Shown piece after piece: positions 1 to 64,000 of a stretch of DNA of 64,000 nucleotides. The first letter of the stretch is position 1. Every line of letters begins with the position of its first letter. Origin of the DNA: Calcarisporiella thermophila CBS 279.70 (taxonomy: Eukaryota; Fungi; Calcarisporiellomycota). The position numbers were made by a program, and so were the translations under genes. The notes beneath the pieces are model-generated. The model was not told where the DNA came from. It did no database searches and was given only the letters and a program-made list of their open reading frames with translations. The stretch is taken from assembly GCF_041956535.1 (NCBI RefSeq), contig NW_027192197.1:693829-757828 (forward strand), written 5' to 3'.

Positions 1-343
1 CTTCTTTTTTGTTTTTCCTGAGCCTATTTTGGAATACAATCCTCCAGACCTCAGGTTACAAATCCCAGTATTTCCAAAGAATGCAAGGCCTGCTGTTGGG
101 TTTTGACACATCAGTTATCCGACAATCTTTGGGCCGATTTTGGGAATAAGGATATTTCAGCCGTGCATGATACTTGTTACAAAAGCTCTCTCCATTAGCC
201 CCACATTGAATCGATATGATTCTTGCCTATCCTATGGCATAAGACAAAGAGATTTAAATACACTGGTGAACTAATGCAAAAATGCCTATAAAAAGTACAC
301 ATATTTACAAAGACAAACAAATAAAAACACAAATAAATAAAAT

Positions 344-1099
344 TCATAACGCTCTCTCAGTATGTGGTGCATTATTCAATCCTTTTTGCACCATATTTCC
401 ACATCTATCTTCAAAATTACTCAGTGAAGATTCCAGCGTATTCTTTTTCCTGGTGTTCTGTATTTTTCTTCGCTCATCGCGCTCTTTCATCACCGACTCC
501 ATCCAGTCCCATTCGTCCTCAAGCACAAGAGTTCTATCTAACGCTGGCACTTTGAAATCAATAGAATTGGCATTTAGTCTTGGTTCAAGCCGTAATTCGA
601 GTCGCAGAGCAGCACGTGGAAAGTAGCAGTTCTCAAGACGATATTTCCGTGGATGACTCGAACCAAGATTCAAGGCATCCATAGATGTTTGGAGGGAAGT
701 TGATTTGAATTTTGGTGGCTGTACATACTCAGCGAGGTTGACCGTAACCCTACCGACTATTGAAGGCTTCTCCTTCTCAACCAATTGGTGTATTGTGAAT
801 ATACAACGGCAGGGCAAGAGTTCACTGTTGTCACCCACAGCAAGCCGGATGTGTGTGTGTATTTTGGTGTCCCAGGTAGCGGTATAGTTGGTTAAGGGAA
901 CTCGAGACGTGCGTCCGTGGGTCTGGAGGTTTGTGTTGAGAAGTGCGGTGGAGCTGCCGCCCCCGACGAGCCGCCAGTCAACGAGGTATTTACCTTTAAG
1001 GAGGGGGAGACGTTCCAGGGCGATTATATTGATGAAGGCATCGCACTCGACACTGTGATGCCGGCGGAAGTGCTGGAATAGTTGGGAAAATTGTGGCAT
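344..1099 (-). CDS. NT-C2 (EEIG1/EHBP1 N-terminal C2) domain protein, intronless
   Basis: 251-aa ORF with NT-C2-like pattern: INIIALERLPLLKGKYLVDWR...GRTSRVPLTNYTATW...IVGRVTVNLAEYV...LRLEL. Confidence 0.75.
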   Translation of the reverse strand: MPQFSQLFQHFRRHHSVECDAFINIIALERLPLLKGKYLVDWRLVGGGSSTALLNTNLQTHGRTSRVPLTNYTATWDTKIHTHIRLAVGDNSELLPCRCIFTIHQLVEKEKPSIVGRVTVNLAEYVQPPKFKSTSLQTSMDALNLGSSHPRKYRLENCYFPRAALRLELRLEPRLNANSIDFKVPALDRTLVLEDEWDWMESVMKERDERRKIQNTRKKNTLESSLSNFEDRCGNMVQKGLNNAPHTERAL

Positions 1100-1724
1100 T
1101 ACTCAACTTTCCTGTAAACAAAAAGTAGGTGTAAATTTATGCATTAATAAGGTGGAGTATATATATGACTGAAAGGTTTCTCCGACAAGCTGAAACCTTA
1201 AAGCCTTTTTTTTCCGGGTATGAAGTGGAATTTAGCGGTAGTATTTCTAAATTTCGAAATAAAGGTTGCCGTGCAGATTTTGATATATTAGACCCGGGGT
1301 ATGCATGACAGAGCGACACCCTTAAAGAACCCAACGCTATATTGGAAAAGAAATAAACCTCCCTTTCAGTAATGGACGCAATATGAAAGGGAGGAATTAA
1401 AGAGAAACTATTCAAGCAAATAGTTTTTCCACGGCTTTGAAACAAATTAGTAATAAATACGAATGGTGAAAATGAGAGTCACAACACCTGTGATAGACAT
1501 ATTAGAATAGTAGTAATTATTTGTAATTTGGTCTATACGTCTGTTGATTCATTTCCCCCTCAATATAGAGCATTAGTCCGAGGAGGAGGGGAGTAGTCTC
1601 ATTAAAATGGAAACTGAATATATTACTGATGATAATCTTAGTAATGGAAGTAGATGATTTGAAATAATCGATTTATTGTGCCAGAAAAATGATTTGATAT
1701 CTTGGTTCAACATAGACGTCATTT

Positions 1725-4254
1725 TCATAGCCGAAGAATGAGCTGTCGTACTTGCTCCTTTTCATTCCGAGTTTTCTCTCGTGTAACCGGCGCTTCGTCT
1801 ATAGCTGCTTTCTCCGACTTCTCATCCATTTCCGCTGCTTCTGTTTTCGGGTCATTGTTCTCTGCTTTGTTCTCCGTCTCCGTGATGTTCACTTTCGCTT
1901 CATCTTCATCGCCCAAATTCTCATAATACTCTATTGAGAAAATGGGTAATTATTTTACTCGCAACATTTTACTTCAAGTTGCGTAACCTACCTATTAAAA
2001 TCTCCCTGACATCATCCAAGGACTGCTCTTTTTCAAGTAGCAAATTTTCTATTTGTCCTTTGATTCCATTGTCTTCCCAGCACAAGTAGGCAATCACTAG
2101 ATCTGTCATTTGTAGAGTAAAAAGTCCAGCGTCTAACCGTCGAAGGAAGAACTCTTCGTTCTGCTCTTCATCGAGTTCTTCTCCTTCGTTTGCTAACCTC
2201 TAATATGTAACCAGAGAGTAAACATATGATTTTTTGAATGGAACCACAGTAAGTAAATAATTGCCTCCTTTTCCCTTTCTATCTCTCGGTCAACTACCGC
2301 AACCCGGGCATTATACCCCGCCCGAATTGCCACAAGTCGCTCTACCTTCTCATAGTTGTTTTCTATGAACTTATTAATAAGCCGGGTCCGCGCCTCTCCT
2401 CCGGGTGTTAGGTTTTTGAGCAAAGAAATGATAATGCACATGATGTGTTCTAAAATCTCGTGTCGTAATTAATATCCGAAGCAAATGAGCGGAAGTATCC
2501 CTCTGTAGTCTCACCTTCTTCCTCAGTCTCCGAGAAAGACTTGTATATTTTCTTATAATTCTTATAGCCTTTCTGCATAAATGCAGAAAATAGTGCCTTC
2601 AAGCCAAAGGCCTCCACGAATCTTTCACAATTGCGCGCTCCCTCTTTTGTCGATGTAGCATAATTGAGTACTTTAATCGCACGCATTTTAGACATATTTT
2701 TCTCTCTATTAAGAAAAAAAAATCAATCATATGTTAGAATGAGATATACAAATATTTGCAATTATTTCAACCTCATTAGAATAAGCATTAGTTCGATTCC
2801 CTCTCCGTCTAAAAATTTATCCTTAATTTCCGGCTCACCAAGAGCAGAACAAAGAGCATCGAACAGATTTTCCATCATTTCAGTTTCATCTGCGTCCTTA
2901 GGGTCCTTGCGTTTATATTGCTATTTGTGAAAAAAAGAACCATTCTAATCAGTACCACAGACTCTCGTATCAATAGAGCAAAGACACATGCATTGATTGC
3001 CATCAATAAAGCATCGACTCCACCCAATTCACCAAATTTTAACCGGTTCTTTCGACTATTTTGCAATAAAATAGCAAGTATTTCACTTGCATATTGACGA
3101 TTTGAGTCGAATTGTCGCTTTTGTACCCGCTGGAGCAGCCAACGGAGAAGTTCTGTTTGCGTGACGACCAGTTCTGATATAGAGGGGTCAATTGAAGTCA
3201 GATTTTCAAATATCCCTGAAAAAAAAAGATATTAAAACATTGAATAATTTCAGGATCAAAATGACGGTCTATCATACCTAAGGTATTAAAAACTCCCTGA
3301 TAATCAGTCGTCTCATTTTCGTCTAGCCTGCTGATATTTTGTGCTAATAATTCCAATCCATTGTTTTCAACCTATGTAATGAAACCCATTGGTGAAAGAA
3401 AACCATTTTAATATCTCCAAAGGTATATGTATATGTAAAATTTTGCATAATAGGGCCTTACAAGAGCTCGCACAAGCACTTTCATTGCCTCCTCGTTCTC
3501 TTCTTCTATCACATCCTCATCAGTTAACTCGTGTAAAACTTCTACTGCGTCAATTGAAATATCCGTATTCTCGTGGGAAAGTAATGAAGTCAAAGTAGCA
3601 ATGGTTCCCAAGCGAACAACCTCAGGATAAAATTCGGGGACCTGTGTCAATACCATGAGCCGCTTAATCTCAACGTCAAGATCAGCCTCGGACTCCATAA
3701 ATCTACAGCCATAATCGTTTAGAGAATATTACCATAGAATACATTTTAGAAAGCCTTTACCGAGTTGGGTCATCCGGATATTTGGCGCGAAGTTCCTGAT
3801 TTTTGGTAATTGCCTTTTCGAATTTCAATATCATTTTTTTGATACTCGGCAGATCGAGACCTTCAGGCTAGCCACACGAACATTAATATTACCTAATTAT
3901 ACGCCGATGAATTTAAAAATTATTAATTCATACCTCTTCTTCATCTGCCGCATCCAATAATGATAAAATTCTCTCTTGCTCTTCTGTTAGTCCCGATCCA
4001 TGGAATCTTCCCTCTTCTTCCTCATCATTATAGCCGCTTTCATAAAATCTATCATCCTCTTCGTTATCATTTTCGGTGCTAAAGGCTCGCCGTTTTACTT
4101 CGCGATCATCAATGTTGGGATCTTCAAGTTCAGTAGCGCTTTTCTGTTCCTTCATCATTCGATCGAGTAATTCCTTGTCCGGTGTGGAAGGAAGTTTGCG
4201 TTTATTGCGGCCGCTTGGAATGGCCGGAAGTTTAAAAAGGGAATCAATGTTCAT
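1725..4254 (-). CDS. CTNNBL1: Beta-catenin-like protein 1 (Prp19-associated spliceosomal factor), multi-exon
   Basis: Motifs FEKAITKNQELRAKYPDDP.RFMESEADLD, LLSHENTDI and YKRKDP..ADETEMMENLFDALCS; the N-terminal half was checked and splices in frame, including one GC-AG intron (2921-2991). Confidence 0.92.
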
Positions 4255-5173
4255 TTCTTTCTTCGACCTAGTTGATTACGACTTGGTAATAGTTTACAAT
4301 ACGCTTAAAGAAATTAAATGATGATTACGTGACTTTGAAATTCTTTTGTATTATACGGTATTATTTAAGAAATACACTGTGTGTCGCGAAGTGTCTAGTT
4401 AAAAAACGGTGTACAGTGGAAAAATGATACGGCATAATTTTTATAAATCTTCTCGTTCCTTAGTCGCCTTCTATTCCGTTACCCTGAATGTATAATGTTG
4501 TTTCCGATAACTTCAGGGCTAAGAGGTTTTCAGGATTGAAAAAATATCACATTTTTACATCTTAGTAGTGCGATTTAGGGTAATCTCTGAGGATGTTGTA
4601 AAGGGGCGTGTGTAGCTGGACTTGGTGCAAGGGAAAGAGTCTCTTAGTCGAGGTTAATAAAGCTATCCAGTGCTGGCTTGAAGGGTCAAGCTTTCTTGGA
4701 ATTTATTGAGTCGATACTCCGATAATTATTGTGACATTGAAAGCCTGAGCGGCGGTTTCTGTTAGGCCACTGTTTTCATCTTCAATATCTAGAGCTTAGG
4801 GGCTACTTGGGCTTATTTTTTTTCAGCACCGCTGATCCAATTCAAATTTTGAATCAAGGTTTTGCTTTCTTGTCGCCCTTCGTTCTCTGACTCTTTTTGT
4901 TCATTCTCATTATACTATTAGAGGGAGAATTTTGACATCACTGCCCATATTTTCTCCAGCTGATTTCCCCAGTACCTCTCCAAGTTCGCTCGTGCTCTAG
5001 GAATAAAACGTGAGCTTGCGCTTTTATACAAGCAATCTTGGATTCCTGTTGACTTTGTCCCAAATTTCTTTACAGAGGATAATTTTTGTTCGTCTATGCA
5101 CAGGTTCCTTAATAATTTCTCCCTCTGACTCAGTCCTTGCGCATCTGAAGGTCAACAATCAAATACAATCACC

Positions 5174-6521
5174 ATGCCTCCATCGCCAGCACTTTATAGA
5201 TCAACTTCTCTCGATCTGGCTGAATTCCCAACCCATGATTTAATTTACATTCTCGCTGATTACCTTACCCGTATCACTCGCTCCAATGACCAACGCAATC
5301 AAAATTCGGGGTCAGGACGTGGGAGCACAGGAAGTAGTGAATGGTTACATCCTGCTTATACACGATTTCATGCACGATCTGTGCCTGCCATTGACATCCA
5401 TTCGTACCTTGCACGTATCCTCAAGTATTGTCCATGCCCAAACGAATGTTTTCTTTCACTACTCGTCTATTTCGATCGCATGATGAAAATATGCCCTTTT
5501 AATCTCTCTTCTTACAACGTACATCGTCTAATTATTTCTGGAATTGTTGTATCATCAAAATTTTTCTCGGATGTATTTTACACGAACTCTCGATATGCCA
5601 AGGTTAGTTAAATTTTCCTCCGCACTTAATGATGGTTATTTATTTGTGCCCACATAGGTTGGAGGACTACCAGTCAGCGAGCTGAACACATTGGAAATAG
5701 AGTTTCTACTGTTATGTGAGTTTCAGCTTGCCATCACCATAGATGAGCTGCAGGAAAGGGGTGACCAGTTACTTCATTTCATGCGCCAAGCAGAGGAAGA
5801 TCGTCGGATACGTAGCGGCTCCTTAAATTCAACACAATACTCGAGTGATGACTCTTCACATAATAGTGAAAATTCGCAGCACGGTCATGGGAGTCAAGGA
5901 GGTGGACGGCGGCTATCGTACATAGACCCAGTTGCAAGCAAAGAGCCCAAGCGGTCGCGGAGAAATACCGTTGACACTAACGTTTCAGAAGAACATCAAG
6001 GTACACCTGCAAATTCAGTGGCTCAACTACAACCTCCCCCTAAAGCGACAATATTAAACGCAGGTGACAGCGAAAGTGCAAGCGTATTAGAAAGCTCACC
6101 ATGTGAGCAATCTTGTCGCTCGCATCCTCCTCCTCCGATATTTACCACTATTTCCAACAACTCTTTTATTCGTTCTTTTCCTACTGCACCTCCTCTTGTA
6201 CATGAGCCTAAACATATTAGCCCATCCAAGAACCGCACATCGCTATTTTTTCCCGTGAGGACTTCTACAGCTTTGGCATCAACAAGTTCGGCGAATGCCA
6301 CTGCGACTACTGATAGTAACAAAGGCCCACGGCGCCGATTCTCTGTTCCCTTTTTGGGGCATTTTTGGCCCACCGCTTCAAACGCAGTCGTTTCCCTTGC
6401 CCATGCTGCGGTAACTCCTGGAAATAATAATTCAGCGGCGTCTTCAAAAGAGGCACGTCCCCATGCTTTTGGAGGGCACGAAGATCGTGCTGTATTTGCC
6501 GACGGAGCTTCAATGAGATAG
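5174..6521 (+). CDS. PHO80/PCL-type (cyclin U family) cyclin
   Basis: FHARSVPAIDIHSYLARILKYCPC.NECFLSLLVYFDR...NVHRLIISGIVVSSKFFSDVFYTNSRYAKVGGL..SELN.LEIEFL; one intron at about 5603-5657; low-complexity tail. Confidence 0.92.
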
Positions 6522-6854
6522 ACCTCCCACCCTCCCCTCTTCGCTCCCAATCAACTTCTTTTAAATAAGAATAAAAATTGCCATCTTATCATGCAATGTA
6601 TGTGTGTTTTTTGACATTTATGAGTGTTCTCTTTGCAAGATATTTTACCTTTTCCCCCTAGCATTGAGCCTTTGTACTCCTTGCAAGCCATTATATATTA
6701 TTAATTTTTTTCTCTTTTTTTTTACTCTTATTCTGTAAGCATTTTGGAGCCATGCTGATTGTATCATATTCTTGTGTCTTTTCAAAAATTTCAAGAGATA
6801 TAATTGAAAAATAAAAAAAATACAACTTTTCGAAAAATTAAATGTGCTCAAAGA

Positions 6855-8185
6855 CTAATCGTACCAATCCAGGAATAATAGCACCGCACTCGCAATGATT
6901 AGAAATAGTAGTACCCATTTTCTTGTGTCTGCGTTCCGTTGGCGTGCCCTTGTGAGGTGTATGTTACCCTCCTGCATTCGCTCAGTGTTTGCAAGTGCTT
7001 CAGCATGTAATGTATTGATCTGTTGCGTCTGGACAGCGAGATGGCTTGCCAGCGCAGATTGAAGAGTTGAAACTTCTAAGAGTGCTCGTTCGGCTTCCCT
7101 ACAATATAGGGAGGAGAGCAATGAATAATTTATTGTTATTCAAATGATTTCACGAAAAAAGACTTACTTGACTTGGTCAGCGGTAGTTTCCAACTCTCGC
7201 ATAATTGCATCGTTTTCTAACTGCAGCAATGATTTTTCTTGAGAAGAGAGCTCTTCTTCAAACTCGGGATGTGAATCTTCTTCCTCAAAATTGGTTCCGT
7301 TTGTTGGAGTATCGAGGTTAGAATTTACAGTCGTTGAGGGTGCTTCAGTGTGATGTGTGTCGGAGTATTCCTGCTCGGCCTGCTTTTTTTGTATGGCGCG
7401 CCGTGCCGCAATCGAGCGGTTCAATGCACTGATTCAAGAAAGACAGAAAACATGTTCAGGTTTAATCTAATCTACATATTATTATATCAACAGTTAAATG
7501 TACTTACAACTCACGTCGCTCCAGCTGCTTCGACATTCGTTGCTCTTGTTGAGTCTTTTGAATATCTGACACCTCCATGAGCCTGTTATTCAAATACCAA
7601 ATCACGCCCGTTCTGTGTGCCGTTAGCCAATCTTGCTCCCGTTCAGCACTGAATAGCGTCTGCGCGAGAAATTTGGCAAATTTGTTCATGGGTAAGTTTT
7701 TCATCTTCTCCTGTCGCAGCTTGTCGGCCTCTTCGAGCTCCTTTATCCGCTCCATGCACTGTCGAATCAGGATTTTTGCATTAAAATCAATTTCATCACG
7801 TTCTTTGTCTGTGAGGGAAGTCGATGAGGCATATTGGGCAAATGGATCTGTGCGGCTATTCGAGTCTATTTGATGAAGCTTCTCGGAAGATTTGGGCCCA
7901 GTGGATATTCGACCACCGGGATTAAGATAGGCACGTCTGATTTTTATAAGAAATTTCCTTAGATCTTCAATGCGTGAGACCTAATTATAGCAATGTTATT
8001 TTGAAATAAACCATATTCGAGTGAGTGATATTGCTTACGATTCGGTAGGCCTCATTCGTAAACGTATCATCGGTTATCCGACCACTCTTTTTTGGCTTCG
8101 AACTAGCTGCATTGGTATGAGAGGCATTTTTCTTTGTTTTTTCTCTCGCGAGACACACGGATCGGAAATCGCTAGTGATGTCCAT
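6855..8185 (-). CDS. UFE1: Syntaxin-18/Ufe1-type ER t-SNARE
   Basis: N-terminal MDITSDF, D.F..EAYRI, LTDKERDEIDF, HRTGVIWYLNNRL, SNARE coil and C-terminal transmembrane segment ending FLDWYD. Confidence 0.88.
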
Positions 8186-8772
8186 CGCAATTGTATGAAT
8201 GATCGTTGGGTTAAAAATTACGCGATTTTTTTCATCTCGTGCTAATGGCTTAGGCCACGTGGAACAGGATTTGTTGTTTTTCTCTTTTAAGAGCGTTTTT
8301 TCGAAGAGACATTAGTGATTGAAGAATAGCTTCTCTCAGTTGCTGTCCGTTTTCTACTTAGCGGTAAGTAAATGCAGCTTAAAATGTGAATTTATTTTAT
8401 GTAAACACCTACAATTATCTCTATTGAATCGTTGTAATCTTCCCAAGTCTTCCAACAACTAATCTTTTCCTTTTCTATTACATTTAGATTATTGACAGAA
8501 CGAATAGCAAAATTGCTTGCTATTTTGCAGAAATAATCACAAATCGCTGGATTGATCCAACCAATTGGCGATGTATCCAACGTTATAGTGCGAGATCTTA
8601 GCATTTGTTTTGTTTATATCTCCTTTACATCGCAATTTGTATTACCGTTTGTCCTCTTCGATCCCAGCTTGCGTTTGAGTTTCGCCGCTGGTTCACACAC
8701 AAAGATCAAGCGTCACTTATTTATCGTCTGATAATATCGTGAGATCTAGTTGATAAGTGCAGCGACTAGAAC

Positions 8773-11700
8773 ATGAACTCACAACAATCAACTCAGTTTG
8801 TTTATAAGTACGATATCACAAGCTAAAATTTTAATGAACTACAGCAGCATTTTCTAATCTCTATTACTGTTGTGCCTTTCTCTGCTCATCATCTCATTTA
8901 GAAAAGCAACCGAGTTCGAAAACCAGTTGAAAAAACTGTATCAAGCAAAAAAGTTTTTTGACAAGGATACTACCATCGTTCGACTCTCGTAAGTTAATTC
9001 GCGTACAATTTGGTGACGATAAATAACAAGCTCCTTTTTACTTCAATAGGCTACGCGACACCTACTTGAAGATTATTTTTCAAGATTTTGAATTTGCAAT
9101 ATCAAAAGAACTCGAACAGAACCTCTGGCGCTATGTCTACTACAAAGTCTTCGAGGAATATCGCCGACTTCTTAAGGCTGTAAGCAAGGCAAAATTGCAT
9201 CAATATATATATATATATATATTTATTTATATATGTTTTGCCTCGCTACATTGTAGGTTTCTGATACGTCAAGAGCGAAGTCGATAGAAGATCGCCGCAT
9301 TCTTAGCTCTTTTCGATCGTTTGTACAAGATGCAACGAGTTTTTATCAGTCTTTTATAAGTCGGTTGGCGGCCCATTTTGATCTTGAAAAGGTGCACCCA
9401 TATGTCCAAAAATTCGGTTCTTCTGATTCTGGTAAATGGTTTTGAAGTCAACACATGACTTCTTCAAGTTTTCATTTAATGTATCCCTTATAGACCCTCA
9501 AGGACGGCTGCCAATTACTAAAGGAGCGGAGGTCAATGCGCCCGAACCAGTTAAACAACGCGCTCTTTTGTCCTGTCACAAGAGCCTGATTTTTCTTGGC
9601 GATCTAGGTAATATTCAAATCTAGCTTTTGTTCTTGATTTTTTTTTACACTTATTATTATTTAGCTCGGTACCGAGAGCAGTTTAGCGATCGTCCTCGAA
9701 AGAATTTTTCAAATGCATGCGAGTATTATAACCAGGCCCATCAGCTCCTCCCTGAGAGTGGAAATCCTTTTAATCAGCTTGCTTGTATTGACTCTTACCA
9801 CGGTGACGATTTTGCTGCCTTGTATCACTATTTCAGGAGGTTTGTTTGATGGGACCATTGTATTCTTGCCTTACTCTTATTAACTTACATTACTTTATAT
9901 CGGTCAGTCTTACGGTCAAGTTCCCATTCACCAATGCTCGGGAAAATGTCCTTCTCCTATTTCGAAAGATGGAGAAATTATCTAGCGGTGAAGTTGCTAA
10001 CGGAACAAATCAAGCCAAACAGAAGCGACTTCTGGTTGATATCGCTCGATTGTGTGGAAAGAGCTACATGAAAACTGAGTATGATCTATTACATTTGGAT
10101 TGCAGTATTAAGTTATTAATATATTTGACTTTATAATAGTGAGGAAGGGTTTTTAGAGCTCAAGCAGAGAGTTTTGCCCGATTTTAAAGCCGGAATAGCA
10201 TCCAAGCTCATCAGCAGCGATCAAATTGTCATGACATTGGCGCTGTATATGTCGTCGCTTCATTTGTTGAGCCATGGCATCCGTGGTATGTTTGGTTAAT
10301 TCTCTATTATAGGAAGGCTTTTACTGATTCACCTTGGTTTAGATCCAACCAAACCGCAGCAGAGCAAAGATGCCAAAATTCCCCGAAAAGGAGACACTGA
10401 GTGGAGAGCATTTATTTTGATTCTGGAATTTTTCATTCAAATGTTCGGCCTCGCCAATGATGATATCTCTTCGATGGCACTCCAACAACCTGGCAATAAA
10501 TCTGCGACTTTCGCCTCCATTGCACAGCTTCCGGCGCTCCGACTTGCTTCCCTCTGGCTGGTTTCGCATGAGGCCTATATTCGTACAATGGCCAGCTACG
10601 GGGCAGAGAAGAACGCTTCTGATCTCAATACGATCGACAAATTATGGGAGACATATGCTATCTTTGCCTCCAGAGTATGTGAAAGTTTCCCTAACGTCAA
10701 TGCGGATACCGAGTCGACGCACCCACCATTGAAGGAGGATATTGAATTTTACGGATTTATACCGCTGGACATCGAAATAGATGAAGTGTATGCTGCCAGT
10801 GCGAAAAAGCTGGATTCTATGAAGGAGACCCTTGTTCGTTTGGCAGATATCGTGCAGATGGCTGTGAAATTCACAGAGAAGGTAAATTAATCTACATTCC
10901 CTTCATGTCAATCAAGACAAACATTTAACATCTTTCTTTTTAGGAATCGCCTTTCTTATTCGTGACAAAGAACCCTGTGTCCAATGCAATGGTGTTTTCG
11001 ACCAAAAGTCCCGCTCTCAAACATCCACCCACCGCTGCACTCGTAGACAGCTCAGATAGTTCAATTGATCCACTGCTCAAATGTGCTGGAATAGCACATC
11101 TTGTTGATCACGACGAGGAAAACGACGAAGATGTCCTCTCGCTGATTAAACGCCCCGAGCAAGTGTGCGAAGAAGCTGAAGGCGACGACGAGGTGATTCT
11201 CTTCACAGGAAAGCACCAACCTCCGGCCAATACACCCTCTATGCCCACACAAACAGTTTCCGGTCTTTTGCCTCCATCCGCTCCTGCCTCCTGGATATCT
11301 GCTGCAGCTGCAGCAAAACGGAGTAGCGCTAATCCTACCTCTGTAGAATCCTTGGTTAACCAAGTTCTCACGGGAGGTATGTCTCTGAGGGATAACAGTA
11401 ATGATTCAGACATGAGTGCTAGAACCATCGAAGGAGGCTGGAGCAGCTTCTCGGCAGGGTCTTCGCTCTATCCGCAACAACCTTCCTTGCCACTTCCTCA
11501 GGCGGTGCAAGGAACAAATGCTTTTGAAAGAAGTAGCGGGATGTTTGGACAATTTTCAGCACCACAGCAGCAACCACAATATTCTGGGGTCGCTTCTGGT
11601 CACGGTGCACATATCACGAACGACTCGCTGTTTGGCTCTGGACATCCATCAAGCCCACACATGACACTTGGCTATCCGCAAGTTCCGAATCTCCGGAGCT

Positions 11701-12275
11701 CTTTTGGATCCGACATGACCATGAATGGCTTATCCGCCCCATTTGGAGCCCAAGATTCGTATACATCCCCCCGTCCACCGCACCCGACATTCTCTAATCA
11801 CCCACTTTCACAAGGACCTTTGAACGGACACATTCCACTCGGTTCCGCAGCCTATGCTGGCAATCCGCAGCGTTTACACCCGTTTTTTGCCGGCCCCAAT
11901 TCTAATGAACCACCATCCATGACCAACACGTCGCCTCACGCGTCCTTTGTGATGGGGCAGCCGCAGACTCTTCTTGAGCAGCGGCAGCCTCAGCAATATC
12001 AACAGATTCCAGTTTCTTCCTCCTTCAGCTATGGGTTCTCGGGAGCTTTCGGCGAAGCTTCGACTAAAGATTCCCTGCGCTCCTTCGGCGGTGATCGAGG
12101 GGAAGGTGATAATGCCAGGAATCTGATTGGAAGAAGCTCATCCATAACTTCTTCGACTGTAACGCCTTCTGGCCAGTTGTTTAGCGGAGGAAGCCTGTTC
12201 TCACAGAGCACGATGGGAACAGGTCTCCCCGCTCAAAATCCTTGGGCGCGTCATCCGAATGCAAATCCAATGTGA
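8773..12275 (+). CDS. SMG7/Ebs1/Est1-family NMD factor (14-3-3-like domain, no PIN domain seen)
   Basis: LEQNLWRYVYYK, LIFLGDLARYRE, PESGNPFNQLA, LYHYFRSL..KFPF.NARENV and PPLKEDIEFYGFIPL motifs; long S/P/Q/G-rich C-terminus. Confidence 0.85.
9204..9222. repeat. (TA)n microsatellite in an intron of the SMG7-like gene
   Basis: tatatatatatatatatat run. Confidence 0.8.
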
Positions 12276-12736
12276 AGACCAGTGTTGTTGGGATTTTTTT
12301 AACTTGACTAGGAGGAAAGTTGTTCCCCGCTCTTTCCCCTTCCCTCCTCTAGCAATGTTTTTCCGTTTTATTCCCATTCGCCGGCAATTGGACTACACGA
12401 GGGATGAACTGTCTTCATAATCGTGCCCCCCATGTAACAAGGAACATTGCACTGTTTTTGGATCGTCCCCTATGTCATAGCCGCTTTGTGGAATGGAAAT
12501 TTGACTCGGTCAATCGCCTTGCTCCTTATTCTCCTTTTTTCTTTTATTTCCGTATCACTTCCCCCTCTTTTCAATATAAAATATGACTATTTTTTCCTAA
12601 TTCTTTTCTCTCTCCTCTATGCGAGGTGCGTCAGTTAAAAAAAGTTCCAATCCAAAGAAAAGGTGGTGAAATTGTGTAAGAAAAATATATTTTTAAACAT
12701 AAAAAACCTAAAAGAGACAAGAGGAAAAAGGAACAT

Positions 12737-13817
12737 TTACTGAGAGGTAGAGGCCGTTGGTCGCTTTTTCTTCTCTGCTTCTGCCTCCTTCTCCTTCTCT
12801 ATCTCAGCTACAATTCTCTCGACCTCCTCCATCTCCAACAGCTATAAGAGGGAAAAAAAGGCTAAGCTTGGAGTTGATATAGCTTATATATATGCAAACA
12901 CACCTTGATTTTCTTGTCCATGCCCATCAACGCAATTTCTATGTTCTTAGCTCCCGTCTGCACCACCTCAAGTAATGACTTTACAGTGAGCTTAATTGCC
13001 TCCTCCCGCGAAAGGTCGTCCTTATAGTTCTTCTCGAGGAACTCGCGCACCGTCTTGGAACTTCTTCCGATTGCATTTGCTTTCCACGCGTTATAGGTTC
13101 CCGCCGGCTCAGTTTGAAAGAGTTTGGGTACATTGTCCGAATCAAATCCAATAATAAGAGTTGAGATGCCGAATGGGCGGACACCACCACGCTGTGTATA
13201 CCTCTAAATTAAATTAAATCACATGTGCAGGGTCAATAAAGCAGCCTATTTCTATAATGCCACTGCAAAAAAAGCGTGAGAAAGAATTACCTGCTGTACG
13301 GTAGCAATATACCGAGTAATATACTCAATTGATACAGGATCTTCTAGTGTCAAGCGGTGACTTTGGCATTCAACACGGGCTTTATTCACTAACACACGAG
13401 CATCGGCATTCAAACCTATGGTCCGCCAGGACATAATTGAGTGAGAAATCGGAACAATCGAAAGTGGCAACATTGAAAAACACCGGAAATCGAGTGCATA
13501 CCAGCAAAAGCAAGACAAACATGATCATCCAGCATACAGATTTTGCGAACAGTGCGAGGATCTTGTAGCTTCAAGACCGATTTCTTCTCGACACCAAGCA
13601 CAACTACATCTTTTCCACGCACACCAACCTACAGAGTTGAAAAGATAAAAAAAATTATTCATATTTATTTAATCTGCCAACGCTTGCAAAGATAGTATCC
13701 AAAGAATATGCTTACGGCACAGGTTCCTTTGTTTACCGCCTCAAGAGCGTATTCGACCTGAAAGAGATGACCATCGGGAGAGAAAACTGTCAGAGCACGA
13801 TCGTAAGACCCGGCCAT
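12737..13817 (-). CDS. PRE6: 20S proteasome subunit alpha4 (PSMA7)
   Basis: [51 protein letters not shown] and [14 protein letters not shown]. Confidence 0.96.
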
Positions 13818-14414
13818 TTTAATGTATAAGTCAGAGTTGAATTGAAGGAGAAAATAAGAGAACTGAGCAGGCGATCAATAACGCGTTTAACGAAGCATCG
13901 AATACGTGTGTATGAGTGCGTAATCCTAAGATTTATTAATTAAAGTAAAAATTGGTAAAAATTGGAGAAATCACCGGGCTGCTTCATCGGGGTCAGCCAA
14001 ATTTGTTTACGTCGTTAACGTAAGGTCCTGGATCGAAATATTCTCGCAAAAAATAGCTCAATTGCAAAGAGCTAAGTTGAATTAACTGAGTAGCACTTAA
14101 GATTAGATAGAGGAAAACTTACAGAGTCGTTGGGAAGAATAATATATACATCCTACTGCAGGTTTGCGCACTTCTTTTATCCACTGCAATAGCATCAATA
14201 TTTAATCTTGAATGCTCCCCCTTAGTAACAGATTTGGTATCTGTATTATATTATGAAGAAAACACAGAGGACTCTGACTATTTTCATTATAAAAAAATGA
14301 AAGTTCGACTCAATAATAGAGTTAAACAAGTTACATAAGTTATGCGAAAATAAAAAGAAAAAATACGCATATAAATAAGCAAATTATTGATATTAGAAAG
14401 GAAGCTATGGTTGA

Positions 14415-16549
14415 TTAATCCAGGAAGGACGGCTCCAAACCAAGACTTTCCACAAGCCCATCGATATCCGATTGTACCTCATTAATGCCTAACAAAATCG
14501 TATTTGAAGGACATTGGATTAACTTGCTGTCATTTGTCGCACCATCATTTCCAAGATTAAGCGCAATATTGGCGGGGGACTTGAATGGCAGATTCTGTGA
14601 GCAATCGCTGTTTTCAGATGTAGTTTTAACAGTTTCGGGTGCCTCGCCTGTCAACAAACCATCTGGTTTGACGAACTGGGCTGCGACAGACATGGGGTGA
14701 GGGAACAAAGTAACGCCCTCCCCAAGACCTGCCGTGGCGAGAGACTGGGCTGGATCAGTTATGATTGGCTGTGCAGACGTGACGGGGATCATCACAGGCA
14801 TGGCCATAGGAACGATGGCCGGATGGAACGCGATAGTCGTATTGAGGGTCAGCGAAGAGAGATTCTCAGCTGTAGGATGAGCTGAAGATGCTACAAAGTC
14901 GTTGTCTATAGGAAATTATGGGTAAGAATAAACTTAGTGGCCCGTATACTTCAACATGAAGGAAACTATCGTGCTTACTTCCAATACATGGATTTGTCGT
15001 ATGAGTGTTGGGTTTTCCGCTGTCTTCGGGAGAGCTTGTCTGTGTGCAGCTTTCTGTCGTGATTGCTGCTAGATTACTCGGTTCTTGAGTTTTGGACGAT
15101 TTGCGTGCCCTGAGTCTCGCCGCAGGGGGATATTGGGGTGAAATGTGTACGGAGGACGATGACGATGAATCACTGTCGGAGCGAATGGGGAAAGAGTGAT
15201 TCGAATTGGTCGAAGCGGCTCTTCTGGTAAAGTAAGAAAGCGACGTTGATCCTGTTAAAATTCGAGATGCATTAGTTGCAAAACCAGTTGATGGGAAGAA
15301 TATGTGAGGCACTACCATTTGTATCGGATCCGTTTGAGCTGCCCGAAGGCGTGCTGGAGAATGAAGGAACAACTCCTGGGGTCGATGAAGAAGCCGAGGG
15401 TGAGTAGGTATTAAGGGGGGACTGCTGAAGTTCGGTTGAGGGTGAGATCGAGCTTGAGCCCCTTTTAAGCATTTCCTCCATTTCCTCAGTCATCCAAGTC
15501 TTTGGACGTTTCCTGCTTGATTCCTCTCCCGAGCCCGAGTCGTCGCTCTCTCCTGAGAGTATTCTTTTGGCACCAGCAAAAGATATTTTATTCTCTCCGT
15601 TAGGTGAGAACACGGTACTTAGGAAGCTCAGGATCTTTTCGATCATCTCATGCTGTCTATGATTGCGTTCACGTAATGCTAACATTTCACTCCACAGCTG
15701 ACGGTTTTCGTTCTTAATCGACTGGAGTTCACTGCCGATCACCGACTGATGTTTGCGGATACTATTTATAGTTTCAAGAATCTCGGGCAACTCCACCTCC
15801 GACAGATCGCGACCTTCCCCTGAGTCACGGGTGCGCTTGCGTGCAACCAGGCAGAGCAGATCGGGTCGATCGCGCAAGAAATTGGGATTGCTGAACTCCC
15901 AAAGCTCGCCGGACCCGTCTGCAATAAGAACCCCCTGCTGCAAGTGGGGGATTTTGTGGAAACCATACATATTGAGTTGACGCACGAAACTTGAGAAATT
16001 TGAATGCTTGAAGAATTTTGGCAGCACCACCCGCGAAAATTCGTCAGGATTCGTAACTATTGTAATCGGCATTAGAAACGTACACGCGTGTAGGAGAAAA
16101 ATACTAGGATGAATTACCATAAAATGTGGCACCATCCTCTGACCATCGGATGAGGCTGTCTGTAGTTTTATCGTTAACCATGCTATGATTTACAGGAAAG
16201 AGTCTGTTATCTGGCGCCGTAGCAACAGAATCTGAAGAGAAAACACTACTCACTTGTACAGCTTATTCAGAAACGCGGGAACAGCTCGATTGATGACTGG
16301 GCGCATGGGTCCTGAGATTTGGCTGGGCGCAGTGAGGAATGGTACGCTATCTACTAAGGAAATGTCGCTATTATTCCCTGGCGATAGTGTTGGACTTTTT
16401 AAAGCGGACAAGTTGGAGGAGGTGCCGCTCTGTAAAACTGTAGGGGAGGTGGAGACACCATCCAAGATAGCCGGAGCAGCCGTGTTCACAGAACGCTTTC
16501 TTCTGGCGGCTCCTCGCGAAAAAGGCTGCCTAGCAGAATTCTTCTCCAT
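14415..16549 (-). CDS. HSF1: Heat shock transcription factor; C-terminal frame ambiguous (see findings)
   Basis: VPAFLNKLY, FIVTNPDEFSRVVLPKFFKHSNFSSFVRQLNMYGFHK, WEFSNPNF and HR-A/B coil; the spliced frame stops at 14755 while a +1 frame runs to 14415. Confidence 0.88.
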
Positions 16550-18027
16550 GCTTCTATGGTTGCAAAGTTCTAAGGAATTTATTAATGATAGACACGTAAT
16601 GAACAGAGCCACGTTCGTTCTAAAAATACATCCTCCACTCTACTCTGAAGCGTATGTAGGTAAATGCTTACATGGCTGTTGATACGGAATGCCAAATCGA
16701 GTGGAAAAAAAAAACACTTGATCAGAAGCGAAATTTTCTGATCAGCGTGTTGTTGCCTCAACGAAGTAAATCACTAATCTTAGAAAGATGTATCTTTCGG
16801 ATGGCTGATTTTTTGATGGAATATGAAGTATCGAAGACGAAAATATAATGGGAATGAAAGCTATAATCCAATAATATATTGCTTTGCACCAGTGAATTAA
16901 ACACCACGATTTTAAAGCGAAAAAGTAAAAGTCAAATAATAAAGTTATAGTAGAAGATACATTATTGTTTTAGCACTTTACAGATAACTTTCAAGTATAT
17001 CGTGTGGTAAATCAAGAAACCCTCTTCGAATTAATTAGTAAAGACGAGAGGTTTTAGACAAAAAAGATGGATATTTTAAAAATCGCATTTTTTTAAAAAA
17101 AAAATGCGCAATTTTTTTTTGGGTGAGGTGAGAGGCGCAGCAAAAATGCGATATTTTGAAAATAATTTCCCATGAACCAAGGGGGGGTATTTGTAGCAAG
17201 ATCGAAGATTTACGATTCGATGTATTGGGCAGATTTTTTATGATTATACCGTATCTCATAATAAACTGTTGCAATTTTTTAATATTTACTATTCTCACAT
17301 TTCAATTATTTTGCCCCTGTTATTTTCACGTTTGACATTTCGTATAAGTTGGTGTAATTAATCGCTAATTGTTAGCGGTAATCATTTCCAATAGTTTGTT
17401 CCCAAAGCATCCGCCTGCTCTTTGCTGTGGCATTTGATAGTCTACCCACAGTCCCAAAATATTCCACTTGCTTTGCTACCACAATTGCTAATCTCTGTGC
17501 AAGTGCAGTTTTTAGCGTACATGCGCTTTGACTTTGCTCCATTACTCATTATCAATAATTCCGCAATAAAGTTGCCCATTGTGTTTCCAGAGCTCTTTGC
17601 ACTTCGATCATATGAATAAATACCTTCATTCAGGCCCTTAAAGCAAAATTATTTCAAATCGACGCCGAATTTTATCTTAATCTTTCATAATCGATCGTAC
17701 AATAAGTGGCGTTCTCGCCTTCAAAATTCAAATCTCTGCTACATCCATACTATATTCTTGGTGGGCATCAAACAATGGGTGCAAACCACAAGTCTTGAGC
17801 GTAAGCTCATATATAATCTGCGACTATCACCAGGGACGATTTTAACGGCTTAGAAAGGTGGATAAATTGGCTGGTTTTAAAACTGAATCGTGTATGATTT
17901 AAATATATATGCAGTTAGATCAGAAATGACTGCGGCAGCTCTTTTATCACAGCGAAGATACGAAATTGACATCTTCGACAGTTAGATAATATATAGAGCA
18001 GCATAACTACCTTCTGGCGCTCACAAA

Positions 18028-19081
18028 ATGAGTGATTATGCGGACGCGCCGGCGGGATTGAATCGTAATGGGCTGATGATGCATGACATCAATGCCTCTG
18101 AATACGAATTCCCGTTAAGTAGGCTTCGAAAGACGATGCTTGGTACGGAAAAGAAAAATTAGCGATGTTGCTTTTCTTACCTAATTCTAAAAAAAAAATA
18201 CATCTGCAGATGACAAGAAGATGCCACTCGTAATCGTTGCATGTGGCTCTTTTTCCCCAATAACCTATCTCCATTTGCGCATGTTCGGTAAAACTTCCTT
18301 CGTAGAATTCAGTGTCAACTTACTAATGTCTAGAATATAGAAATGGCCAAGGATTATATTGACGAGAGAGGCGAATTTGAAATTGTGGGGGGATATTACT
18401 CCCCAGTGTCTGATGCCTACAAGAAGGAGGGGCTTGCTCCAGCGCATCATCGTGTCAACATGTGTGAGCTCGCTATTGCACAGACATCCGATTGGCTGAT
18501 GGTTGACTCTTGGGAGGCACGGAGGGAGGACTACCAGCGGACGGCCGTGGTGCTGGATCATTTTAACGAGGAGCTGAATGTTAAAGGCGGAGGTGTTTTG
18601 ACAAGTAGCGGTACGCACTTATATCTAACTAAAAATGGTTCTATACATGGTTAATTTTCGTCTCGAACTTTAGGGGAGAGGAGATCAATCAAAATCATGC
18701 TTCTTGCAGGTGGCGATCTTATAGAGTCTTTTGCTCACCCTGATGTGTGGGCCCCCGATGATGTAAGCAGCGAGCTTTTCCTCTTCATTCTATGGATTAG
18801 AGGGCACTGACTGCGATTGTAATGTGTAGCTGCATCATATTCTTTGTGACTATGGGTGTCTCATTGTAGAGCGCACTGGCACGGATGTCTGGGGCTTCCT
18901 GTTATCCCACGATATTCTGTATGAGCATCGGCGAAATGTCTTCGTGATCAAGCAGCTGATTTATAACGATATCAGTTCCACTAGAGTGAGGCTGTTTGTA
19001 AAACGAGGCATGTCGATCCGCTACCTACTTCCCAACTCCGTCATCGAGTACATCCGAGAAAATAAACTATATCTCACATAG
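18028..19081 (+). CDS. NMA1: Nicotinamide/nicotinate mononucleotide adenylyltransferase
   Basis: ACGSFSPITYLHLRMFEMA, GYYSPVSDAYKK.GL, WLMVDSWEA, LAGGDLIESF and NDISSTRVRLF..RGMSIRYLLP. Confidence 0.95.
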
Positions 19082-19280
19082 AGTTTCCTCCATGTTTATA
19101 TTGCTTAGGGAAAGAGCTTGTTTTATTTTCACTTATTTATCATTATTTGTACGAATATAAATATGCTGTATATCTCCGAGGTGCAACATTAGACGAGGGG
19201 ATCAGGTATTTATACATTAGCGATAGAAAATGGCTACAAAAATACAGGTTATATAGCTGGAAAGGAAAAACAAGGTCAAA

Positions 19281-21490
19281 TCATATCTCAATGACCTCTC
19301 CAAAACAACTTGAGCATTTGGGTACCTCCTCCAAAAAATACAGTGCACTGATAGGATTTCTCAGCAGTGAATCATCGGGGGTTTTCTTCTTCATTTGGGA
19401 AACGTGGGACGGGGTAGGAGGCAAAGTCAGGGTGGTGGCTGCGGAAGAGGAGTGTCCCGTCGAGGCTGAAGAGGCGCGGCGAAAATGTTGCTGGCTATAT
19501 TGCGGCGATGTGGCGGACGTCGAGGGCTGCATGCTAAACATCCTATGATGGCTTGATTGGCTATACGGGATCGCAGGCATGGAATAGCGGGACTTTCCAG
19601 TGTAGCTACTATAGCGTGCTATTGAAAGGGTTAAATTAGAGTTTGTAAAGCTTGGTTACTATGATGCGAGAAAAAAATAGATGAAATACATGAGACACCG
19701 GAGATCAAACCGCCTGTTCCGAGTGCCCTCTTTCCAGTCCCATTTAGTTCCACAGCTTCATAGGCACGCATCTCTGACAGCTGTCTCGAAAGCTCGCGAT
19801 TCTGCCATTTTAGTGCTCGAATTTCATCCTGCAGCGCCTCAGTGGGAGCCTGTAGTGCGTCAGCATCTTGAGAGAGCTCTACCTGGCTGCTTCTGTCAGA
19901 TTGAGCAGGATTTAGGTTTTTTCCATCAGATCGTGGGTCGGGTATCATCTTCTCACTGTGAACAATCGGAAGCAGGATTCCAGGCGGGTTTGAATGTGCC
20001 TCCTTAGGCATAATCGGCAGCAGAATTCCCTGTTCTTCGGCGGAAACGACATCGCCAGTCTTATTTGATTCTAATTGCTCGGTTAGAATACTGACCTCTC
20101 CCTCCAGTCGCTTAATGGCCTCTATTCCTTCTGTTCTTACTTCCTCCATCTTTAGCTTTAATTCTTCCATCTCTCTCAGCACCTCGTCCCTTTCGCTTTC
20201 CATAACATCTGCTCTATTTTCGGCTTCTGTCACGCGCATTGAGAGTTTAGCTACGCTCACCTCCGCGATATCCAGGTTCGATTGTAGTGAATCCCGCTCG
20301 GATAAAAGCTCAGCTACAAGATTCTCCTTCTTTGCCAGCGCGGCCATCGTCTCTTGGATTCGGACACTCAGCGCGACGTTTTCTTCGCGAAGAGCATCCG
20401 TCGCGGTGCGTAGAGAGTGGAGGTGCTCATTTTCGGAGGTTGCTTCGGAGAGCTTGGACTCGCAAATGGAAAGTGTTTGCTGGAGAGAGCTCAGGGCGCT
20501 CTCCTGATTTGCGAGATCTTGTTGTGTTTTGTGTAATTGGTCGCGCAAAGAATTCACCTCCTCCTCCTTACTCTCCACTAGAGTTTTCATACATTGTACA
20601 TTTTCTGCCATTGCTCTATTCTCGGCACGACTCTGGTTGATTGTCTCCTCCTGTTCTTTCACCTGCGCCACCAGCTTGTTCCTTTGATTCTCGAGAGTGT
20701 GCAACGACGCCTCTCTTTCTTGTGACAATTTGAGTTGATCGCGTAAAGAGAGCAGCTCGGCCTCCAGTTTGTTGGAAAGCTCCTCGCCATCTTTTAGCCG
20801 CCTTTCTAATGTTAGCTTCTTAGCTCTAAGTTGTCCAATGGTCGCCTCACGAGCCTTCAAATTTTCTTCTAAGAGTTTCAATCTCGCTTTAATGTCCAGT
20901 GGAGCTTCTTCCTCCTAACACAATAACACATTTCATATTATAAAGCTTGCAATACGTTCAAATAAACGCAAAAACTTACCGTATTTGACTGCACGGATTT
21001 ATCCCTTGCGTCGATTTCTTCTATTGCTAATGCATTTACTGCCTCAGTTTCATGAGGATATTGATTTGCGTGTGAGCTATTTTTTTCATCCTCGTTGAAT
21101 TCTATACTCGATTTAGTTAGATGCATCTAGGACACACTATTATCCATGGGTGTTTCCATTACCAGTTGTGGTCGATGGTGATTTGCCGTTAGTAAATGAG
21201 GGTAGCATTAGGAGTTGAGGAGATTTTTCGAGAGAGCTCCGGGGAGAATTGGGCTTGTCCGCCACCGTTGTTCGGGGATCTACTGTGCTTACACTGGAGA
21301 CCGATGCCAAGCTTGGGGATCGAGAGCGAGGCTCGTCTTTCTTTTTTTGAAACTTCTTGAGCTAGGGGTAAGGGGTTAAACGTGAGAATATCTATAGGAA
21401 TAGCGTAATTTCATTTAAAAGGAAAACCTTTTTACGCGCCGCTAAAACCTTTTCCGCCCTAGCAGCATCACTATTTTGTTGAGGCTCCAT
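19281..21490 (-). CDS. GM130/Bug1-like golgin (long coiled coil)
   Basis: Spliced N-terminus KVLAARKKLKKFQKKK, long coiled coil and C-terminus PKCSSCFGEVIEI*. Confidence 0.7.
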
Positions 21491-21793
21491 CACTCCACAA
21501 AGATTTTACCGATTTCTCTGTATAGGTCTATATCAATTATCCAAAAAAAAACCTCCGTTTTATATCGGTGTGGTGTTCGCTGAAATTTGGAATCAAACTA
21601 ATGAGTGGCTTTGAATAATCTTATACCATCGTTCGGTTTTTTCATTCTCCTCACTCCCTCTTCGATCCATTGTCCATTCCCCCCCCCCCCTAAAATAAAA
21701 AGTGAGAACAGCCGCGGAAATTGGATCTACATATCATCAGTCTTTTTTCATCTTATCCTGAATTCTCTTTTTCCTTATCTCTAATCAGCCAAG

Positions 21794-23719
21794 ATGAGCT
21801 CAAGTTTCATAGGCTCTAAAATCAGTCTTGTTTCCAATTCATTAATCCGATATGTTGGCATTTTGCACGCGATTGACCCGGAAAAATCCACTGTCTCCTT
21901 AGCCCAAGGTGAGATCTTCTCTCCTGATTGTATTCCCTCTTAAAATGGTTTAAAATTATTGGAGAGGATTATTGCCATGATCTATTGCCATTTTTATTGC
22001 TTCCCCTCCCAACGCGTTATGACGCGTATTAGGATGCTGGTTTTTAGCGTTCTATACGGCGGTCATCCTTTTGTATGGATTGATGGATGGATGGATGGAT
22101 GCGCATTTATATTCTTCTCTTATCTGCTGATGATGGAATGATGTCCATGATGACCATGCTGAAAATTTAGTGGCCATGATGACGAATCCTCTTCGTTATT
22201 CTAGAATTTTTTTAAACCTCTTTATTGATCGTGTACAAGTCATGTCCTAACCACTTATCCCTATTTTTAGTCCGCTCATTCGGTACCGAGGGTCGAAAGG
22301 GAAATCCGGCAGAAGAGATCCCGCCTTCTGATAATGTCTTCGAATATATTGTGTTTCGAGGCGCCGATGTAAAAGATCTTCAAGTTTTTGAGTCACCAGC
22401 TGCCCCGCAACCACAGCAACCCCAAGTCCCAAATGATCCGGCCATTGTTGGGGTAAGATCTAGTGGTATCACGGTATCTTGAATTCATCCATGTTTATGC
22501 ATACGTACTTTTATTAGACAACAGCACCAACTTCAGCACAACCAGGCTTACAAGGGGGCTATCAACAGCATCCACCTATGATGGGTAACATCCCTCCATC
22601 ACAGCCTTATGCACCTAACCCCTACATGGCGAATGCCCCCGGATGGCAGCAGCAGCAGCCACAAGCTTACTGGCAGCAGCCGCAGCATGCACAGCAATTC
22701 GGGGGCCCCGCGGTTGACGCGACTACACAACAGGTAATTATCAAGGGCGGTGTTTGTTCCGTTATGGAGCCCTATTTCTACGAGATGATGAATACTTTGG
22801 ATGTATTACTCCTTGTCCTAATGATATATGAGGATAATATCTTCTACTGCCTTCCTACTGACCGTTTTGGATACTTGTTTCCATTTCTCTGAGTTGATGG
22901 TCACTGACCTCTCCTTGTTCTCACGCTTACATAGAACGTCAATGCGGCTGATGCGGACGAGGCAAGAAAATCGCAGGCGCCAACCGCAGAGTCGGTAGAA
23001 CAGCTGGCGAAAAAGATTAGCGGAATCAATATGGGGAAGGAAAACAAAGGTGATTTAAGCAAATCTTCTAAAATGGTTCTTTCCTTGAGAATTTATGACC
23101 CTTTTTCCACCCAATAGACCAAGGCATCCGCATGCAAAATCAGAATGAAACCCGCAACCAGCAGTATCAGCCCTCGCATCATCGACGCGGCGGACGTGGG
23201 GGCCAGCGTCGCTATGCTCCACGACCCGTGAATGTTCCCACGTCAGACTTCGACTTTGAGTCTGCCAATGCCAAATTTGACAAGAGCGAGATTGTTCGCA
23301 AGGCTACGACGGAGACGGGGGGCCATGTTGCGGAGGAGGATGGGGCTGGCGGCCAAAGTAACGACGTAGTGGAGATCCCGTCGGAGCCCTTCTATGACAA
23401 GAAGAAGTCGTTCTTCGACAACATCTCTTGCGAATCGAAGGAAACAACACGCTCCTCGCAAGATCGCAGACAGCGGGCCAATGAGGAGCGACGACTGAAC
23501 ATGGAGACGTTTGGGCAGGCAGATGCCGGCCGCCGTGGTGGTTATCGTCGCGGCGGTGGAGGTCGAGGCGGGTATCATCGAGGCGGGTATCAGCGTGGTG
23601 GCTATCACCACCGGGGGGGTTATCGATCACTTCCATCAGCAGCAGCAGCAGCAGCATCAGGGAGGAGCGCATCGACAGAACGGTGGAGGGCAGCAGATTG
23701 CCAACGGAGTGGATGGTAA
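21794..23719 (+). CDS. SCD6: Scd6/LSM14 (RAP55) P-body protein; last ~30 codons may be read in a different frame
   Basis: Lsm domain [20 protein letters not shown]...VRSFGTEGR...[14 protein letters not shown]; FDF box ([13 protein letters not shown]); FFD box; [10 protein letters not shown]; RGG repeats. Confidence 0.95.
22781..22866 (+). ncRNA. Intronic box C/D snoRNA, predicted guide for 18S rRNA Am420 (yeast numbering; snR52-like target)
   Basis: Box C ATGATGA 22785-22791, D' ATGA 22821-22824, C' ATGAGGA 22828-22834, D CTGA 22858-22861. CTGCCTTCCT before box D is complementary to 18S AGGAAGGCAG and the fifth nucleotide pairs with A420. It lies in an unusually long (~200 nt) intron. Confidence 0.8.
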
Positions 23720-24292
23720 CTAGAGAGGGCCTTATGCGATGAGCATACTTGTGGATATTTTTCATAATTTCTGTGGATATTTCTTCTTCATTTTTTTTTT
23801 TTTGACTGGATTTGTTTAAAGCTGCCAAAGTTTCAGGGTAAAGAAAAAAAGGAATCTATTCTCTCACCCCCTACTTACTCTTTTTTTTGCATTGGAGAGC
23901 GTGTTGGCTTTCTTTTCTTGCTTTCTCGTTAGCGCTTTTTATATATATTTCTTTTTTCACTTTTCCTCATTTCTGTGAATTTTTAAGGTGTCTTTTTGGT
24001 CTTTTTGTTCGATATGTTTTAGTAAATCAATGACTCGTTACTACCTATCATCCCTTTCCCTTCATCCCTTTCCCTTCATTCCTTTCCCATAGTGCCACTT
24101 GCTCACTAAAAGCTGCAGGCGTTATCGCCCACCTGCTTTTGAAGACCACGATCACCCAGTCCTCAAGTCTCACATCCTTTTCCGCTTCGAACTCCGAAAT
24201 CGCGAACCATCTCGAGGACTGTTCTCTCGGTTTCGTGTCATTCTCACGGCATTTTCTCTCGACGTCCCAGAACATCTAACCTGTTCACAGAA

Positions 24293-24980
24293 ATGAGCGC
24301 CAAGGTTTGCATAGCAACATCGTAGCCAAAGGGACTTCCTGTTTGCTCACCTATTTTTATGGTGCTAGGATCTGATAGCCAACATCAAGTCTCAGCTCAC
24401 TCCTCAGCCCCCCCATTTTCTCACCCAAGTTGAGGCTGCCTCCTTGCCCTCTGCGTCCCTATGGAAAGTGGTAGTTAATCAGCGGGCCATCCTCGCTTCC
24501 GATCACATCTCTTTCCTGACCCTCGCAAAGCGGTTTCCGGCGGCGTCCGACTTCTTTGAATTCCTTGCTGCGGGAGAACTCCATGCCATGCAGCTTCTTG
24601 AAAGATTTGCGACACAGCTGGGCGAAGAGCCCGCGAATTTGGAACCGCATCCACTTGCTCAATGCTACCCACACTATCTCTCGTGGCTCGCCGCCCAGGG
24701 CACTCTTGTCGACGTCTTGGTCGCGATGGTCACGAATCTCGAGGAATGGGGCCTCTACTGCAGACGGCTCGCAGCTGCACTCCGAGACGGATACCGGCTG
24801 GAGGATGTGGAGTTCTTTGCCTTCTTCGGGGCGGACTCGGGGTTGGAGGAGAAGGTGTTGCCATTGTTAGAGGAGGAGCTCCGGAAGCAGAGTGGCGCCC
24901 AAGTGGCGACGTCGGCCACCCAAGCCGCCAAATTTTTGCACCGCTACGAGGGGCTTTTCTGGGAGAGCTTGCTCACTTAG
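24293..24980 (+). CDS. TenA/THI-4/PqqC-superfamily protein of prokaryotic type (207 aa, one intron 24305-24368)
   Basis: NQRAILASDHISF..LA.RFP, FF..LAAGE, EPHPLAQCYPHYLSWLA..G, NLEEWG.YC.RLA.ALR.GY, FFAFF and AKFLHRYEGLFWESL match the actinobacterial/archaeal TenA-like pattern. Confidence 0.8.
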
Positions 24981-25163
24981 GCCGAGCTCAAGTCTGATAT
25001 CCAAGCGTATATACGTCGATCCAAGGCGATCCATTTATGATACTTTATTACATGTCTCAACCGAGGATAGTCGTTTTGACCCATGAATATATATAAAGAT
25101 ACATATACATATAATGAATGTGTGTGTCAGCAGAGTCATGGCTAAGGTGCAGATTGAATGGCA

Positions 25164-25719
25164 TCAACGCACGGAAATGTCTCCCCCGCCTCCCACCTTT
25201 TGGGAGGGGGAAGGGGGATTCTCGCAAGGAAACACATACTTGCTATATTCGTGAGGTGGGTTGGTACGTGCCTGAAGGGCGGCTTCTGTAGCAAAAGTGA
25301 CGGCTGGCATCGTGGCGGCTTCCGTGGTGGAGGTCTTGAATAGCTTAAATTTGGGGGGGACGGGCGAGGAGTCCGGTGCTTGAGATGGGGTGGTGGCGGC
25401 CGACTCGTTGGAAGCAGATACGACGTGGGGAGGGCTGGCCACGCCCAGCTCTTGGGCCGGAAAAGGGGAAGGCTGAGAATCATGCTGCAATTGCAGCTGA
25501 GCCAACTACATCCACCCATACTTTGTGAGTCAATACCAATGGACAGAAGTGGCTCCGATGCATACCTCCTCTGTCGTCAGAATGGGGCAGTACTCCAGGT
25601 CATCATCGAATCCAAACGCGGCCTCCTGTCGACTCGAGAAGAACTCGAGATAGGTATCTGGCGTAGGTCAGCACGCGTGTGGGGTTAAGGAGAGGATGGG
25701 GGCGGAGGTTACCTTGCAT
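25164..25719 (-). CDS. Small three-exon hypothetical protein (146 aa) with acidic FDDDLEYCP motif
   Basis: Introns 25658-25712 and 25506-25565 have canonical sites and give MQDTYLEFFSSRQEAAFGFDDDLEYCPILTTEELAQLQ..., followed by a P/S-rich tail. Confidence 0.6.
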
Positions 25720-26000
25720 TAATTCCGTCAATTCATTGTAGTAGCGTGACATTGCGAGTATCCCAAAATCAATTAAACCAAATCACAGACGATCAGAGGG
25801 TTTGAAGGCATATGACAGAAAGAAACGGTCCAAACAGACAGACGGCCTTATGGTTTTCCACACAGAAAAAATATAGGAGTTGGAACCTTGTGAGCGGGGG
25901 AGAGAATATAGAAAGAATAAAAAACTTTATTTCAAAATAGAGCCGTTACATCACGTAAAAATGGTGGCCTTGAATCAATTAAGGAGCCCCTATCACGGGA

Positions 26001-27323
26001 TTATCTCTCCACCACCACTCTTTCCAAATGGGATGATCGCGTCTGAATCGCCTTCCTCAAGCTTTTGATCCACCTCCTGTGCCATGCCGAGACCCCGACG
26101 GCAAAGAGGGAGGCGGCCGAGGCCACAATGCCGCAGGCATAGAGTCCTCCCCACGCTGAAAACTCCTTGACGGATGACGGAGGGTGGGTCCACATCAGCA
26201 ATGAGATGGGGTACTGGGTAAGACTCGCAACGTTGATTGCGATGGCGTGAAGCAGCAACCCCGGAAGCAGCGAGAGGCTTGGATCGTGAGTAAGATTCAT
26301 ATGTTCCGGGCGATGGGTGAGAGGAGGCTGCGAGGATAGAGACACATTCTGTGCAGCCGCCGAAGCAGGCCGTTCAGAGAGGCTGCATCGGTGAACATGA
26401 TTTGAGGAAGCGCGGTGAGGGTGCCTGCGCAGCGCGTGGCTCGATGCTCGGCGGTGAGCGTGGTGGCGATGGTGGTGACGATGGCACCGGTGATGGTGTG
26501 AATTGCGGTGCCGAGAGTGGCGACAGGGCCTCGAGCGATGTCTTCTTTCATGGCCCGCCGTCGTCAAATGCGAGGCTCGGGACGGAACGCTTGGCGACGA
26601 GGGGGACTGAGAAATAGACTGAGAAATGGGCAAAGAGGTGTTTGTGCCGACCCACCCACTATCCCGTCGGAGCCAACTCGGCTCCGCGGTCTTTGTGTTT
26701 GCCACGGCTCCCTTTCCCCGCGTGGACTTCCGCTGCTCAACCATCCTCCGGATCACCCGCCAAAGCTGTGAAGCGCGCTGAGGATGGCTCACGACCGTGA
26801 CAAAAAAGAGGGAGGTGCTGGCAAGCTGCCAGGATGTATCCACCCAAAAAACGCGGCTGTCCTCGGGCCCATTGGTAGCACTAGGCTTGAGGGTTTGTGC
26901 ATTGGTGGCAATTAGGAATCCGGTCGCGGCAAGGCACACGAGCAAGCTTGGAAAATGAATTAAATGCACACGTCTCGATTCACTCAGAAGCCCCAACACC
27001 GCCTTTTCATTCACCTTTCTCTCTGCATCCTTGGCGGGTGGGGCATGCTTCGCCTCCGACACAATTGATGGCGGGGGTACAGATGGGAGCGCCAGGGATG
27101 GCGTCGATTGATTTGCCTCGTCATCGATGTCGGCCCTCTCTTGCTCCTCTGCCCTATAGTTCTGCACTAATGGGCTGCGGGATTCGGATTTGAAGATCGA
27201 GTGAGGGGGGGTGGCGAGCGAATCGCGCCGGGGTGGAGGGGAGAGCGAGGGAGGGGTAGCCTGCGGGGTGGGAAGCGAATGGGCTCTCGGACGAAATGAC
27301 CATGCTATCACGGCCGTCTGCAT
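26001..27323 (-). CDS. DUF2985-like multi-pass membrane protein with His/Arg-rich loop, intronless
   Basis: About 4 hydrophobic segments; RVFWVDTSWQL..SLF..VVSHPQR and INVASLTQYPISLLMW resemble DUF2985; His-rich insertion. Confidence 0.55.
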   Translation of the reverse strand: MQTAVIAWSFRPRAHSLPTPQATPPSLSPPPRRDSLATPPHSIFKSESRSPLVQNYRAEEQERADIDDEANQSTPSLALPSVPPPSIVSEAKHAPPAKDAERKVNEKAVLGLLSESRRVHLIHFPSLLVCLAATGFLIATNAQTLKPSATNGPEDSRVFWVDTSWQLASTSLFFVTVVSHPQRASQLWRVIRRMVEQRKSTRGKGAVANTKTAEPSWLRRDSGWVGTNTSLPISQSISQSPSSPSVPSRASHLTTAGHERRHRSRPCRHSRHRNSHHHRCHRHHHRHHAHRRASSHALRRHPHRASSNHVHRCSLSERPASAAAQNVSLSSQPPLTHRPEHMNLTHDPSLSLLPGLLLHAIAINVASLTQYPISLLMWTHPPSSVKEFSAWGGLYACGIVASAASLFAVGVSAWHRRWIKSLRKAIQTRSSHLERVVVER

Positions 27324-27764
27324 GTTGAGGATATACTATGGGTATCGGTAGGGTGTCGACCTCTCAGGGGGGGGAGGGAACCCATTGGGTCAATCAGAAT
27401 AGCAGAGGCTCGAATGGGATTCAGGAATGAGCAATAACCAACGGTTCAACCGATATTTTAAACGCGGCCGCCTTGCCATTCCCTTTTATTTTTCACCCGT
27501 CATTTTATTTCTCGCCCTTCCCTCCCTAGCTGCAATTCTTTTATATTGGAGTAACCTTCTTGGCTTGGATCAAAATTAGTTAAGACAATTATCACTATAT
27601 GTGGAAAAATGAAAAATTTGGGTTGAGAGTTCGACACAGAAAAAACAAAGCGCGGAATAAATAAGAACAAAAACATTCACAAACAATTAAAAGGCGTATT
27701 AAGCAACGCAGCACAATAGGGGAAAACAATCAAATCAAGTAGAAGCGCGAATCAAAGCATATGC

Positions 27765-27790
27765 GGGGGAGGGGGAGGGGGGGGGGGGGG
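27765..27790 (+). repeat. Poly-G tract just downstream of the LRR gene stop
   Basis: gggggagggggaggggggggggggg run. Confidence 0.8.
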
Positions 27791-27800
27791 TTGAAAAGAT

Positions 27801-29638
27801 TCAGATCAACGGTATGGAGCTGAGAAATCTCTCTCTCGCCTGTAACTCACTCCTCGCCTCTCCTCTGTCGCCCCTCTCGCACCCACACGCCTCCAGCACA
27901 TATTCGTCCTCGTCCTTCCCGAAATCGGTCTCGTCGGGATCGTATCTCCATGCACCTGCAAAGCTCTTCGCATACTCCAAAATTTGCGCCACCTGGTCAT
28001 CGGAGAGGAGACGAGGGCTGGTATTCATCGCACGCAGGATGTGCTCCAAAACCTCGGGAGGGAGAGCCGCCAGATTGGGCCCCGGCTCCAAGGGTTGCGC
28101 GTGCAGCAGGATACGAGCCGCAGCAATCATATGGAACACCAGGGAGCGGCGTCCTTCGGCAAGCTCCAAATTGGCGGCCAGGAGGCGGTGCACTCGCGTC
28201 GTAGCGTCGCTCCACCCGCTGAGGGAGGCTCTTCTCTCGCTCCCCGTGGGGGTCCTCCCGGCCAAAAGCTCGGACCCCCGGGATGGCGGCGGCGGGGAAC
28301 GCGCTCTGAGCGTGGTGATTCCCCCGCCCAAGCATCTTCCATGGGAAAAGCCAAGCTCGCACAGCGTGGTGTTCACGGCGAGGACCTCCTCGAACATAGA
28401 GATGGCCTCGTCCGACAGGTCGTTGAACGCCAGGTTGATACTTCGGAGGCTGCGGTTCAGCTTGAGGGATTTTGCGAGCGCGGCGATGCCCGCATCCGTG
28501 ATGAGGTTCGAGGAGAGCACCAGGTGTTCGAGGGTGGAGGTGGTGGGGAGAGCGGCGGCCAACGTGGTGACTCCAGCGTTGCCCAGACAGCACTCGTGCA
28601 GCACCAGCGTCCTCAGGCGAGAACTGGGGAGCGCCTCCGCGAGCGTGGCCACGCCTTCGTCCGTGATGAGCGTGTCCGTCAGGTTCAGGGAGGTGAGGAC
28701 ACAGCAGTGGTGGAGCCCCCGTCCAATCTCTAGCCCGCCCTCCGCGCGAATCAAATTCCCATCCAAGTTCAGATCGCGCAGCACGGTGGCGCCGTGGAGC
28801 CCGCGCCCCAGGTCGATGGCCCCCACCCTCGAGATCTTGTTGTGGGCCAGGTGGAGGGAGCGCAGCCCGGTGGCGGCAAGGATATTGCCGATGGAGTGGG
28901 CACCCACGTCCGTGATGTTGTTCTTGTTGAGGATGAGGCGGCGCAGGCCGCTCTCGGTGCCCGCAATGAGGGCATCGAACAAAAGCGTGACGCCCTCATT
29001 GCCGATGAAATTCTCGCTGAGGTCTAGCGTACGCAGGGTGCGGTTGTTGATGATCCCAACGGCAAGGCGTCTCACCCCTTCAACGCCAAGCCTATTACTT
29101 GAAATGTTAAGAGTATCAATACGCGCCTAATGATCTCCAGAGATGACATTAAGACAAAGGAATGGGTCAGCATCCTGAAGCATGCTCATGTTACCTGATT
29201 GGAGACGAGTACCTCGCTAAGCATCTGTGCTCCATGGGTGCCCAAATTGTTGCCCGAGAGATCCATGACTCGGATCCACACACATGGTGGTCGCGTCACC
29301 AACCGACCTTCGCGCGTGACCGTGTACGGGTGGGTGCGGCCGGCAAGGTAGTTGGCGAGAATGGCCAACTTCTGGTGGCCCAGATTTTGACCCGAGAGGT
29401 CGACTATGTGAGCCGCGTGCTCGTGCGCTAGGCGGAGGCGCATGACGAGATTGGGGACGGAAATTACCGAGGGGCGGCCGCTATGCAAGGCCGGGGTCGA
29501 GTCGACCGAGGATCGGCGGAGCTGGGATATGGAGGAGGAGGAGGCCGGAGGATGTAAGAGGCGACGGGCATTGCGAATGGCATCGGGGGAGAGACGGTAT
29601 TCATAGCGCTTGCCTGAGGAACCAATGCCAAAATTCAT
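27801..29638 (-). CDS. RNI-like leucine-rich repeat protein (one intron at about 29128-29192)
   Basis: Repeated 28-aa units LxxLxLxxNxIxxxGxxxLxxxL; C-terminal LPPEVLEHIL motif. Confidence 0.88.
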
Positions 29639-31047
29639 TCACGAAGACGGTTCTAGATAGGTTGCGTAGAGGCGATGATGGAAGAAAGCAAGCTCAATAT
29701 ATCCGTGCAGCGGCGGGAATGGCGAGTGGATGCGAGGCTTCTCTAACTGTGGCCAGGGAAATGCGGATATGGGAGAGAAAGAGGGGGGAAAGAGAAACGG
29801 GAGCAGTGAAGCTCAGGCGAGTGGCTCAAATCGCCAATCCTGGCCCAGAAAGTCAAGGAACGTGAACGTCACTTTTCTCCGATTTTTCCTTCCCCTTGCG
29901 AGGGGTCACCCCCTCCCTCTCCTCCACACAAAGCTTCTTGATGAGTCAAAATGAGCGTGACACAAGCTCGCCGGATTCCACCCTAAGTTCAAGGGGCCGG
30001 GAGAGGGCCAGCCGCGCGCCTCAGCCTGGCCCGCCCTCCCCAGGCTAGCCCAAGGGCGGCCATGCGGGAAGGCCTGCTCGCTCATGTGAAACCGCTGCGG
30101 AGGGGAGAGAGGCTCTGAGGCCAGCACGGCCCCACCGGCATGGGAAGATAGAACCTTAAAAAGCGGCTAGCTTGATCAGCCGCGCTACTCCATGAGGCTC
30201 ACCGCCTCTCCGAACCCAGGCGCCCATTTGCGTAGAACCGCAGTGGTGGTGCGTAAGTATCGAGTGCAGCATTGCAAGGGCCCATTGGCAGAGTGCGTCT
30301 GCTCTTAGTGGCTGCAGCTCTTCATTTCACGGAATGCCATCGGCTGTAGGGCTTGCATTTGACGGGAGGCACATGAAAAACAAATCAAATATACTTGCCA
30401 TTGGTTTCATAGGGGGGCCAATGCTCAGCCATGCGCCGGAATCCTAATAAACAGGTATGAAGGGGCAATAGAAGGGAGGATGGAAGTGGCTTTTAAGCCT
30501 TGGGCCCATGAGTCCCATGGTTAGACCTGGAAGGGAAGTCCTATGCTCGCATCCAGAGAACCACTCAAAGATCGAGTCCATTCATCCTGGGGCCAGCCAT
30601 GAACGCCATAGGCCAGATAGCCCGGGCCTCTCTATTACCAGACGTTGGCGCTGTGGACAGAAATGAAAATACGCTATAGATTAGTTTGCTATTTGGTTCT
30701 ATCTCTACCGTCGTAATTGAGTTTTGCGTTGTAGCATCCCGTGTTTGGAAAAATCCCAGAATTTCCAAATCAGAAATGACGAGTTACAAGAACCAAGGGG
30801 GGGACACTTCTGGCATAGCATCTTTCGCGGAAATAACAATATCCGCATTCCATAAGGTTGAATGGAACACCAGAGTTTGCAAGGTAGCTCAAAGGACTTT
30901 AAGCTTCCAAGAGGTGTCACCAAATCAATCTCTTTATTGTCTGGATTCTCAGCAGCTTGTTTTACATAGGAAGAGTGGTAATGGTAGTAATATAGGTTGC
31001 AATACATATAAACACATGTTGGGGTAGATGGGATTGGCTCTCGAAGC

Positions 31048-33013
31048 TCATGACGAATGGCGCGGGCGAACGCGCATGCGATAGCGGTTCGATCTTAATC
31101 CCACGGTGATGTAGTTGACTATCTCTTCGGGCTGCCCTTGGATATCTTCAAACTCGAAGCAGTGCAGCAGGGTGACCAGGGCCATCCGGAGCTCCATCAA
31201 AGCAAAGCTAGAATTCAAAAAGGAGCCAATGAATGCCCCACCCAAATGAGAGGAGGTCCAGGGTAATCTTTTAAAAGGAAGCTTACTTTTTCCCGATACA
31301 GTTGCGCGTCCCACTGCTAAATGGCATGTACGCCTCTCGCGGGTAATCCTCTAAAAATCTCTCCGGCTTGAACTCGTGCGCATCCGCGCCCCATATCTGT
31401 TTGTTCTTGTGAGCGATGGGAAAATTGGCTATCACGTTGGTGCCCGCAGGCAGATGGTACCCCTCCACGGTCGCAGGCTTGGTCAAATGGCGGATCACGC
31501 CCAACTCCGTCACGGGCCGGACGCGGAGCCCCTCATTGATCACCGCATTGAGGTAAGGGAGGTGCTTGATGGCGTTATGGGAAGGAATGTCGCAGGATCG
31601 ATCAGGCAGAACACGGTCGATCTCCTCGAGAAGGCGTGCCAGAACGGACTTGTGCCGAAGCAACAAAAGCAGAATAAAGAACAGGGTGCCTGAAGTGGTC
31701 TCACTTCCCGCAAACCTAGTTAGGATAAAGCAGATAAGAGCGAGAAGTTGCATTCCATGTTCCATCCATGCGTTTTCTTCCTCACAAGAAAATTTCCACC
31801 TGTGCTCGAACCTGATTGTCGGTCAACGCCTGCGCTTCTGGGTCCTGTGCATCTAGCAATAATTGCAAGATATCCGTCCGCTTGGCATCTGCTGAGTTTC
31901 TGCGGTCGGTGATGATTTTACGCATATGCTGTGAAAAATAGAGGGGGTAAAATAGTCAGCAATTCTGCCGCGAGGACCCCTTGCGCGTTCAACGTGAAAT
32001 ACTAACACTGTCAATCTCTGCTTCCTGCTTACTTCCGTTCAGCACAGGGATATACCGAATGAACGGGAAGACCGATTCCTGTGTTTCAGGCTCTTTGAAT
32101 AAGTTTAAGAACAACAACGCCTTCAGTTCAACCTGGCCTTACCAGCATGGCACCTTGCATGAGATAGCGAATGTTATCTGGCAGCGGATGCTCGCCCTTC
32201 GACACTAGATTGAAAGGGGTCCCAAATGCCGTTTCGCCAATGATATCCTAAGAAATTAAACCGAATTAAATCCAGGGGGGGAATGAGGTTATCGCTAGAC
32301 CAACTTCCACCCATACCAATGCCAAGCGCTGCGTCAATAGGTACATATCGATGGCGGCCTCTCCTCCTTGACTCTGACACTCCGCCCTTACATGCTCCAC
32401 CAGTTCTTGCATACAGCTCTGGAAGAAGGTCTCGAGCATATTGAGAGAGCTAATGGAAAAAGCAGGCGAGAGCATTCTTCGCAAGACTTTGTGCCTGCTC
32501 TTGTCTCTATGCGCGATAGAATATGATTTTAGCACTCTTCACGCGCCACTGACGTAGAAAAGAGGGGGTGAACACTCACGTTAAGGTGAAGATGTCTTCG
32601 CCATGCGACCCTTGAAGTTTTTCGTAATTAGGCCCTTTGGGAAAATCATCCTTCCTCAAGATTTGCTGTAAAGCACTTGGACTAGTGAATGAAACGCACC
32701 CGGGATTGTAGACCACCACGGGACCATATTGCTCGTGAAGCTTTTTCAAATACTCATAGCTATTCCCTTTTATCACGCCCAGCAACGTGGTAAGGCCCGT
32801 TACTCGTAAGTGAAATGGCCCTGGAATGTGGCGAAGCGGAGAGAAGAATTTCTCGTAAACGATCGAATAGCCGTACTTCATAGCAAAGACAGTGGCGAAA
32901 AGACTTGCGCCCACAGTAAGGGGATCATTAGACCGGAGGTTCGAAATGAGTTGACCCCACCCGGTGGGGGGCCATGAAAGGCGCAAAAGATCATTGAAGA
33001 AGGAATCCATCAT
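31048..33013 (-). CDS. Cytochrome P450, multi-exon
   Basis: N-terminal anchor, PGP hinge, FAGSETTS (I-helix), EGLR (ExxR), PERF and FSSGTRNCIG heme motif; exons splice in frame. Confidence 0.95.
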
Positions 33014-34527
33014 GCTAATGTTGTGTGGAAGTGAGCTGGACGAAATCCAGGCGCGAAAGTCATGTTTATAAACTCATTCCCGCATGCTTGGAGAGCAGCC
33101 TGCCCAACCCAAGTGCGCCTCATTTCGGTTTAATATGGGATAAAACAGGAGTGTTGCTTTAGAAAAATGCGACAAAAAGGGCAAGTCCAAATTTGGCCTG
33201 TTACTAATGATCCCATTTGGGGAGAGCGATGTGCTCGGAACCGCAATCGAACCTTCCATAGTCGACACCAAGAAAAATTTCCTTGCCAAGAGCGGAAGCC
33301 CGCTCTGAATGCGGGTGGATTTGATTCGACGTGAACGTATCGGGAGCATCTATGTAGTGGAACGCGCCTACATTAGATGCTCTCAATGAAAAAGGAAGAT
33401 TTCCAGTTACTAATGAGAATTTCGAGAACACTAGCCCTCGCAACGGAAACGGCATCGGGGAGAATGTCAATGGATAGCGCTCGTCGACCTTCTCTTCTTG
33501 CTGTGCGAATAAAACTTCACTCATAGCATGTGGTGGTGGTATGCGGGGAGCAACCGCATTTGATAGCCGCACTCCTGCGAATTCCTCTCTTTCTCTCTCT
33601 TGCTCTCGCTTAATGTTCTCAACGCAAACATGCGTTGCTACATAACGAGAATGGACACTCCTGACCTCACTAAGATCGCGTGCTACCTCAACCTAGAAAA
33701 GTTAGCGGTTTGAGCGATGTTTATCGCGCAATGCTCCCATGCATCCTTTATCTTGTTGTCAAGCTCTCCCGTATGAAAGAGGGCACTTCGGCAAAACCCG
33801 CTAATTGAAGTTTAATGGTTGGCTATGGAGACTCAAGATACTCCGCGGCTCGGGATTATCCGATACACGGTAAAGATTGGCTTTAGAATGATATTTCAAC
33901 ATGATAATTTTCTAATAGTTGAAAATTGTGACAAAGGGATATGAATTAAAGTGCCTTTTAAGAATTGTTTTTAGGACTTTCCTTTGGGTTTCAGCATTGC
34001 TATGTAAGGGATATTTCAAGCAGAGTTCAAGAAAACAGAAACTCTAAATAGCAAAAATATTTAGTCTTGCAGTGAGATTCTCTAGCGGAGTCTAGAGAAT
34101 CGGGTTGTTGGTAGACTGTTAGCATAGAGTGACGAAAGCGAGGGATACAACTTTTTTTTTTGATCAATCAATGGAAACTTTTATTTAATTTCCATATATT
34201 ACATGAGGTTAATGTCAATGGACTTAACGAGATATAGGTGCTTGATCGATAGGCATGCAATCGATATGCGTGTATCGTAGTTGTCGTGAATAGCATGTAC
34301 GTGAAATCGATGTAATCTTTGTACTTAACGTAGGAGGAACCTTTTCAATAATGAAGACTCAATTTCTGATCAAGTGGACAGCAGTCACAAACTAAGTGCT
34401 GGAACGAGGGATACAACTTGTAACTTACAAGTCTCTGTACCCCATTTCTTAATAATTTATGAGGCGCAGTTCTCCTCAATTTATTCACTACCCCGCCATA
34501 CTCTGACCTGGAATAACTCTAACGTTT

Positions 34528-35006
34528 ATGCACGATCGTCTCGCTCTCATTGCTGCCCACATGTCCTCCGCCAATACCGCCATTAAGCGCAGTCCTATTA
34601 CCTGCCATGTTCTTGACTCTTCGAGCGGAATCCCTGGCCGTGGCATTGTAGTACAGCTTGATCGCCTTACTGCCTCTTCCACATTTCAAACCCTTGCGAC
34701 TGGGGAGACCGACGACGATGGTCGCTGTTCTACCCTACTTCAACCTGGCATTCAGCTCGAGGCTGGGTTGTATAAAATGAAATTTGAGACGGGCAGGTAT
34801 TTCGAGAAGAAAGGCGGCCAATGCTTTTATCCCTACGTGGAGGTAAGGGCTGAATGGAAAAAAAGAAAAAAAAATGCTTAGGTCCATTCTAAATCCTTTT
34901 TCACAATCCTGCCTAGATTATATTTAACCTAGAAAAACCAAATGAGCACTACCACATTCCACTTTTATTGAGTCCATACTCTTATACCACCTACCGTGGC
35001 AGTTAA
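34528..35006 (+). CDS. URAH: 5-hydroxyisourate hydrolase (transthyretin-like) with PTS2-like N-terminus
   Basis: ITCHVLD, TDDDGRC, FYPYVE, HYHIPLLLSPYSYTTYRGS* signature; intron 34843-34916. Confidence 0.95.
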
Positions 35007-35123
35007 GTGAGCACGTGCTCATGTTGAATAAATATTGGCTTGCAATGCCATGAAACATTAAGTATTAGGCGTGAATATAAATGAAGAGCGAGTAGAATAA
35101 TAAAATTACAAAAGAAAGCCCCT

Positions 35124-37333
35124 TCAAACATTTCCCTCCTTGGTGGCCGCCTTTTCCTTCTTGGGTTGGGGGCGACGACGACACTGAGATCGTAGCATCA
35201 AATAGAGAATTGAAATTGCCACGATAAGGGCGATAAGTACGCATGCTACAACGATCGCGATGAGCTTCCAGTTTGGCCCTCCTCCAGGGGCGCCTTCTGG
35301 CCGGGATGAGGTCAGATTGGCGTAATAGGGTGGCTCCGACGTCGTCTGAACCATATAGGCTAGAAGATTTTGTAGAGGCTTGAAAATTGGTATTAGCCAA
35401 AATGGGTCCCTGCTTCATGAGGATTTCTTTAGTTACCACATTGTAATCTATTGCGATCTCGTTCGTCTTCCAATTGCTAATATCATCGCTGAACCAATCA
35501 TCTTTGCCAGGCCCTCCGACGAGCGCCCCGTAGACTACGTATTTTACTGGATTTTTCATCATTGCAAACCCGGCGTAGCCGTGAGCAAGCGCACTGTGTG
35601 GATTTTTAGGACTGTTGGAGTGCGCGCCGATAATGTAGGGGGTGTTCATGGGGTTTTTACCCATCACATAGTCCCACTATTTGGATCGACCCATGAGAAG
35701 GCGAGAAGTTAGTGAACACTTATGGTTAAGCACGAACAGCTCATCCATGGGCACTTGCCTGACTCTTTACAAATCCATAGTAGCTGTCGTTCTTCTTGCT
35801 ATCAACCTTGTTGACATATTGCACCATCAGCCAAGCCGTGTTCAAAGGAGGCTGAAGAGAATTCGAGTCCGAGCTACCGTCGCACCACAACAGTCCGCCC
35901 TTGGTTCTCCCGCATCCCCCACCATTCGGTTTCGCTTTTGCGTCCAAATAGCGCTCTGCCTCCTTTTTGTACCTGGGGTTAGAGGGATCGATTTGTGCGC
36001 CAAGAACATACACAGCCCCGGTCTGGTCAGCCCAGTCGAGCGGCAAATTCAGCCCTGCTAGTTTAAATTGGTCAAAGTATGCACTGGCTTTTTGTGCATA
36101 AACCATGTCGTTCGTCGCTCGATACAACCACCTAACAAAAACAGAACTGAATGAATTCCCCTAGGCAGAGGCTCTACTTCTAGTGTAGTGAAGGGTTACA
36201 GTGCTCCCCAGGCTAGCTCGTCCCCGTATGAAGTCGAGGAAGAATAAAAGTTTCCGGCGGCGGGAACAGAGTCGGAGTAGGCCATAAACGGCAATGTCTC
36301 GGCAAACGCATACAGGGATTTGGCGTGTGAAAGAAGCGTATCTGCGTACACTTCATTGTTAAAGAGCTGCCGAAAGACGATCGAATTGGCAGCAAAGGCG
36401 GCCGCCGTGGACGCAGAGACATCCGTGCCTCTCGCTTCAATGGATATTTTGAAGGAGAGCCTGGGTTTGGGGATATCAGTGTCCGGACCCCAATCTGCGA
36501 ATGAAGTAGACACCGTCAAGCAACAATACACGTCTCATCACGAAATAAAAAATTCACGCGGCTCTTACAATTATTATCCACAGTTCCTGTTCCGACCTGT
36601 ACAAACAGCGTTGTATTAGTCGGATGGGCTTTAATGAGCCAGTCCGTTCCCCATTTAAGCATATCTTTCAAGTGCTCGGATTGCTTCGCGAGCACGTAGC
36701 CTTCGAAGTACTCAAGCGCACCCCAAGCAATGTGGGTTAGAGCGAAGGCGAGCGGAAACGTGAATTTCATATCTAATGAGGCAGAGTTGAAATAAAATCA
36801 CGGTAAGAGTAAATTGGGCAAGCGGAGCCATTAGATTGTGGGTAGGTACAATTGCCAGCATCGTAGTAGCCTCCGACCAAGTCCACATTCTGGTCCCGCC
36901 CATCCTCGAGCCCTGAATCATGCCGCCTAAAATGGGCAATGTTAATATGGATCGGATGGTATCTCTGACCTCAGATTTAGGCCTACCAGGGTACTCGATT
37001 GTTTGAGGGAAGTTTTCCACTTCGCTGTGCTTCGTAGAACAGCAAGGAAAAATCCAACAGTTTCATGTATTCTGGATTTGGGAACTTGTTCTCCCTAATG
37101 GGGCCGGGGTTGCTGGTCGACTGTGCTACATATTCGGTCGTAGTTGCAGGCGAAGAGGTAGGGACAAAGCTTCTGGTTTCCGTGGTAGCAGAGGTAGCTA
37201 TTTGGGTAGGTATACTCGCGACGGTAGGCCATTCATTGGTGGCATATATATCCTCAGAGGTATACGAGCTCTGTGCCAGAGAGAAGACAAACAATAGGCT
37301 TGGAAGGATAAGTAAAATTAAGAAAGCGTTCAT
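35124..37333 (-). CDS. Glycoside hydrolase family 9 protein with signal peptide and C-terminal transmembrane anchor
   Basis: SLLFYEAQRSGKLP..NRVPWRHDS, GGYYDAGNYMKF, LKWGTDWLIKAH, YGDELAWGALWLYRAT and GALVGGP..D...D......NEIAIDYN; hydrophobic C-terminal segment followed by a basic tail. Confidence 0.93.
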
Positions 37334-38216
37334 GGTTGTATTATGTTTTCTTCCTGTACTATAGATATCTATCTATTGCGGGGTGAATATGTGCAGTGTT
37401 ATAGACAAAGCAAGGGGGTAATATCTATGCTGTGTATAATAACTATGTGCAGATGAGAATGGTGGAATACATGGTCTGGAGGGCAGCGCCAACGAGGAAT
37501 GGTTGTCGATAATGTCGACGAAATGGGAAGAGCAAATGAAACTATACAATAGTACAGAGTTGCCGCTCTTGTTGCCGGATTCGGTGGTCCTGGAATATAT
37601 AGAGGTGGCCAAAGGGGTAATTAAGGTAATGATCGATTAAGCGTTAAAACCTGATTCTTGCCGTATTGAGGCTGATTAATTTATTTGTCATGCCGCTACT
37701 ATTACCGTACAAGATCTTCTCTCCAATATAAACGTGTTTTTCCATGGTCGAAATCTCTCCATGAAATGCCACGAAAAATACCACAAAATAGACTGAATAT
37801 GCCCACCGTATCTTCGAATACTCACAACAGGTGCGCATGCGACTGAATATTGACATGTGGACACCGGAAAAAAAGGTCGCAGGCAGCATATGTGTGCCAG
37901 ATTTCATTAATTTCCAAAACTAATCCGATTTCGATCAATAATGCAATCTGTCAAAGGTTTCGCTTTCTGTTTTAGGGTTTCAGGGGTTTGAGTCAAATTC
38001 AAATAATCCATAATTAAGACCACCATCGATGAATGGGAAATGAACATAATAACCAAAACGGTATTAACAGAGTCTATCTAAGCCCCCTCCTCCGCCTCCA
38101 TCTGTATATTGCTATAGTGGGAAGATTAATAGAAAAGGAAAAAGAAAAAGAAGAAGGAGTAGAAGAAGAGAGAAAGAGTACAATTAAAAGTGGATAAATA
38201 TTATATAAAAAAAAAA

Positions 38217-40413
38217 CTATTGTCGAAGGAGAGCCTGCACGATGTGACTGACTTTCATATTCTTCAAATCAGTGTAGGTCTGGCCAGTACCCACGAATAG
38301 GATGGGCTGGCCGGTTGCATAGGTCATGGATAATGCAGCTCCAACCTAATATATAGAAAGGATTAGCATGGGAATCACCTTAGTTCATCGGCATCGGATT
38401 GTATTGATTTCTTACCTTATCATCTATTGTGTCGAACTTGGTTAGAATGATGCCGTCAATTTTCCGAGGATTCTGCAGGCCCGAGAAGTTGCATAGCGCT
38501 TGGTTGAATTTGGTTAGTTGGTCCACTGCCTCGTTGCCCACGAGGGCCTCCCCCACAAAAATGATTTTGTCCGGATTATTGACGGAGACGAGTTTTGCGA
38601 GCGCGCGCATCAGGGGTTCATTATCTTGCATCCGCCCAGCGGTATCGATCAAGACCACATCGTAGTTCTTCGCCCGAGCTAATGCAGGCAAAAAGGTTAC
38701 ACTCTCCATGTATACATTGGGTCGGTGAGGGGAAATTCAGATTACCATAACTGATTGCATCTTTTGCAATGCCTGCGGCATCTTTTCCATAGCCCTGCTC
38801 ATAGAGATCCACCACAGCCGTCTGCTCTAACATTTTCAGATTACGCGCATGAACCCGCAGTTGCTCCACCGCCCCGGATCGGAATGTATCGCAAGCGGCA
38901 ATTAATACCCGGAGCTGGTTTTGCAGCAACCAGAAACAGGTCTTGGATAGGTTCGTACTCTTACCTACCCCATTGACCCCAACGAACACGATGGTGTAGG
39001 GACGGGATTCAGCGCGTGCCTGTGCAATATCGCGGAGAAGATCCACGGAAGTTTTCGGCGTGAGGATGCGTTTGAGGGAAGACTCCATGGTCTCCTTAAC
39101 CAGGGAAGATATACCTAGCGGAATATGAAATTAGCACCTACTGTATGGAACTGTACAAGTATGCACTATTTACTTTTAAAACTCTCAAGCTTCTTGCCGA
39201 CAAGATTTTTTGCCACCGAGTCGCATAGATGCTGTGCAATTTCCGCAGCCACATTCTTGTTGATTAGATGCTCCTTCATCTGCCCTAACACAGGGCTTAG
39301 ATCCTGCTGGGTGAGCACCTTCTGCCCGGTTATACCCTTGAAGAATGCAAACATCCCCCTCTCTTTCTTTCCTTTCCCTGCATCTTCAACCTCATCTTCG
39401 GTATCTTCGTCGCCTCCCAAATCCTGTACAAGGTAGGTCCCATCTTCGGTGCGCTCTCCCATCTCACTTCGATCCACAAACTTCTCTGCAAGTGCGCTCG
39501 TGTCCGACTCATTTTCATTACTGAAATCGAGAGAAGCCATCTTTTCTTTTGTGATTTGGCCATCCCACTGGCGCGCCTCCTTCTTTTTCTTTGACTCTTG
39601 CTCTTCAGGCGTATTTTTTGTGGACCGAGTGTTGCGGCCACCCTTTCCACCACGCCCACGAGGGCCCAGTTTCGATTTCAGCTCCTTAATATTCTGGGCA
39701 ATTTCGTCCTCTAGTGCCTTATTAGAAAGTTCAGAATCTTAAAAAACGATAAAAGTATAACTAGTTAGTATCGTGCCTACAAACTTCTTAGGGAGCAAAA
39801 TATACCTTCTTGAGTCGAAGTTTTCACCCCCTTAAGGGTATTCTTGTACTTTTCGGTTTCTTCAAAACGGCGGGGGCGAGCGGCCTTCTTCTCCTAATAA
39901 TATTCGTACGATACTATTAGCTTCAGTAAGAATTCGGACGTGATTAAATAGATATACCATTCTCTCCTTTTCCTCGAGATTCTGAAGAATGGTTTCAAAA
40001 ATCTCTTCAAAATCATCAAATGTACGTAGCTGGTTGGTTTCTTGAATACGATCCGAGTACTTGTCACAAAAGAGACGCTTTACGGTTTCGAGCAGCTTGT
40101 CAACATAGGTCAGCTGTAAAATTTTCTGATAGGCAACCTGCAGATCGAAAACAGGATCCATTATTAATTTTAAGCTGGCGTTACCATCGGCTACTCAATT
40201 AAAGCAAAACCTTACCACAAAAATAAGATCGTGCTCATTTGCAAACGTCCATCTTAATGCGTAGGCATCTTTAATGTAAGTATGTGTTCCCGCTCGCTCT
40301 TCGATGAGCACATCTTTCACAAGAGAGTTGATCGGATTGCTGCGAATCGGCGCAAACGACTTGGACCAGAGGAGGAGTCCTCCTTTTGTGAGGACTGCAA
40401 AAAGATCGAGCAT
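38217..40413 (-). CDS. SRP101: Signal recognition particle receptor alpha subunit
   Basis: [16 protein letters not shown] longin domain; [29 protein letters not shown] and TKFDTIDDK. Confidence 0.96.
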
Positions 40414-40647
40414 GGCCGATGGTTTTTGTTGAAGAAATTAAGGCGATCTAAAAAGTTAGAGATCGAAGAGCTTAAACTGGGGGAAGTCCAGCCATTGTTC
40501 AGCCTGTGAAATCAAATATCAGATTCTCTCGATTCTGAAATTAATAGTGAATCTGGCCGCAATAAATTCGCAACTTTTCATTACGCATTAAATCGGCCTT
40601 TTGTCCATGCTTTTCTTTACAAGCTGCTTTTTTTTTTTTGCTAGAAA

Positions 40648-43600
40648 ATGTCCTCGCAGCCAAATTTTGAAACTTCCACGCATCCATCCACTTCCAAGCG
40701 AGATTTCCGCTCTGCTTCCTATTCTGCACGACCTTCTACCTCACGACCGACTACTTCCACCTCGAGATATACTCAGGATTTTGTTGCTGCAGTGGTCGAG
40801 AGCAGAGGAGTGGAAAACGAAGTAGGCATGTGTTTCATCGACATCAACACAAGTGAGATAGTCCTATCCCAAGTAAGTTGGTTTGCAATTCAACTCTGCT
40901 TCTTAACTAATCTCTGGATGTATGCGCGATATATTCGATACTACTCGATAGATTGCTGATTCGCAAACATATACAAAAACAATCCACAAGCTAAATCTGT
41001 ATGATCCTTTTGAAGTAAGAAATTTTAATCGTCGTTTATTCAAGGCTTTTTACCGCATATATACTAATAATTATGCTCTAGATACTCGTTCCAGTCATCT
41101 CTTGGGAGCCCGATAAGACTAAATTGTGCAAAATCATGACGGAGAGTATGCCCTTTGCAGTAATAAAGCCGATTGCGCGCAAATATTTTAGCCATGCAAC
41201 TGGTACAGTTAATTATGTTCTGCGTACAAAGGCTTTCTTTATAGAGATCTATTGGAGTTAGGCCTTCGATACATTAGAGTCTATAGCCTCAAAGAGAACC
41301 TCTCTTCACTTGAGCATGATATCTCCACAAAATACCTTTGCCTTGCCGCTACTGCTGCCGCCATCCAATATGTCGAGTCAGTGCAGGATATCGTTTTCTC
41401 CAATCACTCATTAAAGTTCAATTTCCAAGGCTGCGAAGGCACTATGCTAATAGACACCACCACTGTGCGCAACCTGGAGCTGATAAGCAACCTGAATGCC
41501 AAAATGAGTCAACATTCTCTCCTGAGAGTACTTGACCAAACGCGTACTCCCATGGGCACGCGTCTGCTTCGAATTAATTTGCTGCAACCTCTGGTGGATA
41601 CGGTTGTCATTAATGCACGACTTGATGCAGTTGAAGAACTAGCGTGCGTTGAACAGAGATTTCGTGCGACTCAAAATGGTCTGAGAGGATTTCACGATGT
41701 GGATCGGCTTATAACGCATCTCATCCGTGTACCAAAAAACCCCACATTGAAACATGCAGAAGAAAATTTGAATAGCATTCTCGTGTTGAAACATATGCTG
41801 AAGATGATATATTCTCTGCGTAGAGCATTTGTTGGGTGCCGATCAACGATGCTGGTGGCAATCTGTCAAGTAATTAAATGCAATCTGCAAGGATCTATTG
41901 ACAAAAAAGCTGAGCATTACAGTTAGATTTTGTCCGATCATAGGCTTGAGGAGTTTGAGCGTCTAATAAGCGCAGTAATTAATGAAGAGGTGACTTTCCA
42001 GAAAAATGCCAAAGACATTCGAAATCAAAGATGCTACGCGGTTAAAGTACATAGACCAGGTTGATTAAAATAGACATTGCATTAATTTTTTTATTCATGT
42101 TTGCTAGAGTGGTGCCAATGGTTTTCTTGACATTGGTACGGAAATATATTCCAATTGCTCATTTGAGCTTCCTTAAGCTTTCAAAACACTATTTTTATAT
42201 CAGCTCGCCAGACCTACAAGGATAACACGAATGAGCTTTATGAAATGGCAAATAGATATTCAGGTGAATAAGCATTTTCTTCCGGAAACGCATGGTTTGG
42301 CAGAGATACCAATCGAGCACGTCTTGACAAATGCTCTATTTTGAATATGCTCAAACTTGATAGATGAATTTAAGCTTCCGATCAAGGTCAATTTTAATCC
42401 AAACAGCGGATTTTTCCTCTCAACCTCAACCGAAAGTTTAAAAAACCGAGAGCTCCCCAAGATATTCATCAATGTAAAAAAGAAGAGGTGCAGCTTGGAA
42501 TTTACCACCATGGATCTGGTATGAGTAGGAATAAGGATCGATTTAAAACACATAAATACACGTCCAGCATAATAGATTAAGAAAAATAGCAGAATTAGCG
42601 ACTGTTTTGTTGAAATATACTTGATATCAGACAAGTAACCGCCCCAATTCTATGATCTTACAGTACGATAACCGTTTTCATTTTATTAGGATTATTGCTG
42701 ATTTGATTTTAAATATGTGCTCTTCTATCGGTGTCCTCTACAAAACTTCTGAGGCAATTGCGATGCTCGATATGCTTATTTCATTTGCACACGTTCACAT
42801 GCAGCATATCTACGGTATGTCGGCACCGGTTACTATTCTATTAAACTTAAATTTTCTCCCTTTATATGCAGTTCGACCTACGTTCACCGACACCCTCCTG
42901 GTCAAGCAAGGACGCCATCCAATACTAGAGGCATTTTTTCGTGAGCCAGTCGTGCCCAACGACATTTTTGCGAACAGCGCATCCAATTTTCAGATTATCA
43001 CGGGTCCTAATATGAGCGGGAAGAGCACGTACTTACGACAGATAGCATTGATATGTATAATGTCACAAATAGGATCACTGTATGTGAAGGAGCATCCAAA
43101 TTATACTAAAAATAGCCTCACTTTTCTTGCTTATCAATAGTGTGCCGGCTGAATATGCCAGCTTTCGCATTATCAACCAGGTTTGCTAACTGCTCTCCTC
43201 GGAATTACCGCGTTTTATTAGTTTTCTACTAATATGCAGTTATTTTCACGCGTTGGGAGTGATGACGATATAGAAACGAATTCATCCTCATTTGCTGTTG
43301 AGATGCGGGAAACTGCCTACATTATGCATAACGTGACGGAAGAGAGCCTTGTGATTATAGATGAATTGGGGCGTGGTTAGTAAACTGTCAACTGTATTTC
43401 TGCTGTAAGACTTGGTATAGTTAAATTATCTACGTGGAATATAGGGACTTCTACTAATGATGGAATCGCAATCGCTTGTGCGATTTGCGACGAGTTACTG
43501 AAGAAGAAACCACTCGTGTTTTGTGTGACGCATTTCCAAGAGATGATATCACTTCTATCCTCCCATCCCAATGTGCTCAACTTGAATATGCAATCAACCG

Positions 43601-44203
43601 TAGCGATCTCAAATAACACTTTTTAAATGAAGCTCGAGATTTCAAAATGCCCACTTTAAAACTTAGGTGGGCGCACCAGATTCGCGGCATATCCTACAGC
43701 ATTCATACACAGTCCGTGAGGGGCCCAATCTAGCGGCTGACTACGGTAAATTACAGAATTACTACTTCTTTTCCTCGCAGTGGTTTGATAAACGAGCTGC
43801 ATGAAGGAATCAAACTTTGCAAAATCGCGGGGTTTCCTGAAGAGATTCTTACGCGGGCAAGGGAAATTTCACAAGAGGTAGACTTAATATTAAGGCCGAG
43901 CTAGACAAGGATATATATTTAACACATTCATCAGTTAAAATATCGATTCAAAAATGTCCACGAGTCTAGGGAGACTGTGCGAATACGACGGCGAAGAAGA
44001 ATACTACTCCAAGTTTAACCTTTACTAATTCGATATAAGGGAAGGGTTTATACTGACATGAATCTATTTTTTTTTTATCATAGCTTGTTCATCAATTAAT
44101 CCAATTAACACGCCAAAATATTCTTCAATTGAGCGACGAGCAGCTATTGCCATACATGCAAGGAATACAGAAAGATTTTGTAAGGGTGATGACAGATGCT
44201 TGA
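40648..44203 (+). CDS. MSH4: Meiotic MutS homolog 4
   Basis: [13 protein letters not shown]...[52 protein letters not shown] and IDELGRGTS; no mismatch-recognition domain I; many introns. Confidence 0.92.
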
Positions 44204-44712
44204 CATAAGTGATGCGCCATGGTAGACCCTATAACAGATGTTGTACTTGGGATATATATAGCTCAAGTATGCGGATATATTTTTAGTATTACGAAAACAT
44301 TTCATTAATAAACAAGCAAATTATATTGTTATCACTTTGGAATGACACTACAAACGCGACCAAAGTTTTTCACTCTACTATGAAGCAGATTGCATTTATA
44401 GCTTTATTTTTTTACTAAACTTCAGCGACTCTATAATATTAGGTAGAAGCTGGAGGAATTTGCATTGAAAAAGGAGTCGGTGCATACTCCAAATTTAACA
44501 GAACATGATAGCGGAGTGCTTTTAATTTTAAACTACTGACTTTAAGTGAGTACTAATTGCTGCGGCGCATCGAGCTGGCGAAGTATTATTGGAGAGTGAC
44601 AAAGATTTCACAATAGTATTTTGAGCGTGAACTGTAAAATCATTATAATCCCCCCTTGCCCTTTTCCTCCATTTCCTATTAATCAATTTCCATCCAAACC
44701 GGGCATACAAGC

Positions 44713-45374
44713 ATGCCATCTATTCAAGACGAAGTTCAGCTGGTTCCTCTTTGCATTGATGAAGAGCTGGTAAAGTGCTCTCAGCACAAGCGCGAGGTTT
44801 GCTCCGAGTGCAACGCCGATTATACCGCTCAAAACTCCCTCTATCGCGCTCTCAAACAAACGAACGGCCAGGTTCCACCCCCCAACAGTGTCCATCCGGT
44901 ACTTGGGACGCAGATTACAAAATTAAAGGATGAGGGCAATCAGAAATATAGAGCGGGGCAACATGAGGAAGCAGTGCGGCTCTACACTCTTGCTATCGAC
45001 ATGAGCTATGCTCGACCCCTTTGGGAACCGCACATGTTCGTTAGGGAGGAGCTGAGCGTGTTGCTTGGAAATAGAGCCGCGGCCTATTTGGCCATGGGCG
45101 ATTTTGTCAAGGCTTACGTCGATGCTGAAATTGCTATCCGCGCCAAGCCTCCGTATTCAAAAGCTCATTTCCGTAAGTAGTATTGGTTGTTCACAATTGG
45201 AAGGAAAGCATCGCTAATGACCTTACAGGGAAAGGAAAAGCATTACTTGGCTTGAAACGCTATCAAGAGGCAATTCAGGCATTCGAAATTGGTCTTCAGG
45301 TTGACCCCAAGAGCGATGAGCTGCAAAAGGGCTTGAAGGAGGCGAAGGAGCTGCTGGGCAGCAAGGATGAATAA
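44713..45374 (+). CDS. SEC72: Sec72-like TPR subunit of the post-translational translocon
   Basis: VPPP...ITKLKDEGN, RPLWEP..VREELSVLLGNRA and KAHFRKGKAL; one intron. Confidence 0.8.
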
Positions 45375-46150
45375 TTTTCTCTTTCCATTTTTCCCCCTCT
45401 CTCTCTTCTATCTGATTGTAAGTAGCTTTCTTTTTACTGGGAGAATGCATCGTTGTATGTGAATATTCTTTTTTTTTTTGCAGCTCATAATTATAATATG
45501 AAATCCAATTAAACGATTAGAGCCAACTCATTTTCCTGTGGAATATTCACACATATGAAAACATGGCGCTCTTAACAAAAAATAAAATAAAATAAAGTAA
45601 AAAGGCAGCATAAACTCTTTCTAAATCTAGGGCTAAATAGAAACCATTCCCTCAGTGGGCGATTAGCTTTATAACATCGTTAAGATTTTGGAAAGGCTTA
45701 ATCGCTATCTACATGGGAGCGTGATACTTCGTAGTGGGTATTCTTACATTTTGACCGTGTTCCATTAGTAACTACAATGCTCTATTTGAGGTCTATCCGT
45801 ATGAATATACGATTAAACCTACCTTTGAAGTACATCCTCGAGTAGGTTATTCGGCTCATTGACGTTTCTATCACACCTCGTTTTCTCTGTATGGAGTAAA
45901 TTGGGATTTTTTCCCATCAACTCAACCTAAGGAAAGGCCACTATAAGTCGACTGATAGGACCCAATTCGGGGTGCCTCAATTTACCGAGATCGGATCAAG
46001 GGGACTGGGTTAAATGAAGTGTCTACTCAAGATTTCAGATGCTGGTGGCAAAAGCATTTTTATATTAGGCTAAAATCGAGGTAAACGCCCTTTTGCCTTT
46101 GCTCCTCTTTATTCCAGTCGACCTAATTCAAATCCATTCCATTGACAAAT

Positions 46151-46531
46151 ATGAATTCATATAACTTACTTCGTAGAGGTCTCGCCTCTCGCCTTCCGAT
46201 TCCCTCCATTGTATGTAAGCGCACCATTGTGGTCGGTGGCGCCCCTGAGCTCGAGGAAAAGTGGGAGAAGGATTACCAGAAACGTAAAAGGAAAGGCATC
46301 GCAGAGGGTGAAAAAGAAGTCGAGGCCCGCGAGGAAATCCAACCCGAAGACGGACCAACACCCGTTGATTCCCAGGCTGCAGCAGCTTGTAAGTTTGCGT
46401 CCTGTTTTCCGAAATTGACCTCATTCTAATGCGGTTGTTTATTTTCTAAACTCGAAGCCGAATCACGAACTGAAGATCCACAAGGATCGCGGGAACGACA
46501 ACAACATCAAACAGAACAAGGTAAAAAATAG
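46151..46531 (+). CDS. Small hydrophilic protein with a mitochondrial-presequence-like N-terminus
   Basis: MNSYNLLRRGLASRLP... followed by an E/K/Q-rich region; GTAAGT...AAG intron at about 46389-46457 gives an in-frame stop at 46531. Confidence 0.55.
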
Positions 46532-46771
46532 ACAGAACTTAGCACTCTCCCAACTGTACATCAATCATCTGAGAGCTTTTTGGGAAATAAATCGAAGAAT
46601 GAATTCGTTTCTTATATATGGCTATACAATCACAAGCATGACTCCAACCATCCTCAACCCCTTTCGACCGTTAAAACAGTCAGGAAGACATAAAAAAAAA
46701 GACGATTGTCTAATAAAATAATAAAGCTAAATATAGGGGTAAAAGAGATCTAATATAAGGGCTCGTACGGT

Positions 46772-48168
46772 TTATGACACATTAGACACCTTGATATTGT
46801 CCATCCGATTTCCATCTGCCACCGATTGGCTCGACACGGAGAGTGGAATGGATCTAGCGGATGACTTCAAATTGGATTGCTGTTGCTTCGAGATTGTGTA
46901 GACAATCCCTGCTGCAAATCCTACAATAACCGCCGTAACACTCCCAAATGTGATGGGATCTCCGAAAAAGATCATGCCGCTGGCTGCTACAGGCAGTTTA
47001 TTCAGCGCGCCCACCATACTGTAGGTGGTGGATGAGGTTACCCGAACACACCACGCACTAGTGTAGCTGATTCCGAAGGCTGAAATGCCAGAGAAGATCA
47101 TGGCAGTCAGTAACCAGTCTCTTGTCTCACTGGGGCTACCATGGCATTCATATACGGATTAATGGATGTACTAAACGGAAAAAGGACATATCTGCTTACA
47201 AGTTATGAGAAATATTTTCCGTAGACCAGTCCTCAAATATGAGTGTCAGTACAAAGAGCAGTGGGATACTCAACAGATTATTGTCTACAAGAAGAAAGAT
47301 TAAGCTGAATATCTTGGAGATAATAAGGCTATAACTTATTACAGAACACCGTGTCAAAATCTTTGAAGTTGGTCAGCTTTATACGCTTGCGCATGTAGAG
47401 GACATAAGCAGCCGATGAAAAGCAGTTTGCAAACATCCAAGTGTACCCTACAAAGGTGGAGCCAAGTGTGTAGGTATCTGGATCCACATTTAAACTGGCT
47501 AATGCTGCCAGGGAATCGGAGATATCGGACCAGCCCGCGATGACCGAGGAGAGGACCTAAACAGAGCCCATAAAACAAAGTTAAACCCTATCCATAGCCA
47601 GCAGGGCTTGCTCCAATTACCATAAGCAAGAATGAAAGCATCATTAGACGCGTCACAGAGCCCCCGAACCACAAAACCTCACCATACGCAATTAGTATGA
47701 TGGTGAGATTCTTGAAAATCGTGTAAATGGGAATGCGCAAGTACTGCAAAGATTTGCTGCCCGTATAGATCATGGCAACGAGAAATATGGCTATCGGGAA
47801 CCATTTCTTTGCTTCACCGGAATCGAATGATCGATAATTTATCAGTTTAAAGAATTTAAAGATCTCCAGCAATCCTACTGCGACGACAGACTAAATCAAA
47901 AATAAAGTAAATAGGAAAGATTTATCTTGCTTGTTTTTGTTTGTTTGCTTACCTGTATGGTTAATAAGAGGAAATTCATGTTAAATTCAGATCCGGACAC
48001 AACATACTTATTGGTAACCGTCATAAGTATAGAGGCAGCACAATATGAAAACACCGGCAATGATGCCGTAAGGGTTGAATTGGAACTGTGCATGGATCGT
48101 TTCTGTGGGGGATGCTGCTGGCGCTCATCGCTGAGCAGAATATTAACGTCATCCTTTTGCTGGGACAT
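46772..48168 (-). CDS. VRG4: Golgi GDP-mannose transporter
   Basis: [40 protein letters not shown] and [15 protein letters not shown] (GALNK motif). Confidence 0.95.
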
Positions 48169-48423
48169 TTTTGCTCGTTGCAACCGATAATGTTATGTTG
48201 TTTGTGTCTTCCCTCTTTATTCTTCAGGGTATTAAAGGAGCCAGCGATAGAGGGGGGGGGGGAAGGGGGAAATGTGTGAATATTAAAAGACTTTATTGTT
48301 ATGCTCTAAGTGCAAAGAAATGAAAAATGTAAGACGTGAAGATCCCCCGCATCCAATGACGTTTTTGGATGACGATTTTTTTACTCGGCATTTCATAAGA
48401 GCCGAGCCATCGCCCGCTTTGGA

Positions 48424-49531
48424 TCAACTTAGAAGGTCATCAAAGATGCCCTCCAAATATTCATCAAACTCCTCGTCGCGAGTTTTCTCAGCAACCACCG
48501 TAGTCCGTGTCCAGATATTGTCGGCATCCTCTTTCTGTTTCTCCTCCTCTTGGCCTGCAGTTTCTTCTGACTTTCGTTTGTCTTTTATAGAGAATCGATG
48601 CGAACGGGCAATCAGAATCGTTTAGAGTTGCCATAGAATAAAATAATCCTTACCTTCACCTTCTACTTCGTCTTCTTCCTCTTCCCCTTTTCTCCGCCTC
48701 TTTCCTTTCTCCTTTTCTCGTTCACTCAATCCCTCTTCTTCCCTCTTATCCCGGTGCCGTTTCCGTCGTGCCAACTTGGCCTGCCGTTTATAATTGAGTT
48801 TGTTGGAGCAAGCTTCACAAAGTCGCACCTTAACCAGTGCGTTCTTGCGCTCGCCATGCTCTTGATATGCGAAATTCACCTCCCAACTCTTGAGTCCGTT
48901 GATCTCTTCACAAGAAGTTGAAGCACAAACGAACTGGCCTAGTAGATACGTGAGGAGAGAGAGAAGTATGATAAATAACTGTAATATGCATACCTTTGCC
49001 TGATATGACTTCCTTCTGTGTCCGCCATCGCATGGCGATCTATCAATAAAAATGACCAGGTTTTGTCTTATGCATGCGCGATTAAAAAAAGCAGCTACAC
49101 CCACCTTGCCCACTCGGTAGTACTTTAATTCTATGATGGCATACTCTTTAAATAGTTTATTGTAATACTTCTGAGCGACGCGCTGCTCCCAGGTGAGATT
49201 GGCATCTTCCTCGGGATCCCTCAAGAATCTGCTCGAAACAAAAAGTTAAGTCAAAGAATGGAGGCGAGCAAAGTGATATTCAAGTTACTTGTGATTTTCA
49301 ATCAAGACGTCTACATCTGTCTTTCCTTCTGCTAGGCGTGATCTTGATTTTGAGCGAGTGCCATAGAAATTAAGATATTCTGTGACATATTTCTTGTGCC
49401 GCGAATACTTATGAATAAAAGACAACTAGTTAAGGTCGCGAATAAAATAGCGTACAATGTAAGGTACCCACGGCATCAAGTCCTCCTAAATCGTTGCGGA
49501 ATATACGTTTAGTGAATTCATTCTGTTCCAT
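48424..49531 (-). CDS. FRA10AC1: FRA10AC1 spliceosomal C-complex protein
   Basis: WEQRVAQKYYNKLFKEYAI, MRWRT.KEV..GKGQF.C, SWEVNFAY.EHGERKNALVKVRLC..CS.KLNY and F..DLL C-terminus. Confidence 0.93.
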
Positions 49532-49671
49532 AATGTAGAAATTGAACGTAGAATATTAGAGTAAAAATGATAGGAACACCGTGACTTGAAATAAATTGAC
49601 TAACGGGGCTATGTACAAGGTTACAATACAAAATGCTGAAATTGAAATTAAAAAAAAAATATTAAAAACTA

Positions 49672-52600
49672 TTAGACACTTCTCGTCCCCTTTTCTCGCA
49701 CCGCCATATCCTTCAAATCCCAGTCCACCTGCACCATTCCTTCCATGAAGCGCTTCTCTTCCTTTTCCCTTCGCTCCCATTGTCTCTTCTCCGACTCGGG
49801 CGGGGAGGCTATATCCGTCTCTGGTTGTTGGCGAAGTCGCGATTTGAATAGAGCTGGCTCCATTCTCTCGAGCCTGGACTCATACCGCTGCAGTTTTCTT
49901 CGCGTTTCCTCCAGCTCTGCTAGAATTCTTCCGTCTAATGTCAGACCTTCGCCAAGGCCCGCAAATTTCCTGCGACCATCCTCCTCTTTGAATTGCGACA
50001 CGAACGATTCAACGCGGCTCCCACGTTCAAATTGATCTTCGTATCTCTTCATGCGCTCCACTAACTTTCGCCGCTCCACCTGTAATTCAGCGAGCTCAGT
50101 GTCCTTCACCATCATATCACGCTGTAAGCTCTCGACGCGAGTCCGCAAGCGCCTTGCCTCTTCTTGCACCTCTCGGAGCTCTTCTTTAAGCGCCCGTATA
50201 GCCATTTCCCCGTCGCGCGTTAAACCCTGCATCTTTTCTTCCAGCGCTGCCCGGCTCGTCAGAACGCGCTCTCGAGTCACCATGTTTTGGAAGGCATGGG
50301 CCCTCAAATCCGCCACGACTCGCTCCAGTCTGTCGCTCCTGCTTCTCTCGACCTGCATCTGATGCAACGCATCCTGTTTATCGCGCTCAAGCTCGCGAAG
50401 CGTGGCAGTGAGCCGTTCATTTTCGACACTGACATCGCGGAGCTGAATTTGGAGTTCGTTGCGCGTGCCATCCAGGGTAAAGAGCATGTCACGCGCATTT
50501 TTTAGCTCGCTTTGCAAACGAATGTGCTCCTCTTCGGTTTGCTGAAGTTCTTTCTCGGCGCTGGCGAGACTCTTTTTTAAGTCTATATTAAGGGGATAAA
50601 AGAAGTGAAAATATTTTAAAAAATGGAATCGGTCGTAGCGTCTCACTCCCCAACTAACCTCTACACTGTTGCTCAAAAAATTGCTTTTCTTCCTTAACCC
50701 GCCCAATCTCAAGTGCACAGTCATCCAGCGCCCTTTGTAGCTGAGCGATGCGTCGTTCTCGAAGCTGCTCTCCCGACTCTCGCTCCATCTTTCGAGCCGT
50801 CTCCTTCAACCTCCTAATCTCTTCCACTTTATCTTGTTCCCTAAGCTCACATTCTTTATGTCGGTCCATTGAGATCCGCAGCTCGGAGGCAAGTCGATCG
50901 CGCTCCGCCATGACTCGGGTGAGTTCAGTGTCGAGTCGCTCACACTCGCGAATATAGGACGTGACCTGGGCTCGAAGGTGGTTTACTTGGGCGTCAGATT
51001 CGCGCAGGGACGCCTTCAGGCTATCGCGGTCGGCAGTGACTTGTGCAAGAAGCCCGGCAAGCTCTTGTTCCTCTCGTTTATCTGTGTTGCTTTCACTGCC
51101 ATATTGCTTTCGTTCCAACCCGCGGATTCTCTCTTCACGGTATCTAAGCTCTTCATTCAGCTCTTCGCATCTTCTCTCTAGTCTACTTATGGCCTGCCTT
51201 GTCTCTTCTTCCTCTTTTTTGTCTTCCGTTTTGTTCCCGTTGCCATATCGAGTCCGGTCCTTATAGAGCCCCATAAGCTCTTCGTGCATTTGCGAGTACA
51301 GCAACTTAAGATTTTCTCTTTCCACCTCTATCGAGCGCATCTCTTCTTCAATATTATCGATATGAAACTCGAATTGGCGCAGCAGTGAGATCAGTTCACG
51401 GTACTGTTGTGAGGAGCCCAACCCTTCCACCTTCTCGGTCGTCTCCCGTCGGAGCGTATCACGAACAGAGTCCTTGGGCGTTCCCGCAATGTGGGATAGT
51501 TTCTCACCAAGCATACGAAGCTGGTCAGTAATGAGGCGCTGTTGGCTTTCAAGAACTTGAAGCTGGGAATCATGGGACGGCCGGCTGTCATCATGGGACG
51601 AGGTGGGAGACTGCCCTGGACGTGGTGATGTAGTGTTTTGAGGCGAAATTGACTGGGGACGGTCGAGCTCGGAGCGTGCTTCCACGAGTGCCAGGCGCAA
51701 GCGGCTATTTTCCGCTTTTAATTCTGAATAATTATTGCATTCCAACATAGTGTCCGGATTAGCCCTCGTTGTCATTCACATAAGTCGATGGGAATGTACT
51801 TACGTTCAAAGTCCTCGCGTATCTGCTCATTTGTCCGCTCTAGGGATTTTTGAATCATCGCAACATGTTCTTCCAGCTCCTCTGTGGTCATCGTACGTTG
51901 GTTGCTGTTGCCCTCAGTGTCGTCTGTCTCGCCGTCTTTTGCTCTGTCAAGCAAAGCACTTTGGAACCTACGTGTCAACTTCTCTACCTCACACAAGTTC
52001 TTGCCTAGCTTCTTCCTGCTCTCTGCGTTCACTTGCTCGACGAGTCGTGCTCGGTCTGTGCCATAGGTGGAGGCTAGCATCTCTTTTTCACGCTTTAGTC
52101 GTCCAACGTTCTAATCAATTAACAAAAATGCACGGTGAGCAATAGGCGGCCATCACAAGTCTATAATACTCATAAGATTTTGTGGGCTAGACGGATACTT
52201 ACTTCCTCCAAATCCATCACTCTGTCCTGCAAATACTCCACAAGAGTCTCCAACTGTTCAACACGCGTCGATCGGGTCACCGCGGAAGATTTACTATTAA
52301 GATACTCCATGTTCTCGACACACCGCTCTTCGAGCGCAGCGTTCAGTCGAGTGATTTCATTCTCACGATGTTCGACTTTCTTGGACAGTTGCTCAATCTA
52401 AAGACGGGTAAAAGAAAATGGCCATGAACATGGAACACAATCAAAAGAGTAACTAAATTGTAGGTGAGCATTCCAACCTCTTCTTCTAATTCTTCTACTT
52501 TTTTGAGTTCTTCACTCTTCTGTGGTAAGCTATCGGCTTTAACGTCACCTATAAGAAGAAGCAAAAGGTTCGCTTTGGTAAACAGAAGGATAGGATGGGC

Positions 52601-53143
52601 CATTAGATTATATTTACCTTGGCCTTGGGCAAAACCTATCATCTTGAGAGCCTCTATCTGCTCTTCTAATAATCGTCTCTTCTTCCGCTCTTCTATTTCA
52701 ACACGATCCTTCTCATCAGCCGCGTGAATTATGTCGACGTGTAGCTGATTGTTCTCCTGCGTCAAATATAGAATCTCTTTTCTCAAAGGCTCAAGCTATA
52801 ACCAGGAAACAGTTAAACGTACATCAATCAATCAAACCAATGGTGAAATCAAACTAATTAATGAAATAAAAAACAAGCGAAGGAAAAAAAAAGCAGGGAA
52901 GTGAGTTCACACCTGACTCTCTGCATGCCATCGTGCGCGATCGGACGCCTTCTTCTCCTCCCGTAGTGTGTCTCGCAGCTCTGCAGCGAGCTCAAGCTCG
53001 TCGAGGAGACGCGAAACTAGGGGAACGCTCTCTATTGTAAGGAGCGAATCCCAGCCACATTGGAGGGCGCTGAGGCGATGGAGGGTATGGTTGTAATCTT
53101 GCTCGCGGTCCTGGTTGGTTTCTTGGGATGGTTTAGGCGCCAT
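49672..53143 (-). CDS. CEP135: CEP135/Bld10-like centriolar coiled-coil protein (about 7 exons, roughly 1000 aa)
   Basis: LTIESVPLVSRLLDEL, LEPLRKEILYLTQENNQLHVDII, KKVEHRENEITRL, VEQLETLVEYLQ..VMDLEE and ERSRSDRLERVVADLR..AF occur in the same order as the conserved CEP135 blocks; exons splice in frame. Confidence 0.78.
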
Positions 53144-54299
53144 ATTAAAAATTAGGAGGATATAGGAAGCAGGTGCCCTATCGATTCCCAAGGCACGCGC
53201 TGAATTGAAACTCGCGGGTCTGAAATCTGAAATCGAAAGCTGTTACAAAACTCGCCACACTGGAATGTTTATTGGAGCTTGGTCGCCCTGGACAAATAAA
53301 AAACAAATACTCCTTCGCACTGAGCAATCGGGCCGCTCTGACCCAGTGTCTCACAATCCGCCCTCGACTCCTCGGTGCTTATTTCCACAAAGAGCCGGCT
53401 TCCGTGGGAGGGCATTAACCTCACATGGTGTTGCAGACGCTACCTTATCTCTCTCATGTATCGTCTCTGTTTTGTTCTTTTAATAGGTTCGCGCTTGAAG
53501 ACGCTTCAGACCTCTTGCTCTCGGGAGTGCCGCCGGCTGCCCCTCCCGGGATTGGTTGAACTCAATGCGAGCTCTCCTCATCGCACAGCGAATATTCGGT
53601 GGAACCTCATTTTACGCTTATTACTTAAATTTATTAGGTGCTTAGCTTTGCAATCTTAACCGCTTCGCAGGTTACCGGGTGATAACGGGCGATTAGGTCC
53701 CAAGGCAGGCCGCCATGCATTGTGCGGAAGGCGAGACTGGAAGGGAGATGGCCCGGCTGGATGGGTACGAAAAGAAGCCGCAGAGCAGCTGAAAAAAAAA
53801 AAATAAAGCAAATAAGCGGCATGCGTTAGGTGGCAAATGGCCCGTGGGAGATACGCCTCACATTAACAACGTGCCAGCCTGGCAGCAAGGGGGGAGGAAG
53901 GTGAACCGCCAAATGCAATATAGGGTATTTTTAGACATTAACATTTTGGATTATTAATTAGGTAACGCTGTTCCATCTCATAATTTATGACGGCCTCGGA
54001 CCCTGTTTGAGGCTCTATATGGACATTCAGCATAATGTTAACACTTAACCACGCCCCAATGATACATCCCCAAACATTGCCGTGCTCTGATTGGTTCGCA
54101 GTGATGGTCTTTTCTCGAAAAATACGATTTTGGGCTGAAATGAAGGATAAATGTGCCAATCCCATTGCTTTCGCCAAGGTGCGGTGCCGAGCCGACTTCT
54201 GCCCATATATATTATGCTGGACCCGAAATTCCCGAATTTTCGTTTGAGATAAAATAAAACTTAGAGAATTGGCCTTCTCCCCATTGACAACATTAAGAA

Positions 54300-55257
54300 A
54301 TGGAGACAACAACAACCACACAAGCTAGCACATTGCAGTTCTCATTCCCACTGACTGTAGACCCATTGCCCCCCATGCCGTTCCAGAAAGAGGCAAGGCA
54401 CCGGCGACGTAGCGCCCCCGTGCGCTCCTCATTAGTCACCCATTCCATGGCAACCCCACCCTTTTTCTCCCCCAACACCCATGAGCCATTCAGCTTCTCC
54501 ACATTAACAGGAGAAGAGCCATCCCTACTACCACTTCCTAGCAAGGCCTTGTCTGGTATGCCATTCCGCTCTAGCTTCTTCGACCCCCTATCACGGTATT
54601 AATTAGGTCATCATGCTCTCTGATTTTTTAGGCCCAAGACCCATTGCTCCGGCCCCAAGCCCCTCTTTGACCTCCGCTTCGATGCTGACCCCAACCCCGC
54701 TATACCCTTCAGTACCACCCCCACCTCCTATGTCGGCGAAGCGCGCAGCAGCGCTTACCCGACGTGCCGCACAAAATCGGGCTGCACAGCGGGCCTTTCG
54801 CCAGCGCAAAATCCAATACATCAAGGATCTCGAGGATAAGGCCACCGAGCTGGAGAAACTACGCGAGTCGTACGAATTGCTCAAGCGGGAGAACGAGCAG
54901 CTCCACGCCGCCATCCAAAAATACGAGCAACAGCAATACTATTCGAACCGAAGCGAGAGACATAGCCTCTCGCCTGCCTCCGAAACAGAGCGCTCCCAAA
55001 GCTCCTCGTCCCCCTCATCAATAGGCCTCCTGCTTGGACTGGATAATCCGCAGGTGCTGAAGGATTTGGGATGGGGGAACGATGGGGCCTTGATCTCGAG
55101 CGAGCCGCTACAAAAGCACGCGCTGCACCAGCCCTCCATACTGCAGCAGCTGAATTTGCCCGACCCCGAGTCGGCCAATTCTGACAGCTCAGTGCAGGCG
55201 GAGCTGCGGTTTGGAGACTTGAGCATGGAGGATGAAAAAAAGCTCTGGAGAATATAA
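54300..55257 (+). CDS. AP-1/Yap-type bZIP transcription factor (one intron, about 54556-54631)
   Basis: RRAAQNRAAQRAFRQRKIQYIKDLE basic region plus leucine zipper. Confidence 0.88.
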
Positions 55258-55739
55258 ACCAGATTCTCGCGATGATTCCCCTTGCAATAACTTTTCTTTT
55301 GGGAGCATGAGGCTTCTCCCGTTGTGTAAATACTTTTCATTCTTTTGCATTTTTTTTTTACATCTACATTCAAAATTAAGCCTCCGTCTATTTTCTCGTG
55401 ATGAGAAGATACAAAAAAGTATACAGTCTGTTAATATGTTAATGCCGGTTGTCTCTTTTGAGCACTTCTTTTTGGTTTGTTGTACTAAGGCCAGAAAGCC
55501 AAAGATTGCGTTTAGCATATAAAGTTCGTGTGATTTTCATCCCCGATGATTGGCCAATGAGGCAAGAGATAGGAATCATGATGCAAAGCGCGGGCTGGGC
55601 CCCTCATTTCTTCTTGGAGATTTCGGCCAAGGATTGACGGGCAATCTGTGGAACGCATTTTGGGAATCCTATGTCTCCTCCCTCTCCTCCGCTCTTGCCG
55701 TGCTTTTTAGAGAGAAGCTGCTATTGAATGAGAAGGAGC

Positions 55740-57154
55740 ATGGCGGTCAATCTTCCTTTGAAACCCAACGTTATTGTTGCGCTTTTCGTGTTCTACACGC
55801 TGATAATATACTTCTGCTTCCGAATGGACACGGCGCCCAAATGCGCCTGCGACAGCGAGCGAATCATTCTGGAGTTGGAGCAGCGACTTCGTGAACAGCA
55901 CCGCGACCTACCCGCTCCCACTTCTCCCCCAGCTCCACAGGATTATTGCACAGACACGGATCGCAATGCGGATCCCAATCACTCGAAGAATCATCTCGAG
56001 TTCTGGCGTCATTTGTCATCCCCTCTGGTCGAGGAACAACGTGAGCAATGGCAGAGATTTGCCCAGAGCGTCTCCCCGTATCCCGAAGAGAGGTTTGGCG
56101 GCAGCGGTGTCGTGTTCACGGCAGGCAACAAGGACACGCTCGAGTTGACGTTGGTGAGTGTGCACATGCTCAGAAAACTGGGTTGCCATCTGCCAGTGGA
56201 GATATGGCACTTGACTGACGAGAAGCCGCCCGCCGACATCTCGCTTCCCGCCAATGTGCAGTTGCGCGACCTAGGGAGCCCAGAGAATGTCCATCCTGCG
56301 GTGCGTCGTCACGACGCTGATAAGAACTTCCAGATCAAAGCCGCCGCCATCATCAACAGCCGATTCGAGGATGTCCTCTATCTCGACTCCGACAACCTTC
56401 CGGTCCGAGATCCAACCCCCTTGTTTGCGAGCGAGGGCTACAAGAAGACGGGGGCGGTGTTCTGGCCGGATTATTGGAAGACCCACAAAGAAAATGCGAT
56501 CTGGCGGGTGTTGGGGGTGAGGTGCTTAGACGAGTGGGAGCAAGAGTCTGGCCAGATCGTGGTGAACAAGCGGAGAGGGTGGAAACCACTGCAGCTGGCC
56601 TGGTATTTCCAGAATGAATACGAGTTCTATTTCCAGGTAGGCATTGGATTCCTGGTGAAGTCTGAGTTTAGCAAGCATGGAAATGTCCATCGATTTCTTT
56701 AACCCATGCCTATAAAAAAAATGCTTAGCTATTGAATGGGGACAAGGACACCTTCCGATTTGCATGGAAGGCACTCGAACAACCCTACCACATGATGCCT
56801 CATTTTGTTGCGGCCGCCGGAGTCAAGGTTGGCGATCGCTGGTGCGGTCACTCTATGCTGCAGCACGGCGATGACGGGAAGCCCCTTTTTATCCATGCAA
56901 ACCTTATGAAGATCACCGACCGTCGTGTGCTCGGCGATCACCCATGGCAAGGGGTCAAGCGGTATCTAACGTCGAGGAGAAATACTCGGCTGCGGCCTGA
57001 GTTCTGGATCTCTTACGATGGTCGCGCCTGCATGGATTTCATGGGAGGCGAGGGGGAGCCTGAAACCACCGTCGATGATTTTGAGCAAGTCCTTCCTGGG
57101 TTCCGAGATTTGTATTTTCAGGTTGGAGGAAAAGGAGGCGAAGAGCGTGGATAA
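55740..57154 (+). CDS. GT71 (Mnn2-like) alpha-mannosyltransferase, type II membrane protein
   Basis: N-terminal transmembrane segment; LR.LGC.LPVEIW, FQIKAAAI..S.FEDVLYLDSDN, GAVFWPDYW, EQESGQ and GDKDTFRFAW; an alternative ATG is at 55728. Confidence 0.9.
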
Positions 57155-57856
57155 ACCACTGTAGGGCCGGCACCGCTCTCCCCATCCCACCTCCTTCCTG
57201 GTCCTCTTCTATAGAACTATTTCATATATATATATATACGCAAAGTTGCATAAACCCTGAGCTACCTATTTTTTCCTTTATCTTGTAAAATTGCTAGCGA
57301 TTTGCTTTTGTTTCGTTTTCTCCAGCTTTCCTGTTCCTTTATCGAGACATTTTAATAAGAGCCCGAATGGCTTCTGGAATGGCACCCTAATCCTGTATGG
57401 TACAAGATTCGAGGCATGAAATTTCAATAGAAACATTCATCTGTATATTTTATTTCCAATCAAAATGTATCCAGTACGGCTAGGGACATCATTTTCTCCG
57501 CCTTTCATCCTTCCCTTTCATTTCATTTCATCCCATTTTGTGTCTTTGACTTGCTAGCAAAAATCAAGGTAATTCTTATCAAATATCAGTCGGGTATTCA
57601 ATGGTGCGTGTGCGTTTCGACCCCGGATTTGAAAGGACCAACCCAGGATTCCGCGAGTAGGTCCTCAATATATGAGCTGATCGTGTTTATCCGTTATCAT
57701 CCCCTAGCAGAATGGACTATGACTCTTGTACAAAAAAAAAGGACATGCATAGCTCTTTTATTTATCTTCATATTGCAGTACATTTTTTCAATTTTTTCCG
57801 TATTGAATGCATATTCAGCATTGATCTCTCCCCCGATAGAGCGTGAACGACATGGT

Positions 57857-59093
57857 TTATTGAGGTTGCCACAGCGAATGGGCGACGCCTAATCAGAAAG
57901 AAGAAGTAAAAGGAAAGTTCAATGCGGCTCAATATCAGTACACAGCCGAAGTTAACTTACCAGGTGCCCAGGTCGGATTGGATGTATGGCCCTGGAGACA
58001 TAGGTAAGTGCGGCCATGATACACGACACGATCACCAGGAGCATAGCTAGATGCGCCGGGAGATTAGGAAAGCTATGGATAATGTAAAGGGCACAAAGAC
58101 TCACGTTCCAACGGGATCCCATTCGCGACCAGAAGCGCCATGGCCCGCCGGTTGCGCTTGATATTGACCGCCACCCTCCGTCACAAAGGCAGGTTCCTCC
58201 TTTTCAACAACAAAAGCAGGCCCTCCTCCCCCTTGTTGCTGCTGGAACTGCGCTTTGTTCTGCTCCCACTGTCGTCTCTCTTCTTCCAGTTTCCGCTTCT
58301 CCTCCTCGAACCTTTGACGTTCCTGCTCAACCAGCTGCTGCTGTTCCTGTTGCTGTTGGGCCGCCTGCTCCTCCTGGCGCTTGATCTCCTCCTCCTTCTT
58401 ATTATGGTCGGTGATCAGTTTTCCTGCGAGTAGACCTCCTCCAATGGCAAGCGCCGCACCCAACCCGCCAATGCCAGCTTGGGCAGCATGCCGCTGGTTC
58501 TCCCAATTTTTCATGCGCTTTTGATGCTCCGGATTGATGACCGAGTAACCTCGTCCGGGCTCTCCGCCCACTTGCTGGGCTTGTCCCCCGGGGATCAAGA
58601 CGAGATTGACCTCTCCGGTCGTTTCGCCCTTGACGCCGAATATTTCGAACCATGCATTCAATGCTCCGCCTTGGACCTGGTTCAAGGGAATGGCGGCAAA
58701 ACCAATCAGCTCGTCCATCCCGACTTTTTCGTCATATAGCTCGACGAAGAGTTCCTGGCTACCGAAGGGCTGGAAGTTGAAGGCTTGCCCGAACTATAGC
58801 CCACGGATATCCATTGATATCTTATCAGACTCCAATATTTTAGGGGGAACAGCAAATCGAGTAGAAATAGTACCTGAGGATTTTGGCCGCCGTTTTTGGC
58901 GGTAAATGTGTGAGCGACCTCTTTGCCCTGCAAGTCGAAGCCGAGAATAACATAGGGATCCATCTGAGAGGGGCGCGGAAATGAGTCAATGTAGGAAGAA
59001 TGATGGGAAGGCCCTTCTCACCTTTCCAATCATACTCTGGTTCTTCAGGTTGCGCGCAGCATTCACTCGCACTTCAAGGAGTCCGGAGGCCAT
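57857..59093 (-). CDS. C2-domain protein with Q/E-rich coil and C-terminal CBM5/12 (ChtBD3-like) module
   Basis: MASGLLEVRVNAARNLK...MDPYV...KNGGQNP...DELIGFAAIPL; C-terminal WDPVGTYAPGDRVVYHGRTYLCLQGHTSNPTWAPGVAHSLWQ. Confidence 0.85.
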
Positions 59094-59528
59094 GGTGGGT
59101 GATTAATTCAGAGAGGAAGAATTATGAAGGAAGAAAAAAGAGCAAAGTTCTCGTGAGAAAGAAGAGAGACTAAAAAAGAAAAATTGCGACTTGCAGGAGC
59201 TTTATTAAATCCCCCCTCGGCGCCTGCGATTTTATCTCCCGCATCGCGCGCTGCTTTTTTCAAATGCAAGTAGATGGGAAAATAGGACAAGCCGAAGTAG
59301 CACTCCATTTGCCACCGCTCTCAGGCACCCATCGCATTATGAATCCCGGTGGAACTCTGCCTGCTGCTTTGAAATTGACTGGCTGCTCGATCGGACTCCG
59401 TGACTACGTAATGCGAGCGCCAATGTCTTCTTTTCAATGACGACTTGGCACACCAGAGCCAGCCTATATTTAGCCTCCTCGTGCATACTCGAGTTGGGGC
59501 CCTGACGCGTCTTTCTTCGCACTCACCC

Positions 59529-59541
59529 TTCTAGAAGTTTC
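59529..59541. promoter_or_regulatory. Candidate heat shock element upstream of the C2-CBM gene
   Basis: Perfect TTCtaGAAgtTTC. Confidence 0.35.
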
Positions 59542-59916
59542 CTGCGTTGCTGGCTTGGCAGCCACAGAGACCATCCAGCTCTCCATCTCTAGAGAAGGAT
59601 GCCCAGTTAGGAGAAATGGACACGGTGTAGCAAACGCTTGGTCTCGTTGGAGCAGTTGTCTTCCATATGATTTCAGATACATAGGCTTATGTTCAATCTT
59701 GTGGTTTGGGGCAGTTCTTTTATTTATTATTTCGCTGAGGCCCGCTCAGCTATATTTGTTTTACAATTTCACGTCGTCAAGTATAACTGAGATTGTTTGT
59801 ACTTTATCTGAGTACATTCTAATGTTCTCTGAAATAAATGAGGCTACTTAGAACACTGACTTCATTTCAAAAAATAAGGTAATAGCTATGAACTTAGGGT
59901 GTGAGGAGAAATGCCG

Positions 59917-60367
59917 CTACGCCCATTCAAGTTTTCCGCGAAAACGGGTAACACACGTGGGGCTTACAGCCGGCGAAATCTTCGCATCGAATGTGAACAC
60001 CGTTCCTCCATCCACATTTAAGCCTAGAATGTACTTTTGCCCAAATGCATTTTTTCTCGAGATGGTGCGCCACGGGTAAGGGGGTCCATCGTCGTCAGGA
60101 CGGAGACGCACGAACAATTTTTTGGCGCATTCAGGGAACCTGTTCAACCAAATTAACGTTAGCCTGCCGGAAAGATAATTACTTGGAGGCATTTGGCGCT
60201 CACTGATCAAGTTGGAGCAATATATCGTGGTGCTTTGTAGTAATGCGCTTTTTGCCATAATAGGTGATCGTCCCATCTCGGTTCACCAGAGCGCTAATAT
60301 CCTCTTGAAACGATGCCACCTTGCCGATGAGCAGCAAGAGAAAGAACACGGTGTTGCGCATATACAT
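59917..60367 (-). CDS. Small secreted protein (128 aa, 2 Cys; intron 60140-60203)
   Basis: Signal-peptide-like MYMRNTVFFLLLLIGKVAS; GTGAGC...GCTAAC...CAG intron joins two frames into a 387-nt CDS ending RFRGKLEWA*. Confidence 0.7.
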
Positions 60368-62030
60368 GCTCAAATAGTCTGAAAGAGAGCCGCAGAGCGG
60401 GTGTGCGGATAACCTGCACGTCGTATATCAGTGCGACAACTCTCTTTGTAGAGTGGGGGTGTGCTTATATCATGATTTTCTATTTAGTGAGAAGCATGTT
60501 GCAAAAAATTGAAAATAAACTCGGGAATTGGATAAGCAACAATTTGCCATCCCATCTTTTCAAATCCTTTTCCAGTTGTGTATGATTTGATTCCCCTGAA
60601 AATAAGAACTCTTATCGAAATGCTCCGCTTCCTCCATCAACTGTGAGAAGCGGTTGCCTATTTGAATCACCAAATTCCAGGGATGAGCTGAAGAGTATAA
60701 ACGACATCATGGGCTCTTGAATATCATTTCGATAATTTTTTGGCTCTGTAGCTGAAATAGCCTATCCTACGATTGGAGTTGCATTGAAATGCTAGAGCCG
60801 ATCGCACCAAATCTAGGATGATTTAGTTGGTTAAGCCTCTGGTCAGATGAATTTCAACCCTGTTCTGAATGTCGTCGCGTCACCCATCTTAGATTTGATA
60901 TTCATTTCTATTAATATCTCTGTATTCACGATTCGCCAAAGGTATGTATTACGGACATCGCTTTTGCACAAGCCTTCGAAATCACCCCACTTTTTAATAC
61001 AATTTCAATTTGGTCACCTTCGGAAAGTGCGGGAGGGAGAGAGTGGGTGCTAAGCGCCATCCATCCTGGAGGAAATGGCAGCTTGAAATCTATCTATATT
61101 GTTTCTATTTCGGCCAGGAAGATTTCAGAATAGATCGGGTTCGGCTTCAATTCGGATCGGCATTAGTGGGCAAGGCATCCTCTTTTGCTGAACCCCACAA
61201 GTATCTCCAAGCTATTCCCACTTGGAAGCAGATAAGTCCGTTTTTCGTCCCATGCGGTTAGGGCGAGGCACTACAGGTTTTCCCCCAGGCTAATTTTGGC
61301 TTTAAGGCGACAAAAGAGTTTGAATTCAAAACTATCACGTTGTCTTATCTCAATGTCATATAGAAACGAAGGTAAGCAGTTCATATGCTTCAGTTCTAAA
61401 ATTATAAACACTCCTACTAAGCATTGGCCTACAAGACAGCATCCGATTTGGTCGATTGAATATCGGGAGTTTTTAGAGTGCGCCCTTAATTGTGACTCAC
61501 AACACCCATTTCCTGAGAGTCCCGTTGAGAGACACTATACCAAGGGAATCAGGGCAGGGCGATGGGGGTTGGCCGAGCTAGCATGTAGAAAGGCGAGGGA
61601 AATGGTCGGTGACGTGCATACGATATCGGTAGGAGCGTAGATAGGGGATAGAGCGCTTATGGTAACCTCCGATGATGCAAAGGGGCTGGTTTGAATTCAA
61701 AATTCGACAGTCAGTTACCGTTGAGGTTAGCATCTTCCCTTGGTGGCTTTGCAACCCAGAGTAATTCGGAGTTGAAACTGCCAGAAGTCTTAAAAATAGG
61801 TCATTCTCTTCGAAAGGAACAAACAAAATAAGACAGGCCAGCACATCGCTAGCTGCGATTTTTTTTTATTCTACTATTATATTTTAGCCTTCTGGTTGTC
61901 CATCCCAACTGCATCTCTCCACTTCTTGCACCTCCCTTTTTGCTCTATTTACTCTTTTCCCCTCATAATAACATCCATCATCAAAATAATCAACTGGAGT
62001 TTGCCATCAGTGTCTTAGTGTCCATACATT

Positions 62031-64000
62031 ATGAGATCTATAGGCTTAGTTAGTCTGGCCCTTATAGCTCTGCTTTGCGGGTCATCATCGGCCGCTTCTT
62101 CAACTCCTCATAAACTTGACCATAAAAATCGACATTACTACTCTGTTGAGATCACAGAAGACACACATCCCACTATCATTGCACGCAGACTTGGGGCAGT
62201 ATGGGAGGGTCCAATCGGAGAACTGACCCGACATCATTTATTCAGCATACCTAAACGAGACTCGGAGAGACATTTGTTGGCTAGACGTGATGCGACAGAA
62301 GGCATCTTGTCGATGAGCAAGCAAGTGCCTCGTCTCCGCCACAAACGTGGGCCTATTCCAAATCTAGACGTCAATGACAAGGAATGTGTACAGCTGGAGA
62401 AGCGAGCACCTGAGCAGGTCTTGACTAGCTCCAAAATAGCCAAACAGCTTAAGATTTTGGACCCCGGATTCTTCCAGCAATGGCATCTGGTTTGTACCAC
62501 ATCCCCACCGGATTCTCATCCCATCGGATAATTTATTCTTTCTGTGCTTTTTCTTTTTCTTAGTACAATGAACATGAACCCGGAAATGATATTAATGTTA
62601 CTGGGGTTTGGAGACAGGGTAAGTAGTGTTTGCCGCTGCTAAATTCCATTGAGGTTATTTATTGATTGAGTACCCTTTAGGAAACTACGGTGAAAACGTT
62701 GTGGTTGCCATCGTGGATGATGGACTGGACATGGAGAGCGATGATTTGAAGGAAAACTTTGTAAGCCACCTTCACTCCTATTTATACTTGATTCGACAAA
62801 ATCTGATTTACATTTCTTTCGCTTTTTCTAAGTTTGCGCCTGGCTCATATGATTTTAACGACCATACTGACCTCCCTAAACCCCGTCTTCCTGACGACTA
62901 CCATGGTACTCGCTGCGCTGGTGAAATCGCCGCCCAGAAAAATATTGTGTGCGGAATTGGGATTGCTCCCAGTGCAAAGGTTGCTGGTAATTAATGGCAA
63001 TTTCAGATGGATTCACCCTTTCGCCAAGATCTTCATGAAAACATATGCTTTGACTTAAACGAATAGGCATCCGTATTTTGTCAGCAAAAATTACGGACGC
63101 TGACGAAGCGGCCGCCCTCAACTACGGCTATCAATACAACCACATTTACTCGTGCAGTTGGGGCCCACCGGACAACGGTAAGGCAGTGGAAGCCCCCGAA
63201 GGGGTGGTCCATCAAGCACTTGTAAATGGAGTAGAGAAGGGACGCGGCGGCAAAGGTTCGATCTTCGTGTTCGCATCCGGCAACGGTGGAATCTATGACG
63301 ACAACTGCAATTTCGATGGATATACCAATAGTCGATACACTATCACCATCGGTGCCATCGATCACATGAATAACTACCCGGCCTATTCGGAGAAATGCTC
63401 TGCGATGTTGGCGGTCACTTACAGCAGTGGAAGCGGCAACTACATTGTACCTATCCCATCGGTTTATGAGTTTTATTTCAAGATTCGGCAAACTAACTTG
63501 GCCCTGTTTTATCAATAGTTCACCACGGATGTTGGGAAAAACACATGTGCCCAGCGCCACGGCGGTACATCGGCTGCGGCTCCTTTGGCAGCTGGTATTT
63601 TTGCCCTTGTCCTCTCGGTTCGCCCCGATCTTACCTGGCGTGACATGCAGCATCTCGTGGTGCAGACGGCAGAGCCGATCTCCCTTGACGAGGAGGACTG
63701 GGAGAAGACGGCATCTGGCCGTATGTTTAACCACAAGTTTGGGTATGGCCGGCTCGACACCTATCGCATCGTTGAAGCAGCCAAGACGTTCAAGAGCGTT
63801 GGCCCTGCTACCGTCATTAAGCTGCCCGTGATCAAGGTGGACATGACCATTCCCCAGAATGATGTTGGGATGACCTCGTCAGCCATTGTTTTGCTGGATA
63901 ATGTGAAGTCGGCGAAACTTGGACGACTGGAACACGTCACCGTCACCATCAATATGGAGCACGAGTATCGTGGCGATGTGGAGATCTTCCTCGTCAGCCC
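62031..64000 (+). CDS. KEX2: Kexin (S8B proprotein convertase), truncated by the window end
   Basis: Signal peptide, propeptide KR sites, VAIVDDGLD, HGTRCAGEIAA, YSCSWGP, FASGNGG, HGGTSAAAP and start of the P domain. Confidence 0.96.

Follow-up and report, generated by a model that had tools for sequence, protein, structure and literature searches.

An intact CEP135/Bld10-like gene and a set of centriole-assembly genes in the non-flagellated fungus Calcarisporiella thermophila

Did fungi lose the centriole when they lost the flagellum? In the standard account, both disappeared together at the origin of the spindle pole body (PMC1599754). Among fungi, Ito and colleagues detected genes for centriole biogenesis in chytrids only, and none in Coemansia (PMC6559791, PMC6070874). 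In a 2026 survey, which covered 184 proteomes of fungi, CEP135, CPAP, STIL, POC1A and C2CD3 are listed as specific to flagellated fungi, in a class that tolerates one residual protein per group and does not include PLK4 (PMC13358043); the available supplement of that survey does not contain Calcarisporiella. Here, we analysed a stretch of 64,000 nucleotides of the Calcarisporiella thermophila genome (the window), in which a gene resembling CEP135/Bld10 raises the question of what such a gene does in this fungus. The species belongs to Calcarisporiellomycota (NCBI taxonomy), its lineage is that of a septate saprobe sister to Mucoromycotina (PMC6899921), and this non-flagellated fungus lies within or next to Mucoromycota. 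Its genome is from a survey of thermophiles, the main text of which does not mention centrioles (PMC11393059).

The gene is encoded on the minus strand, with the ATG at 53143 and the stop codon ending at 49672. A model made from splice signals contains seven exons and six introns and gives 985 codons in frame with no internal stop. All six introns are of the GT-AG type, are 69-117 nt long and have a GC content of 37%, as compared to 52% in the coding sequence. The translation of every exon agrees with the deposited 985-aa protein VTP21DRAFT_10593 (XP_069253216.1), annotated in the database as an 'uncharacterized protein' of C. thermophila. Thus, the undisrupted splicing reported by the first-pass annotation was borne out, and the five peptide blocks which it described as colinear were all located on the minus strand in the order given. 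The gene is present in one copy in the genome, on contig C7. A heptad pattern runs along the entire protein and no Pfam domain exceeds the cut-off, in keeping with CEP135/Bld10 proteins, which are almost entirely coiled coil, have no further domain and measure roughly 1000-1400 aa. The features are as follows (all on the minus strand).

49672..53143, minus strand: whole gene VTP21DRAFT_10593, probable CEP135/Bld10 ortholog, single copy
52913..53143, minus strand: exon 1, aa 1-77; start codon, unstructured leader and first conserved helix (block 1)
53041-52994, minus strand: block 1, residues 35-50
52618..52795, minus strand: exon 2, aa 78-136; conserved N-terminal coiled coil (block 2), best PDB match 7BJI
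52795-52739, minus strand: block 2, residues 78-96
52478..52548, minus strand: exon 3, aa 137-160; from the splice model and the database protein
52203..52397, minus strand: exon 4, aa 161-225; coiled coil with blocks 3 and 4, generic coiled-coil matches only
52382-52332, minus strand: block 3, residues 166-182
52253-52227, minus strand: block 4, residues 209-217
51804..52110, minus strand: exon 5, aa 226-327; coiled coil
50659..51723, minus strand: exon 6, aa 328-683; Pro/Ser-rich break at about aa 337-390, then long coiled coil
49672..50582, minus strand: exon 7, aa 683-985 and stop; C-terminal coiled coil with block 5
50349-50290, minus strand: block 5, residues 761-780

Directly downstream on the same strand lies a FRA10AC1 homolog (48622-49400), a divergently oriented bZIP gene (54613-55257, plus strand) lies upstream, and a mannosyltransferase gene is also among the neighbours. 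No MCB, SCB or E2F consensus was found in the 500 bp upstream of the gene. Elsewhere in the window there is a second long coiled-coil exon (19631-20881, minus strand), which matched no Pfam family at E 0.001.

The identification as CEP135/Bld10, proposed in the first-pass annotation, is supported by PDB matches specific to the N-terminus and by a language-model search. When residues 20-135 were compared with 177,635 PDB sequences, only three matches were obtained. The top one was CEP135 (7BJI, E 8.7e-4, residues 75-130), the second was chain 9QZC_q (E 0.043, residues 32-107) and the third, at E 6.6, was a designed protein. The alignment to 9QZC_q extends over 76 ungapped columns, across blocks 1 and 2 and the exon 1/2 junction at the first intron. 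The 9QZC structure is the Tetrahymena A-C linker and holds residues ~1-360 of Bld10/CEP135 (PMC12506977); its 380-aa 'centrosomal protein' chain 9QZC_q is taken to be the N-terminal piece of that protein. The two leading matches are thus CEP135 chains and not merely generic coiled coils. Exon 2 alone also had 7BJI (CEP135) as its best PDB match (E 8.8e-4), and exon 1 alone had no PDB match. The likeness of blocks 1 and 2 holds, therefore, against real CEP135 sequences (7BJI, 9QZC_q); that of blocks 3-5 to human CEP135, as proposed in the first pass, is putative. In the ESM Atlas, the whole protein had CEP135 clusters at all of the first three ranks (score 0.96, 145-153 shared features), and residues 15-260 had a CEP135 cluster at rank 2.

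Searches of other kinds were less informative. A single-sequence monomer model of the N-terminus was helical (pLDDT 75), and a fold search with it gave no match at E<=0.001. Large protein searches with exon 1, residues 20-330 and residues 22-132 found, at either E<=0.001 or E<=10, no homolog other than the query's own entry; one other database match in the homolog searches was rejected as a repeat artefact. A metagenome scan with exon 6 found nothing.

In comparison to vertebrate (7BJI) and Tetrahymena (9QZC) CEP135/Bld10, the C. thermophila protein is alike in being an all-coiled-coil protein of ~1000 aa with a conserved N-terminal helix and in having an LEP...ENN.LH block at the same position. 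However, it is very divergent and somewhat shorter (985 aa), its residues 32-135 are acidic (17 K/R vs 24 D/E), and its genome lacks triplet tubulins, with none of the tested ciliary genes found. We conclude that the gene, weak as the sequence similarity is, very probably represents a CEP135/Bld10 ortholog. The name 'centriole-cartwheel homolog' given to it in the first pass stands as regards CEP135, but 'cartwheel' is too narrow, as in the Tetrahymena structure the conserved N-terminal part of CEP135 sits in the A-link on the microtubule wall (PMC12506977).

The first-pass annotation named SAS-6 and SAS-4 among the genes to look for, and both were found in the genome; SAS-6, SAS-4/CPAP and CEP135, the core centriole module, are thus together in one genome. 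A SAS-6_N match (E 4e-19) lies on contig C19, in an intact gene of 8 exons with about 473 codons in frame, and the product matches solved SAS-6 heads. It retains the Phe of the head-to-head contact, which aligns with the residue that is F in 2Y3V and D in 2Y3W, an oligomerisation-dead mutant structure. SAS-4/CPAP is on contig C32 (TCP domain E 3e-20 in Pfam; CPAP E 2.5e-22 in the PDB). On contig C6 there is a PLK4 of 779 aa with the kinase, PB1 and PB2 domains, for which a protein search matched only itself and a metagenome scan nothing. The DUF3668 domain of CEP120 was detected over the cut-off on contig C8 (locus L036:1765-3252, minus strand), in a gene that appears shorter than animal CEP120. 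A PACT domain protein is encoded on contig C15 and a centrin-like gene on contig C9, tail-to-tail with CFAP20 (296.5-297.8 kb). The sole STIL_N candidate in the genome, at E 3.5e-4, is below the Pfam cut-off; it is a single 232-codon frame (C7:895286-895981, minus strand) about 148 kb from CEP135, the C-terminal end of which is presumably reminiscent of the STAN motif of STIL/Ana2. CEP44, FOP and Sfi1 families had no match in the genome, and a divergent Sfi1 could escape detection. In a screen for TBC domains, TBC1D31 was not located among six weak loci.

Ciliary genes were searched for in the same genome. Two Pfam models found nine tubulin genes (3 alpha, 5 beta and 1 gamma) and no delta, epsilon or zeta tubulin. 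The five beta-tubulin genes are on contigs C1, C2, C5 and C8, and three of them are clearly divergent; a specialised isoform for the pole structure is possible. With two dynein models, a single dynein heavy chain was detected, closest to cytoplasmic dynein-1 (1e-119, vs 1e-44 for dynein-2), and heavy chains of the axonemal and IFT dyneins were not found. IFT57, IFT81, PACRG, B9 and RSP3 had no match in the genome, while IFT20, GAS8 and DNALI1 gave only matches below the cut-off, amounting to coiled-coil noise: the weak IFT20 match was a generic coiled coil and the weak DNALI1 match was exon 6 of the CEP135 gene itself. These searches for absence covered one family per module and were run without a eukaryotic positive-control genome. 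CFAP20 is kept (contig C9), although PACRG, its partner at the inner junction, had no match, and a weak second CFA20-domain match (C4:1335519-1335650, E 0.07) could be a relic of WDR90 or CFAP20DC, or noise. Among the families tested, then, none of the delta or epsilon tubulins, IFT subunits or axonemal dyneins named in the first pass was found. The interest of the locus had been made to depend on a non-flagellated host, the gene being unremarkable in a flagellated one with full ciliary genes; the genome is of the former kind, in that SAS-6, SAS-4 and PLK4 are kept and axonemal dyneins, the tested IFT subunits and delta/epsilon tubulin are lacking.

Several known systems help to interpret this combination. 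Zoosporic fungi (chytrids, Blastocladiomycota, Olpidium) have SAS-6, CPAP, PLK4, CEP135, CEP120, centrin and a pericentrin-like protein in common with C. thermophila (PMC12659703, PMC13358043), but add IFT, axonemal dyneins, mostly epsilon/zeta tubulin, and flagella, whereas C. thermophila has none of the families tested. The reduced kinetosome of sanchytrids (PMC8371127) offers another comparison: in both lineages, axonemal dyneins and the delta and epsilon tubulins are missing, and the nine-singlet centrioles of sanchytrids indicate that a cylinder can be built with genes of this kind. Sanchytrids, however, retain IFT-B in part, as well as a non-motile pseudocilium, and stand near Blastocladiomycota, while Calcarisporiella belongs to a terrestrial non-flagellated clade. 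Coemansia reversa (PMC6070874) is likewise non-flagellated, and there the situation is the reverse: a ring of nine microtubules was seen at the spindle pole with no SAS-6, CPAP or CEP135 ortholog detected, whereas in C. thermophila the genes are present. We found no ultrastructure of C. thermophila in the literature searched. A centriole-like microtubule ring is also a feature of the nucleus-associated organelle of Basidiobolus, a non-flagellated zygomycete.

We consider it likely that the gene is a CEP135 ortholog inherited from flagellated ancestors and that it works in a cilium-free centriole-assembly pathway at the spindle pole. The retained members of this putative pathway would be PLK4, the STIL-like protein, SAS-6, SAS-4/CPAP, CEP135, CEP120, centrin and the PACT protein. 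By analogy to the pathway in protists and animals, a SAS-6 cartwheel would be initiated once in every nuclear cycle by PLK4 together with the STIL-like protein, SAS-4 would build the microtubule wall, and a CEP135 dimer would connect the cartwheel to that wall, with its N-terminus bracing adjacent microtubules. Because delta, epsilon and zeta tubulin are absent, the wall would probably consist of singlets or doublets. The resulting short cylinder may recruit gamma-tubulin via the PACT protein and so serve as the spindle pole. The split of non-flagellated fungi is dated near 660 Ma (PMC7865070), and a frame of 985 codons interrupted by six clean introns could not be expected to survive that long unless selection maintained it. 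The trigger (PLK4, STIL-like), the hub (SAS-6), the link (CEP135), the wall builders (SAS-4, CEP120) and the gamma-tubulin anchor (PACT) have been retained, and the ciliary parts and triplet tubulins lost, for which a short cartwheel-based cylinder is the simplest reading. From gene content only, we infer a vestigial centriole, and with this organelle also the expression, interactions and localisation of CEP135. On balance, we lean towards the view that C. thermophila builds a PLK4/SAS-6-dependent, cilium-free centriole, probably of nine singlets, as its spindle pole, ~600 million years after flagellum loss; centriole loss in fungi would then have been a separate and much later event that took place several times (Dikarya, Mucorales, Zoopagomycota).

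The main rival to this view accepts a true CEP135 ortholog but not a microtubule cylinder: the protein would belong to a cartwheel or ring seed, or to a scaffold licensing duplication of the spindle pole, within a spindle pole body of the fungal type. The absence of delta, epsilon and zeta tubulin and the unmatched CEP44 and FOP would fit such a structure, as would the apparently reduced STIL-like and CEP120-like genes and the strong divergence of every component, and animal SAS-6 is able to dock, by way of pericentrin, on the spindle pole body of yeast (PMC6559791). However, SAS-4/CPAP, CEP120 and the CEP135 N-terminus, all of them wall-building or wall-binding parts, are kept, and sanchytrids build singlet centrioles without delta or epsilon tubulin (PMC8371127). 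We thus regard a wall-less cartwheel or scaffold as unlikely, though well within consideration.

A different objection is that the gene encodes an unrelated long coiled coil which resembles CEP135 by chance. Pfam showed nothing specific in the protein, with generic coiled-coil matches only, and the E-values reached 1e-3 to 4e-2 at best. In the PDB, residues 136-330 match GCN4-type coils and residues 188-330 gave generic coiled-coil matches only; in the ESM Atlas, the runners-up were nearly equal to the leaders (CEP128, Spindly and CCDC171 clusters, 0.95-0.96). Against this, residues 20-135 had PDB matches below E 6 only to two distant CEP135 orthologs, and these lie where expected, at the N-terminus; three CEP135 clusters head the Atlas list, and the length of 985 aa fits those clusters, which are of 1084-1145 aa. 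In addition, the partner genes of CEP135 are encoded in the same genome. A chance resemblance is therefore improbable.

It could also be argued that the centriole genes derive from a flagellated eukaryote contaminating the assembly, or from recent horizontal transfer, as a comparable gene set has otherwise been reported from zoosporic fungi only (PMC13358043, PMC6559791). However, these genes are single copies spread across six large contigs (C6, C7, C8, C9, C19, C32), two of which also bear alpha-tubulin or the sole dynein heavy chain (C6 bears both that dynein and an alpha-tubulin), the CEP135 neighbours are ordinary fungal genes (FRA10AC1, bZIP, mannosyltransferase), and the collections searched hold no close relative. 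A flagellated contaminant would add ciliary genes and duplicate housekeeping genes; we saw neither, and there is one gamma-tubulin, so that a foreign source is very improbable. Finally, the basal-body genes, CFAP20 and centrin would be consistent with an unseen flagellated stage, in which case the CEP135 gene would be unremarkable, but dynein heavy chains are hard to miss, the axonemal and IFT types and all eight other ciliary families sought (IFT57, IFT81, IFT20, RSP3, PACRG, GAS8, DNALI1, B9) were unmatched, and the same search detected divergent, intron-split SAS-6, PLK4 and CEP120, which makes a hidden flagellum extremely unlikely.

In Supplementary Data 2a of an earlier comparison, the SAS-6 group (mcl_6822) has a frequency of 0 in Zoopagomycota, 0.071 in Mucoromycota (1/14 species) and 0 in Dikarya (PMC10406608). 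The sampling given there leaves out Calcarisporiella, hence the SAS-6-bearing member of Mucoromycota is another species, and retention of SAS-6 in Mucoromycota may be wider than C. thermophila. We found no description of a retained centriole module in a non-flagellated terrestrial fungus, in a literature search that was thin on subscription journals and the contents of figures.

The presence, in a land fungus that is non-flagellated, of an intact CEP135 alongside SAS-6, SAS-4 and PLK4 sets the loss of the flagellum apart from that of the centriole, and offers a natural minimal set of centriole genes freed from ciliary duties. Its proteins, coming from a thermophile, would be thermostable centriole proteins usable for structural work. 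C. thermophila is also a living candidate for the intermediate between centriole and spindle pole body that was proposed from electron microscopy of zygomycetes, and with it this transition becomes testable in a culturable species.
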